A stretch of 62,761 nucleotides of DNA from Solirubrobacterales bacterium (GCA_049593795.1 JBAWHK010000016.1:1-62761); one strand, 5' to 3'; counted from the first letter of the stretch, positions 1-62,761 are shown. The notes: generated by a model not told the origin, from the letters alone. Numbers and translations: made by a program.

Positions 1-226
1 TCAGGCATGCGGCATCCGGGCAAACGTCGCCACACCGTCGGATTGAGTGGCTATCTGTCTGCCTTACGCTGACGCTGTGCGTAGAGATTCGAATGGATGC
101 CGATTCGAGACGCCAGGACTGTTGGCCGGGTCGTTGAGGGTGCCGGGCGGGCAATCCCGGGTCGATGCCAGCACTTACGGGCTGACCACCGGCCATCCGT
201 GGAAGATACCTACGTGCCTTCTGGCC

Positions 227-985
227 TCAGCTTCGGGCCCGGCCCTTGCCCGCGGCCCTCAGCCTTTCCCGGTACTTGTTCATCGAGGAACGGCGGAAGT
301 CCCCATGGGTCTGTTGCTTGAGGCTTTTGATCCGTTCCCGGTGGTATCTCGAGCTCAGGCTCTCGTTATGGCCGATTACGTCTTTGACTTCGATGTCGTA
401 AATGCATCGCAGCCACCGGGTCAGTTTGAGTGAGCTACGCATTTGTCGTTTACGCCCAAGCACCGCCTGGTCGCTGTAGCCCACGTGTTCGATGCCAATA
501 CTCATGTAGTTCAGTCCGACCACGTGGCGGCACCGTGTTCTCAGGTTCACGAGCTGGTAGATGCGCCCTCCGGGGGCGATCGCGAAATGGGCGCAGGTGT
601 TCGGAAGCTCACCGAGTTCAGGGTCGGGGGAGTCAGGAGCGAATGTGTTGAAGATCTGGCTGACCGTGCTGGTCTGCGAATAGTGCTGAACTATCTGGAG
701 GTGACGTCTCAGACGCCATTCCCGTTTACCGTAATGACGGAGTGAATACGCGGCCATCTCCCGCTTGCGTTTGCTGCCGAAAGGAATCAGCTTCTGGCGA
801 ATCTTCGGTTTGATTCGGCTTGTAGGGGAATGGCTGGCGGAACTTGCCGGTTTTGCTTCGGCGACGGCCGGCGTGTCGGTTCCCTGCGGCAGCAAGAACA
901 GTCCTGCGGCCGCGGCCAGGAGAATCACGACAGAGGTTGAGAATCCGATGCGGGCTCGGTGTTGCATCCGGGCACCGTATCCCAC
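227..985 (-). CDS. N-acetylmuramoyl-L-alanine amidase (Amidase_2/PGRP-type), membrane-anchored or secreted
   Basis: 252-aa ORF. It has a hydrophobic N-terminal segment (FSTSVVILLAAAAGLFLL) followed by amidase_2-like blocks (CAHFAIAPGGRIYQLV, GLNYMSIGIEHVG, VIGHNE). Its start lies 4 nt after the stop of the upstream small ORF. Confidence 0.8.
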   Translation of the reverse strand: MGYGARMQHRARIGFSTSVVILLAAAAGLFLLPQGTDTPAVAEAKPASSASHSPTSRIKPKIRQKLIPFGSKRKREMAAYSLRHYGKREWRLRRHLQIVQHYSQTSTVSQIFNTFAPDSPDPELGELPNTCAHFAIAPGGRIYQLVNLRTRCRHVVGLNYMSIGIEHVGYSDQAVLGRKRQMRSSLKLTRWLRCIYDIEVKDVIGHNESLSSRYHRERIKSLKQQTHGDFRRSSMNKYRERLRAAGKGRARS

Positions 986-989
986 AGGT

Positions 990-1301
990 TCAGGCGCCGA
1001 TGTCCAGCCTTATCCGTGGCGGCAGCAGTGCTTCGGGAAGGGTGGTGCTTTGCGCTGCCCTGCAGTTGCCTCGGCGTCCCCGCTCAGGGCGTTTCGTTTC
1101 TGCTGGCTGGTGACGACGCACCCTTTCCGTTCTGGTCGAAGGTTTCGACCTCGAGCGGCCCGGCTGGCAGGTGGATTCAACCATCCTGTGCTGGGGCACA
1201 TCCGGGTATTCGAGACCGTATTCACCGAGTGTGGCGAACTCGATCATGAGGTCCAGGGCATCGGCGGCTTTAGCCGGAATCTTTCTGAGGGATACGAACA
1301 T
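990..1301 (-). CDS. Hypothetical 103-aa protein whose ATG lies inside a LexA box; coding status uncertain
   Basis: The ATG at 1301-1299 sits inside the perfect SOS box, with TACATT just upstream. The N-terminal part (IPAKAADALDLMIEFATLGEYGLEYPD) looks protein-like, but the C-terminal half is basic and low-complexity. I recognised no family. Confidence 0.35.
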   Translation of the reverse strand: MFVSLRKIPAKAADALDLMIEFATLGEYGLEYPDVPQHRMVESTCQPGRSRSKPSTRTERVRRHQPAETKRPERGRRGNCRAAQSTTLPEALLPPRIRLDIGA

Positions 1302-1308
1302 AGGTTCG
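1295..1308. promoter_or_regulatory. LexA (SOS) box, perfect CGAAC-N4-GTTCG palindrome
   Basis: Sequence is CGAACATAGGTTCG, and the extended palindrome TACGAACATAGGTTCGTA spans 1293-1310. It matches the Gram-positive/actinobacterial LexA core. Confidence 0.75.
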
Positions 1309-1331
1309 TAATGTACGGGGGCCTTCGGACA

Positions 1332-1345
1332 CGAACGTGTGTTTG
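1332..1345. promoter_or_regulatory. LexA-like box, one mismatch
   Basis: Sequence is CGAACGTGTGTTTG, with GTTTG in place of GTTCG. It lies 37 bp from the perfect box. Confidence 0.5.
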
Positions 1346-1406
1346 CAAGTTTGCTTGCAAGACGAACCGCAAACCGTGTGCTGGAGCCAAATATATTTTC
1401 AGTCTG

Positions 1407-1420
1407 CAAACAGGTGTTCG
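1407..1420. promoter_or_regulatory. LexA-like box, one mismatch
   Basis: Sequence is CAAACAGGTGTTCG, with CAAAC in place of CGAAC. It is the third box of the cluster, and an extra CGAAC half-site lies at 1363-1367. Confidence 0.45.
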
Positions 1421-1472
1421 CATTTTGCGGGTTGTCGGATTTCCCGGAAAGTGCGGTGTTCGCGGGTTATGG

Positions 1473-4400
1473 TTACCGGCCACGACGACCGAAATTCTGT
1501 CCTACCGGGGCCAGCGACTTGATCGAAGGATCGGCCGGTTCGATCTCCGCGAGGGCGTTGACGATCAGATTGACCACCCCCTGATTGGTCTCGATTCGGC
1601 CGCGGGCACGGAGCAGGGTCGCGTTGCGAATCACCAGCCGGTACTTGAGCGCGACCCGGGAGGGCGTGATCAGGTTCAGCGTGCCGAACTCATCTTCAAT
1701 CAACAGGAAGATCGTGCCGTGGGCGGTTTCCGGCTTCTGCTTGGCCACCAGCATCCCGGCGACTTCGGCCTGGGTCTGGTCAGCGGACTCCGCAGCCTGG
1801 ACCGTGTTCTTTACATGAGTCTGGAGCCCCGGCCGGATCAGCGCCATCGGGTGTCCTTCAAGGGTCATGCCGATAGTTCCGTATTCAGCAGCGACCCTGC
1901 TCCACTGCTTCGGCTCCTGCAGCTCGGGGCTCTCGCCGGCCTCAAACGGCAACGACAGTTGCCGGCCGCTGGAATTGCTGGTGCCAGTGGTGGTAAGCCC
2001 AACGTTCCAGAGCCCTGACACCCGGTCACCTTTCGGCAGCGAACGCAGCGCACCGGCCCAGGCCAGTTGTTCAAGTTCCTGTCGGCGCAGTGGCATCCTT
2101 GAAGAGAGCTCACCCAGGCTCCTGAAAGGGCCGCCGCGATCCCTTTCACTGACCAGGGCCTGCATCTCTTTCTCCTTCGCACCCTTGATGTAAGCCAGTC
2201 CGATACGTACGGCCGGCTGGCCTTTCGGATCCTCCCTTTCTTCCGGCAGCCACTCGGTGGTGCAGTCAACCCGGCTGGAATTGAGGTCCGGGGGCAGCAC
2301 TGTCACCCCGGAGCGCCCGCCCTCCTGGACAAGTGAATCCGGCGGGTAGAAGCCCATTGGCTGTTCGTTCAGCAGGGAGGCAAGGTATTCCGGTGCGTAA
2401 TGAACCTTGAGCCAGGCGGACTGATAGGCCAGGAGCCCAAAAGCTGCGGAGTGGGCCTTGGGGAAACCGAAACCGGAGAAGCCGATTATCTGGTTGAAAA
2501 TGTCATTGGCGACAGCCAGGCTTACGCCTTTTCCGGTTGCTCCTTCGATGAAACGGCGATGGTGGGCTTCCAGGGCCTGCCGGGAACGCTTGCGGCTCAT
2601 CGCCCGGCGCAGCGACTCGGCTTCGGAAGAACTGAAGCCGGCCACGTTCATTGCGACCTCGATCACCTGCTCCTGAAAAATGATCACCCCGAGGGTTTCC
2701 TCCAGTACCGGTCTGAGCAGTTCGTGCTGGTACGGCACTTCGTAAGCCGGGTTTTCCCTCAACCTGCGGCGCCGCTCGATGTAAGGGTGGACCGCACCGC
2801 CCTGGATCGGACCGGGGCGGACCAGGGCCACCTGGATGGTCAGATCATCGATGTTCATCGGCTTCAGGCGCGGCAGCATCTGCATCTGCGCCCGGCTTTC
2901 GATCTGGAAGACACCGGTCGTATCGGCCCGGCGAATCGCCTTGAAAGTCACCTCGTCCTGCAGGTCGATGCGGCTGAGGTCGACTGTCTCGCCGCGGATC
3001 CGGTTGATCTCGTCAACACAGCGTTCGACCGCGGACAGCATGCCCAGGCCGAGCAGATCGATTTTGAGGAAACCGGCGTCCTGGCACGAATCCTTGTCCC
3101 ACATCACGATTTGTCGTTCTTCCATCGCGGCCGGCACCACCGGGCAGATCTCAACCAGCGGTTTGGTCGAAATGATCATGCCGCCCGAATGTTGCGAGGC
3201 ATTGCGCGGAACTCCCCGGGATTCCTTGACCAGCCAGGAAAGGTTTTTCCAGCCGGTCGAATGTGCCCTTTCGGCTCCAACCGCACTGATCAGATCCCGT
3301 TGGAGGTCATCCGAGCCACCGTAGAAATCGACCGAGCGGGCGGCCCTTTCGATCTCCGCTGCCGGGATGCCCAAAGCTTTGCCGAATTCGCGAATCGCAC
3401 CCCGGGAGCGGTAGGTGGGGAAAGCCGCGACCAGGGCCGAGCGGTCGGCTCCGTAACGCTGGTGGATCCTCGGGATCAGCTTGGCCCGGATGTCGCGGGG
3501 GAAATCGAGATCGATGTCCGGGGCGGAGGTCACCTCTTCATTCAGGAAACGGCCGGGGAAAAGGTTGGCTTTGACCGGATCGACATGGGAAAGGCCAGTC
3601 AGGTAACAGACGATTGAACTGACGCTGGAACCACGTCCGCGTCCCGGTGGCAGCACCGAACGGGCCGAAACCGGCCCACGGACTTCGGCGGCGACATCCC
3701 GGGCAAGTTCAAGCAGGTCGTGGTGGAGCAGGAAGAATCCGGAGAGGCCGAGACCGCGGATGATCTTCAATTCATTTTCCAGGCGCTGCCCTGCTTCTTT
3801 TTCCTGTGGTGTTCCCCGGTAACGCTCGACCAGACGGGTGGCAGTGAGTTCGGCCAGGGAACCATCGGCGGTCGGGTCGTCCGACTGGGGGTAGCGGTAA
3901 CCGAGTTCTTTCTCGAGGTCGAACTTGAGCCTTTCGGCGATGTTGACGCTCTCGGCGACCGCTTCCGGGTACATCCTGAAACGGTTGGCCATCTGTTCCG
4001 GGGAGGCCAGCGATGAGGTCGAATTGCCGCGCCGCCGGGGCTCCGAGCCTTCCATGCTGGTTCCCAGCCGGACCGCGACCAGAACGTCCTGCAGCCGGGC
4101 CCGTTGCGGGTTGTGGCTGTGCACGTTGCCGGTCGCGACGGCGGGCACCCCGATGCTTCTGGCAAGGCTGCTCAGCCAGCGGTTGCGGGCCCGGTCGTGA
4201 CGCCAGTAAGGGCGCTGGATCTCGATTCGCAGGTTCTCCGGGCCGAACCAGCCGATCAGCCTGCGGGCGAGCTCTTCGCCCCGGGCCAGGTCACCGTCGG
4301 CCCAGGCGGACGCAATCAGGCCCTGTCCGGCACAGCCGCTCAGGCAGATCAGCCCTTCGGCCCTTTCGGCCAGCGCTTCGAGTGGCACCGATGGCTGGGT

Positions 4401-4736
4401 GGCCCGACGGGTTGGTTCGTTACGGGTGTGGGCGTGGGCGGCGGTCAGCAGCCGGCAGAGGTTGCGATATCCGGTCGTGTCCTTGACCAGCAGGGTGAGG
4501 TGGAAGATCCGGCCATTCAGCGAGACGCTCAGTTCGGTCCCGGTAATCGGTTTGATGCCGGCCCCTTTGCAGGCAGCGGCAAATTCCATGGATCCCCAGA
4601 CCCCATCGTGGTCGACCAGGCCAAGCGACGGGTAGCCCAGATCGGCTGCGCGTTCAGCCAGTTCCAGCGGGGATGAGGCACCGTCCAGGAAAGAAAAAGA
4701 CGAGTGGCAATGAAGTTCGATGTACGGCGCTGACAC
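1473..4736 (-). CDS. dnaE2: Error-prone DNA polymerase III alpha subunit DnaE2 (ImuC)
   Basis: 1087-aa ORF with an N-terminal PHP domain (YIELHCHSSFSFLDGAS). Its length and co-directional linkage to an imuB-like gene behind a LexA box fit DnaE2 rather than replicative DnaE1. Confidence 0.92.
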   Translation of the reverse strand: MSAPYIELHCHSSFSFLDGASSPLELAERAADLGYPSLGLVDHDGVWGSMEFAAACKGAGIKPITGTELSVSLNGRIFHLTLLVKDTTGYRNLCRLLTAAHAHTRNEPTRRATQPSVPLEALAERAEGLICLSGCAGQGLIASAWADGDLARGEELARRLIGWFGPENLRIEIQRPYWRHDRARNRWLSSLARSIGVPAVATGNVHSHNPQRARLQDVLVAVRLGTSMEGSEPRRRGNSTSSLASPEQMANRFRMYPEAVAESVNIAERLKFDLEKELGYRYPQSDDPTADGSLAELTATRLVERYRGTPQEKEAGQRLENELKIIRGLGLSGFFLLHHDLLELARDVAAEVRGPVSARSVLPPGRGRGSSVSSIVCYLTGLSHVDPVKANLFPGRFLNEEVTSAPDIDLDFPRDIRAKLIPRIHQRYGADRSALVAAFPTYRSRGAIREFGKALGIPAAEIERAARSVDFYGGSDDLQRDLISAVGAERAHSTGWKNLSWLVKESRGVPRNASQHSGGMIISTKPLVEICPVVPAAMEERQIVMWDKDSCQDAGFLKIDLLGLGMLSAVERCVDEINRIRGETVDLSRIDLQDEVTFKAIRRADTTGVFQIESRAQMQMLPRLKPMNIDDLTIQVALVRPGPIQGGAVHPYIERRRRLRENPAYEVPYQHELLRPVLEETLGVIIFQEQVIEVAMNVAGFSSSEAESLRRAMSRKRSRQALEAHHRRFIEGATGKGVSLAVANDIFNQIIGFSGFGFPKAHSAAFGLLAYQSAWLKVHYAPEYLASLLNEQPMGFYPPDSLVQEGGRSGVTVLPPDLNSSRVDCTTEWLPEEREDPKGQPAVRIGLAYIKGAKEKEMQALVSERDRGGPFRSLGELSSRMPLRRQELEQLAWAGALRSLPKGDRVSGLWNVGLTTTGTSNSSGRQLSLPFEAGESPELQEPKQWSRVAAEYGTIGMTLEGHPMALIRPGLQTHVKNTVQAAESADQTQAEVAGMLVAKQKPETAHGTIFLLIEDEFGTLNLITPSRVALKYRLVIRNATLLRARGRIETNQGVVNLIVNALAEIEPADPSIKSLAPVGQNFGRRGR

Positions 4737-4748
4737 GGGCTTCCAAAC

Positions 4749-4994
4749 TCAGGCGCGCTGTGCGAACCATTGGCCGGATGGGAAGGCCTGGAACACGGTC
4801 AGGTCACGTCCGTCGATCAGGACGAGTTCGAAGTACCAGCGTTTGATTGGCGCTGCGGTCCACCAGCCGTCTTCGACTATCCATTCTTCGCGCACGGCAA
4901 CCACGTCAACGTCGTTGACCTGGATCGGGGTGCGGTGGGTGTCGCTGGCGACCTCGATGGGCCGTGGTTCATAGAGGCGGGTTGCTTTAGACAA
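4749..4994 (-). CDS. Hypothetical 81-aa Trp-rich protein embedded between imuB and dnaE2
   Basis: A TTG at 4994-4992 lies 9 nt after GGGAGGG. The stop is 12 nt upstream of the dnaE2 start. The sequence (EEWIVEDGWWTAAPIKRWYFELVLIDGRDLTVF) looks globular. The ORF-track ATG at 5063 falls inside the palindrome and was rejected. Confidence 0.55.
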   Translation of the reverse strand: MSKATRLYEPRPIEVASDTHRTPIQVNDVDVVAVREEWIVEDGWWTAAPIKRWYFELVLIDGRDLTVFQAFPSGQWFAQRA

Positions 4995-5026
4995 AAGAAA
5001 CAACCCTCCCAAAGAAAAACCCAGCT

Positions 5027-5069
5027 CTGGCAATGAATTTACGTCTATATGACGTAAATTCATTGCCAG
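5027..5069. repeat. 43-bp perfect AT-rich palindrome (19-bp arms, 5-nt spacer)
   Basis: CTGGCAATGAATTTACGTC TATAT GACGTAAATTCATTGCCAG. I checked by hand that the arms are exact reverse complements. It sits in the imuB to small-ORF gap. Confidence 0.95.
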
Positions 5070-5113
5070 TCTTTGTGGGGTTGGGGTTCTGTTTGCTTTG
5101 AGGGATCAATTTG

Positions 5114-6313
5114 TTACTCCGAGAGGTAAGGGGTGAGCAGCATTCGCCGCTCCGGCAGGTGGGAATCGATTTCGGCGTTGAGCACACGCATCAGGCCGCT
5201 CTCGCCGACCGCAGCCCGAACCTGCTGCGCGGCTTCATCAAGGCGCTGCGAACGGGTCTGGTCGGGTTCGTGGGTGAGTTCGATCTGTTCCGGGGCGCCG
5301 GCCGCAAGGTCGGTCACCCGCAGTTTCAGTTTCTCGGCCGGGCGTGGCAGGTATTCCAGGCCAGGCAGGAGGATCAGGCGCAGCATGTCGGCCCGGGCGG
5401 TGGGGCGACGCGGAGTTACATCACGGGTCCAGCTGCCACCATCCGCCAGTTTCGCTTCGATGATCACCTGACGCGCCGTCAGGCCGAGATCGTCCAGCCT
5501 TCCGGCCAGACGGTCGCAAAGAATGCCCATCGCGCCCGAGAGGTGGATCCCGGAAGCGACCTCAGGCAGGTCCAGCTCTTCGAATATTTCCTCTTTCGGC
5601 ACTCGCGGCTGGATGTCCGTTTCCGCGCCAAGGGCAGTGTTACGGGCTTCGGTGCCGAGATGCCCGAAACGGTCGGCGATGTCATTGCCGGAGAGGGCAG
5701 TCAACTCACGCAGCCGGGTGATGCCGAGCTTGTGCAGGGAACTGACCATGCGTCGTGTGCTCACCGTTGAACCACTGAGCCGGCCGATCAGCACGGTCGT
5801 CGGCAGGCCAGCCAGGAATTCACGCAGTTCATCCGGCGGCACGACCCGGGGAATCGGATGACCGGCTTCCTGGGCTGCGGCGAAAGCCGCGAGGCGGGTT
5901 GGGGCGGCGCCGAGCCGCACGCTCCGGCCAAGGCGCCTGGCGGTGGCGGTCAGTACGCCGTCGAGACTGCCATAGAGCCTCTGGATCTGGTCCGCCCGGA
6001 AGAAAGCTTCGCCGCTGCTGCCGGATTCGACTTCAGCTCCGATTGCTTCAAGCCGGGCGAGGATGGTCTGCCAGAGGCTCTCGGCGTAGCTCGGATCGGG
6101 CGTGATCAGGACCAGGGCAGGGCAGATGTCGATCGCTTCTCCAAGTCCCATCCCGGCACGAACACCGAGGCCGTGAGCGACCGGAGAAACCTCGCCGACA
6201 ACCTGTGGGGCGTCGTGCTGCGGGGCCAGAGCAATTGGCTCCAGCAAACGGTTCTGAGACTTTCCGAGGGCGGCACGCAGGGCCAGAAGGGGGAGGATTA
6301 CGGAAACGACCAT
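5114..6313 (-). CDS. imuB: ImuB-like inactive Y-family DNA polymerase
   Basis: Y-family-like fold with the catalytic acidic positions apparently lost. The N-terminus VVSVILPLLAL aligns with IIHVDMDCFFA of DinB, and GSSGEAFF aligns with SLDEAYL. It lies directly upstream of dnaE2. The preferred start is ATG 6313 (MVVSV), 4 nt from the LexA box. Confidence 0.8.
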   Translation of the reverse strand: MVVSVILPLLALRAALGKSQNRLLEPIALAPQHDAPQVVGEVSPVAHGLGVRAGMGLGEAIDICPALVLITPDPSYAESLWQTILARLEAIGAEVESGSSGEAFFRADQIQRLYGSLDGVLTATARRLGRSVRLGAAPTRLAAFAAAQEAGHPIPRVVPPDELREFLAGLPTTVLIGRLSGSTVSTRRMVSSLHKLGITRLRELTALSGNDIADRFGHLGTEARNTALGAETDIQPRVPKEEIFEELDLPEVASGIHLSGAMGILCDRLAGRLDDLGLTARQVIIEAKLADGGSWTRDVTPRRPTARADMLRLILLPGLEYLPRPAEKLKLRVTDLAAGAPEQIELTHEPDQTRSQRLDEAAQQVRAAVGESGLMRVLNAEIDSHLPERRMLLTPYLSE

Positions 6314-6316
6314 ATA

Positions 6317-6330
6317 CGAACGTATGTTCG
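6317..6330. promoter_or_regulatory. LexA (SOS) box, perfect palindrome, overlapping the imuB promoter/start
   Basis: Sequence is CGAACGTATGTTCG. On the minus strand, TACGTT (TANNNT) lies inside the box and ends 6 nt before the ATG at 6313. Confidence 0.8.
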
Positions 6331-6416
6331 CACAAAGACAGCACGGAAGCAACTGCGAAATCCGGATTATGCGGGGCCAATGGATTGGCTTCCGGCTGAT
6401 GGTTCACACTGTTTCC

Positions 6417-6749
6417 ATGGCCAAAACTTCGAAGTGCGACTGGTGTGGGACTGAAGTTCTCGACGGCGACGGTTACCGGCTGATTCAGCCGAAGCGGAGC
6501 CTCGGGGCGACCTTTGACCGACTCGAGCACGTAATTCCATGGCTGATGAAGAAAGACGACTGGCACATCTGGTCCGGTGTCGAGGTGCCCGAAGGCGCAG
6601 CCACAACTTCATCGCAGACCGGAGAAGACCTGAACGAGAACGCCATATACCTGGTCCATCACCGCGACGGTGAACGGATCCCGGACGGTTTCAATGACAA
6701 GAGTGAAGTTGAAGCCTGGGCCAAAGCCGGAGGCCGCTGGAAGAAATAG
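6417..6749 (+). CDS. Hypothetical 110-aa protein, divergent from imuB
   Basis: The ORF reads MAKTSKCDWCGTEV... and has plausible codon usage. I recognised no family. The start is uncertain; alternatives are 6369 and 6399. It lies about 90 nt from the imuB LexA box. Confidence 0.6.
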   Translation: MAKTSKCDWCGTEVLDGDGYRLIQPKRSLGATFDRLEHVIPWLMKKDDWHIWSGVEVPEGAATTSSQTGEDLNENAIYLVHHRDGERIPDGFNDKSEVEAWAKAGGRWKK

Positions 6750-6755
6750 CGGCAA

Positions 6756-6796
6756 CGCTCCTCGTTCAGGCGTCAATGCGCAGCGAAGGAGGAGCG
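6756..6796. repeat. REP-like hairpin, family B (CGCTCCTC..TTCA / ..AAGGAGGAGCG)
   Basis: CGCTCCTCGTTC pairs with GAAGGAGGAGCG (12 bp, 1 mismatch). It sits between convergent genes. Related copies are at 33771, 33838 and 44510. Confidence 0.8.
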
Positions 6797-6812
6797 ATGC
6801 CCGGGGCGGGGG

Positions 6813-7970
6813 CTAGCCCTGGTTCTTCTTCTGCTTCTTCTTGTTGGTCTGCTGCTTCTTCTGGCCTTGCTTCTGGTTCTGGCCTTGCTTCTGGTTCTGC
6901 TTCTTCTTTTGTGACTGCTGATTCGGCTGCGGGGTGGGCACCGGCTCTGGCTCCGGTACCAGTGAATTCGCAAAAGCCTTGATCGCAACGGCTGTCTTGG
7001 CCGGAGCTTCGATCTGGGGTGAATGGCCCACGCCCGGGATCAGCAGGGTCTGAACGTCGGGAATGGCGGCATACGCGCTGAGTGATTCACGGGCCGAATA
7101 GATCTGGTCCTCCTCACCGAAGATCACCAGCAACGGCACCCCGGTCGCTTCCAGCCTGTCGTTCAGCGGTTCAGCATCGGTGTACTCGACCGAAGCGTCA
7201 TAGGAACCCGTGTAAGACGGATAGGTCATCTGCCTGACGTCGTCGATGTACTTGTCCGGCACGTCAAACCCGGGAGCGAACCCCTGAGCGACGTTCCTCC
7301 GGATCAGGAAACTTGGGGCCACCCGCCACATGGCCTGACCCAGCAGCGGCCACTGCGCAGCCTTGGCACCGCCGGACAGACCACCGAAACTTGAATCGGG
7401 GCCGATATTGATCAAAACCACCCCGGCAACGAGTTCCGGTGAACTCTCGGCCAGCGCAGTCGCAACCTTGCCGCCGAAAGAATGGCCGACCACCGTGGCC
7501 AGCCCGACATCAAGTTCACTCAGGACCTGGGCGACCAGGCTGGCCTGCGACTCGACCGAATAACCATCTTTCGGTTTGCTCGACCCGCCATAACCGAGCA
7601 GGTCGATCGCGATTACCTCGTTGCCCGTGCTGAGCAACGGCAGGACATCATCCCACCAGTTGATCGCGCCACCCGAACCGTGAATCAGCACGATCGGCAT
7701 AGCTTCCCCGGTTGCGACACCGCCATCCGAGAGGTCATTTCGCACCGGCTCGGTCGGCCCTGACTGGAGAACCTGAAGCGGTCCAGAGGTCGTTTCCACG
7801 AGCGTCGAACCGAAGGTGGTTTTCGATGCGGGCTGGGTCTCGTTATTGAGCGCGAAGGCGTTCAGTACGATCAACACGAGCAGCATCAGCAGCAAGCCGA
7901 AGATGATCTTCAGGCCGCGGCCTTTGCGGGAGGTCTTGCCCCGCCTCGAACGTGATGAAGTCTGTGCCAT
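6813..7970 (-). CDS. Alpha/beta-fold hydrolase, N-terminal membrane anchor, polybasic Lys/Gln-rich C-terminal tail
   Basis: Carries HGSGG and GHSFGG (nucleophile elbow) motifs. There is a basic N-terminus plus a TM segment (IIFGLLLMLLVLIVL). The tail reads QSQKKKQNQKQGQNQKQGQKKQQTNKKKQKKNQG. Confidence 0.85.
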   Translation of the reverse strand: MAQTSSRSRRGKTSRKGRGLKIIFGLLLMLLVLIVLNAFALNNETQPASKTTFGSTLVETTSGPLQVLQSGPTEPVRNDLSDGGVATGEAMPIVLIHGSGGAINWWDDVLPLLSTGNEVIAIDLLGYGGSSKPKDGYSVESQASLVAQVLSELDVGLATVVGHSFGGKVATALAESSPELVAGVVLINIGPDSSFGGLSGGAKAAQWPLLGQAMWRVAPSFLIRRNVAQGFAPGFDVPDKYIDDVRQMTYPSYTGSYDASVEYTDAEPLNDRLEATGVPLLVIFGEEDQIYSARESLSAYAAIPDVQTLLIPGVGHSPQIEAPAKTAVAIKAFANSLVPEPEPVPTPQPNQQSQKKKQNQKQGQNQKQGQKKQQTNKKKQKKNQG

Positions 7971-8060
7971 CTTCGCTGTTACCCTAGTCCGACTTTCGGT
8001 CGGTCACATCCGTCCCGGATCCGGTCAAAAGAAAACCGTCTACTTGCGGGGAAAATACAT

Positions 8061-9347
8061 ATGGAAAAGTTTGTAATACAGGGCGGTGTGCCGCTCTCGG
8101 GGGAAATCACCGCCGCCGGCAACAAAAATGCGGCTCTGCCGATCCTCGCTGCCTGCCTGCTCACCGAAGAAGAAGTAGTGATCGCCAACGTACCGCGCAT
8201 CCGGGATACGGAAGCACAGATCGAACTTCTGGCCAGCCTGGGCGTCGAAGTGAACTGGGTCGAAGACAACACGGTCAGCCTCTGCGCCAAGAACATCAGC
8301 GACACCTCGCTGGACGAAGAGCTGTCGTCAAAGATCCGCGCATCCTTCCTGCTGGCCGGCCCTCTGCTTGCCCGTTTCGGAAACGTTCACATGCCGCCGC
8401 CTGGCGGAGACTTCATCGGCCGTCGACGCCTCGACGCTCACCTCGACGCCTTCCGTGAACTCGGGGCCCGGGTTGGCGGGCAGCGTTCAATCGAACTTGC
8501 CGCACCTCCCGGTGGCCTGCGCGCCGCCGAGATCTTCATGGACGAACCGTCAGTGATGGGCACCGAAAACGCCCTGATGGCGGCGGCTCTCACTCCGGGT
8601 GAAACCACGATCCTCAACGCCGCATCAGAGCCCCACGTTCAGGATCTCGCCCGCCTGCTGGTCAAGATGGGCGCGCCGATCTCCGGCATTGGTTCCAACG
8701 TGATGGTCGTTTCCGGCAAGGACAAGCTTGGAGGGGCCGAACACAAAGTCACGCCTGACCACATCGAGATCGCCAGTTTCATGGCGCTCGCTGCGGCCAC
8801 CGGTGGCGAACTCCGGATTCACGAAGTCGAACCGATCGATCTCTACATGATCCGCCGCCAGTTCCGGCGTCTCGGATTCCAGTCGGTTATCGAAGGCACT
8901 GACGTGATCGTGCCGCCGTCGCAGAACCTGGTGATCCAGCCTGACGAAGGTGGGGCGATCCCGAAGATCGAGGACGGACCATGGCCAGCCTTCCCGGCGG
9001 ACCTGACTTCGATCGCCCTCGCCCTGGCAACGCAGGCTGACGGCGAAATCCTGATCTTCGAAAAGATGTTCGAGAACCGTCTCTTCTTCGTCGACAAGCT
9101 AGTCGCGATGGGCGCCCGCATCACACTTTGCGATCCGCATCGCGCGATCGTGTCGGGCAAGAGTCCGCTCCATGGCGAACGGGTTGACAGCCCGGACATC
9201 CGTGCCGGCATGGCAATGCTGATCGCCGCACTCGCCGCTGAAGGCACTTCCGAGATCGGCAACATCCGCCAGATCGACCGTGGCTACGAGAACATCGAAG
9301 CCCGCCTGAAGTCGCTTGGCGCGCACATCGAACGCGTAGAGGACTAG
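8061..9347 (+). CDS. murA: UDP-N-acetylglucosamine 1-carboxyvinyltransferase
   Basis: 428 aa. Has the GNKNAALPILAA motif and the active-site loop PPGGDFIGRRRLD, with Asp117 where E. coli has Cys115. Confidence 0.95.
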   Translation: MEKFVIQGGVPLSGEITAAGNKNAALPILAACLLTEEEVVIANVPRIRDTEAQIELLASLGVEVNWVEDNTVSLCAKNISDTSLDEELSSKIRASFLLAGPLLARFGNVHMPPPGGDFIGRRRLDAHLDAFRELGARVGGQRSIELAAPPGGLRAAEIFMDEPSVMGTENALMAAALTPGETTILNAASEPHVQDLARLLVKMGAPISGIGSNVMVVSGKDKLGGAEHKVTPDHIEIASFMALAAATGGELRIHEVEPIDLYMIRRQFRRLGFQSVIEGTDVIVPPSQNLVIQPDEGGAIPKIEDGPWPAFPADLTSIALALATQADGEILIFEKMFENRLFFVDKLVAMGARITLCDPHRAIVSGKSPLHGERVDSPDIRAGMAMLIAALAAEGTSEIGNIRQIDRGYENIEARLKSLGAHIERVED

Positions 9348-9357
9348 ACAGGACACC

Positions 9358-10341
9358 TTGATCCACCCGATCCCCCCAGGTACCCGGGACGTACTTCCCG
9401 ACGAGATGCGTGAACTCCGCCGTCTGGAGACGGCGTTGCTCGACGTGTTCGAAAGCTTCGATTACAGCGAAGTCCGCACCCCGACGATCGAATACGCCGA
9501 AGTGGTTGACCTCAGTGATGAAGTCGATGCCGGCGCCTACCGATTCTTTGACGACCGGGGTGAGCAGCTGGCGCTGCGTACTGACATGACGATCCCGATC
9601 GCACGCCTCGTCGCTACCCGTTTCGGTGAAGTCGAGCCGCCTTACCGGCTCAGTTACATGGCGAACTCGTACAAGGCGGTCACTCCCCAAAGGGCCCAGC
9701 TGCGTGAGTTCGGGCAGGCCGGGATTGAACTCATCGGTGTGAATGGCGCCGAAGGCACCGCTGAAGTGGTCGAAGTCATGACCCGTTCGCTGGATGCCGT
9801 GGGCCTGAACAAAGCGGTTATCGGCCTGGGCGACGCTGACCTCTGGGGATGCCTGCTCGCCGATTTTTCGGCCGATCAGGAACTGATCAGGAACACTGCG
9901 AGCCGCCTTGCCAGCCACGACATCGTCGGATTGGAAATCGACCTTGAAGCGGCAGGCACCTTGAGCCCGGACCAGATCAAGTGTCTGATCAGACTTATTC
10001 AGCTGCGTGGCGGCCCCGAAGTGATCGGGATGGCCAGGGGCATGGGCGGGACCTCGTTCGAAGCGAGCCTCGACAGCCTCCAGGAGACCTACGACGCAAT
10101 TGCCGGGCGTGGCGGCGCCGACCGGGTTCAGGTGGACCTCGGGCTGCTGCGGGACCTCGGCTATTACAGCGGCTCGATCCTCGAGATCTACGACCCTTCG
10201 GTCGGTCAGGTGATCGGTGGAGGCGGACGCTACGACGGCCTGATGAGCAAATTCGGCGTTGATGAGCCGGCGGCCGGATTCAGTCTTTACGTGGAACGCA
10301 TCCACAAAGCCCAGCTCGAACAGGAGCGCAACGGTGTTTGA
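9358..10341 (+). CDS. hisZ: ATP phosphoribosyltransferase regulatory subunit (HisRS paralogue)
   Basis: 327 aa with a class-II aaRS-like core (GTRDVLP, YRFFD) and no anticodon-binding domain. Starts at TTG and overlaps the hisG start. Confidence 0.85.
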   Translation: MIHPIPPGTRDVLPDEMRELRRLETALLDVFESFDYSEVRTPTIEYAEVVDLSDEVDAGAYRFFDDRGEQLALRTDMTIPIARLVATRFGEVEPPYRLSYMANSYKAVTPQRAQLREFGQAGIELIGVNGAEGTAEVVEVMTRSLDAVGLNKAVIGLGDADLWGCLLADFSADQELIRNTASRLASHDIVGLEIDLEAAGTLSPDQIKCLIRLIQLRGGPEVIGMARGMGGTSFEASLDSLQETYDAIAGRGGADRVQVDLGLLRDLGYYSGSILEIYDPSVGQVIGGGGRYDGLMSKFGVDEPAAGFSLYVERIHKAQLEQERNGV

Positions 10342-10996
10342 AGCCCTGAGAGCCCCAGGCGGTCCGCTCAAACTGGCCGTTCCGCGCGGCGCGCTGCTTG
10401 ACGAGGTGCTTGACCTGCTCGACCGGATCGGGGTGAAGACCGAGGAAGTACGCGGTGATTCCCGATCGCTCGTTTTCGACGGTGGAGAGATGACCCTGGT
10501 CACGATGCGTCCATATGACGTGCCGACCTATGTCGAAGCCGGAGCTGCCGACGTCGGCATCACCGGCAAAGACGTCCTTCTTGAACAGGCCGACCGCAGC
10601 GTGTACGAACTGCTCGACCTGAAAGTCGGCCTTTGCCGCATGGTTCTCGCGACCCAGAAGGGCGATACCGGTCCTTCGGAACATCAGCGTCGTCTGGGCC
10701 TGATGCGCATCGCCACCAAGTACCCGCGGATCGCCGAGGAATACTTCGAGAAGAGTGGCCGCCAGGTTGAAGTGGTTGAAGTAAAAGGATCGATCGAGCT
10801 GGCGCCGCTGGTCGGACTGGCCGACGGAATCGTTGATCTGGTCGCGACCGGACGTTCCCTGCGGGAAAACAATCTCGAGGCGCGTGAAGACATCGTCACC
10901 TGCACGGCCCGGCTGGTTGCCAATCAGGTTTCTTACAAATTGCGCTCGGCCGAAGTTGATTCGCTGGTTGCGCGTCTGCGGGAGGCGGCCGGGTGA
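10334..10996 (+). CDS. hisG: ATP phosphoribosyltransferase, short form
   Basis: A GTG at 10334 overlaps the hisZ stop (GTGTTTGA). The product is 220 aa, begins LKLAVPRGALLDEV, and has no C-terminal regulatory domain. Confidence 0.88.
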   Translation: MFEALRAPGGPLKLAVPRGALLDEVLDLLDRIGVKTEEVRGDSRSLVFDGGEMTLVTMRPYDVPTYVEAGAADVGITGKDVLLEQADRSVYELLDLKVGLCRMVLATQKGDTGPSEHQRRLGLMRIATKYPRIAEEYFEKSGRQVEVVEVKGSIELAPLVGLADGIVDLVATGRSLRENNLEAREDIVTCTARLVANQVSYKLRSAEVDSLVARLREAAG

Positions 10997-12267
10997 GGTT
11001 TCGCCGTCTTCAGTGGGCGGCACCGGAGCAACTCGCCGTTGAACTCCGGAACTGGTTCGGGGCCAGTTCTGATCTTGCCGACGTGTCGCCGATCAGCAAA
11101 GCGGTGAAAGAAGAAGGCGACTCGGCCCTGCTGCGCCTGACCGCACAGTTCGATGCGACCGAAGTGACCCCGACTTCGCTCCGGGTCGGGCTGGACGACG
11201 CTGACGAAGCGCTCGCGAACCTTGATCCGGAAGTTGAAGCAGCCCTGCGAATCGCTGTGGAAAACGTGTCGCTGGTCGCAGCCGCACAGCTGAACGACGA
11301 GCCGAAAGAAGTGACCCTGCCTCAGGGTCAGACCGTTCTGGTTGGCGAAGTGCCGGTGGGCGCCGCCGGCATCTACGCCCCTGGCGGCCGTGCGTCCTAT
11401 CCGTCCACGGTGGTGATGGGCTGTGTAACCGCCCGGACTGCCGGGGTGGAAAGACTTGTGCTCGTGGCACCGCCAGGACCGGATGGCAAAATCGATCCGG
11501 CCACTCTCGCGGCCGCATCGATCTGCGGTGTGGACGAGATCTATGCGGTTGGAGGGGCCCAGGCGATATTCGCCCTGGCCCGCGGCACGGAATCGATCAA
11601 GCCGGTCGATGTGATCGCCGGGCCGGGCAACGCCTGGGTTCAGGCCGCTAAAAAGGAAGTCTTCGGCGAAGTGGGAATCGATTCGCTGGCCGGACCCTCG
11701 GACCTGATGGTGATCCTCGATTCGGAGACGGATCTGCGCTTTGCCGCACTTGACCTCTGTGCGCAGGCCGAGCACGGCGAAGAAAGCCTGCTGCTGGCTG
11801 TTGGTCCCGATGACGAAACTCTCGACCGGCTCCAGGCCGAAGTCGAAAAGGTGGTGGGTGAACAGCCCAGCGTCAAGGACTGCCGGATAGCAATGGTGGT
11901 CGCCCCCGGCGACGAACAGGCAGTTGACCTGGCCAATGCTTTCGCGCCTGAACATCTGCAGCTGATGAATGAAGGCTCAGCCGCGCTGGCCTCCAGGATT
12001 CGCACGGCAGGCTGTGTTTTCACCGGCCCGGAGGCAGCCACCGCGTTCGGTGATTACGTTGCCGGTTCGAACCATGTCCTTCCGACCGACGGTACCGGTC
12101 GAATTTTCGGCCCACTTTCCCCGGCTACCTTCCGCAGGAAGACGTCGCGGGTAAGCTTGGATGCCGCATCGGCCGCAGCGCTGGCAGGACCCCTTGACGC
12201 CCTCGCCAGGGCAGAAGGACTGCCAGTTCACGGGATGTCCGCAACCGCGAGAACCGAGGAAGAATGA
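10993..12267 (+). CDS. hisD: Histidinol dehydrogenase
   Basis: 424 aa with the CAQAEHGEES motif. GTGA overlap with hisG. Confidence 0.95.
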   Translation: MRFRRLQWAAPEQLAVELRNWFGASSDLADVSPISKAVKEEGDSALLRLTAQFDATEVTPTSLRVGLDDADEALANLDPEVEAALRIAVENVSLVAAAQLNDEPKEVTLPQGQTVLVGEVPVGAAGIYAPGGRASYPSTVVMGCVTARTAGVERLVLVAPPGPDGKIDPATLAAASICGVDEIYAVGGAQAIFALARGTESIKPVDVIAGPGNAWVQAAKKEVFGEVGIDSLAGPSDLMVILDSETDLRFAALDLCAQAEHGEESLLLAVGPDDETLDRLQAEVEKVVGEQPSVKDCRIAMVVAPGDEQAVDLANAFAPEHLQLMNEGSAALASRIRTAGCVFTGPEAATAFGDYVAGSNHVLPTDGTGRIFGPLSPATFRRKTSRVSLDAASAAALAGPLDALARAEGLPVHGMSATARTEEE

Positions 12268-12854
12268 GCAGACAGGCGAAGATAGAGCGAAACACCAATG
12301 AAACCCAGATCGTGGTCGAACTTGACCTGGACGGAACCGATTCATCGGCTTCGACCGGGGTCGGATTTTTTGATCACATGCTCGATCTTCTGTCCCGTCA
12401 CGCCAACATCGGTTTGAACGTGACCGCCAACGGTGATCTTGAAACCGGTTCACACCACACCGTGGAAGACGTCGGCATCGTGATCGGCCAGGCGATCGAC
12501 CAGGCACTTGGTGACCGTTACGGCATCCGTCGATACGGATCCGCGGTAGTGCCGATGGATGAAGCCGCGGCATCATGCGCCCTCGATATTTCCGGCCGTC
12601 CGCTTTCCGTGTTCCGGGGCGAGATTCCGATCACGTCGATCGCCAATTACGAAACAGAGTTGACGGAGGAGTTCTTCCGTGCGGTTGCGAACGGGGCGAG
12701 AATGACCCTTCACATGGAGATCAATTACGGGTCGAATGTGCATCACATGATTGAAGCCGCATTCAAGGCATTTGCGCGCGCGTTGCGAGTTGCCGTTTCG
12801 ATAGATCCCGACGAAAAGGGCGTGCCCAGCACCAAGGGCACGCTGAATACTTGA
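12264..12854 (+). CDS. hisB: Imidazoleglycerol-phosphate dehydratase
   Basis: 196 aa with FFDHMLD, SHHTVEDVG and VHHMIEAAFKA motifs. ATGA overlap. Confidence 0.95.
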   Translation: MSRQAKIERNTNETQIVVELDLDGTDSSASTGVGFFDHMLDLLSRHANIGLNVTANGDLETGSHHTVEDVGIVIGQAIDQALGDRYGIRRYGSAVVPMDEAAASCALDISGRPLSVFRGEIPITSIANYETELTEEFFRAVANGARMTLHMEINYGSNVHHMIEAAFKAFARALRVAVSIDPDEKGVPSTKGTLNT

Positions 12855-13501
12855 GTGCCGTATCCGATGTGAAGCTGGCCGTCCTGGACTACGGGATGGG
12901 CAACCTGCGTTCAGTCGAGAAAGCGTTTGAGCGAAATGGTGTTGACGCGGCCAAAACGAATGATGCGCAGACGATCGGGTCGGCTGACGGACTGGTGCTG
13001 CCCGGGGTGGGTGCTTTCCCACGGGCGATGGCCCGGATCAGGGAGCTCGGGTTGGATGAGATGCTCCGGGAAGCCGCCTTGCAGGGCACGCCGATCCTCG
13101 GCATCTGCCTCGGTTACCAGTTGCTTTTCGAATCATCGATCGAACTCGGTGGTGACGAAGGACTGGGCCTGCTTGACGGGCCCGTGACCCAGGTTCCCGC
13201 GGGCGGCCGGAAGATTCCCCATATCGGCTGGGCTGCCGTCACCTGGCAAAAGCCCTCACCGATAAATGACGGGCTGAGGCCGGGAGAACCGTTCTATTTC
13301 GTTCATTCCTTCGTGCCCGAACCGGACGCCGGTGAAACCGTTGGAACCGCCACCTACAGCGGTGATTTTGCCTGTGTTGCATCGAAAGGAAACACCTATG
13401 GTGTCCAGTTCCACCCCGAGAAATCCAGCCACGCCGGCCTGCGACTGCTGCAGAACTTCGCATCGATCTGTGTCAATCATCGTGAAGGGATGACCTCATG
13501 A
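12851..13501 (+). CDS. hisH: Imidazole glycerol phosphate synthase, glutamine amidotransferase subunit
   Basis: 216 aa with GICLGYQLL and VQFHPEKS motifs. TTGA overlap. Confidence 0.94.
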   Translation: MSAVSDVKLAVLDYGMGNLRSVEKAFERNGVDAAKTNDAQTIGSADGLVLPGVGAFPRAMARIRELGLDEMLREAALQGTPILGICLGYQLLFESSIELGGDEGLGLLDGPVTQVPAGGRKIPHIGWAAVTWQKPSPINDGLRPGEPFYFVHSFVPEPDAGETVGTATYSGDFACVASKGNTYGVQFHPEKSSHAGLRLLQNFASICVNHREGMTS

Positions 13502-14229
13502 TTCTCTATCCGGCAATTGACATCCTGGGTGGCAAGGCTGTGCGCCTGCTCCAGGGTGAATACGACCAGGAAACCCTCTATGACAACGATCCGGTCGACG
13601 CCGCAAAGCGCTGGGCTGACGGCGGAGCCGAGTACATCCATGTGGTCGACCTGGACGGAGCCAAAGCTGGCAAACCGGTGAACCTGGAAACGATCTCCCG
13701 GATCGCCGCAGCGGTGAGCTGCCCGATCGAGGTCGGCGGAGGATTGCGTAGCGCCGAAGCTGTAGCTGCCGTGCTTGATGCCGGGGCGGCCAGGGTGGTA
13801 ATCGGAACGGCCGCGCTGCGTGACCCGGAGTTTCTTTCCGAAGTGATCAAGGTCCATGGTGCATCGAAAGTCGTTGTTTCGGTTGATGCGCGTGGCGGCA
13901 AGGTGTCACTGGCCGGCTGGACCGAATCGAGCGGGGTGGACGTGGCCGATGCGGTCGCCGACCTCAGCAAGCGCGGGGTCGAACGCTTCCTTTTCACTCC
14001 GATTGAGGTTGACGGAATGATGACCGGTCCGAACATGCCGGAGCTGGCGCGGGTGGCCGCTGCGACCGAGGCGAGCGTGATCGCTTCCGGTGGCGTCGGA
14101 GAACTCGCGCACCTGCGGACCCTGGCCGACCGGGCCCCGGCCAATGTCGAAGGCGTAATCGTGGGCAAAGCCCTGTACGAAGGCCGGTTCGGTGTGCGCG
14201 AAGCGATCGAGGTCCTGGAAAAGCCATGA
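13498..14229 (+). CDS. hisA: ProFAR isomerase (HisA; possibly PriA-type bifunctional)
   Basis: 243 aa, begins [16 protein letters not shown], (beta/alpha)8 HisA/HisF family. ATGA overlap. Confidence 0.9.
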
Positions 14230-14984
14230 GCGACCTGAAACGGGTGATTCCCTGCCTCGACGTTGACCAGGGACGGGTGGTCAAAGGGACCAATTTCGTT
14301 GACATCCGGGATGCCGGCGATCCGGTTGAACTCGCGACCAAATATGACGAAGGGGGCGCTGACGAACTGATCTTTCTCGACATCACGGCGTCACACGAAG
14401 GCCGGGATACGATCGTCGATCTGGCGCGTCGTACCGCGGACAACGTTTTCATCCCCTTCACTATCGGCGGCGGGATCCGTTCAGTTGAAGACGCCCAGGC
14501 AGTACTTGACGCTGGCGCTGACAAGGTGGCGGTGAACTCGGCAGCCCTGAATCGTCCGGAATTGCTGGCCGAAATGGCGGAGAACTTCGGATCACAGTGT
14601 GTGGTTGTCGCGATCGACGCGAAAAGGGTCGGGGATCACTACGAAGTGTTCCTGAACGGCGGCCGCAAAGCGACCGGCCGGGACGCGATCGAGTGGGCGA
14701 TCGAGGCCACGAGGCTCGGTGCGGGCGAGATCATGCTGACCAGCATGGATCGGGATGGCACCAACATCGGTTACGAACTTGAACTCACGCGGCTGGTCGC
14801 TGAAGCAACGGCAGTCCCGGTGATTGCTTCAGGCGGTGCCGGTGAGCTCAGCCACCTGGTCGAAGCGATTACGGACGGGGCAGCCGACGCGGTGCTCTGT
14901 GCATCGATTTTCCATTACGGCCAGCACACGGTGGAAGAAGCGAAGCTCTTCATGTCCGCCCAGGGCGTTCCAGTCCGGCTTTAG
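14226..14984 (+). CDS. hisF: Imidazole glycerol phosphate synthase, cyclase subunit
   Basis: 252 aa with [16 protein letters not shown] and SGGAG motifs. Confidence 0.95.
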
Positions 14985-14990
14985 GCCCGA

Positions 14991-15896
14991 TCAGAGCGAA
15001 GCTTCCAGCTTTTCCGCACCGTCGCCACGGTCGATGCGGATCCGTTTGAGTGTGAACGGCTCATTTCTTTCGGCCAGTCCGGGGTCGACGGTGGTCGCAC
15101 CGCGGTAGCCGGCCGCCTCAACGGCTGCCACGACTTCATCGTCGTATTGCCCGGCCGGGTAACAGAAATTCACGATCTCGATACCGAGATCATTCTCCAG
15201 TTTCTGTTTCGACCCAACCAGTTCCGTTTCGAGAGCTTCCGGGCCGAGCGATGGCAGATCGGGATGGGTGGTGGTGTGCGACGCGATTTCCCAGCCGGCG
15301 CGGATCATCTTCTTTACCTGCTTGCTGGAAAGATCGGAGCCTTCGGCCTTGAGGTTCAGCTGCCCCGCCCAGCCATGTTCCCTGAGGACGGGCATCGCGT
15401 CGACGTAATGGCCCAGGTATCCGTCATCGAAGGAGAGCACGATCGGTTTGGCTGGCAGGGTGCCACCGTCAAACCAGGCGTTCTGCACCTGGATCAGGGT
15501 TACCGCGGTGTAACCGTTTCGGTCGAGCCAGTCGACCTGTTCGGAGAAGTCGTCGACCGAGAGGTAAAGATCGGGATAGGTGACTTCTCCTGCGGGTTCA
15601 CCGATCACGTGGTACATCAGGATCGGGACCGGGCCTTTGTCTGGTTTCCAGCTTGAATCGGGCTGGGCGCCGCCGGGTACGGCCGCTGTCTGATTTGAGC
15701 CAGATCCTTCCGAAGATGCGACGGCCTGATCCCCGGCAACGTCGGTAACGTCTTTTGGCCCGTTGCCAAGCAGAACGATGCTGATCACGGCTACGGCCAG
15801 CAGAAAGCCTGAGCCCAGGGTCAGGCGGCGTCGCCGGGTCCGTTTGCGGCGCAGTTCTTGACGTCTCCGCGCCAGGCGGTCAGGCAGGCCGTTCAT
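14991..15896 (-). CDS. Polysaccharide deacetylase (NodB homology domain), membrane-anchored
   Basis: Basic N-terminus plus a TM segment, then VLSFDDGY and ASHTTTHPDL motifs. The start overlaps the stop of the upstream propeller gene by 4 nt. Confidence 0.85.
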   Translation of the reverse strand: MNGLPDRLARRRQELRRKRTRRRRLTLGSGFLLAVAVISIVLLGNGPKDVTDVAGDQAVASSEGSGSNQTAAVPGGAQPDSSWKPDKGPVPILMYHVIGEPAGEVTYPDLYLSVDDFSEQVDWLDRNGYTAVTLIQVQNAWFDGGTLPAKPIVLSFDDGYLGHYVDAMPVLREHGWAGQLNLKAEGSDLSSKQVKKMIRAGWEIASHTTTHPDLPSLGPEALETELVGSKQKLENDLGIEIVNFCYPAGQYDDEVVAAVEAAGYRGATTVDPGLAERNEPFTLKRIRIDRGDGAEKLEASL

Positions 15897-17350
15897 CCCT
15901 GCTTGGATTTACCTTGCTTGTTTGCTTTTTTCTTGCCGGCTTTGTTGCTGGCAGCATTCTTCTTCTTGCCTGCCTTGGCATTCGCAGCCTTCTTCTTCGC
16001 CTGGGCCTTTCGTTTCTCGGCCGCTTTCAGTTCCTGCCTGGTGACGGGATCGAGCGCGTGAATGCTGGAATAACCGACCAGATAGAGCTTTTCTCCATCG
16101 GACACACCGGGCATGTAGGCACCGGAATGGAAGGAGAACGTCTTGCGGCCGTTCTTGGCGCTGACGCCGTACGTCGTGGTGCCGTCGAAGGTCGCTACGT
16201 AAACGGTACGCCCGATCACGGAGAGCGAACCGATTACCCGGCCACCCATGTCAAAGGTCCAGCGGGCCTCACCTGACTTGGCGTCAAGGGCGTAGGCGTT
16301 ACCGTCGAAAGAGCCGATGTAGACGGTCGGTGGCGTGCCCGGCACCTGGGCAACCGTTGGCCCTGAGTAAACGTATCCGCCGGTTGAATAGGTCCAGGCG
16401 AGTTCGCCCGTGTCCGCATCGAAGCTGTAGACCCGACTGTCGTTGTTGCCGGCATAAACCCGCCCGTAGGCGACTGCCGGGGTTGAGTAGAACGACCCGG
16501 GCTGGCCGAGTCCGGGGCCAAGCGCCTGAGTCTGCCAGCGGATCTGTCCGGTTTTCGCGCGGATCGCGGTCATCCCGCCGCCGTAATCGCCGACGTAGAG
16601 CGTTCCGTTGTCGTAAGCCGGGGCACCCTTGACCGCGCCCAGCACGCTGGTGTTCCAGACAGGGTTGCCTTTCTTCGCGGTCATCGCGTAAACGGTGCCG
16701 TTTTCGCAACCGAAGTAGACCGTTTCGTGAACCACGACCGGGGAAGACTCAGACCGGCATGGCAGGGACCTTTTCCAGATCTGCTTGCCGTTCTTTGCGT
16801 TCAGGGCCATCACCTGACCGGGTTCCAGATTCACGATGTAGAGGCGTCCCTTGGAATAGGTCGGAGTGGACGCGTTCAGGCGGGCGATGCGACGGCTCCA
16901 GATCTCACGTCCGTTGTCGGTCCGAAGGGCGCGGGCGAAGCCGTCGTTGTCGATGAAGTAAAGCGCGCCATCGGCAATCGCCGGCGGAAACTCGAGCAAC
17001 GGCTCATCGCCGTATCGCCAGACCCTTTTGAAGGGTGGCTTGATCCCGTTTACCGGCAGGTAACCGGTGCGTTGACGGTCGTAGCGGAAAGTCGGCCAGT
17101 CAACTGCCTTGCTCTTCGCTTTCTTCGGTTTTACCGGCTTCTTCTGCGCAACCGGTTCCTCGAACGGAACCGAAGCATTGTTTACGTCGCCCGGGCGTTT
17201 AAGTTCGTTGTAAGCGACCGCTGCGGCCGCGCCAATCACGACGACAGCGACAACCAGGACAGCGATCAGTTTGCGCGGCTGTCGCCACCAGCGCACATGT
17301 TCGGGGTCCGTGGAATCAGGTGATTTGGGTGTCGAAGGTTCAGAGTTCAT
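15893..17350 (-). CDS. PQQ-like beta-propeller repeat protein, membrane-anchored, Lys/Ala-rich C-terminal tail
   Basis: N-terminal TM segment (LIAVLVVAVVVIGAAAAV). Repeated blades are visible (QVMALNAKNGKQIW, TVYAMTAKKGNPVW, RVYSFDADTGELAW, NAYALDAKSGEARW). The tail reads KAAEKRKAQAKKKAANAKAGKKKNAASNKAGKKKANKQGKSKQG. Confidence 0.8.
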   Translation of the reverse strand: MNSEPSTPKSPDSTDPEHVRWWRQPRKLIAVLVVAVVVIGAAAAVAYNELKRPGDVNNASVPFEEPVAQKKPVKPKKAKSKAVDWPTFRYDRQRTGYLPVNGIKPPFKRVWRYGDEPLLEFPPAIADGALYFIDNDGFARALRTDNGREIWSRRIARLNASTPTYSKGRLYIVNLEPGQVMALNAKNGKQIWKRSLPCRSESSPVVVHETVYFGCENGTVYAMTAKKGNPVWNTSVLGAVKGAPAYDNGTLYVGDYGGGMTAIRAKTGQIRWQTQALGPGLGQPGSFYSTPAVAYGRVYAGNNDSRVYSFDADTGELAWTYSTGGYVYSGPTVAQVPGTPPTVYIGSFDGNAYALDAKSGEARWTFDMGGRVIGSLSVIGRTVYVATFDGTTTYGVSAKNGRKTFSFHSGAYMPGVSDGEKLYLVGYSSIHALDPVTRQELKAAEKRKAQAKKKAANAKAGKKKNAASNKAGKKKANKQGKSKQG

Positions 17351-17364
17351 CCGAAGAGGGGATC

Positions 17365-18522
17365 ATGGTAGGGAGAAAGGCGATGAAGAAGAGCGTACCC
17401 CCAGATGCAGGACGGCTCCACTCGTTCATCGAGAGCGATCCGTTGCTGTCCCGGCTGGCCGCTGAAAACACCGGAAAAGGACCGGTGTATCTCGCTGGCG
17501 GGGCTGTCCGGGATGTGCTCGCCGGACTGCCGGTTTCGGACTTTGACCTGGTGGTCGAGCGTGGCGCTTCTGACCTGGCCCTCTCGATGGCGCAGGATGC
17601 GTTGATACACGAGCGCTTCGGAACTGCCGAACTGGAACTCGGAGGCATGCGAATCGACGTCGCGACTGCCCGCCGCGAAACGTATGCGCATCCCGGCGCC
17701 CTGCCTGAGGTGGATTTCCCTGTCCCGATCGCTGAAGACCTTGCTCGCCGGGACTTCACGATCAACGCAATGGCGGTTCCACTCGCGGAACCGGCCAAGA
17801 TCATCGATCCATTCGACGGCCAGAGGGATCTGGAACGTGGAGTGCTCCGGGTGCTGCACGAAAGATCCTTCGTCGACGATCCGACCCGGGCTCTGCGGGC
17901 CGCCCGGTACGCGGCCCGTTTCGATTTTGCCCTCGATCCAGCCACCGCGGACCTGCTGGCCGATGTCGACCTTCAGACCGTGTCCCGCGATCGCGTCGAA
18001 CATGAACTGAAACTGATTGCGGCCGAGATGACCGGTGTTGAAGCCCTGAGGCTCGTCGCCCTCTGGGGATTGATCGAAATCGAAACGGAACGGCTCGATA
18101 CGGCTGCCGTGGCGGTCGCTTTCCTGAACTCCGAGGTGTGGCGCGGTCGCACCACCCGGTCCGAGGCGGTTCTCGAAGCTGCTTTCGGGCAGTCACCGGA
18201 GCTTCCGGTCGAAACCCCGGCCCGGCCGTCGGCAGGAGTGTCGCTCGCGGCCACGCTTTCTCCCGCGCAGCGGCTCGTCAATCGTGCCCGTGGGGTTGAG
18301 TGGCTGGACATCTACGAAGAAGAATGGTCGACCGTTCGGCTCTCCATCTCCGGGGACGATCTTGTGCTGGCCGGCCTGCCGCAAGGTCCGGCGATTGGTG
18401 CGGGACTCACCGCCGCACTCCAGGCGCGGCTTGACCGTGGCGTGGAAGGGATCGACGCGGAACTGAAAATCGCGGTCGAAGCAGCCGAAGCGAAACTGAA
18501 CGAGAACGGTGGACAGGAATGA
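17365..18522 (+). CDS. CCA-adding enzyme / poly(A) polymerase family nucleotidyltransferase
   Basis: Has the head-domain motif GGAVRDVLAGLPVSDFDLVV. I chose ATG 17365 (MVGRK) because the ORF-track start at 17320 overlaps the divergent gene. Confidence 0.75.
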   Translation: MVGRKAMKKSVPPDAGRLHSFIESDPLLSRLAAENTGKGPVYLAGGAVRDVLAGLPVSDFDLVVERGASDLALSMAQDALIHERFGTAELELGGMRIDVATARRETYAHPGALPEVDFPVPIAEDLARRDFTINAMAVPLAEPAKIIDPFDGQRDLERGVLRVLHERSFVDDPTRALRAARYAARFDFALDPATADLLADVDLQTVSRDRVEHELKLIAAEMTGVEALRLVALWGLIEIETERLDTAAVAVAFLNSEVWRGRTTRSEAVLEAAFGQSPELPVETPARPSAGVSLAATLSPAQRLVNRARGVEWLDIYEEEWSTVRLSISGDDLVLAGLPQGPAIGAGLTAALQARLDRGVEGIDAELKIAVEAAEAKLNENGGQE

Positions 18523-19256
18523 GGTGGCGGTCGGAATCTGGCGTTGAATGGCTTGAGGCCGACCTGCCGGAAGCAACCGTCGCTTTCACTACCCGCATTG
18601 GCGGTGTGAGCGAATCACCATTCGATCAGTTGAACCTCGGCATCCTGACCGAGGACCGGCGCCGGAACGTGATCGAGAACCGGAAACGTCTGGCTGGGGC
18701 ACTCGGCATTGAAGGCGGGAGGGTGGCGATGGCCCGGCAGGTGCACGGATCACGGATCGTCACCCACGGCGAAGCTGAGGTACCACCGCATTTCCTGGCT
18801 CCGGGAGATCCGCCGGCGGACGCTGACGGGCACATCACGGCCGAATCAGGCCTGCCGATGCTTGTGTTGGTTGCCGACTGCGTGCCGGTGGCGCTCAAGG
18901 GGCCCGGCGGACTGGCGATGCTTCACTGCGGATGGCGTGGACTGACCGGAGGGATGATCGATGAGGCGGCCGAACGTACCGGTGCCACCCATGCCGCGAT
19001 CGGGCCCGCGATCGGTCCCTGCTGCTTCGAAGTCGGCGAAGAGGTGTTCGAGGAGTTCGGCGAACTCGCGACAGGTCTTCGTGTGGACAACCGCCTTGAC
19101 CTCTGGCAACTCGCTGAACGCCGGCTCGACCGGGCCGGGGTTACCGACATCGAGGTTGCCGGGATATGCACCTTCTGCGAAGAAGGAAAGTTCTTTTCCC
19201 ACCGTCGAGACCGGGGAAGGACCGGCCGTCAGAGTGGAATTGCCTGGATTCACTGA
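18519..19256 (+). CDS. pgeF: Peptidoglycan editing factor PgeF / YfiH (DUF152) family
   Basis: 245 aa with ARQVHG, VADCVPV and LHCGWRGL motifs typical of YfiH. Confidence 0.85.
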   Translation: MRWRSESGVEWLEADLPEATVAFTTRIGGVSESPFDQLNLGILTEDRRRNVIENRKRLAGALGIEGGRVAMARQVHGSRIVTHGEAEVPPHFLAPGDPPADADGHITAESGLPMLVLVADCVPVALKGPGGLAMLHCGWRGLTGGMIDEAAERTGATHAAIGPAIGPCCFEVGEEVFEEFGELATGLRVDNRLDLWQLAERRLDRAGVTDIEVAGICTFCEEGKFFSHRRDRGRTGRQSGIAWIH

Positions 19257-19358
19257 TGCAAGACACCAACCGCGATTCTGGCGTTTTCGCTGCAAAGTGA
19301 ACAAATCGCACATAATCGTGAAGGATTCACCACTCAACTAACGAAACACCGCTTACCT

Positions 19359-19934
19359 ATGGCACTACGCGATTCATGGCACCGCACCCTCGTCTACTTC
19401 GGTCTGGCCGAAGAAGGAGAGCACGCCGCGGACTACGACGGTTACGACGACGACTACCTCGACGAAGGGGATGATTACGAACAGCCACGCCGTGAGCGTA
19501 GCCGTGGACGTGATCGGGAAGCCAATGTTCGCCGGCTTCCGACCAGCCGTCGAAGCCGTCACGATGAGATCGACGACATCTTCTCCGACGATGATCCACC
19601 GATGGCACCGGCGCCACGCAGCCGTGTCCTCCGTTCGGTCAGCGATGAAGACAGCGATGTCCAGGTTCACCTGGTGATCCCGCGCAACTTCAACGATGCC
19701 CAGCAGGTGGCAGACCAGTTCAAGCGCAAGGTGCCGGTGATCCTCAACCTTCAGACGACCGATCACGAGCTCTCCAAACGTCTGATCGACTTCGCTTCCG
19801 GCCTGACTTATGCGATGGACGGCGGAATGCAGCGGATTGCCGACAAGGTGTTCCTGCTTACGCCACGCAACGTGGAAGTTTCAGCTGAAGAGAAGGCCCG
19901 TCTGATCGACAAGGGCTTCTTCAACCAGTCCTGA
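19359..19934 (+). CDS. sepF: Cell division protein SepF
   Basis: Acidic/basic disordered N-terminal half. The conserved C-terminal domain reads VIPRNFNDAQQVADQFKRKVPVILNL...DFASGLTYAMDG...KVFLLTP. Confidence 0.9.
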   Translation: MALRDSWHRTLVYFGLAEEGEHAADYDGYDDDYLDEGDDYEQPRRERSRGRDREANVRRLPTSRRSRHDEIDDIFSDDDPPMAPAPRSRVLRSVSDEDSDVQVHLVIPRNFNDAQQVADQFKRKVPVILNLQTTDHELSKRLIDFASGLTYAMDGGMQRIADKVFLLTPRNVEVSAEEKARLIDKGFFNQS

Positions 19935-19989
19935 GCATTGCTCCCGGCCCGGCTTCGGGCGGAACGTCTCTCGGGGTAAGCTGACTGGC

Positions 19990-20763
19990 ATGATCGTCGG
20001 CTTCATAGGTTCAGGCAACATGGCAGCGGCAATGGCGCGTGGCTGGAGTTCATCCGGGCACGATGCGCCGTCGAAGATGCTTTTCACTGATTCCGGCTCC
20101 GGCCGTGCCACCGCTCTGGCCAAAGAGGTTGATGGCGAAGCCATCGCCAACAACGCCGATCTGGTCAAGGCATCCGATTTCGTGGTGCTGGCAATGAAAC
20201 CTTCCGGCCTTGAAGCTGTCGCTGAATCGTTGCCGACGCCGCGAGCAATCCTTTCGCTGCTTGGCGCGACCCGGGTCAGTCAGCTGACTGAACTTTTCCC
20301 CGACTCGACGGTGATCCGGCTGATGCCGAACCTCGCAGTCGAAACGGGGCGTGGGGTGATCGCTGTGGCTGAGCCCGAGAACAGCGATCGCCAGATCATT
20401 GAGGACGCCCTGAAGCTGCTCGGCTCGTTGGGCAGCGTGGTCGAACTGGACGACACCCAGATGGATGCCGCAACGGCGGTCATGGGTTGTTCTCCCGCAT
20501 ATTTCGCGGTCGTTGCCGACGCGCTGGCCAAAGCGGGCGCCAGGGACGGCCTGGATCCGGTCGTGGCGATCCACATGGTTGCCGAATCCCTCGCCGGAAC
20601 TGCGGAGCTTCTGAAACGTCGCACACCCTTTGAAATCCAGGTTGCGGTCGCGTCGCCCGGCGGCAGCACCGAAGCGGGCCTTGAGGCACTCAAGGAGGCC
20701 CGGGGGTCGGAAGCATTCGAGGCGGCCGCGGCGGCTTCGCTCGCCCGGATGCGCGGTAACTGA
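19990..20763 (+). CDS. proC: Pyrroline-5-carboxylate reductase
   Basis: 257 aa with VGFIGSGNMAAAM (Rossmann), IRLMPN and ASPGGSTEAGL motifs. Confidence 0.9.
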   Translation: MIVGFIGSGNMAAAMARGWSSSGHDAPSKMLFTDSGSGRATALAKEVDGEAIANNADLVKASDFVVLAMKPSGLEAVAESLPTPRAILSLLGATRVSQLTELFPDSTVIRLMPNLAVETGRGVIAVAEPENSDRQIIEDALKLLGSLGSVVELDDTQMDAATAVMGCSPAYFAVVADALAKAGARDGLDPVVAIHMVAESLAGTAELLKRRTPFEIQVAVASPGGSTEAGLEALKEARGSEAFEAAAAASLARMRGN

Positions 20764-20765
20764 AC

Positions 20766-21074
20766 GTGCCTGGTCTGGTGCTGGCGCTGAGTCGTGGTGA
20801 TGTGGCTGCCTATGTGAGTGCCCTGTTCACCGTTTACATAGTGCTGATTTTTCTGAGAATCCTGATCTCCTGGATTCCGCGTATGCCGGAGAACCCTGCG
20901 GTTCGCGCGACCGTCCGGTTCCTGAACGAAACAACTGATCCGTATCTGAACATCTTCCGTCGCATGCTGCCCCCGGTCGGAGGTAGCGGAATGGCGCTTG
21001 ACCTGAGTCCAATGATCGGCGTGATCGTCCTGTTCATCCTGCAGTCGATAGTCGTTGGGCTGATCGGCGCTTGA
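20766..21074 (+). CDS. yggT: YggT family membrane protein
   Basis: 102 aa with two hydrophobic segments. GTG start. Its position after sepF matches the conserved cluster. Confidence 0.8.
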   Translation: MPGLVLALSRGDVAAYVSALFTVYIVLIFLRILISWIPRMPENPAVRATVRFLNETTDPYLNIFRRMLPPVGGSGMALDLSPMIGVIVLFILQSIVVGLIGA

Positions 21075-21535
21075 AGAAGTACAGGCATCTTCTCTGGGCG
21101 GTTCTCCTCGCGGCCGTCATTGTTGTCCTGGATCAGATTTCGAAGGCCGTGGTCACTGACCGGATATCCCACCTGGAGAAAGTGGATGTTCTTGGCCCGC
21201 TTCAGTTCACCCTGACCTACAACGACGGCGTCGCTTTCGGCCTGGCCGGTGGCGGTGGAATTTTCGTGATCCTGCTCAGCGTCGTTGCGCTGGTGGCGCT
21301 CGGAGTTTTTGTCAGTTCGGCTCCGGAACGGACCGGCACCTGGATCGCCGGCGGATTGATTCTCGGTGGCGCAGTCGGCAACCTGATCGACAGGGTCCGG
21401 ATCGGACATGTAACTGACTTCATTCTGCTGCCGCACTGGCCGGCTTTCAACCTGGCTGATTGCGCGATCACGGTGGGCGTTGTCCTGCTCGCGCTGACCC
21501 TTATCCTCGATGGCAAGGAATCGGTGACAGAATGA
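21071..21535 (+). CDS. lspA: Lipoprotein signal peptidase (signal peptidase II)
   Basis: 154 aa with NDGVAFGL, GGAVGNLIDR and VTDFI motifs. TTGA overlap. Confidence 0.9.
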   Translation: MKKYRHLLWAVLLAAVIVVLDQISKAVVTDRISHLEKVDVLGPLQFTLTYNDGVAFGLAGGGGIFVILLSVVALVALGVFVSSAPERTGTWIAGGLILGGAVGNLIDRVRIGHVTDFILLPHWPAFNLADCAITVGVVLLALTLILDGKESVTE

Positions 21536-22227
21536 ACGAGGAGCAGCCCAAACGGTATGAGATCCCATTTCGGGATGAACACCTGATGGTTGTCAACAAG
21601 TCCTCCGACCTGGTCATCCATCCGGCGCCGTCACATGATGGTGTCACCCTGGTCGAACTCCTCGGTGAAGACCTCGCTGGCGGGGATGAACCGGAACGTC
21701 CCGGAATCGTCCACCGGCTTGATCGTGGCACCAGCGGCTTGCTGGTAGTGGCCCGGGACAACGAAACCCACGCCGCCCTTCAGGAAATGATCCGCGAAAG
21801 AAAGGTCGAACGCACCTATCTGGCGCTGGCCGACGGCAGGTTCCGTTCCCGGACCGGAACGGTTGACGCACCAATCGGCAGGGCATCGAGGAAACGGCAT
21901 CGAATGGCGGTTAATGGTGCTGCGTCGAGAGATGCCAGAACCCATTTTGAAGTGCGGGAGTCGCTGCGCCGGGACACTTTGCTCGAGGTCAGGCTCGAAA
22001 CCGGACGAACCCACCAGATCCGGGTGCACATGGAAGCGATAAACCATCCGCTGGTTGGAGATTCCGTTTACGGGGGTCCGGCACGCTACGACCTCGAACG
22101 CCAGTTTCTGCATTCACACCGGCTGGCTTTCAACCATCCGATCACCGGGGAAGAGATCAGCGTGGAGGCCGGGCTCCCCGATGACCTGGCCGAAGCCCTG
22201 GAGCAGGCCCGCGCCGGAGCGGTCTAG
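21532..22227 (+). CDS. rluD: RluA-family 23S rRNA pseudouridine synthase (RluD-like, no S4 domain)
   Basis: Has HRLDRGTSGLLVVAR (catalytic Asp) and GRTHQIRVH motifs. The ATG at 21532 overlaps the lspA stop (ATGA). Confidence 0.85.
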   Translation: MNEEQPKRYEIPFRDEHLMVVNKSSDLVIHPAPSHDGVTLVELLGEDLAGGDEPERPGIVHRLDRGTSGLLVVARDNETHAALQEMIRERKVERTYLALADGRFRSRTGTVDAPIGRASRKRHRMAVNGAASRDARTHFEVRESLRRDTLLEVRLETGRTHQIRVHMEAINHPLVGDSVYGGPARYDLERQFLHSHRLAFNHPITGEEISVEAGLPDDLAEALEQARAGAV

Positions 22228-22300
22228 GGCCCGGAACCCGGTCAGACTCTGGAACCTGCAAGGGCCCACAGCCCGGACCGACCCAAGCCCCGAGCAGACT

Positions 22301-22342
22301 GGGTCGATTTCACCGTCGATTCTGTGGCAAAGCCGACCCGGA
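22301..22342. repeat. REP-like 42-nt element, family A, copy 1
   Basis: GGGTCGATTTCACCGTCGATTCTGTGGCAAAGCCGACCCGGA. The termini GGGTCGA and TCGACCC are inverted. Confidence 0.85.
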
Positions 22343-22371
22343 GCGATTGGGGCTGGAGCTACGCTTGACCC

Positions 22372-22413
22372 GGGTCGATTTCACCGCACTTCCAGCGGCA
22401 AAGTCGACCCGGA
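22372..22413. repeat. REP-like 42-nt element, family A, copy 2
   Basis: GGGTCGATTTCACCGCACTTCCAGCGGCAAAGTCGACCCGGA. Same length and termini as copy 1, 71 nt downstream. Confidence 0.85.
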
Positions 22414-22469
22414 CAGGGGTTGTCTGCGGGTGACTGGAACGTGAGGGCGCAAGACCCCGAGAATCCACG

Positions 22470-22475
22470 TACAAT
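22470..22475 (+). promoter_or_regulatory. Candidate -10 hexamer (TACAAT) upstream of rpsB
   Basis: The context GTACAATGCC is identical over 10 nt to the candidate -10 in front of the SNF2 gene (57149-57158). I found no convincing -35. Confidence 0.3.
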
Positions 22476-22592
22476 GCCGAGTCCATCGTAATCCCTAACC
22501 CCCGGGATACCGCAAACGGCTCCTGCCCTTCAATTGGGTCTCCGTTTAGCAACCCGGGCGGATCTGCTCAAACACATAAATCAAGGAGAAGT

Positions 22593-23708
22593 ATGGCCCA
22601 GGTAGGAATCCAGAATTTGCTGGAGGCCGGAGTTCATTTCGGTCACCAGACCAGCCGTTGGAACCCGAACATGCGTCGCTACATCGCGGGCGAGCTCGAC
22701 GGCATTCACATCATCGACCTTCTTCAGACCGAAGAGATGCTCGAGGACGCACGCCGTTTCGTTGGTGAGCTGACCTCCGGTGGCGGCAAGGTTCTGTTCG
22801 TCGGCACCAAGAAACAGGCATCGGACGTTATCCAGGAATGGGCTGACAAGTCGAACATGCCTTACGTCAACCGCCGCTGGCTGCCAGGGCTGCTGACCAA
22901 CTTCAACATTTCATCCGCCCGTATCAAGCGGCTCCACGAGCTGAACGAACTGGTGGAAACCGAACAGATCGACCTGCTTCCGACGAAGGAACGCATGAAG
23001 ATGATGGCCGAACGCGCCAAGCTCGAGTTCGCCCTCGGCGGAGTCAAGGACATGGACCGCGTTCCCGACGCCGTATTCATCATGGACCTCAAAGCCGAAG
23101 AGATCGCACTGCGCGAGGCGACCCGCCTGCGCCTGCCGATCATCGCGCTGGTCGACTCGAACTGTGACCCGGGCAACATCGACTTCGTTGTCCCCGGAAA
23201 CGACGACGCGATCCGTTCGTGTGAACTGGTGATCTCGACCGTTGGTGCCGCCATCGAACAGGGCGCCGGAGCATGGGCCGTAATCGAAGAGAAGCGCAAG
23301 GCTGAAGAGAAGGCCCGTCGCGAAAAGGAAGACGCCGAACGCCGCAAGCGCGAAGAAGAAGACCGCCTGCGCCGCGAAACGATCGAGAAGGAACAGGCCG
23401 AAGAGAAGGCACGCAAGAAGGCTGAAGAGAAGGCCAAGGCAGAAGCCGAAGCCACCAAGCCGAAAGAGAAGCCGCATCCGCAGGCCGTCCCCGACGACGC
23501 GCCGCACCCGCAGGCAGTGCCGGACAACCCGCACCCGCAGGCCGTACCGGACAACCCGCATCCGCAGGCTGTCCCTGACGACGCCCCGCACCCGCAGGCA
23601 GTTCCCGACAACCCGCACCCGCAGGCCGTAGCACCCGATCCTGAGCCCGACGCTGAAAGCGGCGAGGAGAAGGAAGCAGCAGCCAAGAGCACCGAGGAGA
23701 CCAGCTGA
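22593..23708 (+). CDS. rpsB: 30S ribosomal protein S2 with a long C-terminal extension of about 140 aa
   Basis: N-terminus has GVHFGHQTSRWNPNM, preceded by the SD AAGGAG. The core S2 ends near residue 230. It is followed by a Glu/Lys/Arg-rich segment, six PHPQAVPD repeats and an acidic tail. Confidence 0.95.
   Translation: MAQVGIQNLLEAGVHFGHQTSRWNPNMRRYIAGELDGIHIIDLLQTEEMLEDARRFVGELTSGGGKVLFVGTKKQASDVIQEWADKSNMPYVNRRWLPGLLTNFNISSARIKRLHELNELVETEQIDLLPTKERMKMMAERAKLEFALGGVKDMDRVPDAVFIMDLKAEEIALREATRLRLPIIALVDSNCDPGNIDFVVPGNDDAIRSCELVISTVGAAIEQGAGAWAVIEEKRKAEEKARREKEDAERRKREEEDRLRRETIEKEQAEEKARKKAEEKAKAEAEATKPKEKPHPQAVPDDAPHPQAVPDNPHPQAVPDNPHPQAVPDDAPHPQAVPDNPHPQAVAPDPEPDAESGEEKEAAAKSTEETS
23472..23638 (+). 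repeat. In-frame tandem repeat encoding PHPQAVPD(DA/N) x6 inside rpsB
   Basis: The 27/24-nt units CCGCAYCCGCAGGCNGTNCCNGAC(GACGCN/AAC) repeat in frame. The peptide is identical between units while wobble positions differ (gcc gtc ccc / gca gtg ccg / gcc gta ccg / gct gtc cct / gca gtt ccc). Confidence 0.95.
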
Positions 23709-24307
23709 TGGCATCAGCAGCAGACGTAAAATCACTCAGGCAGCAGACCGGCGCCGGCATGATGGACTGCAAAGCAGCCCTCACCGAAGCCGACGGAGAC
23801 ATGGAGCGCGCAGTTGAGCTGCTCCGGGTCAAGGGCCAGGCTTCAGCCGCCAAGCGCTCAGACCGTGGCACCTCTGAAGGTGTCGTCGCTTCCTACATCC
23901 ACGCCAACAAGAAGGTCGGCGCGATGGTCGAAGTCCAGTGTGAAACTGACTTCGTCGCCCGGAACGAAGACTTCCAGGCATTCGCCTACGACGTCGCCCT
24001 TCATGTCGCCGCCGCTGCACCGACGCATGTGAACGTCGATGACATTCCCGAAGAGCTGATCGCCACCGAGCGCCGCGTCTTCGAAGAGAAAGCCAAGGAA
24101 GACGGCAAGCCGGACAACGTTGTTCAGCGCATCGTTGACGGTCAGGTTGCCAAGTGGGCGAAGGATCTGGCTCTGATGGAACAGGAGCACGTCAACACCG
24201 ACAAGCATGATTCAAAGACGATCGAGCAGCTGCGCCAGGACGCGGTGGCAACGCTCGGAGAGAACATCGTCATCTCCCGATTCTCGGTATTCCGGGTAGG
24301 GGAATAG
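23708..24307 (+). CDS. tsf: Elongation factor Ts (short form)
   Basis: 199 aa with the N-terminal UBA-like motif [16 protein letters not shown]. The start overlaps the rpsB stop by 1 nt. Confidence 0.93.
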
Positions 24308-24323
24308 GGGCACACCCGATTCG

Positions 24324-25085
24324 ATGAGCGAGCCGGCGCCACAATTCGAACGGATTCTCCTCAAGCTCTCCGGTGAAGCATTGATGGGCAAGCTCGACTT
24401 CGGTACCGATCCGGACGAAGTCGAGCGCGTTGCCCGTCAACTCGGAGTGATTCGCAGTCGTGGCGTCCAGATCGCAATCGTGGTCGGGGCCGGCAACATC
24501 TACCGGGGAATTGACGGCGCCGCCCAGGGAATGGACCGGGCGACCGGTGACTACATGGGCATGATGGCCACCGTCCTGAACGCCCTGACGCTGCAGGACG
24601 CCCTGGAGAAGCACGGGCAGTACACCAGGGTGCTTTCGGCAATCGACGTCCGTGAAGTCGCGGAGCCTTACATCCGGCGCCGGGCCATGCGCCACCTCGA
24701 AAAGGGCCGGATCGTGATTTTCGCAGCCGGCACCGGCAACCCCTTCTTCACTACCGACACCGCGGCCGCATTGCGCGCTCTGGAAATCCATGCGGAAGCA
24801 ATCCTGATGGCGAAGAACGGGGTGGAGGGTGTGTACGACTCGGATCCGGCGACCAACCCGGACGCCGAGTTCATCGCGCAGCTGACTCACCGCGAGGCGA
24901 TCGAACGTGGCCTCAAGGTCATGGATTCAACCGCGCTGAGCCTCTGCATGGACAACAACCTGCCGATCCATGTCTTCAACATGGCCGATGAGCGCAATAT
25001 AGATAGGATCGTTTCAGGCGAGAAAGTCGGCACCCTGGTCTGTTCAGGTGAGCCGGGGGATTCTGCGCCGGGAAACCAGTCATGA
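24324..25085 (+). CDS. pyrH: UMP kinase
   Basis: 253 aa with [18 protein letters not shown] and [16 protein letters not shown] motifs. Confidence 0.95.
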
Positions 25086-25639
25086 TCGAAGACCTCCTCT
25101 CAGACGCCAAAGAACGTATGGCCAAGACCGTCGAATCCACCGGCGGCGAGTTCTCCAGTGTGCGTACTGGCCGGGCGACACCACATCTGCTCGACCGGAT
25201 CAACGTCGACTATTACGGCGCGATGACCCCGCTGGCACAGATGGCCAACGTGGCCACCACCGACGCCCGCACACTTACCGTCACCCCGTATGACAAATCG
25301 GTGATGGGTGCGATCGAGAAAGCCATTCTTGAATCCGATGTTGGCCTTACCCCGTCCAACGACGGCAACATCATTCGCCTGAACATTCCCGACCTGACCG
25401 AAGAGCGCCGCAAGGAGCTGGTCAAGGTAGTCCACAGCGTCGCCGAAGATGGTCGTATCGCTGTCCGGAACGTGCGTCGTGACGTCATGACCGACCTTCG
25501 TGACCTGAAGAAGGAAGGCGAAGCCGGAGCTGACGACGAACACCGCGCGGAAGCTTCGCTCCAGAAGCTCACCGACGAAGCGATCAAGGAGATTGACTCC
25601 CTGCTGAAAGGCAAGGAAGAGGAAATCCTCGAGGTGTGA
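25082..25639 (+). CDS. frr: Ribosome recycling factor
   Basis: 185 aa with [12 protein letters not shown] and [11 protein letters not shown] motifs. ATGA overlap. Confidence 0.95.
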
Positions 25640-26310
25640 AAGCACCTCGATACGTCGCCATAATCACCGACGGGAATGGCCGGTGGGCGGAAAAGCGTGG
25701 CCTGCCGGTAGAGGCCGGTCACAAAGCGGGTGCTGATACGGTAAAAAACCGGCTGCGGGACGCGGTCGAGTTTGGCGTTGAAGAACTGACCGTATTCTCG
25801 TTTTCGACCGAGAACTGGTCCCGTTCGCCGGAAGAAGTATCGGCGTTGATGGAAATGTTCTCGCACCGGATCGTGAACGAAACCCCGGAACTGAACGAAG
25901 AAGGCGTGCGCATGCGTTTCATCGGGCGTCGCGATGGAATCGCCCCCCGGCTGCTTGAGCAGATGGATGAGGCCGAACGCCTTACTGCCGATAACGACAC
26001 GATCACCTTCTTCATAGCTTTCAACTACGGCGGCCGGGCCGAAATAGTGGATGCCGCCCGGAAGTTCGACGGGACCACCGAAGAAGAATTCCAGAAGGCT
26101 CTGTACGCGCCCGACATGCACGATCCCGAACTTCTGATTCGCACCAGTGGCGAGCAGCGCATCTCGAACTACCTGCTCTGGCAATGCGCCTACTCCGAGT
26201 TCATCTTCCGCGATGAACTGTGGCCAGATTACAGCCGGGAGAACTTCGCTGAAACCCTCGAAGAGTTCGGTAACCGCAGCCGGCGCTTCGGAGCCAGGGT
26301 GACTTCATGA
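25636..26310 (+). CDS. uppS: Isoprenyl transferase / undecaprenyl diphosphate synthase
   Basis: 224 aa with VAIITDGNGRWA and RTSGEQRISNYLLWQ motifs. GTGA overlap. Confidence 0.93.
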   Translation: MKAPRYVAIITDGNGRWAEKRGLPVEAGHKAGADTVKNRLRDAVEFGVEELTVFSFSTENWSRSPEEVSALMEMFSHRIVNETPELNEEGVRMRFIGRRDGIAPRLLEQMDEAERLTADNDTITFFIAFNYGGRAEIVDAARKFDGTTEEEFQKALYAPDMHDPELLIRTSGEQRISNYLLWQCAYSEFIFRDELWPDYSRENFAETLEEFGNRSRRFGARVTS

Positions 26311-27101
26311 GCGAAACCATGAAACGCATTCTGGTTGCGATCCCATGGATCGCGCTGGCGATCGTGATCGTCGTCGCCGGCGGGCCTGTCTTCGCCGTGG
26401 CTCTGGCGATCTTCGGCTGTCTCGGCCTGCGTGAGTTCTTCCTGATGGCCGGCAAGTCGCGCCCGCTCCAGTGGGCTGCCTATCTGGGACTGATCGGCAT
26501 GGTTGCCGCGGCAAGCTTCGGAACCGCTTTCAACATCCTGATGTTCATGGCAATTCCCTTCGTCCTGGTATTCATTTTCGCGGCGGAACGGGAAAACCGG
26601 GGCAACATCACTTCGTCTCTTTCGGTCACCATCTTCGGGCTTTTCTGGATCGGGATCCCGCTGGTCCATGCCGTGCTGCTGCGTGACCTGCCGGACCACG
26701 GTGCGGCGCTGCTGGTCAATGTTCTGGTTGGCACTTTCGTTGCCGACACCGGCGCCTACGCGGTAGGCAGGATGTTCGGAACGCACAAGCTGGCCCCGAA
26801 CCTCTCTCCGAACAAGACGATCGAGGGCCTCGTCGGTGGCATTCTCATCGGCATGCTTGGTGTCTGGTGCGCCGGGCTCTACCAGGACTGGCTTTCGGGC
26901 TATGACGCGCTGATCCTCGGTGCTGCCGTGGCAACAATGGCCCCGGTCGGTGACCTTTTCGAATCGATGATCAAACGCGATCTGGGCAAGAAGGACACCG
27001 GAACCCTTTTCGGCCCTCACGGCGGCGTGCTTGACCGTCTCGACGCGGTCTTCTTCACCATCGTGATCGGCTATTACGTATCGATAGCGCTCGTTTACTG
27101 A
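26307..27101 (+). CDS. cdsA: Phosphatidate cytidylyltransferase
   Basis: 264 aa, polytopic, with the C-terminal signature SMIKRDLGKKDTG..GPHGGVLDRLD. Confidence 0.9.
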   Translation: MSETMKRILVAIPWIALAIVIVVAGGPVFAVALAIFGCLGLREFFLMAGKSRPLQWAAYLGLIGMVAAASFGTAFNILMFMAIPFVLVFIFAAERENRGNITSSLSVTIFGLFWIGIPLVHAVLLRDLPDHGAALLVNVLVGTFVADTGAYAVGRMFGTHKLAPNLSPNKTIEGLVGGILIGMLGVWCAGLYQDWLSGYDALILGAAVATMAPVGDLFESMIKRDLGKKDTGTLFGPHGGVLDRLDAVFFTIVIGYYVSIALVY

Positions 27102-27132
27102 TCGTTATGTACGAAGTGCCAAACTCAACCGG

Positions 27133-28284
27133 GTGTCCATGAAACGTATCGCCGTTCTCGGCTCCACCGGCTCGATCGGAACCCAGGCGCTGGAGATCAT
27201 CAACGCGCGGGAAGACCTCGAAGCAGTTGGACTCGCCGTGGGCAAAAGCTGGCGCGAGGCGGTTGTTCAGGCCCGGGGGGCGGGGGTCCAGTACCTCGCT
27301 GTGGCCGATCCTGACGCGGCCGCGGAAGCCGCCGCCGAATTTGAAGGCACCGTGCTTGCGGGCGAACCCGCTGCGCGCGAACTGATCGGTGCCTGTGAAC
27401 CGGATCTGGTCCTCAACGGCATGGTTGGGGCGGCCGGTCTCGGCCCCAGCATTGCAGCCCTCACCGCCGGCATCGACCTGGCCCTGGCCAACAAGGAAAG
27501 CCTGGTGATCGGCGGCGACCTGATCATGGAACTGGCCAAAGCGACCGGATCCGCGCTGCTGCCGGTCGATTCGGAGCATTCCGCAATCTTCCAGCTGCTC
27601 AGCGGGGAGAGTGCTCAAACGGTGGACCGGATCGTGCTGACCGCATCAGGCGGGCCTTTCCGGGGGTGGACCGAGCTCGAAGGAATCACCGTGGAACAGG
27701 CCCTGGACCATCCGACCTGGGCGATGGGTGGCCGGATCACCATTGATTCGGCGACGCTGATGAACAAAGGCTTCGAAATGATCGAAGCCCATTACCTTTT
27801 CGACTTTCCGTATGACCAGATCGACGTGGTGGTCCACCCGCAGTCGATAGTCCATTCCCTGATCGACCTGCGCGACGGGGCCACGCTGGCCCATCTCGGT
27901 TACCCGGACATGCGGGTACCGATCGGCTTCGCACTCGGCTACCCCGAGCGAATCGAGTTGCCGGTGGAACGGCTGGATCTGGCAAAGGTCGGCAGCCTCG
28001 ACTTCGAAGAGCCCGACCCGGAGACTTTCCGGTGCCTCGCCCTGGCCCGGGAAGCAGGCCTGGCTGGCGGCATCTCACCCTGTGTGCTCAACGCAGCTGA
28101 TGAAGTTGCTGTGGCCGCCTTCCTCGAAGGAAGGATCGAGTTCACGGCGATCGCGGAAGTGATCGAACGCACCCTTGAAGATGTGGGTTCGGGCCCTGCC
28201 CGTGACTTCCGTGAACTGTTCGCCGTTGATGAAGCCGCCCGGGAGCGTTCCGGAGAGCTGGTCGGAGAACGGGAAATCAATTGA
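27133..28284 (+). CDS. dxr: 1-deoxy-D-xylulose 5-phosphate reductoisomerase
   Basis: Has IAVLGSTGSIG, LPVDSEHSAIFQ and NKGFEMIEAHYLF motifs. The start is either GTG 27133 or ATG 27139. Confidence 0.95.
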   Translation: MSMKRIAVLGSTGSIGTQALEIINAREDLEAVGLAVGKSWREAVVQARGAGVQYLAVADPDAAAEAAAEFEGTVLAGEPAARELIGACEPDLVLNGMVGAAGLGPSIAALTAGIDLALANKESLVIGGDLIMELAKATGSALLPVDSEHSAIFQLLSGESAQTVDRIVLTASGGPFRGWTELEGITVEQALDHPTWAMGGRITIDSATLMNKGFEMIEAHYLFDFPYDQIDVVVHPQSIVHSLIDLRDGATLAHLGYPDMRVPIGFALGYPERIELPVERLDLAKVGSLDFEEPDPETFRCLALAREAGLAGGISPCVLNAADEVAVAAFLEGRIEFTAIAEVIERTLEDVGSGPARDFRELFAVDEAARERSGELVGEREIN

Positions 28285-29348
28285 GTTTCTTTCTGGCTTT
28301 CCTCGCGTTCAGCGCCCTGATAATCCTCCATGAGCTCGGGCATTTCGTCGCGGCAAAGGCCGTGGGCATGAGGGTCGAGCGTTTCTACCTGTTTTTCCCG
28401 CCGAAGCTGATCGGGATCAAGAGAGGCGAAACCGAATACGGCATCGGAGCGATCCCCCTCGGTGGGTTCGTGAAGATCACCGGCATGAACCCGGAAGAGG
28501 AACTGCCGCCCGAGGTGGCACCCCGGGCCTACTATCACCAGCCGGTCTGGAAACGCATAGTTGTGATCGGCGCGGGACCCGCGGTAAACCTCTTCATCGC
28601 TTTCGCCCTGCTTTTCTTCCTGGCTTTTGGCATCCAGGAGCCAAGCCAGAACGTGGACCAGGTCACCGCGGGCACACCAGCGGTCGGCAAATTGATGCCT
28701 GGTGACAGGATCGTGTCGGTGGATGGCGTGGCGGGCAATCAGGAGAAGATCGCCAACCAGATCAACTCTCACGCCTGCGCCGGCAAGCCAAAAGATGGCT
28801 GCGAAGCAACGAGTTCAGCAACGATCGTCGTCGACCGCGATGGTGAGTTGAAAACGATGGAGATCACACCGGTCTATGACGCCTCGGTGGATCGCAATCG
28901 CCTCGGATTCGCCTTCGGCACCCAGAGTCTCAATCCGGGCGCGGGTGAGGCCGCCAGTATCTCCGCCGACTACATGTGGCTGGTCACGTCCCAGACCGTG
29001 TCGACCCTTTCGCGGATCTGGCAGGCCGAAGAACGGGAGCAGCTGTCCGGGGTCGCCGGGAGCTATGAGGTCACCCGTCAGGCAATCGACATCGGATGGC
29101 GGCAGGCGCTGACCCTGATCGCCCTGATCAGCCTGTCCCTGGGAGTGATCAACCTCTTTCCGTTCCTGCCGCTCGACGGCGGTCACATTTTCTGGAGCCT
29201 GGTCGAGAAGTTCCGTGGAAAACCGGTTCCATTTGCTGTCATGGAGCGGGCCGGCCTGATTGGTTTCGCCCTGGTTATAGGGCTATTCGTCATCGGTCTT
29301 TCGAATGACATCGGAAGGCTGACCGGCGAAGGATTCAATCTCCGCTAG
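28281..29348 (+). CDS. rseP: Site-2 (M50) regulated intramembrane metalloprotease RseP/Rip1-like
   Basis: Has the HELGHF zinc motif, a central PDZ-like segment and NLFPFLPLDGGH. TTGA overlap with dxr. Confidence 0.88.
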   Translation: MSFFLAFLAFSALIILHELGHFVAAKAVGMRVERFYLFFPPKLIGIKRGETEYGIGAIPLGGFVKITGMNPEEELPPEVAPRAYYHQPVWKRIVVIGAGPAVNLFIAFALLFFLAFGIQEPSQNVDQVTAGTPAVGKLMPGDRIVSVDGVAGNQEKIANQINSHACAGKPKDGCEATSSATIVVDRDGELKTMEITPVYDASVDRNRLGFAFGTQSLNPGAGEAASISADYMWLVTSQTVSTLSRIWQAEEREQLSGVAGSYEVTRQAIDIGWRQALTLIALISLSLGVINLFPFLPLDGGHIFWSLVEKFRGKPVPFAVMERAGLIGFALVIGLFVIGLSNDIGRLTGEGFNLR

Positions 29349-29399
29349 ATTCCCGGTTGAAGTTACTTTTTCGGCGAGAGGAAAGAGGAGGGGATTGAG

Positions 29400-31214
29400 T
29401 TGGAGACCACCCAGTCATTGACCGAGGCTGACGGAGGGCCGGGCTATGAGCCTGCGTCCAAGAACCTCTACGAATCTTTCCTGAAGACGGTTGACCGTCT
29501 CGGGGACGATCGCGCGATCGTTTCGGAGGATGAAGGAGTTGAACTCACCTGGAGCCAGCTGGCGACCAGGGTGCGGGCTGTAGCGGGAGGACTCCGCGCG
29601 CTTGGCGTCAAGCCTGGCGACACAGTGAGCATGCTGCTGAACAACCGGTCCGAGTTCATCCCGACCGACCTTGCTGCCGTATCGATCGGCGCGATTCCGT
29701 TCTCGATCTACCAGACTTCCTCTCCGGAACAGATCGAATACGTGCTGTCCGACTCCGAGGCACGGGTCGTGATCGTCGAACCGGCTTTCCTCGAGAATCT
29801 GCTGAAAGCGAAAGAGAACCTGCCGACACTCGAGCACGTCGTCGTGCTCGGTGGCGAAGGCGGTACCAGCACCTATGACGAGCTCCTGGAGCTCGATCCG
29901 GATTTCGATCCCGCACCGCTCGCCGATGCCGTCGGACTGGAAGATCCACTCACCCTGATCTACACCTCCGGCACCACGGGGCCGCCCAAGGGCGTCACCC
30001 TGACCCACGGCAACCTGCTGCGCATGCAGACCGCGGTGATGGAAGGCGTGATCGACCTGCCCGACCGGGACGCAAGGGTGATTTCCTGGTTGCCGGCAGC
30101 GCACATTGCTGAGCGTGGAGCCAACTATTACTCGGCGGTGATGAAGGGGTTCGAGGTTCACATCTGTCCGGACCCTCGTCGCATCATCGAGTTCCTGCCC
30201 AAAGTCCGGCCCACATGGTTTTTCGCCGTGCCAAGGATCTGGGAGAAGCTGAAAGCCGGTCTCGAAGGAAACCTGGCGAGCCTGCCGGACGAGCAGCGTG
30301 AAAAGGCCCAGGGTGGCCTGCAGGCCGCAATCAAGAAGGTCCAGCTGGAACAGGCCGGGGAAGAAGTACCCGAGGCCCTGGCGGCAGCGGTTGCCCAGGC
30401 CGATGAAGCCCTGTTCTCCAACCTGAGGACAGCGCTCGGACTGGACGAGTTCGTCGCGGTGAGTGTCAGCGCCGCCCCGATCCCGGTTGAGGTACTCGAA
30501 TTCTTCCACGCCATCGGCATTCCGATCGGTGAACTGTGGGGCATGTCCGAGACCTGCGGGGTGATCACGATCAACCCGCCGGAAGCGATCAAGATCGGCA
30601 CGGTCGGGCCGCCGGTACCGGGAGTCGAAATCAAGCTCGCAGAAGATGGCGAAATCCTCTGCCGCAGCCCGTACGTGATGCCCGAATACCGCAACCAGCC
30701 TGAAAAGACAGCAGAGACAATCGTTGACGGCTGGCTGCTGACCGGTGACATCGGCACGATCGATGAAGACGGTTACGTCTCGATCATCGACCGCAAAAAG
30801 GAACTGATAATCAATGCCGCCGGCAAGAACATGTCGCCGTCAAACATCGAGGCCCAGATCAAGGTTGCTTCTCCTCTGGTGAACCAGGCGGTTGCGGTTG
30901 GGGACGGTCGTCCGTACAACGTTGCCTTGATCGTGCTCGACCCCGACTTTGCCCCGGTCTGGGCGGCGAACAACGGTATCGAGGGCGCCAGCCTTGACGA
31001 GCTGGCTCAGAACGAACTGATTGTTGCCGAGGTGACCGGCGCGGTGGAACGCGCAAACCAGAAGCTTGCCCGGGTCGAACAGATCAAGAAGTTCAAGATA
31101 ATTCCCGGGGAATGGCTGCCCGGGGGCGACGAACTCACGCCGACGATGAAGCTCAAACGCAAGCCGATCTCCGCCAAGTACGAGCAGCAAATCGAAGCGC
31201 TCTACGCCGGCTGA
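29400..31214 (+). CDS. Long-chain fatty acid--CoA ligase (AMP-dependent synthetase)
   Basis: 604 aa with YTSGTTGPPKGV (AMP-binding) and TGDIGTIDEDGY motifs. TTG start after AGGAGGGG. Confidence 0.85.
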   Translation: METTQSLTEADGGPGYEPASKNLYESFLKTVDRLGDDRAIVSEDEGVELTWSQLATRVRAVAGGLRALGVKPGDTVSMLLNNRSEFIPTDLAAVSIGAIPFSIYQTSSPEQIEYVLSDSEARVVIVEPAFLENLLKAKENLPTLEHVVVLGGEGGTSTYDELLELDPDFDPAPLADAVGLEDPLTLIYTSGTTGPPKGVTLTHGNLLRMQTAVMEGVIDLPDRDARVISWLPAAHIAERGANYYSAVMKGFEVHICPDPRRIIEFLPKVRPTWFFAVPRIWEKLKAGLEGNLASLPDEQREKAQGGLQAAIKKVQLEQAGEEVPEALAAAVAQADEALFSNLRTALGLDEFVAVSVSAAPIPVEVLEFFHAIGIPIGELWGMSETCGVITINPPEAIKIGTVGPPVPGVEIKLAEDGEILCRSPYVMPEYRNQPEKTAETIVDGWLLTGDIGTIDEDGYVSIIDRKKELIINAAGKNMSPSNIEAQIKVASPLVNQAVAVGDGRPYNVALIVLDPDFAPVWAANNGIEGASLDELAQNELIVAEVTGAVERANQKLARVEQIKKFKIIPGEWLPGGDELTPTMKLKRKPISAKYEQQIEALYAG

Positions 31215-31222
31215 AGAACTGG

Positions 31223-32293
31223 ATGTACGGCGTCAACGCGAAGACTTTCGAGCAGATTGCCCTGAGCCGCCTGCCGGAGCTGCAGGTCGCGAGCGGGCTC
31301 TTCCGCGCCACGGCCCGGGTTGAAGGTGTTGAAGACGAAGGTGCGGCACCAACCACCCTCAGGGCCGGCGTGGTGGTGCTGCTCGGGCTCCTTCGTGCCG
31401 ACGAAATGGAACTTGGGCATCCTTTCCGGACCGGGGCATTGCGGACCAAGGTCCTTGGTGACCTCAGCGGACCTGATGTAACTCCCGGCGATCTCGGGTT
31501 GGCCCTCTGGGCCGAATCCCGGGCCGATGGCGGGGCGGTGTCGGAAATCCGCTCGCTGCTTCAGCGGAGGATCAACAAGGACTTCGATTCGGTCCAGCTG
31601 GAGGATCTCGCCTGGGTGGTTTCCGGACTGACCGAAACTTCGGTCAGGTTCGGTTCCGAAGGCGGGCTGGGCGCAATGCTCGACGAAGCGGCCAGTGCCC
31701 TGCGCGAACGGGTTGTGGAAGAAGGCGGACTGCTCGAAGATGTCCACCGTCGCCGTCGCGGACACGTGACCCCGGTCGGGAGCCAGTTTCACGCACTCAG
31801 TTCGCTCTGTCAGCTGAAAAGGGCCGGGTTCGAAGAGATTGTCGGTGATGCTGCCCAGAACCTGGCAACCGCGCTCGGACGCCTTCAGCGGGCCGACGGG
31901 GCCTGGCCAGGACTGGTCGATCCGAAACGCGGGGAGGCAGTCGCTTTCTACCCGGTGCTGACCGTGACCCAGGTGTCACATGCGGTGCGGGCGCTCCGTT
32001 ACGCGGCTGGTCAGGGGCTGGACGGGGATTTCGAAAACAGCATCACGTCCGGGCTGGCCTGGGCAAATGGCCAGAACGCACTGAGCTTCGATCTGATCCA
32101 TGAGTCCGAAGCAAGGCTGGATCGCGGGATCGTGCCGCGGAAGGAACCCGGAGCGGTCCAACGTGGCTTCAGCAGCGCCACCCGACGCCTGCGGGGTGGG
32201 CTTCAGGACCCGGATCCCAGCCGGCTTATCCTTGATCCGGCGGTCTCCAGTGAGGACCTGGGTTGGGTTCTGGAGGCCTGGGCGGGGCGTTGA
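31223..32293 (+). CDS. Hypothetical 356-aa protein, possibly an alpha/alpha-toroid (terpenoid cyclase/prenyltransferase-like) repeat protein
   Basis: Has one QW-like motif (LGRLQRADGAWPG). It is helix-rich, with no TM segment and no signal peptide. ATG 31223 is preferred over 31112, which overlaps the upstream gene by 100 nt. Confidence 0.55.
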   Translation: MYGVNAKTFEQIALSRLPELQVASGLFRATARVEGVEDEGAAPTTLRAGVVVLLGLLRADEMELGHPFRTGALRTKVLGDLSGPDVTPGDLGLALWAESRADGGAVSEIRSLLQRRINKDFDSVQLEDLAWVVSGLTETSVRFGSEGGLGAMLDEAASALRERVVEEGGLLEDVHRRRRGHVTPVGSQFHALSSLCQLKRAGFEEIVGDAAQNLATALGRLQRADGAWPGLVDPKRGEAVAFYPVLTVTQVSHAVRALRYAAGQGLDGDFENSITSGLAWANGQNALSFDLIHESEARLDRGIVPRKEPGAVQRGFSSATRRLRGGLQDPDPSRLILDPAVSSEDLGWVLEAWAGR

Positions 32294-32324
32294 GGCCTTG
32301 CCCCTCCGGTACCCTGCATAAGTA

Positions 32325-33581
32325 GTGGCATCCAAGAGACAGATATTCGTAGGCCGGGTACCGGTCGGTGGCGGGGCACCCGTCGCTGTCCAGACCATGA
32401 CCAAGACCGAGACGGCAAACCTCTCGGCCACCATGGAGCAGATCGAGAAGGTGGCCGAAGCCGGCGCCGACATCGTCCGTGTTGCGGTACCTCGCGACAA
32501 GGACATCGATGCCCTCAAGGTGATCGTCAAGAAGTCGCCGATCCCGATCATCGCCGACATTCACTTCAATCACACTCTCGCCCTGAAGGCGATCGAGGCC
32601 GGGGCGCACTGCATCCGCTTGAACCCCGGCAACATCGGTGGCCGCGACAAGGTGGCAGAGGTCGCCGCCCTCGCCAACCAGCACGGCACCCCGATGCGTA
32701 TCGGCGTCAATTCCGGTTCGCTGCCGAAGCACCTGCATGCGCTCGAACGTGAAAACTCGGTCGAAGCGCTGGTCACGGCCGCGGCCGAGTTCGTGACGCT
32801 GATGGAGGATCTTGATTTCACCAATTTCAAGGTTTCGATCAAATCGACCAACGTGCCGAACACGATCGCCGCAAACCGTCTGCTCTCCGAAAAGATTCCG
32901 TACCCGCTCCATCTCGGCATCACCGAAGCCGGCACCAAATGGTCAGGTTCATTGAAGTCCGCGGTTGGCCTCGGAACGCTGCTGGCCGATGACATCGGCG
33001 ACACGATCCGAATCAGCCTCTCGACCTTCCACGCCGAAGAAGAAGTCAAGGTTGCCTGGGAGATCCTCAAGGCATTGCAGCTGCGCGAACGCGGCCCGGT
33101 ACTGATCGCCTGCCCGACCTGTGGCCGCCTCCAGTTCGACATGGATGCGGTTACCGCAGAGGTCGAGCAGCGCCTCGAGCAGTACGACGAAGCGATTGAA
33201 GTCGCGGTGCTCGGTTGCGCGGTCAACGGCATCGGTGAAGCCAAACACGCCGATTTCGGTATCGCCGGAGCCAAAAACGAAGGTGTTGTTTTCGCCCATG
33301 GCAAAGCGATCAAAAAGGTTGCGACCGAAAAACTGGTCGACACGCTCTTCGAACAGATCGACCTTTCATTCGACCGCGGCGGCAAGGTCGAGTTCGATGA
33401 ACGGGAATCAGCCGAGGGAGAAGCGTGGGTCGCGAAGATCGAAGAAGAGAACGCTGGCGACCTGACCCCGGAGAAGATCGCGGCGATGGAGCACGAAGCG
33501 TCCCAGAAGCCCCAACACGACAAGGTCCTGGTTGACGAAGAGGTTTCACCTACAGCTGGCCGGCGGTTCACCCGGGCCTAG
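32325..33581 (+). CDS. ispG: 4-hydroxy-3-methylbut-2-en-1-yl diphosphate synthase
   Basis: 418 aa with ADIHFNH, RLNPGNIGG and ACPTCGR motifs. It carries an acidic C-terminal extension of about 40 aa. Confidence 0.95.
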   Translation: MASKRQIFVGRVPVGGGAPVAVQTMTKTETANLSATMEQIEKVAEAGADIVRVAVPRDKDIDALKVIVKKSPIPIIADIHFNHTLALKAIEAGAHCIRLNPGNIGGRDKVAEVAALANQHGTPMRIGVNSGSLPKHLHALERENSVEALVTAAAEFVTLMEDLDFTNFKVSIKSTNVPNTIAANRLLSEKIPYPLHLGITEAGTKWSGSLKSAVGLGTLLADDIGDTIRISLSTFHAEEEVKVAWEILKALQLRERGPVLIACPTCGRLQFDMDAVTAEVEQRLEQYDEAIEVAVLGCAVNGIGEAKHADFGIAGAKNEGVVFAHGKAIKKVATEKLVDTLFEQIDLSFDRGGKVEFDERESAEGEAWVAKIEEENAGDLTPEKIAAMEHEASQKPQHDKVLVDEEVSPTAGRRFTRA

Positions 33582-33630
33582 GGCCTTTGGGGGAATGCTG
33601 CTCGTTGTCGGCGGTGGTGTGTAGCTGGCG

Positions 33631-33692
33631 GCAGGTGGGATGGCGGTTCTCGCCATAGCCCGCCAGGATCCATGAACCGCCATCCCACCTGC
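33631..33692. repeat. Perfect 19-bp inverted repeat with 24-nt loop
   Basis: GCAGGTGGGATGGCGGTTC (33631-33649) pairs with GAACCGCCATCCCACCTGC (33674-33692). I verified the reverse complement by hand. Confidence 0.9.
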
Positions 33693-33749
33693 GGCCTCGC
33701 CCGGACGGAACGCGCTCCGCGCCATAGCCCGCCAGGATCCTTGAACCGC
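33651..33749. repeat. Direct repeat of a 30-nt core (29/30 identical), period 69 nt
   Basis: CGCCATAGCCCGCCAGGATCC[A/T]TGAACCGC occurs at 33651-33680 and at 33720-33749. Confidence 0.9.
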
Positions 33750-33770
33750 AATCTCGCCAGCACAGGTAGT

Positions 33771-33810
33771 ACTCCTCCTTGATTGCTCTATGCGCATTGA
33801 ACGAGGAGCG
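33771..33810. repeat. REP-like hairpin, family B (inverted orientation)
   Basis: The reverse complement reads CGCTCCTCGTTCAATGCGCATAGAGCAATCAAGGAGGAG. It shares CGCTCCTCGTTCA, ATGCGCA and AAGGAGGAG with the copy at 6756. Confidence 0.8.
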
Positions 33811-33837
33811 ACACTGAACTGGTTGCCTGCGAAGGTC

Positions 33838-33886
33838 GCATCGCTCCTTGTTGAATGCCCGGAGAGCAGTCAAGGAGGAGCATCGC
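33838..33886. repeat. REP-like hairpin, family B
   Basis: GCATCGCTCCTTGTTGAATGCCCGGAGAGCAGTCAAGGAGGAGCATCGC. Closely parallels the copy at 44510. Confidence 0.8.
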
Positions 33887-33944
33887 GCGCTGGCTGGCTT
33901 GCGCCCCGGCGAAAGACCACCAAGAACGGATAGGTTACGAGCCG

Positions 33945-35630
33945 ATGACCCGCCTCTCGAGATCACTGCTGCCCACGCTAAAAGATGCTCCGGCGGATGC
34001 CGAAGCGATCAGCCACAAACTGCTCGTTCGAGCCGGGATGGTGCGCCAGATGGGTGCCGGACTGTGGACCTACCTGCCGGCCGGATGGCGATCCCACCGC
34101 AAGGTCGAGGAAATCATCCGGCAAGAGATGGACCGGATCGGTGCCCAGGAAATGTCGATGCCGATAATGCAGCCGGCCGAACCGTGGAAAACCACCGGCC
34201 GCTACGACATCGACGAACTTTTCAAGCTTGAAGACCGCAAGGGCTCACCGATGGTGCTGGCGATGACGCATGAAGAATGCATCACCAGCCACATGGCCAG
34301 CGAAATCCGTTCGTACCGAGACCTGCCGCAGCTGATCTACCAGTTCCAGACCAAGGAACGCGACGAACTGCGGCCACGTGCCGGAATCCTCAGAACCCGC
34401 GAGTTCGTGATGAAGGATGCGTACAGTTTCAACCGCGACATGGAAGGTCTGGACGTCACCTACAACCGGTGCGTCGAAGCCTACGACCGGATCTTCGACC
34501 GGACCGGCCTGCGCTGGTACAGGGTTGAGAGTGACGTCGGCATGATGGGCGGATCCGGCGCGCATGAATACATGGCTCCCTGCGACGCCGGTGAAGACAC
34601 GATCGCGCTCGCAGCGGGCTACGCCGCGAACGTCGAGGTTGCCTGCGCCGTGGCGCGGCCGATCGAACGTCCAGCTGAACTTCCGTTTTTCGAAGAAGTC
34701 GAAACACCCGGCCTGAAAACGGTCGAACAGGTTTCTTCCGAACTTGGAGTTGATCCCGGAGCACTGATCAAGTCGGTACCGGTGGTAACTGATGACGGAG
34801 ATTTCCTGCTGATCCTGGTCCGCGGTGACCACCAGGTGAACCCGGTCAAGCTCACGAACAACCTCGGAATCGATTCCCGCCCCGCCAAAGCTGACGAAAT
34901 CATCGAGAAGCTCGGCCCGCCCGGATTCATCGGACCGGTTGGTGCCAAAGTCAGGATCATCAAGGACAAGGCGATCACCGGCGGTGGCCTGGTTGCCGGC
35001 GCGAATCGTCCCGATCTTCATTTGCGGGGAGTTGAGCCAGGCCGGGATTTCCAGTTCGAGGAGATGGACATTAGAACGGTCGAAGCTGGAGATACGACCG
35101 AAGACGGACATGAAATCTCGCTCGAGGCCGCTATCGAAGTGGCAAACATCTTCAAGCTCGGAACCCGTTACAGCGAGCCGCTCGGAGCCAGCTTCCTCGA
35201 CGAAGACGGCAAAGAAAAGCCGATAGTGATGGGCAGCTACGGAATCGGTCCGGCCCGGATCGTGGCCGCCGCAGCCGAACAGCTCGGTGATGGCGACGGG
35301 CTCCGCTGGCCCGCAGCAATCGCGCCCTGGCAGGTTCACCTGGTTTCGATGGCAAAAGCCAAGGATCCGGAACGGGCAGAAGCCGACAGCCTGTACGAAG
35401 AACTGCTGTCAGAAGGCGTCGAGGTGATTTATGACGACCGTGATTCCGGTGCCGGTTCGAAATTTGCTGACGCTGAACTCCTGGGCTGTCCGCTGCGTGT
35501 AGTCGTCGGAAGGCGCGGTCTGGCCGACGGCGTCTACGAAGCTTCGGAACGCACCTCGGGCAAAGATCACAAGATTCCAGTGGAGGGTGGGGCGGCAGCG
35601 ATTGCCGGGCTGTCCCGGTCGCTGGACTGA
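33945..35630 (+). CDS. proS: Proline--tRNA ligase
   Basis: 561 aa from ATG 33945 (MTRLSRSLLPTLKDAP..HKLLVRAGMVRQ). The upstream in-frame extension runs through repeat DNA and was rejected. Confidence 0.95.
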   Translation: MTRLSRSLLPTLKDAPADAEAISHKLLVRAGMVRQMGAGLWTYLPAGWRSHRKVEEIIRQEMDRIGAQEMSMPIMQPAEPWKTTGRYDIDELFKLEDRKGSPMVLAMTHEECITSHMASEIRSYRDLPQLIYQFQTKERDELRPRAGILRTREFVMKDAYSFNRDMEGLDVTYNRCVEAYDRIFDRTGLRWYRVESDVGMMGGSGAHEYMAPCDAGEDTIALAAGYAANVEVACAVARPIERPAELPFFEEVETPGLKTVEQVSSELGVDPGALIKSVPVVTDDGDFLLILVRGDHQVNPVKLTNNLGIDSRPAKADEIIEKLGPPGFIGPVGAKVRIIKDKAITGGGLVAGANRPDLHLRGVEPGRDFQFEEMDIRTVEAGDTTEDGHEISLEAAIEVANIFKLGTRYSEPLGASFLDEDGKEKPIVMGSYGIGPARIVAAAAEQLGDGDGLRWPAAIAPWQVHLVSMAKAKDPERAEADSLYEELLSEGVEVIYDDRDSGAGSKFADAELLGCPLRVVVGRRGLADGVYEASERTSGKDHKIPVEGGAAAIAGLSRSLD

Positions 35631-36277
35631 TGGCCGGGGACGCGACACCGTTCGGAACCGGAAGGATCCGCAGGCTGTTTGGCCTTGATCGGACCGGCCC
35701 TGAACCGACCGCGACCCGTAGCGGTCAGCCGCTCAACCCGTTCACCCTGCCGAACCTGGTCGGGCTCATCCGCCTGCTCGCCATCCCGGTATTCCTGGTG
35801 GTGGCTTTCAACAGCGGAAACGGTGAGTCCTGGGTGGCCGCAGCGATCTTCTGGTGCATCTCGGCCGGCGACTACCTCGATGGCCTGCTGGCGCGGGTCA
35901 CCGGGCAGTACAGCCGTCTCGGGGCTTTGCTCGACCCGGTGGTTGACCGTCTCACCATCCTGGCGGGTGTAGTGGTCTGCTGGAACTTCGAACTTCTGCC
36001 GCGCTGGCTGCTTGCCCTGCTTGCCCTGCGTGAACTCGTAACCCTTGTGCTCGCCCGATGGGGACTGAGCCACGGGGTGGACATCGAAGTGAACTGGGCC
36101 GGCCGCATGGCCGTGTTCCCGGTCATGTCTTCGCTCTTCTTCGCGATGATCTGGCCGGGATGGTTCCCGACGACCCTGCTGGTCATCGGATTGGTGATGG
36201 CATGCATGGCTACGTACCTCTATGCCCGGGTCGGCCGGGACCAGGTACGCGAAGCGAGAGATTCAGCCCAACAGTAA
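35630..36277 (+). CDS. pgsA: CDP-alcohol phosphatidyltransferase (PgsA-like)
   Basis: Has the signature DYLDGLLARVTGQYSRLGALLDPVVDRL, i.e. D-x2-DG-x2-AR-x8-G-x3-D-x3-D. Polytopic. Confidence 0.85.
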   Translation: MAGDATPFGTGRIRRLFGLDRTGPEPTATRSGQPLNPFTLPNLVGLIRLLAIPVFLVVAFNSGNGESWVAAAIFWCISAGDYLDGLLARVTGQYSRLGALLDPVVDRLTILAGVVVCWNFELLPRWLLALLALRELVTLVLARWGLSHGVDIEVNWAGRMAVFPVMSSLFFAMIWPGWFPTTLLVIGLVMACMATYLYARVGRDQVREARDSAQQ

Positions 36278-36310
36278 AGCCACAGTTGAAGGTTAGGCTG
36301 GGGCCCTATA

Positions 36311-36790
36311 ATGGGCTCTATGTCGGCTCACTGTCCAGAATGTGGCTTGGTAAACACCGAAGCCGCGAACTATTGTCAGAAGTGCGGCACCTTCATTGGT
36401 ACCCGTGAGGGGGCAGAGGAGGCCAGCACCACGACCTATCAGGTCGGCGAAACCGGTGAGATCGCGGCGATCGACATCGATGCGGAGATCGAACGCTCAG
36501 GTGCTGCCCTGGTGATCCGCAGCGGCGGTGGACGGGCTGGCGAGAGCTTTCCCATGGCAGAGGACAGGATTGCGATCGGTCGCAGTCCCGACGCCGGGGT
36601 GTTCCTTGACGACGTCACCGTTTCGAGAAACCATGCTCTGCTGGTCACCCGGAATGACGGCACTTACATCGATGACCTTGGATCGCTGAACGGCACCTAC
36701 GTCAACCGCAGTCGCATTGAATCCCAGCGGCTCGAAGATGGCGATGAAATTCAGGTTGGCAAGTACAAGCTGAGTTACCTGGAGAAATAG
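36311..36790 (+). CDS. garA: GarA/OdhI-like FHA-domain protein with N-terminal zinc-ribbon
   Basis: The FHA core is very close to mycobacterial GarA (VFLDDVTVSRNHALL, GSLNGTYVNR, GDEIQVGKYKL). The N-terminus has CPECG..x11..CQKCG followed by EASTTTYQVGE. Confidence 0.8.
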   Translation: MGSMSAHCPECGLVNTEAANYCQKCGTFIGTREGAEEASTTTYQVGETGEIAAIDIDAEIERSGAALVIRSGGGRAGESFPMAEDRIAIGRSPDAGVFLDDVTVSRNHALLVTRNDGTYIDDLGSLNGTYVNRSRIESQRLEDGDEIQVGKYKLSYLEK

Positions 36791-37542
36791 TGCCTGTTTC
36801 AGACCGACAGATTCCGGAAGTCGGGCCGGCCACTCCGGCCCGCCCACGCAAAGCTTTGACAATTGGTGCCGTCGCCAAAGTCCTCAGCAAAGAGTTCGAC
36901 GACGTGTCGATCTCGAAGATCCGATACCTCGAAGATCAGAAACTGGTGACCCCGAGGCGCACTCAGGGTGGATATCGGCTTTACAGCCAGGCGGACGTTG
37001 ACCGTCTTCGCACGATCCTCCGCCTCCAGCGCGACGAATTCCTCCCGCTGCGGGTGATCCGCCAGGAACTCGCGTCCGGCCCTTCGCTATCCGGCCTCGC
37101 CGGCTCGAACGGGTCTTCGGCATCGAATGCCACGCGCCGGGCCAAACTGGTCGGAACCGCAAGCTCGCGCTTCACGCTTGACGAAGTGATCGAAGAGACA
37201 GGGGCCCGCCCGGAGTTCGTGCGTGAACTGGCCGAGTTCGGCCTGGTTTCCCCAAGAACTGAAAACGGCAGCGAGGTCTATGACGAAACCGACATGGAGA
37301 TCGTGCGTGCCGGGAACGAACTTGCCCGGAGCGGAGTCGCCGCGCGAAACCTGAAGGTCTTCAAGACATCAGCTGACCGCGAGGTTCAGTTGATCGAAGC
37401 CCTGCTGCGTCCGAAGCTCGCTTCACGCAACCCGCAGCGACGCAAGGAAGCTGTCGAAAGCCTCGAGCGCATGGCTTCGGTGCTTTCTGAACTGAAACAC
37501 GCGTTGCTGGTCAGGGACCTGCGTCGCCTCGCCGACAGCTAG
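36790..37542 (+). CDS. MerR-family transcriptional regulator (Rv1828/FtsR-like position)
   Basis: Has the HTH LTIGAVAKVL..ISKIRYLEDQKLVTPRRTQGGYRLYSQADVDRL. The GTG start overlaps the FHA gene stop. Confidence 0.85.
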   Translation: MPVSDRQIPEVGPATPARPRKALTIGAVAKVLSKEFDDVSISKIRYLEDQKLVTPRRTQGGYRLYSQADVDRLRTILRLQRDEFLPLRVIRQELASGPSLSGLAGSNGSSASNATRRAKLVGTASSRFTLDEVIEETGARPEFVRELAEFGLVSPRTENGSEVYDETDMEIVRAGNELARSGVAARNLKVFKTSADREVQLIEALLRPKLASRNPQRRKEAVESLERMASVLSELKHALLVRDLRRLADS

Positions 37543-37548
37543 GGAAGC

Positions 37549-38028
37549 TTGCCGAAAGTCACTCGCAAGAAGTTGCTGCCCGCTGAGCCGGACCATGTCT
37601 ATGACGTGATCAGCGATCCCCGCCGCCTGAAGGACTGGTGGCCCCGGGTGAGCCGCGTCGAAGATGTCGAAGGGAAAGCCGGTGCCGCCCGGACCCGATG
37701 GACCAACGTGATGGCCGCTGATTCGGGACGCAAACTGCGAATGGACTACGCCAGCACTGCTGCTACCCGTCCCGAGCGCTACGCCTGGGAACACGAACTC
37801 GAAGGCACCCCGTTCGAAAAGCACATGTCAAGCCAGACCACCGAGGTCCGCCTGAAGCCTTCCGCCGAAGGCACCCTGATCGAACTGACCGCCAGTCACA
37901 CCCTTCGGGGAAGCGCGCGCATCGCCGGCTTCATGATGAAGAAGACCCAGCGCCAGATGCTCGACCAGGCGCTGGTATCACTCGAGACCCTTTTTGAGAG
38001 CAAGGACCCCGGCGAAGAGACCGGATGA
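37549..38028 (+). CDS. SRPBCC (START/polyketide cyclase-like) family protein
   Basis: 159 aa with V.DPRRLKDWWP near the N-terminus, typical of this fold. TTG start. Confidence 0.65.
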   Translation: MPKVTRKKLLPAEPDHVYDVISDPRRLKDWWPRVSRVEDVEGKAGAARTRWTNVMAADSGRKLRMDYASTAATRPERYAWEHELEGTPFEKHMSSQTTEVRLKPSAEGTLIELTASHTLRGSARIAGFMMKKTQRQMLDQALVSLETLFESKDPGEETG

Positions 38029-39650
38029 CCGAACCGCGGCGCGATACCAGGTGGTGGGGTTGGGGCGACCCGGAAGAAACCGCAGAACTTTCGCCTGCCG
38101 CTGAATCACTCCTGAACGACCGGGAAATACTTCCAGCCGATTCACCGGAACGGGTCGAACTGGCAGATGTATCGCTTCCCGAAGCAGCTCCGCTTCCTGA
38201 AGAGATAGTTCGGATAGTCGGTGAAGCCAACGTTTTCGCAGGCCACGAGGACCGAATCCGGCATGCCGCCGGCCAGAGCTACCTCGACGTGCTTGCCAAA
38301 CGTGAAGGTGACCTGAACCACGCCCCGGATGCGATCGTCGTGCCGGACAAAATGGAGCAGATCCTTCCCCTGCTTGAAGCCTGTTCCCGTCTCGGCATAG
38401 CCGTGGTGCCATTCGGTGGCGGAACCAGTGTGGTCGGAGGAATCACGCCGCTGGCTGGCGCGCACGACCGGGTGATCAGCCTTGACCTGGTCAGCCTGCA
38501 GGCGATCGATATCGACGAGCGCTCACTGACGGCCCGGCTCGGCGCCGGACTGCGTGGTCCCGCAGCGGAAGCCCTGCTCGGCGCGAAGGGGTACACCCTC
38601 GGACATTTTCCGCAGTCGTTCGAATACGCGACGATCGGCGGTTTTGCCGCCACCAGATCCGCAGGCCAGTCGTCGAGCGGCTACGGGCGTTTCGATTCTC
38701 TGGTCAGTTCGATCCGGATGGTCACCCCGTCCGGCGAGATCTCGACCCTGGCGACACCGCATACCGCCATTGGGCCAAGTCTCAGGGAAGTCGTGGTTGG
38801 CTCAGAAGGAATTTTCGGGGTAATCCCTGATGTCGACGTCCGGATCCGCCCGGCGCCCGCGAGGAAACGATACGAAGCCTGGATCGCACCCGGCTTCGAC
38901 GAAGGCAACGAGATCATCCGCGGCATGGCCCAAAGCGACAGCCTGCCGACCATCGCCCGGGTCTCGGACGAAGACGAAACCGAAGTCAACCTGACCATGG
39001 CCCTGCCAGGCGGCACCGCCGGTGATCTGTTCCGGCGCTACCTGAAGATCCGGGGTCGCGGAGCCGGGGCCCTGATGATCACGGGTTTTGAAGGCACGGC
39101 CGACCATGTCCGCATCCAGCGGGCCAGCACCGCGAAAGCATTGCGCAAAGGCGGGGCGATCTACCTCGGTCAGAACGCCGGCAACGGATGGGCGAAAGGC
39201 CGGTTTCATGGTCCGTACTTCCGGGAAACGCTGCTGGACCGGGGCGTGCTGGTCGAAACCCTCGAAACTTCCCAGCTGTGGAGTGGCCATCGGGCGCTCT
39301 ACACGGGCGTGCGGGCCGCAGTGAAGCAGGCGATGGCGAATCGCCGGATGTCCGGCGTGGTCATGTGCCACCTTTCCCACGCTTACCGTGACGGGGCATC
39401 GCTCTACTTCACGATAATTGCCTCTCCGGGCATTGACGGCGGGGCCGCAAGCTGGCCGTTGATCAAAGAAGCCGCCTGCCGGGCGATTCAGGAGCACGGC
39501 GGCACGCTTTCCCATCATCACGCGACCGGCACCGATCACGCTCCCTATCTCGAAGGAGAAATCGGCCAGGTCGGAACCGGTGCCCTGACAGCACTGAAGG
39601 AACAGTTTGATCCGGCCGGGGTGATGAACCCCGGCAAGATCCTCAGTTAG
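38025..39650 (+). CDS. FAD-linked oxidase (alkyl-DHAP synthase / GlcD-like)
   Basis: 541 aa with the FAD_binding_4 motif VVPFGGGTSVVGG and the C-terminal segment HHHATGTDHAPYL..DPAGVMNPGK. Confidence 0.85.
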   Translation: MTEPRRDTRWWGWGDPEETAELSPAAESLLNDREILPADSPERVELADVSLPEAAPLPEEIVRIVGEANVFAGHEDRIRHAAGQSYLDVLAKREGDLNHAPDAIVVPDKMEQILPLLEACSRLGIAVVPFGGGTSVVGGITPLAGAHDRVISLDLVSLQAIDIDERSLTARLGAGLRGPAAEALLGAKGYTLGHFPQSFEYATIGGFAATRSAGQSSSGYGRFDSLVSSIRMVTPSGEISTLATPHTAIGPSLREVVVGSEGIFGVIPDVDVRIRPAPARKRYEAWIAPGFDEGNEIIRGMAQSDSLPTIARVSDEDETEVNLTMALPGGTAGDLFRRYLKIRGRGAGALMITGFEGTADHVRIQRASTAKALRKGGAIYLGQNAGNGWAKGRFHGPYFRETLLDRGVLVETLETSQLWSGHRALYTGVRAAVKQAMANRRMSGVVMCHLSHAYRDGASLYFTIIASPGIDGGAASWPLIKEAACRAIQEHGGTLSHHHATGTDHAPYLEGEIGQVGTGALTALKEQFDPAGVMNPGKILS

Positions 39651-40683
39651 CCGACTGGCCGCCGGTTGTGTTGGTGGGGGCGGAGCAGCTCTGCTGGACA
39701 GTCGCCTTGAGCGATTGCTCCATGGCGATCGGACCTTCGAAGACAGTGTTCCCGGCGTAGTCAGGCAGCTTGTTCTGGTTGCCGCCGTCGACAGCTTTCT
39801 CGGTATCCGCCAGAACCTTTTTGCGCTCGGCACCGGTCAGCTTCGAAAGGCGCATGTCGGTGAAGACGTCGGACGCGATCGAACAGAAAACAACCGCCGG
39901 AATCAGAATCGTCTGGTTGATCTGTCCGTTCTGCTTGACCACGGTTTCGTTCAACGGGAATGCACCAACCGAACCAACAGTCCAGAGCACGTAGCTGGAG
40001 TCATTGTTGGTGGGTTCGAGCTCGGTGAAGGTCAGACGGGCCGCAAACTGATCCTCGGCCTGCCCGAACTGAACCCTGCCGTTGCCTTCCTGGTTTCCAA
40101 CTGGCTGGAGTACGGAGACAGCAGCGTCAGCACCGGCCTGCTGAACCTCGGCCGGGTCATCATCGCTGCCGCCAGCGATCAGGATGATTCCGACTACCAC
40201 CAGAATGGCCAGAAGGACCAGCGCCGCGATCAGACGGAGATGTGTTTTGCTGAGCGGTGATCTGCCTGATCCACCATCGTCATCCGATTTACGGCTCCGG
40301 GAACTGGATTTCGATGTTGAACCGCGGGCTGAAGATTTCGTGGTGACGCTGCCACCGCTTCCGTCGGGCCGGGGAAGGTTGGCTCCGGGAACCAGCAATC
40401 TCAGCTGGTCACTGAGGCTGGACGCGGTGTCCGCTGCCTCTTCATTCCGGGCAAGCTCACGCGCAACATCGGCGCGGCCAATCGGGTCACTCTGACCAAG
40501 CAGGTAGTCGGTCAGGTTGACGTCGACGTCGGGGTCGCTGCCGTTGATTTCGGTCAGTGCCTGGTGGGCACGGTCGCGGACTTCGGCTTCGTCGATGCCG
40601 AGCAGTCCGGAAATGTCATTGTAACTTTTGCCGCGTCCGAGCAGGAGCTGGAGCAGGGTGCGGCTGTCCTCGCTTAGGGCCAT
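39643..40683 (-). CDS. Membrane-tethered protein: N-terminal sigma70-region-4/LuxR-like HTH, one TM, extracytoplasmic RskA-like domain
   Basis: N-terminal HTH reads LLGRGKSYNDISGLLGIDEAEVRDRAHQAL. This is followed by a Ser/Lys-rich linker, a TM segment (LIAALVLLAILVVVGIILIA), and a C-terminal YVLWTVGSVGAFPL segment reminiscent of the anti-sigma-K RskA domain. Confidence 0.7.
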   Translation of the reverse strand: MALSEDSRTLLQLLLGRGKSYNDISGLLGIDEAEVRDRAHQALTEINGSDPDVDVNLTDYLLGQSDPIGRADVARELARNEEAADTASSLSDQLRLLVPGANLPRPDGSGGSVTTKSSARGSTSKSSSRSRKSDDDGGSGRSPLSKTHLRLIAALVLLAILVVVGIILIAGGSDDDPAEVQQAGADAAVSVLQPVGNQEGNGRVQFGQAEDQFAARLTFTELEPTNNDSSYVLWTVGSVGAFPLNETVVKQNGQINQTILIPAVVFCSIASDVFTDMRLSKLTGAERKKVLADTEKAVDGGNQNKLPDYAGNTVFEGPIAMEQSLKATVQQSCSAPTNTTGGQSAN

Positions 40684-40744
40684 GAGCGGGAACTCTATGC
40701 GTTATTCATTAACGCCAGATATATGGGTCTATGATCCCAGCTAT

Positions 40745-41185
40745 ATGACAGACGTCACGCTTCCCGACTCCCCGTTCGATGTACTCCTCGGAACCGAGTG
40801 GATCTCCTCGGATCCCGACCACGCGATTGTCCGCCTGGCAATGAAAGATGAGCACCGACAGCCCATGGGCATCATGCATGGCGGGGTGATGGCATCGATG
40901 GTCGAGAGCCTCTGCTCGATGGCCACCGCCACCGCGGTTGTGCCTGACAACCGGATCGCGATGGGGCAGAGCATTTCGGTGAACCTGCTGCGGCCGGTAT
41001 CAACCGGCGGTATCGAAGTCGAAGCGGAAGCCGTCCATCGAGGACGCATGACCTGGGTATGGCGGGCGACCGTGAAAGACCTCGAGGGCCGCACCTGCGC
41101 GATGGCGCAGATGACGATGGCGATCAGGGACGCACCGGAAGGCGTCGACCTTGGTTTCCTCGCCAAGGAAGCAGCGAAGAAGTAA
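40745..41185 (+). CDS. PaaI-family hotdog-fold thioesterase
   Basis: Has the motif GIMHGGVMASMVESL. 146 aa from ATG 40745. The upstream in-frame stretch is AT-rich promoter-like DNA. Confidence 0.8.
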   Translation: MTDVTLPDSPFDVLLGTEWISSDPDHAIVRLAMKDEHRQPMGIMHGGVMASMVESLCSMATATAVVPDNRIAMGQSISVNLLRPVSTGGIEVEAEAVHRGRMTWVWRATVKDLEGRTCAMAQMTMAIRDAPEGVDLGFLAKEAAKK

Positions 41186-41206
41186 ACGAGCGGACGCTGC
41201 CCTGGC

Positions 41207-42817
41207 TCAGGAAGCCTGCCAGGGCCGGTAACGGTTGGTGATCGGCATTCGCCGGTCACGACCGAAGCCTTTCGGGGTGACCCGGAGGCCAGGCGGCGAC
41301 TGACGGCGTTTGTATTCCGCCCGGTCGACCAGCGCGACTATTTCGGAAACGGTGTCCGGGTCCTCGCCAGCTTCGACGATCTCCGCTGGTCCCAGGTCAC
41401 GTTCGACGTACATCTCGAGGATCCGGTCGAGGACCGGGTAATCGGGCAGCGAATCGGAATCCTTCTGGTCGGGCCGCAACTCGGCTGATGGCGGGCGAAC
41501 AAGGATCGAGTCAGGAATCACGGGGGAAGTTCCGTTGCGGTGCCGGCAAAGTTCGTAAACCAGCATTTTCGGTACGTCCTGGATCGGGGCGAGACCGCCT
41601 GCCATGTCGCCGTAGAGGGTCGAGTAGCCGACCGAAGTTTCGCTCTTGTTGGCGGTGGTAAGGACCAGCCATCCGCGGCTGTTCGAGAGCGCCATCATCA
41701 GGTTGCCGCGGATTCGTGCCTGAAGGTTCTCGGCGGCAAGTCCGGTCGCGTCGTCTCCAAGCAGGCTGTCATAGGCCCTCATCGGTTCCTCAATCGGAAT
41801 CTCGATCATTTCGACCCCGAGGCGCCTGGCCATCTCGCGAGCGTCGCCCTGGGTGTCACCGCTGGAATGAGGTGAAGGCATTACGACGCAGGTGACCCGT
41901 TCCGGGCCCAGGGCATCGGTGGCCAGTGCGGCCACCAGGGCCGAATCGATACCGCCCGACAGTCCAAGGCCGACGTGAGCGAAGCCGTTCTTCTGCACGT
42001 AGTCACGGAGTCCGGTGACGAGGGCGGTGTAAACCTCGTCAAGGTCGTCCATCCATTTAGCGGGGGAGGTCTCGTTTTCAACTATGACCAGGTCTTCGGT
42101 GAACTGGCCGGCCCGGGCGAGCACCGATCCGTCGGGGGCGAGCACGACGCTGCCACCGTCGAAGATCAGTTCGTCCTGGCCACCGACCATGTTGACCATG
42201 GCGACCGGCCGGTTTTCGCGGATTGCCACCTGCCGGAAGATTTCCTCCCGCTGGCGCACCTTTCCACGGTTATACGGTGAAGCCGAGAGGTTGGCTATGA
42301 GGTCCGCGCCCGGGGCCAGGCTGTCGGCTACTGGTGATGCGGGATCCCAGCAGTCTTCACAGACGGTCAAGGCGACGTTGGCTCCGGCAATTTCAACTGA
42401 AACCGGGCCGATGCCGTTGCGGAAAGTTCTGAACTCGTCAAACACCCCGTAGTTGGGGAGCAGCCGCTTGTGGTAGATCGCTTTGACTTCGCCGTCGCTG
42501 ACCGCGGCTACGGCATTCGCGGCGATTGCTTTTCCGACCGGGTCGCCGACCGGGTTGGCGAACCCGATCAGGGCGGTGATGCCAGAGGTCTCCGCGGCGA
42601 TTTCCTCGATCGTCCGGGCGTTGGCCCGGATGAAGTCCGGTCGCAGGTAAAGATCTTCAGCCGGATATCCGGTGAGGCAGAGCTCGGGGAAAATGATCAG
42701 TTCGGCCCCGGCCGCTTTCGCGTTGCTGGTCCAGTCGGTGATCATGGCCGCGTTGCCGTCGAGGTCACCTACGGTCGGATTGATCTGGGCCAGGGCGAGG
42801 CGGGGGAGGCGCGTCAT
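41207..42817 (-). CDS. nadE: Glutamine-dependent NAD+ synthetase
   Basis: 536 aa. The N-terminal CN-hydrolase domain (ELIIFPELCLTGY, TVCEDCW) is followed by a synthetase domain with the GLSGGIDSALVA P-loop. Confidence 0.93.
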   Translation of the reverse strand: MTRLPRLALAQINPTVGDLDGNAAMITDWTSNAKAAGAELIIFPELCLTGYPAEDLYLRPDFIRANARTIEEIAAETSGITALIGFANPVGDPVGKAIAANAVAAVSDGEVKAIYHKRLLPNYGVFDEFRTFRNGIGPVSVEIAGANVALTVCEDCWDPASPVADSLAPGADLIANLSASPYNRGKVRQREEIFRQVAIRENRPVAMVNMVGGQDELIFDGGSVVLAPDGSVLARAGQFTEDLVIVENETSPAKWMDDLDEVYTALVTGLRDYVQKNGFAHVGLGLSGGIDSALVAALATDALGPERVTCVVMPSPHSSGDTQGDAREMARRLGVEMIEIPIEEPMRAYDSLLGDDATGLAAENLQARIRGNLMMALSNSRGWLVLTTANKSETSVGYSTLYGDMAGGLAPIQDVPKMLVYELCRHRNGTSPVIPDSILVRPPSAELRPDQKDSDSLPDYPVLDRILEMYVERDLGPAEIVEAGEDPDTVSEIVALVDRAEYKRRQSPPGLRVTPKGFGRDRRMPITNRYRPWQAS

Positions 42818-42909
42818 TGCTCAAGTATTCCGAGCTTTGCCCCCGGGCCGCTGTCCGGGCGGGAAATTTCCATGTGAGGCTACTCACACCGGCGCATCAC
42901 GTCAGGCCG

Positions 42910-42939
42910 TTGACTGTTGAAGCTAACACAACGTTAATA
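42910..42939 (+). promoter_or_regulatory. Candidate sigma-70-type promoter for the riboswitch-rlpA transcript
   Basis: TTGACT (42910-42915), an 18-nt spacer, then TTAATA (42934-42939). An AT-rich island within GC-rich DNA. Confidence 0.4.
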
Positions 42940-42947
42940 AAACGCCG

Positions 42948-43092
42948 AGCCATCACTAACAACTCTGATGGGCGGGGGACCCAGAAGCCAACCGGCATCC
43001 CAGGTTGGCACGGGGCGAATCCAGCGGTGATCCGCTGGTAGGCCGGGCAAACGTCCGGGCGAGTCCGACAGCTAACCCCGCAGGCGGACAAG
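42948..43092 (+). promoter_or_regulatory. Cyclic-di-AMP riboswitch (ydaO/yuaA class)
   Basis: The conserved blocks occur in the right order: CGGGGGACCCA (42973-42983), CGGGGCGAATCC (43011-43022) and CCGACAGCTAACCCCGCAGGCG (43065-43086). Intervening hairpins lie at 42987-43008 and 43021-43038. The SD AAGGAG and a TTG start follow. Confidence 0.8.
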
Positions 43093-43101
43093 GAGATTCA
43101 G

Positions 43102-44013
43102 TTGAACCGCTCACTAAAGACCTTCGGGTCTGGTTTTCTCATGCTCTGTGCCATATTCACCTTTTCGGCTGTCGCAGCCGTCGTTTCACCGGCCTCGGCC
43201 AAGACGGGTGCGACCACCCTCAAGGTGAAGGTAGCCCCGAAAAAGGTGCGTCTCGGCAAGTCAGTCGCGATTCACGGCGTAAGTGGTGCCAGGGGCCGGC
43301 ACAAAGTCTCATTGCTCTTTCGTGGTGCCGGAACCTCATCGTGGAGCCGGGTCAAGAAGCTGACCACCGACCTGCGTGGTGCCTATGAAACCGATGTGAA
43401 GGCCCGAAAGAACGGGGCGTTCAAAGTCACCACCAGTGCCGGTGTGACTTCGCCAACAAGGAAAATCCGGGTACGCAGCAAACTGAAACTCGGCAGCGTC
43501 AACCGTTACGTGAAGCTCGGTGGCAAGCTCGGAATCCGTGGCGTTGTCAGGCCCGCTGGCGTGCGTCGCATCAAAGTGGTCGTCAACGGTGCCGGCAAGA
43601 CGATCCGGACCAAGACGAAGAAGCACGGCGGTTTTGCCGTGAAATGGGCACCGAAGACCTCCGGTTCGTACCGGGTCCGCGTGTTCAGTGCCAACAACAA
43701 GGTCGCGATCGGTGACGCCAGCCGCCGTGTCCGTGTATTCGGCCTGCGTCCCGGCCACGCTTCTTATTACGGCCCGGGCCTCTACGGCAACGGCGTTGCC
43801 TGTGGCGGGACCCTGACGCCGGGCACGATGGGTGTTGCCCACAAGACGTTGCCCTGCGGCACCAAAGTCACTATCCGTTACGAAGGCCGAACCGTGACCG
43901 TGCCGGTAATCGATCGCGGTCCGTACATCGCCGGTCGTGACTGGGATCTCACCGAAGCCACCCGGAATGCGCTCGGCTTCGGGGGAGTCGGCACCGTCTG
44001 GACCAACCGCTGA
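43102..44013 (+). CDS. Secreted RlpA-like (double-psi beta-barrel) cell-wall protein with two Ig-like repeats
   Basis: Has a signal peptide (FLMLCAIFTFSAVAAVVSPASA). The C-terminal DPBB reads ASYYGPGLYGNGVACGG..GVAHKTLPCGTKVTI..GRTVTVPVIDRGPY. Confidence 0.85.
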   Translation: MNRSLKTFGSGFLMLCAIFTFSAVAAVVSPASAKTGATTLKVKVAPKKVRLGKSVAIHGVSGARGRHKVSLLFRGAGTSSWSRVKKLTTDLRGAYETDVKARKNGAFKVTTSAGVTSPTRKIRVRSKLKLGSVNRYVKLGGKLGIRGVVRPAGVRRIKVVVNGAGKTIRTKTKKHGGFAVKWAPKTSGSYRVRVFSANNKVAIGDASRRVRVFGLRPGHASYYGPGLYGNGVACGGTLTPGTMGVAHKTLPCGTKVTIRYEGRTVTVPVIDRGPYIAGRDWDLTEATRNALGFGGVGTVWTNR

Positions 44014-44050
44014 TCTTTACCTGAGACAGCGTTTGCCTGCGGCAGCGGGA

Positions 44051-44080
44051 TCCGTCCGATTTCACGGACGGTTCCTTTTT
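44051..44080 (+). terminator. Rho-independent terminator after the rlpA-like gene
   Basis: Stem TCCGTCCG / CGGACGG with loop ATTTCA, followed by TTCCTTTTT. Confidence 0.6.
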
Positions 44081-44119
44081 CCAGGCACGGATTTCCCGAA
44101 CCGGGAAGTCCGTGCCTGG
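44081..44119. repeat. Long near-perfect hairpin (18-bp stem)
   Basis: CCAGGCACGGATTTCCCG pairs with CGGGAAGTCCGTGCCTGG, with a single G-U position and a 3-5 nt loop. Confidence 0.85.
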
Positions 44120-44184
44120 GCCAGTTTCGGCTTTCGGCACGGCCGCTGCCGGGCCGGCAGGTTGCGTTTCGGCATAATTGACCC

Positions 44185-44505
44185 ATGGCTTCTCCCGAAT
44201 CGAAAAACCTCGAGGCGATCTCGAAGGCAATCGACCACCACAACTCGAGTTGTGCCTACCCGGCCTCCGAAGTACGGATGAACCCGTTCGAAATCGAACG
44301 GCTTGGCTGGGAGGAAATTCGCGGCCTGCCGATAGTCGGAGACGCCGACCTCGGAACGGGACGCTTCCGGATCATCTGTTCTGGCGATACGAACGATGAG
44401 ACGCTTGAAGAAACCGAAGCGATCGGTGAAGACCTGGTCACTGTCGGGCCGGCGCCGACGCCCTCACCGGGCCAGCCTGCAGAAGCGCCACCGCACTTCA
44501 ACTGA
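44185..44505 (+). CDS. Hypothetical 106-aa acidic protein
   Basis: ATG-initiated ORF with reasonable codon usage (NPFEIERLGWEEIRGLPIVGD...). I recognised no family. Confidence 0.5.
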   Translation: MASPESKNLEAISKAIDHHNSSCAYPASEVRMNPFEIERLGWEEIRGLPIVGDADLGTGRFRIICSGDTNDETLEETEAIGEDLVTVGPAPTPSPGQPAEAPPHFN

Positions 44506-44509
44506 ACCG

Positions 44510-44558
44510 GCATCGCTCCTCCTTAACTGCGAATAGCGAAGTCAACAAGGAGCATCGC
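44510..44558. repeat. REP-like hairpin, family B
   Basis: GCATCGCTCCTCCTTAACTGCGAATAGCGAAGTCAACAAGGAGCATCGC. Confidence 0.8.
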
Positions 44559-44598
44559 TGTCTTGGGCGGCTGCAGCCTCAGCCGATGACATTGTTGC

Positions 44599-44640
44599 GG
44601 GTCGGTTTTGCGGGCAATGCTGCGGCAAAGTCGACCCGGA
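44599..44640. repeat. REP-like 42-nt element, family A, copy 3
   Basis: GGGTCGGTTTTGCGGGCAATGCTGCGGCAAAGTCGACCCGGA. The 3' 19 nt are identical to copy 2. Confidence 0.85.
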
Positions 44641-44657
44641 CCTTTGCTGGGTGGTTC

Positions 44658-45416
44658 TCAGGCGTTGGTCAGGAAATCGATTCCGGAGTTGTTCATCCAG
44701 TTCTGGGCTTCGATGTTCAGCCGGGTGAACTCGCCGGTGAGGATCAGGATCCCCATGGCGATGAGAATGAAGCCGCCGACGGCGATAATCACGCTGTAAT
44801 GCCGCTTGACCACGGCGAATGCGGTAGTCATGCGATTGAAGGCAACCGCGGTCAGCAGGAACGGGATTGCGAGCCCGGCCGAATAGACAGCCAGCAGGAA
44901 AGCGCCTTTAGCCGCCGAGTCGGAAAGTGAGGCGGCGGACAGGATCGCCCCGAGGGTAGGCCCGATGCATGGCGTCCAGGCGATCGCGAATGCCGCCCCG
45001 GCGACGATCGGGCCACCTTTGCCGGCTTTCTCCATCAGCGCGTCGAAATGCCACTCCCGGTTCAGCTTCATGAAGAAGAACTGCGAAACGAAAAGCACAC
45101 CCATCGCAATTATCAGGACACCGGAAATCGTTTCCAGCAGATCCCGGTGATCGTTGAGCAACGAACCAAGCTTGGTTGCCGTAAGGCCCATCAAGATGAA
45201 GATCGTCGAGAAGCTCGCACAGAAAATGAGGCTCGGAACCAGAACCCGGCGCCAGCCGGCATCCTCGAGCTTGTCAGGAGAGATGCCAGAAACCGCCGAA
45301 AGGTAGCCCGGCACCAAAGGCAGGACACAGGGCGAAAGGAAAGACACCATGCCCGCTATGAGGGCGGCAAGAAGTCCCACGCCGGCGGCGGGATCGGTGG
45401 TGGCCAGAAGGAACAT
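44658..45416 (-). CDS. ccdA: Cytochrome c biogenesis / thiol-disulfide transfer protein CcdA (DsbD family)
   Basis: 252 aa, polytopic, with FLSPCVLPLVPGYL and WTPCIGPTLGAIL motifs. Confidence 0.88.
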   Translation of the reverse strand: MFLLATTDPAAGVGLLAALIAGMVSFLSPCVLPLVPGYLSAVSGISPDKLEDAGWRRVLVPSLIFCASFSTIFILMGLTATKLGSLLNDHRDLLETISGVLIIAMGVLFVSQFFFMKLNREWHFDALMEKAGKGGPIVAGAAFAIAWTPCIGPTLGAILSAASLSDSAAKGAFLLAVYSAGLAIPFLLTAVAFNRMTTAFAVVKRHYSVIIAVGGFILIAMGILILTGEFTRLNIEAQNWMNNSGIDFLTNA

Positions 45417-45496
45417 GGAACACAGAGCGTATTGAAGGACGTAGCTGGACCAGCCCTATGATTGGCAGGCAGGCGTTACCTACGGAGGAGAAACTT

Positions 45497-46339
45497 GTGA
45501 GTGCTCAGGCGAATTCGCTGAACGGAAAGATCGTTGCGATCACCGGTGGTGCCGGAGGCATCGGAATGGCGACATCGAAAGCACTGGCCAGGTCAGGAGC
45601 GAAAGTCTCGATCGGGGACCTGAACCATGCTGCAGCCGAAGAAGCCGCCGGGCAACTCGGGGACGGGCACCTGGGCGGTCGTGTGGACGTCACCGATGCC
45701 GAATCATTCGAAGCCTGGATCGAGCGCACCGAAGCCGAAATGGGCCCGGTCGACGTGTTGATCAACAACGCCGGAGTGATGATCCTCAACGCATTCGAGG
45801 ACGAACCGGACGAAGTTGCCGCCCTGACGATCTCGGTCAACCTGACCGGCGTTATCAACGGCTGCAAAATCGCGATGCGCCGGATGAAGCCCCGCCGACA
45901 GGGGAGGATCGTGAACATCGCCTCGCAGGCAGGCAAGGCAGGCTTTCCGGGAGGCGCGACCTATTGCGCGACCAAATTCGCCGTGGTTGGCCTGAGCGAT
46001 GCGATCAGGAACGAATTGCACGGCACCGGTGTCGGCGTGACCACAGTCATGCCCGGGGCCGTCGAAACGGAACTCGGTGCCGGGCTGGGCAAAGCCCGCG
46101 GAGTGGATCTGCTCAAACCTGAAGAGGTCGCTGAAGCAATCGTCCGCGCGATCACCAAGGGGGAGAGCGAGGTATTCCTGCCGCGATACACCCCGCTCAT
46201 CACCAAGCCGATATCCCTGCTGCCAGCCGCGGGACGTGATTTTGTGCTGCGGGCAATGAACGCCGACAAGGTGCTCACCGATGTCGACGAACAGCGCCGG
46301 GCTGATTATGAGAAGAGAGCCGGGACCGCCGATGTTTAA
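45497..46339 (+). CDS. SDR-family oxidoreductase
   Basis: Has TGGAGGIG, NNAG and YCATKFAVVG (YxxxK) motifs. GTG 45497, 6 nt after GGAGGAG, is preferred over ATG 45458. Confidence 0.88.
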   Translation: MSAQANSLNGKIVAITGGAGGIGMATSKALARSGAKVSIGDLNHAAAEEAAGQLGDGHLGGRVDVTDAESFEAWIERTEAEMGPVDVLINNAGVMILNAFEDEPDEVAALTISVNLTGVINGCKIAMRRMKPRRQGRIVNIASQAGKAGFPGGATYCATKFAVVGLSDAIRNELHGTGVGVTTVMPGAVETELGAGLGKARGVDLLKPEEVAEAIVRAITKGESEVFLPRYTPLITKPISLLPAAGRDFVLRAMNADKVLTDVDEQRRADYEKRAGTADV

Positions 46340-46472
46340 CCAACGGGACATGTAGGCAAAAGGAACCTTCGGTATCCTTTCCGAGTGGACTGGCTCAGGC
46401 CCGTAGGTGGGTTGGACCGTTAAATCCACCGCAATCCGACCATCGATAAGCCCGCGCCGGCGCTGAAAGCGC

Positions 46473-49400
46473 GTGAAAATGACTGAATTCGTTCCGTCGT
46501 CCCCGTCCTCAGACGGTCTGTACGACCCCACATTTGAACATGATGCCTGCGGTGTCGCGATGGTTGCGCGACTCGATAATGAGGCGAGCCACGATGTCGT
46601 CTCGAAGGGACTGCTCGCGCTCGAGAACCTCGAGCACCGCGGCGCGGCCGGAGCTGACGCCAGCACCGGCGACGGAGCCGGGATCCTGCTGCAGATCCCC
46701 GATGCTTTCTTCCAGGAAGAGGCGGGAATCCCGTTGCCTGCCGCCGGTAGCTACGGGGTCGCGATGTGCTTCCTTCCGCAGGACGAAACTCGCAAGGAAG
46801 AACTCAAGGCACTGATTTCCAGTGTGGTTGAAGAAGAAGGACAGACAGTTCTCGGCTGGCGCGACGTACCGGTGGATACCGGGCATGTCGGCGACTCCGC
46901 CAACCTGAGCCGTCCGGATGTGTCCCAGCTTTTCGTTGGTGCCTCCGATGAACTTGCCGGAGACCAGGACGCCTTCGAACGCAAGCTTTACGTGATCCGC
47001 CGGGTTTGCGAAAAGAAGGTCGGCGAGGAGCTCTACATCGCTTCGCTTTCTTCCCGGACAATCGTCTACAAGGGCATGCTCACCAGCTATCAGGTGCCCG
47101 GTTTTTACCCTGAACTTCGTGACGAACGGGTCCGGTCGGCCATGGCTCTCGTCCATTCACGTTTCTCCACCAACACTTTTCCCAGCTGGGCACTCGCGCA
47201 TCCGTTCCGCCTGATCGCACACAACGGTGAGATCAACACCCTGCGCGGCAACATCAACTGGATGCGGGCCCGTGAATCGCAGCTCACCTCCGAACTGTTT
47301 GGCGACGATCTCGACAAGATCACGCCGGTGGTCAGGCCGGACGGCTCGGATTCGGCGACTTTCGACAATGTGCTCGAACTGCTGATGCTTTCCGGACGTT
47401 CACTGCCGCATGCGGCGATGATGATGATCCCCGAGGCCTACCGGAACCGGCAGGACCTTTCCGAGGAACTCAAAGGCTTTTACGCCTATCAGGCCTGTCT
47501 CATGGAACCCTGGGACGGCCCCGCCGCCGTCTGCTTCACCGACGGCCGGGTAATCGGAGCAACGCTCGACCGCAACGGGCTGCGCCCGGGACGCTGGGTC
47601 GAAACCAAGGACGGCATGGTCGTTCTCGGCTCCGAAATCGGCCTGTTGGACATCGAACCCGAGAACATCAAACGTCTCGGCCGACTTCAGCCCGGCAAGC
47701 TTTTCCTGGTCGATCTCGAGAAGCACCGGATCATCGACGACGAAGAAGTCAAGCACGAAATCGCCAGTGCCAAGCCATATGCCGAATGGTTCGACCGGTC
47801 ATCGGTCCATTTCGATGACCTGCCAACCGCCTACGTGACGATGACCGGGGTCCAGCCGACCCCGCGCAGGCAACTCGCATTCGGATACACCCAGGAGGAT
47901 CTGCGGGTGCTGATTGCGCCGATGGCCGCAACTGGCGCCGAACCGACCGGTTCGATGGGTAACGACACCGCCCTGCCAGTGCTCTCGGATAACCGTCCTC
48001 CGCTCTACAACTACTTCAAGCAGCTTTTTGCGCAGGTCACGAACCCGCCGGTAGACCCCATTCGCGAAGAGGTAGTGATGAGCCTCGCGGTGGGGGTTGG
48101 CAGCGAACTCAACCTGCTGTCCGAAACCGAGCAGCACGCCCACCAGCTTTGCCTGGACCAGCCGATCCTGATGAATCAGGAACTCGAAACGATCCGCCAC
48201 GTCAACCACGACATCTTCCAGGCGGACACGATCGACATCACCTGGGATGTCGCGGAAGGTCCGGAAGGACTGGCCGCCCGGATGCAGGCTGTATGCGAAG
48301 AAGCTGAAGAAGCGATCGAGCGTGGCTTCAACATCATCATTCTCTCCGACCGCCGTTCCGGCCCGCGCCGGGTCCCGATTCCAGCCCTGCTGGCCGTCGG
48401 TGGCGTTCATCATCACCTGGTCAAGGCGGGAACCCGCCTGCGCGCCGGTCTGGTCCTTGAATCCGGGGAACCGCGCGAAGTTCACCACATGGCAACCCTG
48501 ATCGGTTACGGATGCAGCGCAATCAATCCGTACCTGATGCTCGACTCGGTCGATGACCTCGTGGTCGAAGGCCGTGTTCCCGACATGGATTCGCCTGACA
48601 AGGCGCAGCGGAACGTGGTCAAAGCAATCGGCAAGGGACTGCTGAAAACAATTTCCAAGATGGGCATTTCGACGATCCAGTCCTATTGCGGAGCCCAGAT
48701 CTTTGAAGCGGTGGGACTCGACCACGAACTGGTCGACAAATATTTCACGGGCACTTCATCCCGGATCGGCGGCATTGGCCTCGAAGTAATCGCGAAAGAG
48801 ACGATGGATCGTCACGCTTCGGCATTCCCCGGCAGTCACGAGGACCTGCTGCCGGTCGGCGGCGTTTACGCCTGGCGCCGTGACGGTGAATTCCACCAGT
48901 GGAACCCTGAAACCATCGCCCTGGTCCAGCATGCCGTGCGGGGAACCGGTGGCGATGCCCAGGAGAAATACGACGAGTTTGCCGAGCAGGTAAATGAGAC
49001 CGCGGTGAAGCGGGCAACCCTGCGCGGTCTTTTCAAACTGAAGGAATCTGACAACCCGATTCCGCTCGACGAAGTTGAACCGGCGTCGGAGATCGTCAAA
49101 CGTTTCGCAACCGGCGCGATGTCGCTTGGCTCGATTTCAAGGGAATCCCACGAAAACCTGGCGATCGGAATGAACCGTCTCGGCGGTAAATCGAATACCG
49201 GTGAGGGCGGGGAAGACCCGGTTCGTTTCGAACGCGATGCGAACGGCGACCTGCGCCGGTCCGCGATCAAACAGGTGGCGTCCGGCCGTTTCGGAGTGAC
49301 CATCCATTACCTGTCGAACGCCGACCAGCTTCAGATCAAGATGGCTCAGGGCGCGAAGCCCGGTGAGGGCGGTCAGTTGCCCGGACACAAAGTCGATCAG

Positions 49401-51038
49401 TACATCGGATCGGTCCGGCATACAACCCCGGGCGTGACCCTGATTTCACCGCCGCCGCACCACGACATCTACTCGATCGAAGACCTGAAACAGCTGATCT
49501 ACGACCTGCGCTGCGCGAACCCGAAAGCATCGGTTTCGGTCAAGCTCGTGTCCGAAGTCGGGGTCGGCACCGTTGCCGCAGGCGTCGCCAAAGCCAATGC
49601 CGATCACGTTCTGATCGCCGGCCATGACGGAGGAACCGGCGCTTCGCCGCTTTCGTCAATCCAGTCAGCCGGCATGCCCTGGGAAATCGGACTCGCGGAA
49701 ACCCAGCAGACGCTGATCAAGAACGACCTGCGTTCCCGGATCAGGGTCCAGACCGACGGCCAGCTCAAAACAGGTCGCGACGTGGTGATCGCGGCCCTGC
49801 TGGGAGCCGACGAGTATGGATTTTCGACCGCGCCACTGATCGCTACCGGCTGCATAATGATGCGGGCCTGTCACCTGAATACCTGTCCGGTCGGCATCGC
49901 TACCCAGGATCCAGAACTGCGCAAGCGGTTCAAGGGCCAGCCCGAGCACGTGGTGAACTACTTCTTCTTCGTCGCCGAAGAAGCACGCAAAGTCATGGCT
50001 TCGCTTGGGGTCGCCAAGCTTGATGACCTGATTGGACGGGTCGAACTGCTGTCCGCCGATGATGCGGTCGATCACTGGAAGGCCAGAGGAATCGATCTGT
50101 CGAACATCCTCGCTTACCCCAGCGACGTGCCGGATGATGCCCCGCGTCGCCAGATGGTGGATCAGGAATCACCGCTCGACGACAACCTTGACTGGAAACT
50201 GATCGATGCCGCCCGGGAAGCGATCGACAGCGGCACCCCGGTCGAATTTGACACCGATGTGCGTAACGTCGACCGCTGCGTGGGAGGCATCCTCTCGAAC
50301 GCGATTGCCACCAGGCACGGCGCGGACGGACTTGCCGATGACACCATCAAGGTGAACATGCGCGGCGCTGCCGGACAGTCATTCGGTGGCTGGCTGGCCC
50401 CGGGGGTCAGTTTCTCCCTGCGCGGCGAAGTCAACGATTACGTTGGCAAAGGCCTTTCCGGCGGCACGATCGCCGTTGCTCCCCCTGAGGGGATCTCCTA
50501 CGTTCCGGAAGACAACGTGATTGTCGGTAACACCGCGCTCTACGGTGCTACCCGTGGCCGTGCGTTCTTCCGCGGTATCGGTGGCGAAAGGTTCGCTGTC
50601 CGTAACTCCGGGGCAGTGGCGGTAATCGAAGGCGTCGGCGACCACGGGTGTGAATACATGACCGGTGGAGAAGTCGTGGTGCTCGGAAAGACCGGACGTA
50701 ACTTCGCGGCGGGCATGAGCGGCGGTATCGCTTACGTCCTTGATGAAGATGGTGATTTCAGCACCAAGGTGAACCCGACGATGACCAACCAGATCGAAGA
50801 ACTCGACGAAGCCGATCTGCTTGGTTTGCGCAACCTCGTTTCGGAACATCTGGACCGCACCGGATCGGCAGTGGCGAAACGCCTGCTCGATGACTGGCCG
50901 CAGAACTCGCGGAAGTTCGTGAAGGTGTTCCCGGCCGACTACAAACGGGTTCTGGCTGAACTTGAAGAATCGAAGATGGATCCGGTGGAAGTCATCGGTG
51001 AACCCCAAGTGGTTACCACCGCAGAGAAGGACGCATAA
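46473..51038 (+). CDS. gltB: Glutamate synthase large subunit
   Basis: 1521 aa. Carries the Ntn amidotransferase Cys (HDACGVAMVA) and the FMN and GXGXG domains. Confidence 0.97.
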   Translation: MKMTEFVPSSPSSDGLYDPTFEHDACGVAMVARLDNEASHDVVSKGLLALENLEHRGAAGADASTGDGAGILLQIPDAFFQEEAGIPLPAAGSYGVAMCFLPQDETRKEELKALISSVVEEEGQTVLGWRDVPVDTGHVGDSANLSRPDVSQLFVGASDELAGDQDAFERKLYVIRRVCEKKVGEELYIASLSSRTIVYKGMLTSYQVPGFYPELRDERVRSAMALVHSRFSTNTFPSWALAHPFRLIAHNGEINTLRGNINWMRARESQLTSELFGDDLDKITPVVRPDGSDSATFDNVLELLMLSGRSLPHAAMMMIPEAYRNRQDLSEELKGFYAYQACLMEPWDGPAAVCFTDGRVIGATLDRNGLRPGRWVETKDGMVVLGSEIGLLDIEPENIKRLGRLQPGKLFLVDLEKHRIIDDEEVKHEIASAKPYAEWFDRSSVHFDDLPTAYVTMTGVQPTPRRQLAFGYTQEDLRVLIAPMAATGAEPTGSMGNDTALPVLSDNRPPLYNYFKQLFAQVTNPPVDPIREEVVMSLAVGVGSELNLLSETEQHAHQLCLDQPILMNQELETIRHVNHDIFQADTIDITWDVAEGPEGLAARMQAVCEEAEEAIERGFNIIILSDRRSGPRRVPIPALLAVGGVHHHLVKAGTRLRAGLVLESGEPREVHHMATLIGYGCSAINPYLMLDSVDDLVVEGRVPDMDSPDKAQRNVVKAIGKGLLKTISKMGISTIQSYCGAQIFEAVGLDHELVDKYFTGTSSRIGGIGLEVIAKETMDRHASAFPGSHEDLLPVGGVYAWRRDGEFHQWNPETIALVQHAVRGTGGDAQEKYDEFAEQVNETAVKRATLRGLFKLKESDNPIPLDEVEPASEIVKRFATGAMSLGSISRESHENLAIGMNRLGGKSNTGEGGEDPVRFERDANGDLRRSAIKQVASGRFGVTIHYLSNADQLQIKMAQGAKPGEGGQLPGHKVDQYIGSVRHTTPGVTLISPPPHHDIYSIEDLKQLIYDLRCANPKASVSVKLVSEVGVGTVAAGVAKANADHVLIAGHDGGTGASPLSSIQSAGMPWEIGLAETQQTLIKNDLRSRIRVQTDGQLKTGRDVVIAALLGADEYGFSTAPLIATGCIMMRACHLNTCPVGIATQDPELRKRFKGQPEHVVNYFFFVAEEARKVMASLGVAKLDDLIGRVELLSADDAVDHWKARGIDLSNILAYPSDVPDDAPRRQMVDQESPLDDNLDWKLIDAAREAIDSGTPVEFDTDVRNVDRCVGGILSNAIATRHGADGLADDTIKVNMRGAAGQSFGGWLAPGVSFSLRGEVNDYVGKGLSGGTIAVAPPEGISYVPEDNVIVGNTALYGATRGRAFFRGIGGERFAVRNSGAVAVIEGVGDHGCEYMTGGEVVVLGKTGRNFAAGMSGGIAYVLDEDGDFSTKVNPTMTNQIEELDEADLLGLRNLVSEHLDRTGSAVAKRLLDDWPQNSRKFVKVFPADYKRVLAELEESKMDPVEVIGEPQVVTTAEKDA

Positions 51039-52610
51039 ATGGGCAAGCTAGGCGGATTTCTCCAGATCGAACGTTCCGGCATCCCATACCGTGATCCCAA
51101 GGAACGGATCGACGACTACAGCGAGTTCGTGGTTGAACGCAGCGAAGAGGAACTCTCCGAGCAGGGCGCACGCTGCATGGATTGCGGGGTGCCTTTCTGC
51201 CACAACGGCTGTCCCGTCGGCAACCTGATCCCTGACTGGAACGACCTCGTTTACAACGGACGTTGGCAGGACGCCAGTCGGCAGCTTCACGCGACCAACA
51301 ACTTTCCCGAGTTCACCGGACGACTGTGCCCGGCGCCTTGCGAGGCCGCCTGTGTGCTCGAAATCCGGGAGAACCAGGCAGTCACGATCAAGCAGATCGA
51401 ACAGACGATTGTCGATCGAGCCTGGAAAGAGGGCTGGATCAGGCCGAAGCCACCGAAACGCGAAAGTGGCCATACCGTGGCCGTTGTTGGATCGGGGCCG
51501 GCCGGGATGGCTGCCGCGCAGCAGCTTCGAAGGAATGGTCACACGGTCACCCTTTACGAACGTGACGAAGCGGCCGGGGGACTTGTCCGTTTCGGAGTGC
51601 CAGATTTCAAGATCGAGAAAACGGTTGTTGAGCGCCGGGTCCAGCAGTTGATCCACGAAGGTGTAACCGTGCGTTGTGGAGTTGACGTAGGGGTCGACAT
51701 CACCGTTGAGGAACTCAACGAGAAGTACGACGCGGTGGTGCTCGCCACGGGATCCCGCGTACCGAGGGACCTGCCGGTTCCCGGCCGTGAACTTGAAGGC
51801 GTCCATTTCGCAATGGATTACCTCTACATCCGGAATCGCTGGCTTGCTTCCGAAGTGGGCCCGAAGCCGCTTGCCGCACCGCCCGAACCGGGAACGATTT
51901 CGGCCAAGGGCAAGAACGTGGTGGTGATTGGCGGTGGTGACACTGGTGCCGACTGTGTCGGACATTCGATCCGCGAGGGCGCTCTCGAAGTGGTTCAGCT
52001 CGAACTTCTGCCTGAACCGTCCGAACAGCGTCCGGATTCAACCACTCCGTGGCCGCTCTGGCCCCAGAAGTTCCGTCTTTCCTACGCCATGGAGGAAGCG
52101 CTGGCCGTGGAGAAGGGTGAACAGGACTTCTCGGTCACCACTACCCACATAAGCGGCGAGAACGGCAAGGTTACGACGCTGCATGCCGCCCGGGCCGAAG
52201 ACGCACCTCCATTTGGACCGGTCGAAGGCACCGGGTTCGAAATCAAGGCCGATCTGATCCTGCTGGCGATGGGCTTCCTCCATCCGGAACCCGAACTGCT
52301 TGACGGAATCGGTGTCGACAAGGATGGTCGCGGCAACATCAAGGCCGGGACCTATGAAACTTCCGTACCTGGCGTTTTCGCTGCTGGTGATGCGCGGCGT
52401 GGACAGTCGCTGATCGTCTGGGCGATCAACGAAGGACGGCAGTGCGCCCGCATGGTTGACCGTTATCTGGGCACTGTGCCCCTCCACCGGAACATCCACA
52501 CGGGGAACGTCGAGGCCGCTGACAGCGGTCCCGAAGGTCCGCCGAACCATGTTTCACCAGGCATGGGCCCGGATCCGGGCGTTTCCGCCGGCCGCGCCCT
52601 GGAGACCTGA
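51039..52610 (+). CDS. gltD: Glutamate synthase small subunit (NAD(P)H-dependent)
   Basis: 523 aa with [10 protein letters not shown] and [14 protein letters not shown] motifs. Starts 1 nt after the gltB stop. It has a Pro/Gly-rich C-terminal extension of about 40 aa. Confidence 0.95.
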
Positions 52611-52670
52611 GCCGCTTTCAGATTGGCGGTGGGCCGGCTGACCGTCGGTCTTGCCGGCAGCTGTTTGCGT

Positions 52671-53864
52671 TCAGGACTTGGTGGTTCGTCGCAGCAGCAG
52701 GATCACGCCGACGCCGGCACTGATTATCGATCCGGCGAAGATTCCGATCTTCGCGGTTTCGACGATCTCCGGCAGGGTGTAGGCCAGTTCGGAGATGAAC
52801 AGGGAGACGGTGAAGCCGATTCCGCCAAGGGCCGCAATTCCCCAGACATGCCCTGGGGCCACGTCTTCCGGGGCTTTGGCAATGCCGAGTTTCTGCGCAG
52901 CGAAGATTGCGAGGCTGATTCCGAATGTCTTGCCGACAACCAGACCCAGCACGACACCCCAGAAGATCGAACTGACTGCCGCGTCGGAAAGAACGGTCGC
53001 GTTGATCACGATGCCCACGTTGGCAAGGGCGAATAACGGCACGATTATCAGCGCCGAATAGGGGTGGAGGCTATGTTCGAGCTTTTCGAGCACGTGACGG
53101 CCATTTATCGGACGGGCGGGGGTGAGCAGCCCGAGCAGCACTCCGGCGATCGTGGCGTGAACCCCGGATTCGAAGAAACCGAGCCACACGACAATTCCGA
53201 TTCCGACGTAAGGGGCAATTCGAGTGACTTTGAGTTTCTGCATCAGCAGCACAACCAGCAGTGCGCCGACGCCGAGGGCCAGCCATGTGAAGCTGATGCC
53301 GTCCGTATAGAAGATCGCGATGACGGTGATCGCGATGATGTCGTCAACGATCGCGATTCCGAGCAGCAGGAGCCGCACACCTGCCGGGATCCGGCTGCCC
53401 ATGATCGCCAGTACGGCGACCGCGAACGCGATGTCGGTCGCCATTGGAATTGCCCAGCCGTGGATTCCGGTGCTGTTGCCAAGGTTGATCAGGAGGAAGA
53501 TCGCGGCTGGCAGGATCACGCCACCGGCAGCCGCGATGAATGGCAGGGTGGCTTTGGACCGGTCGTTGAGTTCCCCGACTGCGAGTTCCCGCTTGATTTC
53601 CAGACCAACGACGAAGAAGAAGATCGCCATCAAGGCATCGTTGACCCAATGCTGAAGGTCATCGGAGATGCTGAAGTCGCCGACGCCTATCGAGAGCTCG
53701 GTGCCCCAGAAGGCAGTGTAGGAATCGCCGAACGGAGCGTTGGCCCAGATCAGGGCGGCGAGAGCCGCGAAAAGCAGGACTATGCCGCCGGAGACTTCGC
53801 TTCGGACGAACTGGGCTCCGGCATCCTTCCAGGATGTATCCGGGTCTGTAATGGGGTTATCCAT
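52671..53864 (-). CDS. nhaA: Na+/H+ antiporter NhaA
   Basis: 397 aa, polytopic, with typical NhaA blocks (WVNDALMAIFFFVVGLEIKRE, GIAIVDD). Confidence 0.92.
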   Translation of the reverse strand: MDNPITDPDTSWKDAGAQFVRSEVSGGIVLLFAALAALIWANAPFGDSYTAFWGTELSIGVGDFSISDDLQHWVNDALMAIFFFVVGLEIKRELAVGELNDRSKATLPFIAAAGGVILPAAIFLLINLGNSTGIHGWAIPMATDIAFAVAVLAIMGSRIPAGVRLLLLGIAIVDDIIAITVIAIFYTDGISFTWLALGVGALLVVLLMQKLKVTRIAPYVGIGIVVWLGFFESGVHATIAGVLLGLLTPARPINGRHVLEKLEHSLHPYSALIIVPLFALANVGIVINATVLSDAAVSSIFWGVVLGLVVGKTFGISLAIFAAQKLGIAKAPEDVAPGHVWGIAALGGIGFTVSLFISELAYTLPEIVETAKIGIFAGSIISAGVGVILLLRRTTKS

Positions 53865-54492
53865 CGAAAATCACATCCTTCACGGCTTTCACACGGGACG
53901 CAATTTCCCGGATTGAACTCTTGATTCCCTGATAACCGTATCCATGGAGGTCGGAGGACACACCTTCGGCCTCGATTCCGGCCGCGTCGGCGAGGAAAAG
54001 TGCGCGCTTCATGTGGAAACCCTGGGTGACGATCAGGGCATCGTTCACGTCAAAGTCGTTTCGGGCACGTTTCATCGAAAGGTCGGTGTTGAGTCCTCCA
54101 TTGTCCTTTTCGATTGCCCCGGCGGGAACACCATCTTCGATCAACGCCTCTTTCATGACCTGCGGCTGGTTAAGTCCGTTCTGGTCGGGTGCGCCGGAGA
54201 CGATAACGCGCTCCACCTTTCCGGCTTGCCAGAGGTTGTTTCCCTGGGCGACCCGGTCGGCGAGCATTTTGCTCATCGAGCCATCCGGGTTTACTTTGGC
54301 ACCGAGGACGATTGCCGCATCGGAGGGCTTTGCGTCTTCAGCGCTGGAAACGATGGTGGCGTTGCCTCTGATCAGGACGTAGGCGTTGGCGGCGACAACC
54401 AGCAGGACGAGCGCTGACACCACCGATATGACCGCAATCAGGCTCCGACGGTGCCGTTTGAAGAAAGATGTCCGACTGGCCGGTGATTCCAC
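53857..54492 (-). CDS. sanA: SanA/YdcF (DUF218) family envelope protein
   Basis: 211 aa with an N-terminal TM segment followed by the DUF218 fold (AIVLGAKV..., VIVSG, ALIVTQGFHMKRA). Confidence 0.8.
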   Translation of the reverse strand: MESPASRTSFFKRHRRSLIAVISVVSALVLLVVAANAYVLIRGNATIVSSAEDAKPSDAAIVLGAKVNPDGSMSKMLADRVAQGNNLWQAGKVERVIVSGAPDQNGLNQPQVMKEALIEDGVPAGAIEKDNGGLNTDLSMKRARNDFDVNDALIVTQGFHMKRALFLADAAGIEAEGVSSDLHGYGYQGIKSSIREIASRVKAVKDVIFDG

Positions 54493-54539
54493 CCGGCCAC
54501 GCTATCAACGTGAAGGGCAGGCTTCGTACACTCCTGACG

Positions 54540-55481
54540 ATGGCTTCTCACGAACACGGGTACTCGCACGACTCCGGCCACGGTCACAGCCACGGTGCGG
54601 GCGCACACCGCGGCACCGACCGGCGCGCGTTGCTCATCGCCGCGGGATTGACCACCACCTTCATGGTGGTCGAAGCGGTTGGTGGAATCATCACTGGCAG
54701 CCTCGCCCTGCTCGCTGACGCGGGCCATATGCTCTCTGACAGCTTCTCGCTGTTCCTGGCGCTGGGTGCGGTGATGCTCGCGGCAAGGCCGGCCACGTTC
54801 AGGCGCACTTTCGGCTTCAACCGGGCTGAGATCCTCGCCGCCCTGGTCAACGGCGTTCTGCTCGTTGTGGTGTCGGTCTGGGTGATCGTCGAAGCGATCA
54901 GGCGACTTGGAGAACCGGTCGAGATCCTCGGTGGCGGCATGCTCGCAATCGCGGTTGCCGGCCTGCTGATCAATCTGATCACCGCCTGGGTGCTTTACCG
55001 CTCCGCCGGGGAAAGTCTCAACGTAAAGGCTGCGTTACGTCATGTGATGGCGGATGTTGCCGGTTCCGTCGGGGTGATAGTTGCCGCCCTGATCATTCTC
55101 GCGACCGGCTGGCAGGCGGCCGATGCAATCGTGTCGATCCTGATCTCGATCCTGATTGCGGCAAGTGCCTGGTCGATTCTTCGTGAATCGGTCGATGTGC
55201 TGCTGGAGGCGGCACCGGAAGGCATGGACACCGAGGAGATCGGCTACGCGATGGCGGCAGTACCGAACGTCGATCAGGTTCACGATCTCCATGTCTGGCA
55301 GATTACGTCGGGCTTTCCGACCCTTTCGGCCCACGTCCTGGTCGGGGAAGGCAAGGATTGCCATGGGGCACGGAGGGACCTTGAGATCCTGCTGAAGGAC
55401 CAGTTCCAGATCGAGCACACAACGCTTCAGGTGGAACATACGGCGTCGAAAGAACCGCTCAGGATCGACACTGGCGCGTAG
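54540..55481 (+). CDS. Cation diffusion facilitator (CzcD/ZitB-like) transporter
   Basis: His-rich N-terminus (HEHGYSHDSGHGHSHGAGAH), LADAGHMLSD in TM2, and a C-terminal cytoplasmic domain (HDLHVWQI). Confidence 0.9.
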   Translation: MASHEHGYSHDSGHGHSHGAGAHRGTDRRALLIAAGLTTTFMVVEAVGGIITGSLALLADAGHMLSDSFSLFLALGAVMLAARPATFRRTFGFNRAEILAALVNGVLLVVVSVWVIVEAIRRLGEPVEILGGGMLAIAVAGLLINLITAWVLYRSAGESLNVKAALRHVMADVAGSVGVIVAALIILATGWQAADAIVSILISILIAASAWSILRESVDVLLEAAPEGMDTEEIGYAMAAVPNVDQVHDLHVWQITSGFPTLSAHVLVGEGKDCHGARRDLEILLKDQFQIEHTTLQVEHTASKEPLRIDTGA

Positions 55482-55506
55482 CTGCCACCGGATCTTCAGG
55501 GCGTGG

Positions 55507-56334
55507 GTGCCGCGGCCGCAATACCGCAAACTGGAAGTAACGAATCTGGCGTCCGAAACCCCCGGTACCGTCTGGTTTGTGAGTTGGCACTCCGGGCGGT
55601 TGGCCGCCTTCGACATCGAAACCACTGGGACCGATACGGAGAATGACCGCATCGTCACGGCCGCGGTCAGCGTGGTCGGTGGCGGGGAAGAAACCATCAG
55701 CACCAACTGGCTGGTTGATCCCGGGGTCGAGATACCGGCTGAAGCCACCGCGGTCCACCGGATCACTACGGAGCGCGCCCGTGGCGAAGGGCTGCCCGCT
55801 GATCAGGCGGTGTTCGAGATCACTGAACATCTCGCCGAACTCACTGCCGGACGAATTCCGATAGTTGCTTTCAACGCCCGTTTCGATCTGACCATCCTTG
55901 ATCGCGAAGCGAGGCGTTACGACCAGGAAACACTGGTCGATCTGATCGGCGGCCCCGAGGCGCTGCTGGTGGTCGATCCTTACGTCCTTGACAAGCAGTA
56001 CAACCGTTTCCGCAAGGGAAGACGGACCCTGAGCGTCCTTTGTGAGGCCTACGGAATTCCGCTTGACGATGCGCACGCAGCTGATGCCGACGCGCTGGCT
56101 GCCGCCCGACTCGCCTGGAAGCTCGGCAACATCATCGATGAACTGGGTGCCCTTGACCTCGATTCTCTCCATGCTGCCCAGATCACCTGGGCTGCCGAAC
56201 AGGCCGAGTCGCTTTCAAAGTATTTCGCTGAGCAAGGCCGGTCCGAACGGATTGAAGGGGCATGGCCGGTAGTTCCGGTTGGCGCGGCCGTCACCGAACT
56301 GGCCGGGCCGCATTCGGTGGCACCTGCTGCCTGA
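55507..56334 (+). CDS. DEDDh 3'-5' exonuclease (DnaQ/epsilon-like domain protein)
   Basis: Has Exo I (AAFDIETTG), Exo II (AFNARFD) and Exo III (HAADADALA) motifs. The start is uncertain; GTG 55507 or a downstream GTG. Confidence 0.8.
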   Translation: MPRPQYRKLEVTNLASETPGTVWFVSWHSGRLAAFDIETTGTDTENDRIVTAAVSVVGGGEETISTNWLVDPGVEIPAEATAVHRITTERARGEGLPADQAVFEITEHLAELTAGRIPIVAFNARFDLTILDREARRYDQETLVDLIGGPEALLVVDPYVLDKQYNRFRKGRRTLSVLCEAYGIPLDDAHAADADALAAARLAWKLGNIIDELGALDLDSLHAAQITWAAEQAESLSKYFAEQGRSERIEGAWPVVPVGAAVTELAGPHSVAPAA

Positions 56335-56427
56335 AGCTAAATTCGAAAGATGGCAAATCAACCCTGAAGCGCTGCGGGCGCTGACCCCGGGCGCGCCCGG
56401 ATGGTCACTTCCGGGAGAATCGATCGA

Positions 56428-57126
56428 ATGAGCGCCAAGATCACTAACGGGGAGAACGAACCCGAACTGGAAGTGGTCGAACTCGACCCGCAGCAGGAAC
56501 GCACCCTGCTTGACGAAATGGGTGGGGTCCAGGGAATCGCTGATTCCAGCCTTCCAGGACTGCTTTTCGTAGCGGTTTACAGCCTGTCCGGATCTGACCT
56601 TCAGCTGGCCGCCATCGCCGCGGTAGGGCTGGGCGCGCTGATCGGTGTATTCCGTCTGCTCAGGGGCGAATCGGCCAAATATGCCGGTGCCGGATTCATC
56701 GGCGTGGCGATCGCCGGTTTCTTCGCGACCAGGACAGGAAAGGCGGAGGACTTCTTTCTGCCAGGACTGCTCTTCAACGCGGGCTACGCGTTCGCGTACC
56801 TGATCTCGATCATTGTCCGGTGGCCGCTCATCGGCGTATTTCTCGGTCCGCTCATGGGCGTAGGCATGTCGTGGCGTCAGGATCCGGAAAGGGTTCGGCT
56901 GTTCAGCCAGGCGAGCTGGGTCTGGGTCGGCATGTTCATCGCCCGGCTGGCAGTCCAGCTGCCGTTTTATCTGTCCGGTTCGCTGCTGGCCCTTGGTATC
57001 GCCAAGACCGCCATGGGGCTGCCACTTTTCGCCGTGACCATCTGGTTGACCTACCTGATCCTGAAACGTGGAGGCCTTGATTTGAAGGAAATCACGGTCT
57101 CCAGGGACTCCGCCAGAACCCAGTAA
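56428..57126 (+). CDS. DUF3159-like polytopic membrane protein
   Basis: 232 aa from ATG 56428, with 5-6 hydrophobic segments. Its composition and context resemble actinobacterial DUF3159. This assignment is from memory. Confidence 0.65.
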   Translation: MSAKITNGENEPELEVVELDPQQERTLLDEMGGVQGIADSSLPGLLFVAVYSLSGSDLQLAAIAAVGLGALIGVFRLLRGESAKYAGAGFIGVAIAGFFATRTGKAEDFFLPGLLFNAGYAFAYLISIIVRWPLIGVFLGPLMGVGMSWRQDPERVRLFSQASWVWVGMFIARLAVQLPFYLSGSLLALGIAKTAMGLPLFAVTIWLTYLILKRGGLDLKEITVSRDSARTQ

Positions 57127-57149
57127 AGAAGGTCAGCCGCGAAAAGCGG

Positions 57150-57155
57150 TACAAT
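57150..57155 (+). promoter_or_regulatory. Candidate -10 hexamer (TACAAT) upstream of the SNF2 gene
   Basis: Same GTACAATGCC context as upstream of rpsB. The TTG start at 57168 lies only about 12 nt downstream, so the leader would be very short. Confidence 0.3.
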
Positions 57156-57167
57156 GCCCGGCCGACT

Positions 57168-59411
57168 TTGTCTCCCACCCCCTCACCACCAAAAGCACGC
57201 CGCAAAGCCAGATCCGCAGGCGGAGCTGGCGGCTCGAACTCCAAGAAGGCCCGCAACGCGGCCAACGTCCGTCTGCGGCTGGAAGTGCCGGGGGACAATT
57301 ACGGTGAGGACAATTTTCAGATCATCGTGCAGGCCCACCGCCCGAACGCGCCGGAAGAATTTTTCGATGTTTCCGAAGTCTGGAATGAAGACAAGGAAAA
57401 GTTTGGTTCCCGCGGCCGGATCGACACAACCCTGGGGGTTGGCATGGCGGCCGCCGCCTGGGCACCGCTGAGGCGCCTGCTTGAGGCTGATGTGCCCGAC
57501 CGGCTGGAAATCACTGATTCAGAAGTCGGTGAACTGCTTGATGGCGCGGCAGAACGGCTTGATCATTCCGGGGTTGGGGTTACCTGGGATCCGCAGCTTG
57601 ACCATTCGCTCGATGCCAAGGTCGTGGTTGGCACGACCGGGGGCCTGAGCCAGAGCGTTCCCGATGTTTTCGATGATTCGGCCCTTCAGGGTTTCTCCTG
57701 GCAGTTGTCGATCGATGACACCCCGCTCACCAGCGAAGAGACCGACGTTCTGGTGCGTTCGGGCCGTCCGGTGGTGTGGCTGCGTGGCAAGTGGGTGCTG
57801 GTTCCGCCGATCCAGACCCAGAGGGCAATCAAACCTGACCTGAAGCCGCTCACCGCGATCGATGCTCTGAGCGTGGCTTTGACCGGCAGCACTGTCGTTG
57901 ATGGCCGCACGGTTGAAGTGAAAGCCAGTGGATGGGTGGCGGCCCTGCGGGAACAGATCACCGGCTCGGGGGACGAAGAGCAGATCCCGCCTCCGGAATC
58001 ACTCAACGCCACTTTGCGCGAGTACCAGCTGGAAGGTGTTCGCTGGCTGCATCGCATGACTTCGCTGGGACTGGGCGGCTGCCTCGCCGACGACATGGGT
58101 CTCGGCAAGACGGTGATGCTGATCGCGCTTCACCTCCATCGTCGCCTAAACCCGGCAACGAGCGGGCCCACCCTGGTGGTTTGCCCGGCCTCTCTGCTCG
58201 GCAACTGGGAACGGGAAATCCATCGCTTCGCACCGAGCGAAAACGTCCGTCGTTATCACGGCGGGGGACGCACCCTGGATGGGGTCGAGGACGGCTTCGT
58301 GCTCACCACTTACGGAACCATGCGACTGGATGCGGACTACTTCGAGTCAGTCAAGTGGGGATTGCTGGTCGCCGACGAAGCCCAGCATGTGAAGAACCCC
58401 CGGTCGGCCGGGGCCCAGGCGCTGCGCACGATCCCGGCCCGCTCGAGGGTGGCTTTGACAGGCACCCCGGTCGAGAACAACCTTTCTGAACTCTGGGCAA
58501 TCCTCGACTGGACCACCCCTGGTCTCCTGGGAACCCATGGTTCGTTCCGCAAGAAGTGGGGCGATCCAATTGAGCTCGAAGGCCGCGAGAAAGCCACCAA
58601 GCTGCTGTCGAAGCTCGTCCGTCCATTCCTGCTCCGGCGACGCAAGTCGGATCCCGGAATCGCCCCCGAACTTCCCCCGAAAACGATCACTGACCAGCCG
58701 GTGGGCCTCACCGACGAACAGATCAAGCTTTACGAGCGGGCAGTCAAGGAAAACATGATGCAGATCCGCAGCAGCGACGGCATCAACCGTCGTGGCCTCG
58801 TGCTGAAGCTGCTCACGTCCCTGAAACAGATCTGCAATCACCCGGCCCAGTACCTGAAGGAAGAAAGCGGTCCGCTGACAGAACGTTCAGGCAAGCTCGA
58901 ACTGCTCGACGAGTTGCTGGACACCATCCTGACCGAGGACGGTGCGGTGCTTGTCTTCACCCAGTATGTGGCGATGGCGAAGCTGCTCAAACGTCATCTC
59001 GACGAGCGCGAGATCGCCAATCAGCTCCTGCACGGTGGCACTGCCGTGAACATGAGGGAAAAGATGGTCGATCGTTTCCAGGCCGGAGAGGTTTCTGTTT
59101 TCCTGCTCTCCCTGAAAGCTGCCGGCACCGGCTTGAACCTGACCCGGGCTGATCACGTGATCCATTTTGACCGCTGGTGGAACCCGGCTGTGGAAGAGCA
59201 GGCAACGGACCGGGCGCACCGGATCGGGCAGACCCGGCCGGTCCAGGTCCACCGCTTGATCGCGGAAGGAACGATCGAAGACCGGATCGCATCGATCCAC
59301 GATGTGAAACGGGAACTGGCTGACGCGATCGTCAGTTCCGGCGAGTCCGCCCTGACCGAACTTTCGAACGAAGATCTGGCTGACCTGGTCGAATTGCGCA
59401 ACGCTGGTTGA
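57168..59411 (+). CDS. SNF2/RAD54-family helicase (bacterial HelZ/RapA-like, with SNF2-associated N-terminal region)
   Basis: Has motif I (LADDMGLGKT), motif II (DEAQHVKN) and motif VI (WWNPAVEEQATDRAHRIGQ). The N-terminal region contains VVWLRGKWVLVPP. Confidence 0.9.
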   Translation: MSPTPSPPKARRKARSAGGAGGSNSKKARNAANVRLRLEVPGDNYGEDNFQIIVQAHRPNAPEEFFDVSEVWNEDKEKFGSRGRIDTTLGVGMAAAAWAPLRRLLEADVPDRLEITDSEVGELLDGAAERLDHSGVGVTWDPQLDHSLDAKVVVGTTGGLSQSVPDVFDDSALQGFSWQLSIDDTPLTSEETDVLVRSGRPVVWLRGKWVLVPPIQTQRAIKPDLKPLTAIDALSVALTGSTVVDGRTVEVKASGWVAALREQITGSGDEEQIPPPESLNATLREYQLEGVRWLHRMTSLGLGGCLADDMGLGKTVMLIALHLHRRLNPATSGPTLVVCPASLLGNWEREIHRFAPSENVRRYHGGGRTLDGVEDGFVLTTYGTMRLDADYFESVKWGLLVADEAQHVKNPRSAGAQALRTIPARSRVALTGTPVENNLSELWAILDWTTPGLLGTHGSFRKKWGDPIELEGREKATKLLSKLVRPFLLRRRKSDPGIAPELPPKTITDQPVGLTDEQIKLYERAVKENMMQIRSSDGINRRGLVLKLLTSLKQICNHPAQYLKEESGPLTERSGKLELLDELLDTILTEDGAVLVFTQYVAMAKLLKRHLDEREIANQLLHGGTAVNMREKMVDRFQAGEVSVFLLSLKAAGTGLNLTRADHVIHFDRWWNPAVEEQATDRAHRIGQTRPVQVHRLIAEGTIEDRIASIHDVKRELADAIVSSGESALTELSNEDLADLVELRNAG

Positions 59412-59443
59412 CCTTCGCCGGAATGGGCTTAGACTCATGAGCC

Positions 59444-60580
59444 ATGGACCTGACTTTTTCGCCTGAGGAACTGGATTTCAGGGACGAACTGCGAACCTGG
59501 CTTGAAGCAAACGTGCCGGGGGAGGAACCGCAGGGAGACGAAGATGAGCTCTATGCCTTCCGGAAGGAATGGCAACGCACACTTTACGATTCGGGGTGGG
59601 CGGCAGTTCATTGGCCGCAGGAGCACGGTGGTCGCGACGCGACCCTGATGCAGTCGGCGATCTTCTTTGAAGAGATGGGCCGGGTCGGGGCGCCACTGCC
59701 GGCAAACGTCCTGGGGTTGCTGCTGGCCGGGCCGACGATCATGGCCTGGGGGACTCAGGAGCAGAAGGACCGCTACCTGAGCCCGATCCTTTCTGCCGAG
59801 GAGATCTGGTGTCAGGGGTTTTCGGAGCCGGAGGCCGGTTCGGATCTGGCGGCTGTCAAGACCCGCGCCGTGCGGGACGGTGATGACTGGGTGGTTACCG
59901 GTCAGAAGGTCTGGACCAGCGGAGCGCAGTACTCGAAGTGGTGCATGCTTGTTGCCCGGACCGATCAGGATGCCTCCAAGCACAAGGGCCTTTCTTATTT
60001 CCTGATGGACATGGAGCAGGCAGAAGTACAGGTCCTGCCATTGGTCCAGATCACCGGTGAGGCCGAATTCAACGAACTGTTCATCGAGGAAGCCCGGATT
60101 CCCCATGCCAACATGCTGGGCGGGGAAGGCAACGGCTGGAACGTTGCGCTTACTACCTTGATGAACGAACGCTCGGGACTTGGGTTCTTCCTTCAGGTGA
60201 GGTTGCGCCAGTTGCTCGACAAGCTGGTCGCCGAGGCGGTAGCGAACGGTTCGATTGACGACCCGGTGATCGCCCAAGGGCTGGGGGACATGCTCGAACG
60301 GACCGAAACCCTGCGTCTCACCGCATATCGCGGACTGAGCACCATCGAAAAGTACGGTCAGCCAGGTCCGGAAGGTTCCCTCACCAAGTGGCTCTGGTCG
60401 GAAACCAACCAGATGATGGCTCAACTGGCAGTGGACGTGGTCGGGCCTGATGCGCTCAGCAGCGGCAGTCCCTGGGCTTACGAGTTACTCAGGTCCCGTG
60501 GCAACTCGATCGAGGGTGGCACCACGGAAATACTCAAGAACATAATCGCCGAACGGGTCCTCGGACTACCGCGGAAGTAG
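59444..60580 (+). CDS. Acyl-CoA dehydrogenase (catalytic-type subunit)
   Basis: 378 aa with the C-terminal NSIEGGTTEILKNIIAE. This retains the Glu at the position of the MCAD catalytic base (IYEGT). Confidence 0.9.
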   Translation: MDLTFSPEELDFRDELRTWLEANVPGEEPQGDEDELYAFRKEWQRTLYDSGWAAVHWPQEHGGRDATLMQSAIFFEEMGRVGAPLPANVLGLLLAGPTIMAWGTQEQKDRYLSPILSAEEIWCQGFSEPEAGSDLAAVKTRAVRDGDDWVVTGQKVWTSGAQYSKWCMLVARTDQDASKHKGLSYFLMDMEQAEVQVLPLVQITGEAEFNELFIEEARIPHANMLGGEGNGWNVALTTLMNERSGLGFFLQVRLRQLLDKLVAEAVANGSIDDPVIAQGLGDMLERTETLRLTAYRGLSTIEKYGQPGPEGSLTKWLWSETNQMMAQLAVDVVGPDALSSGSPWAYELLRSRGNSIEGGTTEILKNIIAERVLGLPRK

Positions 60581-60586
60581 GCAGAA

Positions 60587-61594
60587 ATGCAATTCGACTT
60601 CACAGACGACCAGCACGAAATCAAACGCACTGCAAAGGACCTGCTCGCTCAGCGCTCGACCATGGAGAAGGTCCGTGTTGCCGCCGAATCCAGGTCCTAT
60701 GACGGGGCCCTCTGGAAGGAACTGAGCGATCTCGGCTGGCCCGGGGTGGCGATTTCGGAGGAGTTCGGTGGCGGCGGACTTGGTGTGATCGAGCTCGCAA
60801 CATTGCTGGAAGAGAGCGGTTTCAGCCTGGCGAACTCACCGTTCCTGGCTTCGGCGGCCTGCGCGGTAGCCATTCAGGAAGCCGGCACCGACTCGCAGAA
60901 AGCCGAGTGGCTGCCGAAACTTGCCGCGGGTGAAGTCACCGGCAGTTTTGGCGTCGAAGGTCAGATCTTTCCTGACGTTGCTGACGCGGACGTGATCGTG
61001 GCGGTGTCTGCCGATGGCCAGTCCGCCCGTCTGGTTGCCCCGGCTGATGCCGGGATAACCGAGATCGAAACGATTGACCCAACCCGGCGTTACGGCAAGG
61101 TTGCGCTGGCCGGTGGCGGTGACGGGATGCCCGGGGACGTGGCTTCTGCACAAGCTGTCGCGGCGGTGATCACGGCCGCGGAACTGGTCGGGATCTGTGC
61201 CCGTTCGCTCGAGATGACCGTTGAGTATGTGAAGGAGCGGAAGCAGTTCGGGCGTCCGGTCGGCTCGTTCCAGGCTGTTCAGCACCGATGTGCCCAGATG
61301 CTGCTGCATACGGAAGGTGCCCGATCGGTCACTTATTACGCTGCCTGGGCGGCCGATGCGGACCGGTCGTTGTTGGACAAAGCTTCCGCTCTGGCGAAAG
61401 GCTCGGCTTCGAGGGCAGGCATTGAAACCACCAGTTCGGCGATTCAGGCCCATGGCGGGATCGGGTTCACCTGGGAAGCGGACATCCACTGGTTCTACAA
61501 ACGGGCCCAGCTCGATGCGGCCTACCTGGGCGGCGCGAAGTCACACCGGGCGAAGCTGACCAGTCTGGCGGCAGCCGAGGTTCAGTCGGGCTGA
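60587..61594 (+). CDS. Acyl-CoA dehydrogenase family protein (shorter partner lacking the catalytic Glu)
   Basis: 335 aa with an ACAD fold (HGGIGFTWE). The equivalent C-terminal segment reads AAYLGGAKSHR, so Leu replaces Glu. Confidence 0.85.
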   Translation: MQFDFTDDQHEIKRTAKDLLAQRSTMEKVRVAAESRSYDGALWKELSDLGWPGVAISEEFGGGGLGVIELATLLEESGFSLANSPFLASAACAVAIQEAGTDSQKAEWLPKLAAGEVTGSFGVEGQIFPDVADADVIVAVSADGQSARLVAPADAGITEIETIDPTRRYGKVALAGGGDGMPGDVASAQAVAAVITAAELVGICARSLEMTVEYVKERKQFGRPVGSFQAVQHRCAQMLLHTEGARSVTYYAAWAADADRSLLDKASALAKGSASRAGIETTSSAIQAHGGIGFTWEADIHWFYKRAQLDAAYLGGAKSHRAKLTSLAAAEVQSG

Positions 61595-62238
61595 AGCCCC
61601 GTTTGACGGATCGTGATGTTCAGACGCCCGGTGTCAAGGCCGATGCCGGGCGGTCCGGATCCTGGCATTACCTTGGTTACACCGTGGTAGGCGAGCCGTG
61701 CCGGGCCGCCAAAAACGAAGAGGTCGCCCGATCGCAGCTCAAGGTCCGTATACGGACGGTTCCGGTTTTCGGTGTTGCCGAACCGGAAGATGCAGCTGTC
61801 ACCGAGGCTCAGCGATACGACTGGTGCCCCCGAACTCTCATCTTTGTCCTGATGTTGCCCCAGTTTCGCGTTCGGTCCATAAAAGTTGATCAGGGCCGCA
61901 TCCGGCTCGTAGCTGGAATATTCCGGTGTGTCGCCAAGAGCTTCTTTGACCGCGTCCCTCGCAAGGGTTCGCATCCAGTCGGGGAAAGCGGCTGCTTCCT
62001 GACCGGCTTCGTTCACCTTCACGTAGCGGTAGGGGATCCAGTGCCAGCCGAGGCAGACCATCTGTAGAGACATGGTTGCGCCGCTTGGCAGGGTGGGGGA
62101 AGCCATTGGAACAGGGCCCCGTGACCAGTCCCGACAGGCCTCAACCAGGTCTCTCTGCCTGGATTGATCGAGCCAGTCCGGTACGTGCACAGCCCCTTCC
62201 GTGAGTTCGGTGCGTTCCCTTGGAAGCAACTCGTTCAA
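61582..62238 (-). CDS. alkB: Fe(II)/2-oxoglutarate-dependent DNA/RNA dioxygenase AlkB
   Basis: 218 aa with LINFYGPNAKLGQHQDKDE (HxD), RLAYHGV and NITIRQ motifs. Confidence 0.88.
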   Translation of the reverse strand: MNELLPRERTELTEGAVHVPDWLDQSRQRDLVEACRDWSRGPVPMASPTLPSGATMSLQMVCLGWHWIPYRYVKVNEAGQEAAAFPDWMRTLARDAVKEALGDTPEYSSYEPDAALINFYGPNAKLGQHQDKDESSGAPVVSLSLGDSCIFRFGNTENRNRPYTDLELRSGDLFVFGGPARLAYHGVTKVMPGSGPPGIGLDTGRLNITIRQTGLQPD

Positions 62239-62761
62239 ACCGCTGCCTTTTCCATCTCGAGCAGCTGCTCTTTCATTGCTGTGCCACCGAGGTACTTGCC
62301 AACGTGCCCATCTGTCTTCAGTACCCGGTGACAGGGCACAACTATCGGCAGGGGATTGTGGGCGAGGGCGGATCCGGCGGCCCGCACAGCTTTGGGGCTG
62401 CCGGCCACAGTCGCCACGTCACGATAGGAGCGGGTTTCCCCGTAGGGAATCGATTCGGTTGCGTCCAGCACCTGGCGTCTGAAACCGTGGGTCAACTGCC
62501 AGTCAAGCTTGACTGTGAACCCTTTGCGTCTGCCGCTGAAGTACTGGTCAAGCTGGTTCCTGGTCAATTTGATCTGAGGCCGCGACCCTTTGAGGATCTT
62601 TGGCGAGATCCGTGCCGCCAGATCTTCGAGAACCGCCGCTTCGTCCTCGGTGGAAAGCCCGACCCTGACCAGGCCCTTGCTTGTGGCTCCGATCAGCAAA
62701 GGACCGAAAGGCGATTCGTGCCTTTCGTAGGAAATGTCAACCAGACCCCGCTTGCGGGCTT
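62235..62761 (-). CDS. ogt: Methylated-DNA--protein-cysteine methyltransferase (5' end runs off the window)
   Basis: Has the active site IVVPCHRVL. The frame stays open upstream of the ORF-track TTG to the window edge (..ISYERHESPFGPLLIGAT..). The stop overlaps the alkB start. Confidence 0.85.
   Translation of the reverse strand, partial: ARKRGLVDISYERHESPFGPLLIGATSKGLVRVGLSTEDEAAVLEDLAARISPKILKGSRPQIKLTRNQLDQYFSGRRKGFTVKLDWQLTHGFRRQVLDATESIPYGETRSYRDVATVAGSPKAVRAAGSALAHNPLPIVVPCHRVLKTDGHVGKYLGGTAMKEQLLEMEKAAV

Follow-up and report, generated by a model that had tools for sequence, protein, structure and literature searches.

A standalone ImuB-C domain protein, forming part of an SOS-controlled, split-ImuB mutasome of the DnaE2X–iPolY–ImuB-C–RecA type, is very probably what is encoded by the 81-aa open reading frame (ORF) between an imuB-like gene and dnaE2 in a 62,761-nt stretch of Solirubrobacterales DNA (JBAWHK010000016.1; hereafter the window). 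The ImuB-C domain was named by Aravind et al. in 2013 (PMC3765255), and the architecture combining iPolY, ImuB-C and DnaE2X, with or without RecA, has been described previously (PMC3765255; Timinskas and Venclovas 2019, PMC6511836; Timinskas et al. 2026, PMC12926913). The cassette is therefore assigned to an already known system and not to a new family.

The imuB-like gene, the small ORF and dnaE2 are all encoded on the minus strand (Table 1), and the co-directional arrangement given in the preliminary description was correct in every detail. Its readings of a TTG start 9 nt after GGGAGGG and of a stop 12 nt before dnaE2 are likewise present in the sequence, and the upstream neighbour is, as it stated, a divergent gene of ~110 aa, which has no family match. 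The small ORF runs from the TTG at 4994–4992 to the TGA at 4751–4749, followed by the dnaE2 GTG (4736), and 5 of its 81 residues are Trp. This start coincides with the start position of 81-aa homologues in the alignment. An alternative ATG at 5063, which would give a protein of 104 aa, lies within a hairpin, and the N-terminal residues that it adds are uncovered in every homologue (homologues match 54–83% of the 104-aa query). The imuB-like ORF reaches position 6352 if an upstream TTG is used.

Table 1 Features of the cassette, with coordinates counted from the first nucleotide of the window.
Feature	Coordinates	Strand	Basis or position
dnaE2, error-prone C-family polymerase, 1087 aa, nearest DnaE2X	1473–4736	minus	NCBIfam and pairwise scores
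Small ORF, predicted standalone ImuB-C domain protein, 81 aa	4749–4994	minus	Homologues, profile matches, AF2 model
Shine-Dalgarno-like GGGAGGG	5004–5010	minus	9 nt ahead of the TTG start (sequence reading)
43-nt perfect hairpin, 19-bp stem	5027–5069		Sequence; inside the spacer between imuB and the small ORF
imuB-like gene, iPolY ('ImuY'), 399 aa, without ImuB-C domain	5114–6313	minus	Pfam IMS and IMS_C
Tail motif S-H-L-P-E-R-R-x-L-L-T-P (aa 384–395)	5129–5164	minus	Conserved in alignments
RecA-NT-like motif RSQRLDEAAQQVRAAVGESGLMRVL (aa 354–378)	5180–5254	minus	Alignment only
Q-I-E-L-T (aa 343–347), degenerate, at the position of the iPolY beta-clamp motif QxxLF	5273–5287	minus	Alignment
LexA (SOS) box-like palindrome CGAACATACGTTCG	6317–6330		16 nt ahead of the start codon of the imuB-like gene

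The small ORF has no family in Pfam or NCBIfam (the ORF and 19 homologues were scanned, with nothing above noise), which explains why the preliminary description could not place it. It can be placed here, as the protein matches both fused and standalone forms of ImuB-C. Comparison of a profile of the small protein with 1.84 billion representative proteins returned 953 matches at E ≤ 1e-3, with 126 of the best 150 being ≤130 aa in length. Three proteins (P0096, 525 aa; P0108, 484 aa; P0144, 576 aa) contain an IMS domain followed by the small-protein domain at the extreme C-terminus. Canonical ImuB cassettes for comparison were found on plasmids via dnaE2, a tblastn search of plasmids with the imuB-like protein having given no match. 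The profile matches Pseudomonas ImuB at residues 411–468 of 471, in a source cassette annotated as imuA, Y-family polymerase and error-prone polymerase, and the hhalign probability for this protein rose from 90% when the narrow alignment A1 was used to 95.6% (E 1.2e-8) when the broad alignment A3 was used. The ImuB of Manganitrophus, from a lexA-containing cassette, scored 30 bits (hmmsearch).

Published standalone ImuB-C sequences, taken from the supplement of PMC12926913, are also recovered. BLASTP of the small protein alone gave full-length matches to those of Dehalogenimonas (ADJ25744, E 4e-15) and Sphaerobacter (ACZ39476, E 1.4e-11), and the broad profile A3 scored 86 bits on ADJ25744, 84 bits on ACZ39476 and 22 bits on Deinococcus deserti ACO47649, while the narrow profile gave weak similarity to the Deinococcus and ACV58046 ImuB-C sequences. 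As judged from these alignments, the small protein is homologous to ImuB-C, the beta-barrel C-terminal domain of canonical ImuB. Two further lines were discarded: the 416-aa protein upstream of dnaE2 in Thermomicrobium roseum is a marginal match (hhalign probability 0.3%), and the apparent fusions of ImuB-C to PHP in P0147 and P0148, considered as Rosetta-stone support, are frameshifted gene calls.

The AF2 model of the small protein comprises six strands and no helix (pLDDT 86.3, pTM 0.73), in keeping with the ~80–100 residues, mostly in beta-strands, of an ImuB-C domain. A Foldseek search of the PDB with this model returned nothing at E ≤ 0.001 (best E 1.1), and sequence and profile searches of the PDB with the small protein gave no relative; ImuB-C has been described as a beta-barrel that is not SH3-like and lacks a close PDB relative (PMC12926913). 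The homologue alignment contains 27 invariant columns, and six residues (W38, W44, W45, R52, Y54 and the C-terminal Trp, W76) are invariant in 68 diverse members. The 2013 definition of ImuB-C combines strong conservation of a C-terminal Trp with conserved basic positions and the lack of a catalytic signature (PMC3765255), and the small protein fits this definition because of its invariant C-terminal Trp and conserved Arg.

Relatives of the small ORF are numerous. A word-indexed search retrieved 42 related protein clusters of 58–91 aa with 56–91% identity, and the named clusters are all 'hypothetical protein' from Solirubrobacterales or Actinobacteria MAGs. Scanning GTDB with one genome per species and alignment A1 as query identified relatives in 235 species genomes, from which 80 loci were kept and inspected. 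All 80 belong to Thermoleophilia (Solirubrobacterales, Thermoleophilaceae, Conexibacter), the best of them (L013) being 96% identical to the small ORF. The question raised in the preliminary description of whether homologues sit between imuB and dnaE2 can be answered positively, as the gene order is kept, with an imuB homologue directly upstream in 79 of the 80 loci and dnaE2 nearby in most; in the one remaining locus only 140 nt of contig precede the small ORF. In most of the 80 loci, the imuB stop and the small ORF are at most ~50 nt apart, and in the gene-called loci L001–L004 and L006–L008 the stop shares 4 nt with the small-ORF start. The dnaE2 start lies no more than ~150 nt past the small-ORF stop in most loci (typically 5–30 nt), and is shifted 1–7 kb away in some Thermoleophilaceae. 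The small ORF is a genuine conserved gene.

Since 119 nt with an inserted hairpin separate the two ORFs of the window, where the genes overlap in many relatives, and since several 'fusions' in the databases plainly result from frameshifts in gene calling, the split could be read as damage or artefact, in which a frameshift or interruption of imuB has left a C-terminal part that is no longer functional. This is scarcely conceivable given that the small ORF is fused to imuB in none of the 80 GTDB loci, starts with an ATG or TTG of its own at the homologous position in the locus alignments, and retains 56–91% identity between lineages, in which certain Trp, Arg and Tyr residues never vary; the predominance of proteins of ≤130 aa among the best 150 profile matches argues in the same direction. 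As a separate observation, 10 loci contain 530–710 nt of extra DNA between imuB and ImuB-C. These inserts encode either a DUF4926/DUF6883-like pair on the opposite strand or an ORF for a coiled-coil protein, and no ImuA-like gene was found in them.

The imuB-like protein is a catalytically inactive Y-family polymerase, as alignment with E. coli DinB shows replacement of D8 by Ile, D10 by Pro and D103 by Gly, with only E104 kept. Over its whole length it can be aligned with the 'iPolY-wE2X' described for Sphaerobacter (30% identity, E 3e-26), and likewise with the iPolY of Dehalogenimonas. The iPolY tail comprises, in order, a Q-x-x-L element, a RecA-NT-like stretch and an S-x-x-PERR-x-x-L-x-P motif. 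The first of these, QIELT, aligns with 'QETLF' and 'QGSIF' of published iPolYs and is without their aromatic residue; at least 90% of Thermoleophilia tails retain the Q, and Leu predominates at the second residue downstream, and from this position we infer a putative clamp-binding element. The second stretch, RLDEAAQQVRAAVGESGLMRV, aligns with the N-terminus of RecA (residues ~6–30 of the E. coli and Sphaerobacter proteins) as well as with the RecA-NT segment of iPolYs already published, while the Pfam RecA model gave no score on the iPolY tail. The third motif is kept as S..PER..L.P in at least 90% of Thermoleophilia tails, and is common to the Sphaerobacter and Dehalogenimonas iPolYs and to the fused P0096, P0108 and P0144. 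In the fused ImuB proteins, the PERR-type motif directly precedes the linker to ImuB-C.

Pfam annotation of the dnaE2 product recovered PHP, DNA_pol3_alpha, finger and HHH_6 domains, and its score against NCBIfam NF004225 ('error-prone DNA polymerase') was 972.7 bits, against a cut-off of 939. Its N-terminal 400 aa, which include PHP, share 49.5% identity (310 bits) with Sphaerobacter DnaE2X and 42% (266 bits) with Dehalogenimonas DnaE2X, compared with 33–34% (147–159 bits) for the DnaE2A of Pseudomonas and Paracoccus, which comes from cassettes with imuA. By these pairwise scores over 400 residues, the DnaE2 of the window appears closest to the published DnaE2X group. Conexibacter woesei, another member of the Solirubrobacterales, has been tabulated with one DnaE2X (PMC12926913).

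Control of the cassette by LexA as part of the SOS response is likely from the sequences ahead of imuB. Besides the palindrome ahead of the imuB-like gene in the window, the pattern GAAC-N4-GTTC precedes the imuB start, as estimated, in 55 of 75 related loci at positions −14 to −20, mostly at −16; one further locus has it at −71, giving 56 of 75 within the interval searched. The background frequency of this pattern is 0.13 boxes per kb.

ImuA and ImuA' have a RecA-like alpha/beta fold and a length of ~200–250 aa. With RecA and, for ImuA, proteobacterial sequences alone as phmmer seeds, no ORF of at least 70 aa resembling ImuA or RecA was detected at E ≤ 1, either in the 62.7-kb window or in the 7 kb on each side of the 80 related cassettes. 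The cassette can thus be upheld as imuA-less with respect to its surroundings. It was on this basis that the small protein had been proposed as a substitute for ImuA, and a previously unknown family taking the place of ImuA or ImuA' would agree with the missing imuA in the cassette, the window and the related loci, and with the lack of a Pfam or NCBIfam match. We nevertheless consider such a substitution very unlikely. The homology to fused and standalone ImuB-C assigns it to a known family, and the product is an 81-aa all-beta domain, unlike the RecA-like ImuA, with no phmmer similarity to the ImuA or RecA seeds. Furthermore, because canonical, ImuA-partnered ImuB proteins carry the same domain, ImuB-C is found together with ImuA rather than in its place. 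The proposal of a new accessory subunit of the mutasome therefore holds in part: homology and gene context support an accessory role, while the subunit itself is the known ImuB-C.

The RecA-NT-like motif in the iPolY tail offers another route to a RecA-like partner. RecA has been proposed as the replacement for missing ImuA, and no imuA was found in the genomes concerned (PMC6511836). In the window, the motif, which points to RecA, most plausibly compensates for the missing ImuA, and RecA, rather than the small protein, is presumed to be the ImuA stand-in.

The closest described counterparts of the cassette are the DnaE2X–iPolY–ImuB-C–RecA systems of Sphaerobacter thermophilus and Dehalogenimonas lykanthroporepellens, which share with the window the gene order iPolY–ImuB-C–DnaE2, a cassette without imuA and the same RecA-NT and PERR tail on iPolY. 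Their ImuB-C proteins are of similar size (93–95 aa, against 81 aa in the window), with ~31% identity. The window differs in belonging to another phylum-level lineage (Thermoleophilia, Actinomycetota), in its degenerate clamp motif and in the hairpin-bearing spacer between iPolY and ImuB-C. Deinococcus has the same three genes in the same order, with an 80-aa ImuB-C, SOS control and no imuA; its imuY–imuB-C–dnaE2 operon is SOS-induced, and ImuY and DnaE2 are required for UV mutagenesis. However, the Deinococcus operon includes lexA, whereas the window has a LexA box only, and the two ImuB-C sequences show the weak similarity reported above for the broad profile. In canonical ImuB (Pseudomonas imuA–imuB–dnaE2; M. 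tuberculosis Rv3394c), the homologous C-terminal domain is a covalent extension of the Y-family module and operates alongside ImuA or ImuA', whereas in the window it is a separate polypeptide with no ImuA nearby. UmuD' (Pol V) and YolD/YqjX are likewise small beta-rich accessory subunits, encoded beside a Y-family module that binds RecA by means of a RecA-NT motif (PMC6511836), but the SH3-like barrel of UmuD' and YqjX is a fold unrelated to ImuB-C (PMC12926913). Autoproteolytic activation of ImuB-C is suggested neither by the sequence nor by the literature cited.

By analogy with published AlphaFold models and mycobacterial experiments, cleavage of LexA would lead to co-production of iPolY, ImuB-C and DnaE2. 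iPolY may then act as a scaffold, docking on the beta-clamp and, via the RecA-NT motif, on RecA, which would take the place of ImuA on iPolY; DnaE2 would subsequently perform mutagenic lesion bypass. In multimer models, ImuB-C is placed on the PHP domain of DnaE2 (PMC12926913), and in mycobacteria the C-terminal region of ImuB binds DnaE2 and ImuA' and is essential (introduction of PMC6511836). For the window, which is represented by sequence and a single-chain model, the role of RecA and the docking of ImuB-C on the PHP domain of DnaE2 are taken over from the published models of other species.

The same literature contains a different function for the domain. Aravind et al. proposed ImuB-C as mainly a damaged-DNA sensor or DNA-binding module guiding polymerases to lesions, rather than a tether for DnaE2, and reported standalone ImuB-C genes beside Pol IV, UmuC, Ku/ligase and photolyase genes in the absence of DnaE2 (PMC3765255); the conserved basic and aromatic residues of the small protein (R52, Y54, W38, W44, W45, W76) would suit such a function. 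As the main role of ImuB-C this is unlikely, given that the published multimer models put the domain on DnaE2 (PMC12926913) and that its gene is almost always joined to dnaE2 in Thermoleophilia. The sensor and tether roles are compatible and not exclusive, and tethering of DnaE2 within a split mutasome remains our preferred reading for the window.

The practical value of these results is mainly a correction of annotation, as genes related to the small ORF are currently labelled 'hypothetical protein'. With neither a Pfam nor an NCBIfam match, an automatic pipeline or a reader without search tools therefore sees an 'orphan' between imuB and dnaE2, while the ImuB-C label makes the locus recognisable as a split mutasome, complete and SOS-controlled, of uncultured Thermoleophilia from soil. 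The 235 GTDB species genomes broaden the sampling of a system for which models have come from only a few genomes to date, and questions on the replacement of ImuA by RecA and on the physical role of ImuB-C are family-wide rather than specific to the window.

Residual novelty is small and is confined to a covarying hairpin in the spacer and a LexA-controlled ORF past dnaE2. The 119-nt spacer between imuB and imuB-C in the window is lineage-specific, compared with the overlap seen in many relatives. An element of the same 43-nt length as the hairpin, with invariant CTGGCA...TGCCAG ends, occurs at the same place in six related loci; it is doubled in L028, and L002 has one copy just after dnaE2. 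Both partners vary in 10 of the 19 stem pairs, and the share of cells that pair is 88%, compared with 74% after shuffling. It has a single true copy in the window, its exact sequence has no match in JGI metagenomes, and comparison with Rfam gave only sub-threshold miRNA noise. A terminator scan flags the hairpin solely in the orientation opposing the operon. Candidate roles are those of an attenuator or of an element in mRNA stability or processing; alternatively, it may be a small palindromic insertion.

An ORF of ~103 aa (990–1301, minus strand) lies directly after dnaE2 and has a counterpart in 31 of the 80 loci. It belongs to no Pfam family, and its homologues were found only in Thermoleophilia. 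That the hairpin makes scaffold expression independent of ImuB-C and DnaE2 expression, and that this ORF is an additional SOS effector or mutasome partner, the two amounting to new regulation or new components, we regard as distinctly improbable. The ATG of the ORF lies within a LexA box (GAACCTATGTTC), and most of the loci with a counterpart have one or two extra LexA boxes upstream of it, at −43 and ~−141; in the window these boxes fall within 1295–1420, the third at ~−118 of the ORF. The encoded protein has a conserved N-terminal motif, DLxIEFxTLGEYGLEYP, followed by a basic, variable tail.

Both flanks of the cassette carry a small gene associated with LexA boxes (GAAC-N4-GTTC-type palindromes of SOS control), and each of these genes recurs among the 80 related GTDB loci retained, all from Thermoleophilia. 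On the imuB side, the LexA box preceding imuB is common to this gene and to a divergent gene of ~110 aa, whose product begins with a weakly zinc-ribbon-like CxxC. This gene was present again in 32 of the 80 loci and was the divergent direct neighbour of imuB in about half of those 32. The common LexA box and the recurrent divergent flanking suggest that the ~110-aa gene may also be under SOS control. At the other end of the cassette, a conserved ORF of ~103 aa was found 3' of dnaE2 in 31/80 related loci; its start codon lies within a perfect LexA box, with one or two further boxes upstream. The encoded protein, which had no match in Pfam, combines a conserved N-terminal motif (DLxIEFxTLGEYGLEYP) with a basic, variable C-terminal tail, and the homologues found were confined to Thermoleophilia.

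Positions of features in the window and of hairpin copies in related loci
Feature	Sequence	Position	Strand	Remark
LexA box	window	6317-6330		16 nt upstream of imuB start
Divergent ~110-aa gene	window	about 6420-6749	+	no family
~103-aa ORF	window	990-1301	-	directly 3' of dnaE2; no known family
LexA-like boxes at ~103-aa ORF	window	1295-1308; 1332-1345; 1407-1420		
Palindromic hairpin, 43 nt	window	5027-5069		inside spacer 4995-5113
Same hairpin element	L013	6929-6971		one copy
Same hairpin element	L015	6944-6986		one copy
Same hairpin element	L016	6944-6986		one copy
Same hairpin element	L017	6947-6989		one copy
Same hairpin element	L032	6821-6863		one copy
Same hairpin element	L028	6784-6826; 6856-6898		two copies
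Same hairpin element	L002	11509-11551		after dnaE2

The spacer between imuB and imuB-C, the gene for the standalone ImuB-C domain protein, contains a hairpin whose ends are invariant (CTGGCA...TGCCAG) and whose interior covaries, 10 of the 19 stem pairs having changed on both sides. Some Solirubrobacterales lineages have the element inserted at the imuB/imuB-C junction, and in one it lies 3' of dnaE2. In relatives that lack it, imuB and imuB-C overlap. No second copy was detected elsewhere in the window, no Rfam family matched the hairpin, and no exact match to its sequence was found in JGI metagenomes.

Larger insertions of ~530–710 nt separate imuB from imuB-C in ten thermoleophilial loci (L053, L055, L060, L062, L070, L076, L083, L085, L087 and L088). 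None of the wedged genes is ImuA-like. Some of these loci have two opposite-strand genes with weak similarity to DUF4926 and DUF6883, a putative toxin-antitoxin-like pair; the others have a Glu/Arg/Lys-rich, coiled-coil-looking ORF of 120–135 aa. In a further set of loci, mostly labelled Thermoleophilaceae (L051, L054, L057, L059, L061, L063–L065, L068, L069, L072, L074, L075, L077, L079, L081, L086 and L091), imuB and imuB-C remain adjacent, with dnaE2 displaced 0.6–7 kb downstream or outside the sequence fetched 3' of the small ORF.

The Thermomicrobium roseum megaplasmid (L010; NC_011961.1) is annotated with the order 'recombinase A' (357 aa), a 416-aa hypothetical protein and an error-prone polymerase, and we suspect a putative RecA-like active ImuA variant in this cassette. 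The terminal WW...ELADG stretch of the 416-aa protein is weakly ImuB-C-like, a similarity that is not significant. Two proteins matched by the imuB-C family profile in the representative library (P0147 and P0148) apparently unite ImuB-C and PHP, but were rejected as true fusions given their long Arg/Pro-rich, seemingly out-of-frame stretches; a frameshifted gene call spanning the imuB-C/dnaE2 junction is the most likely origin of each.
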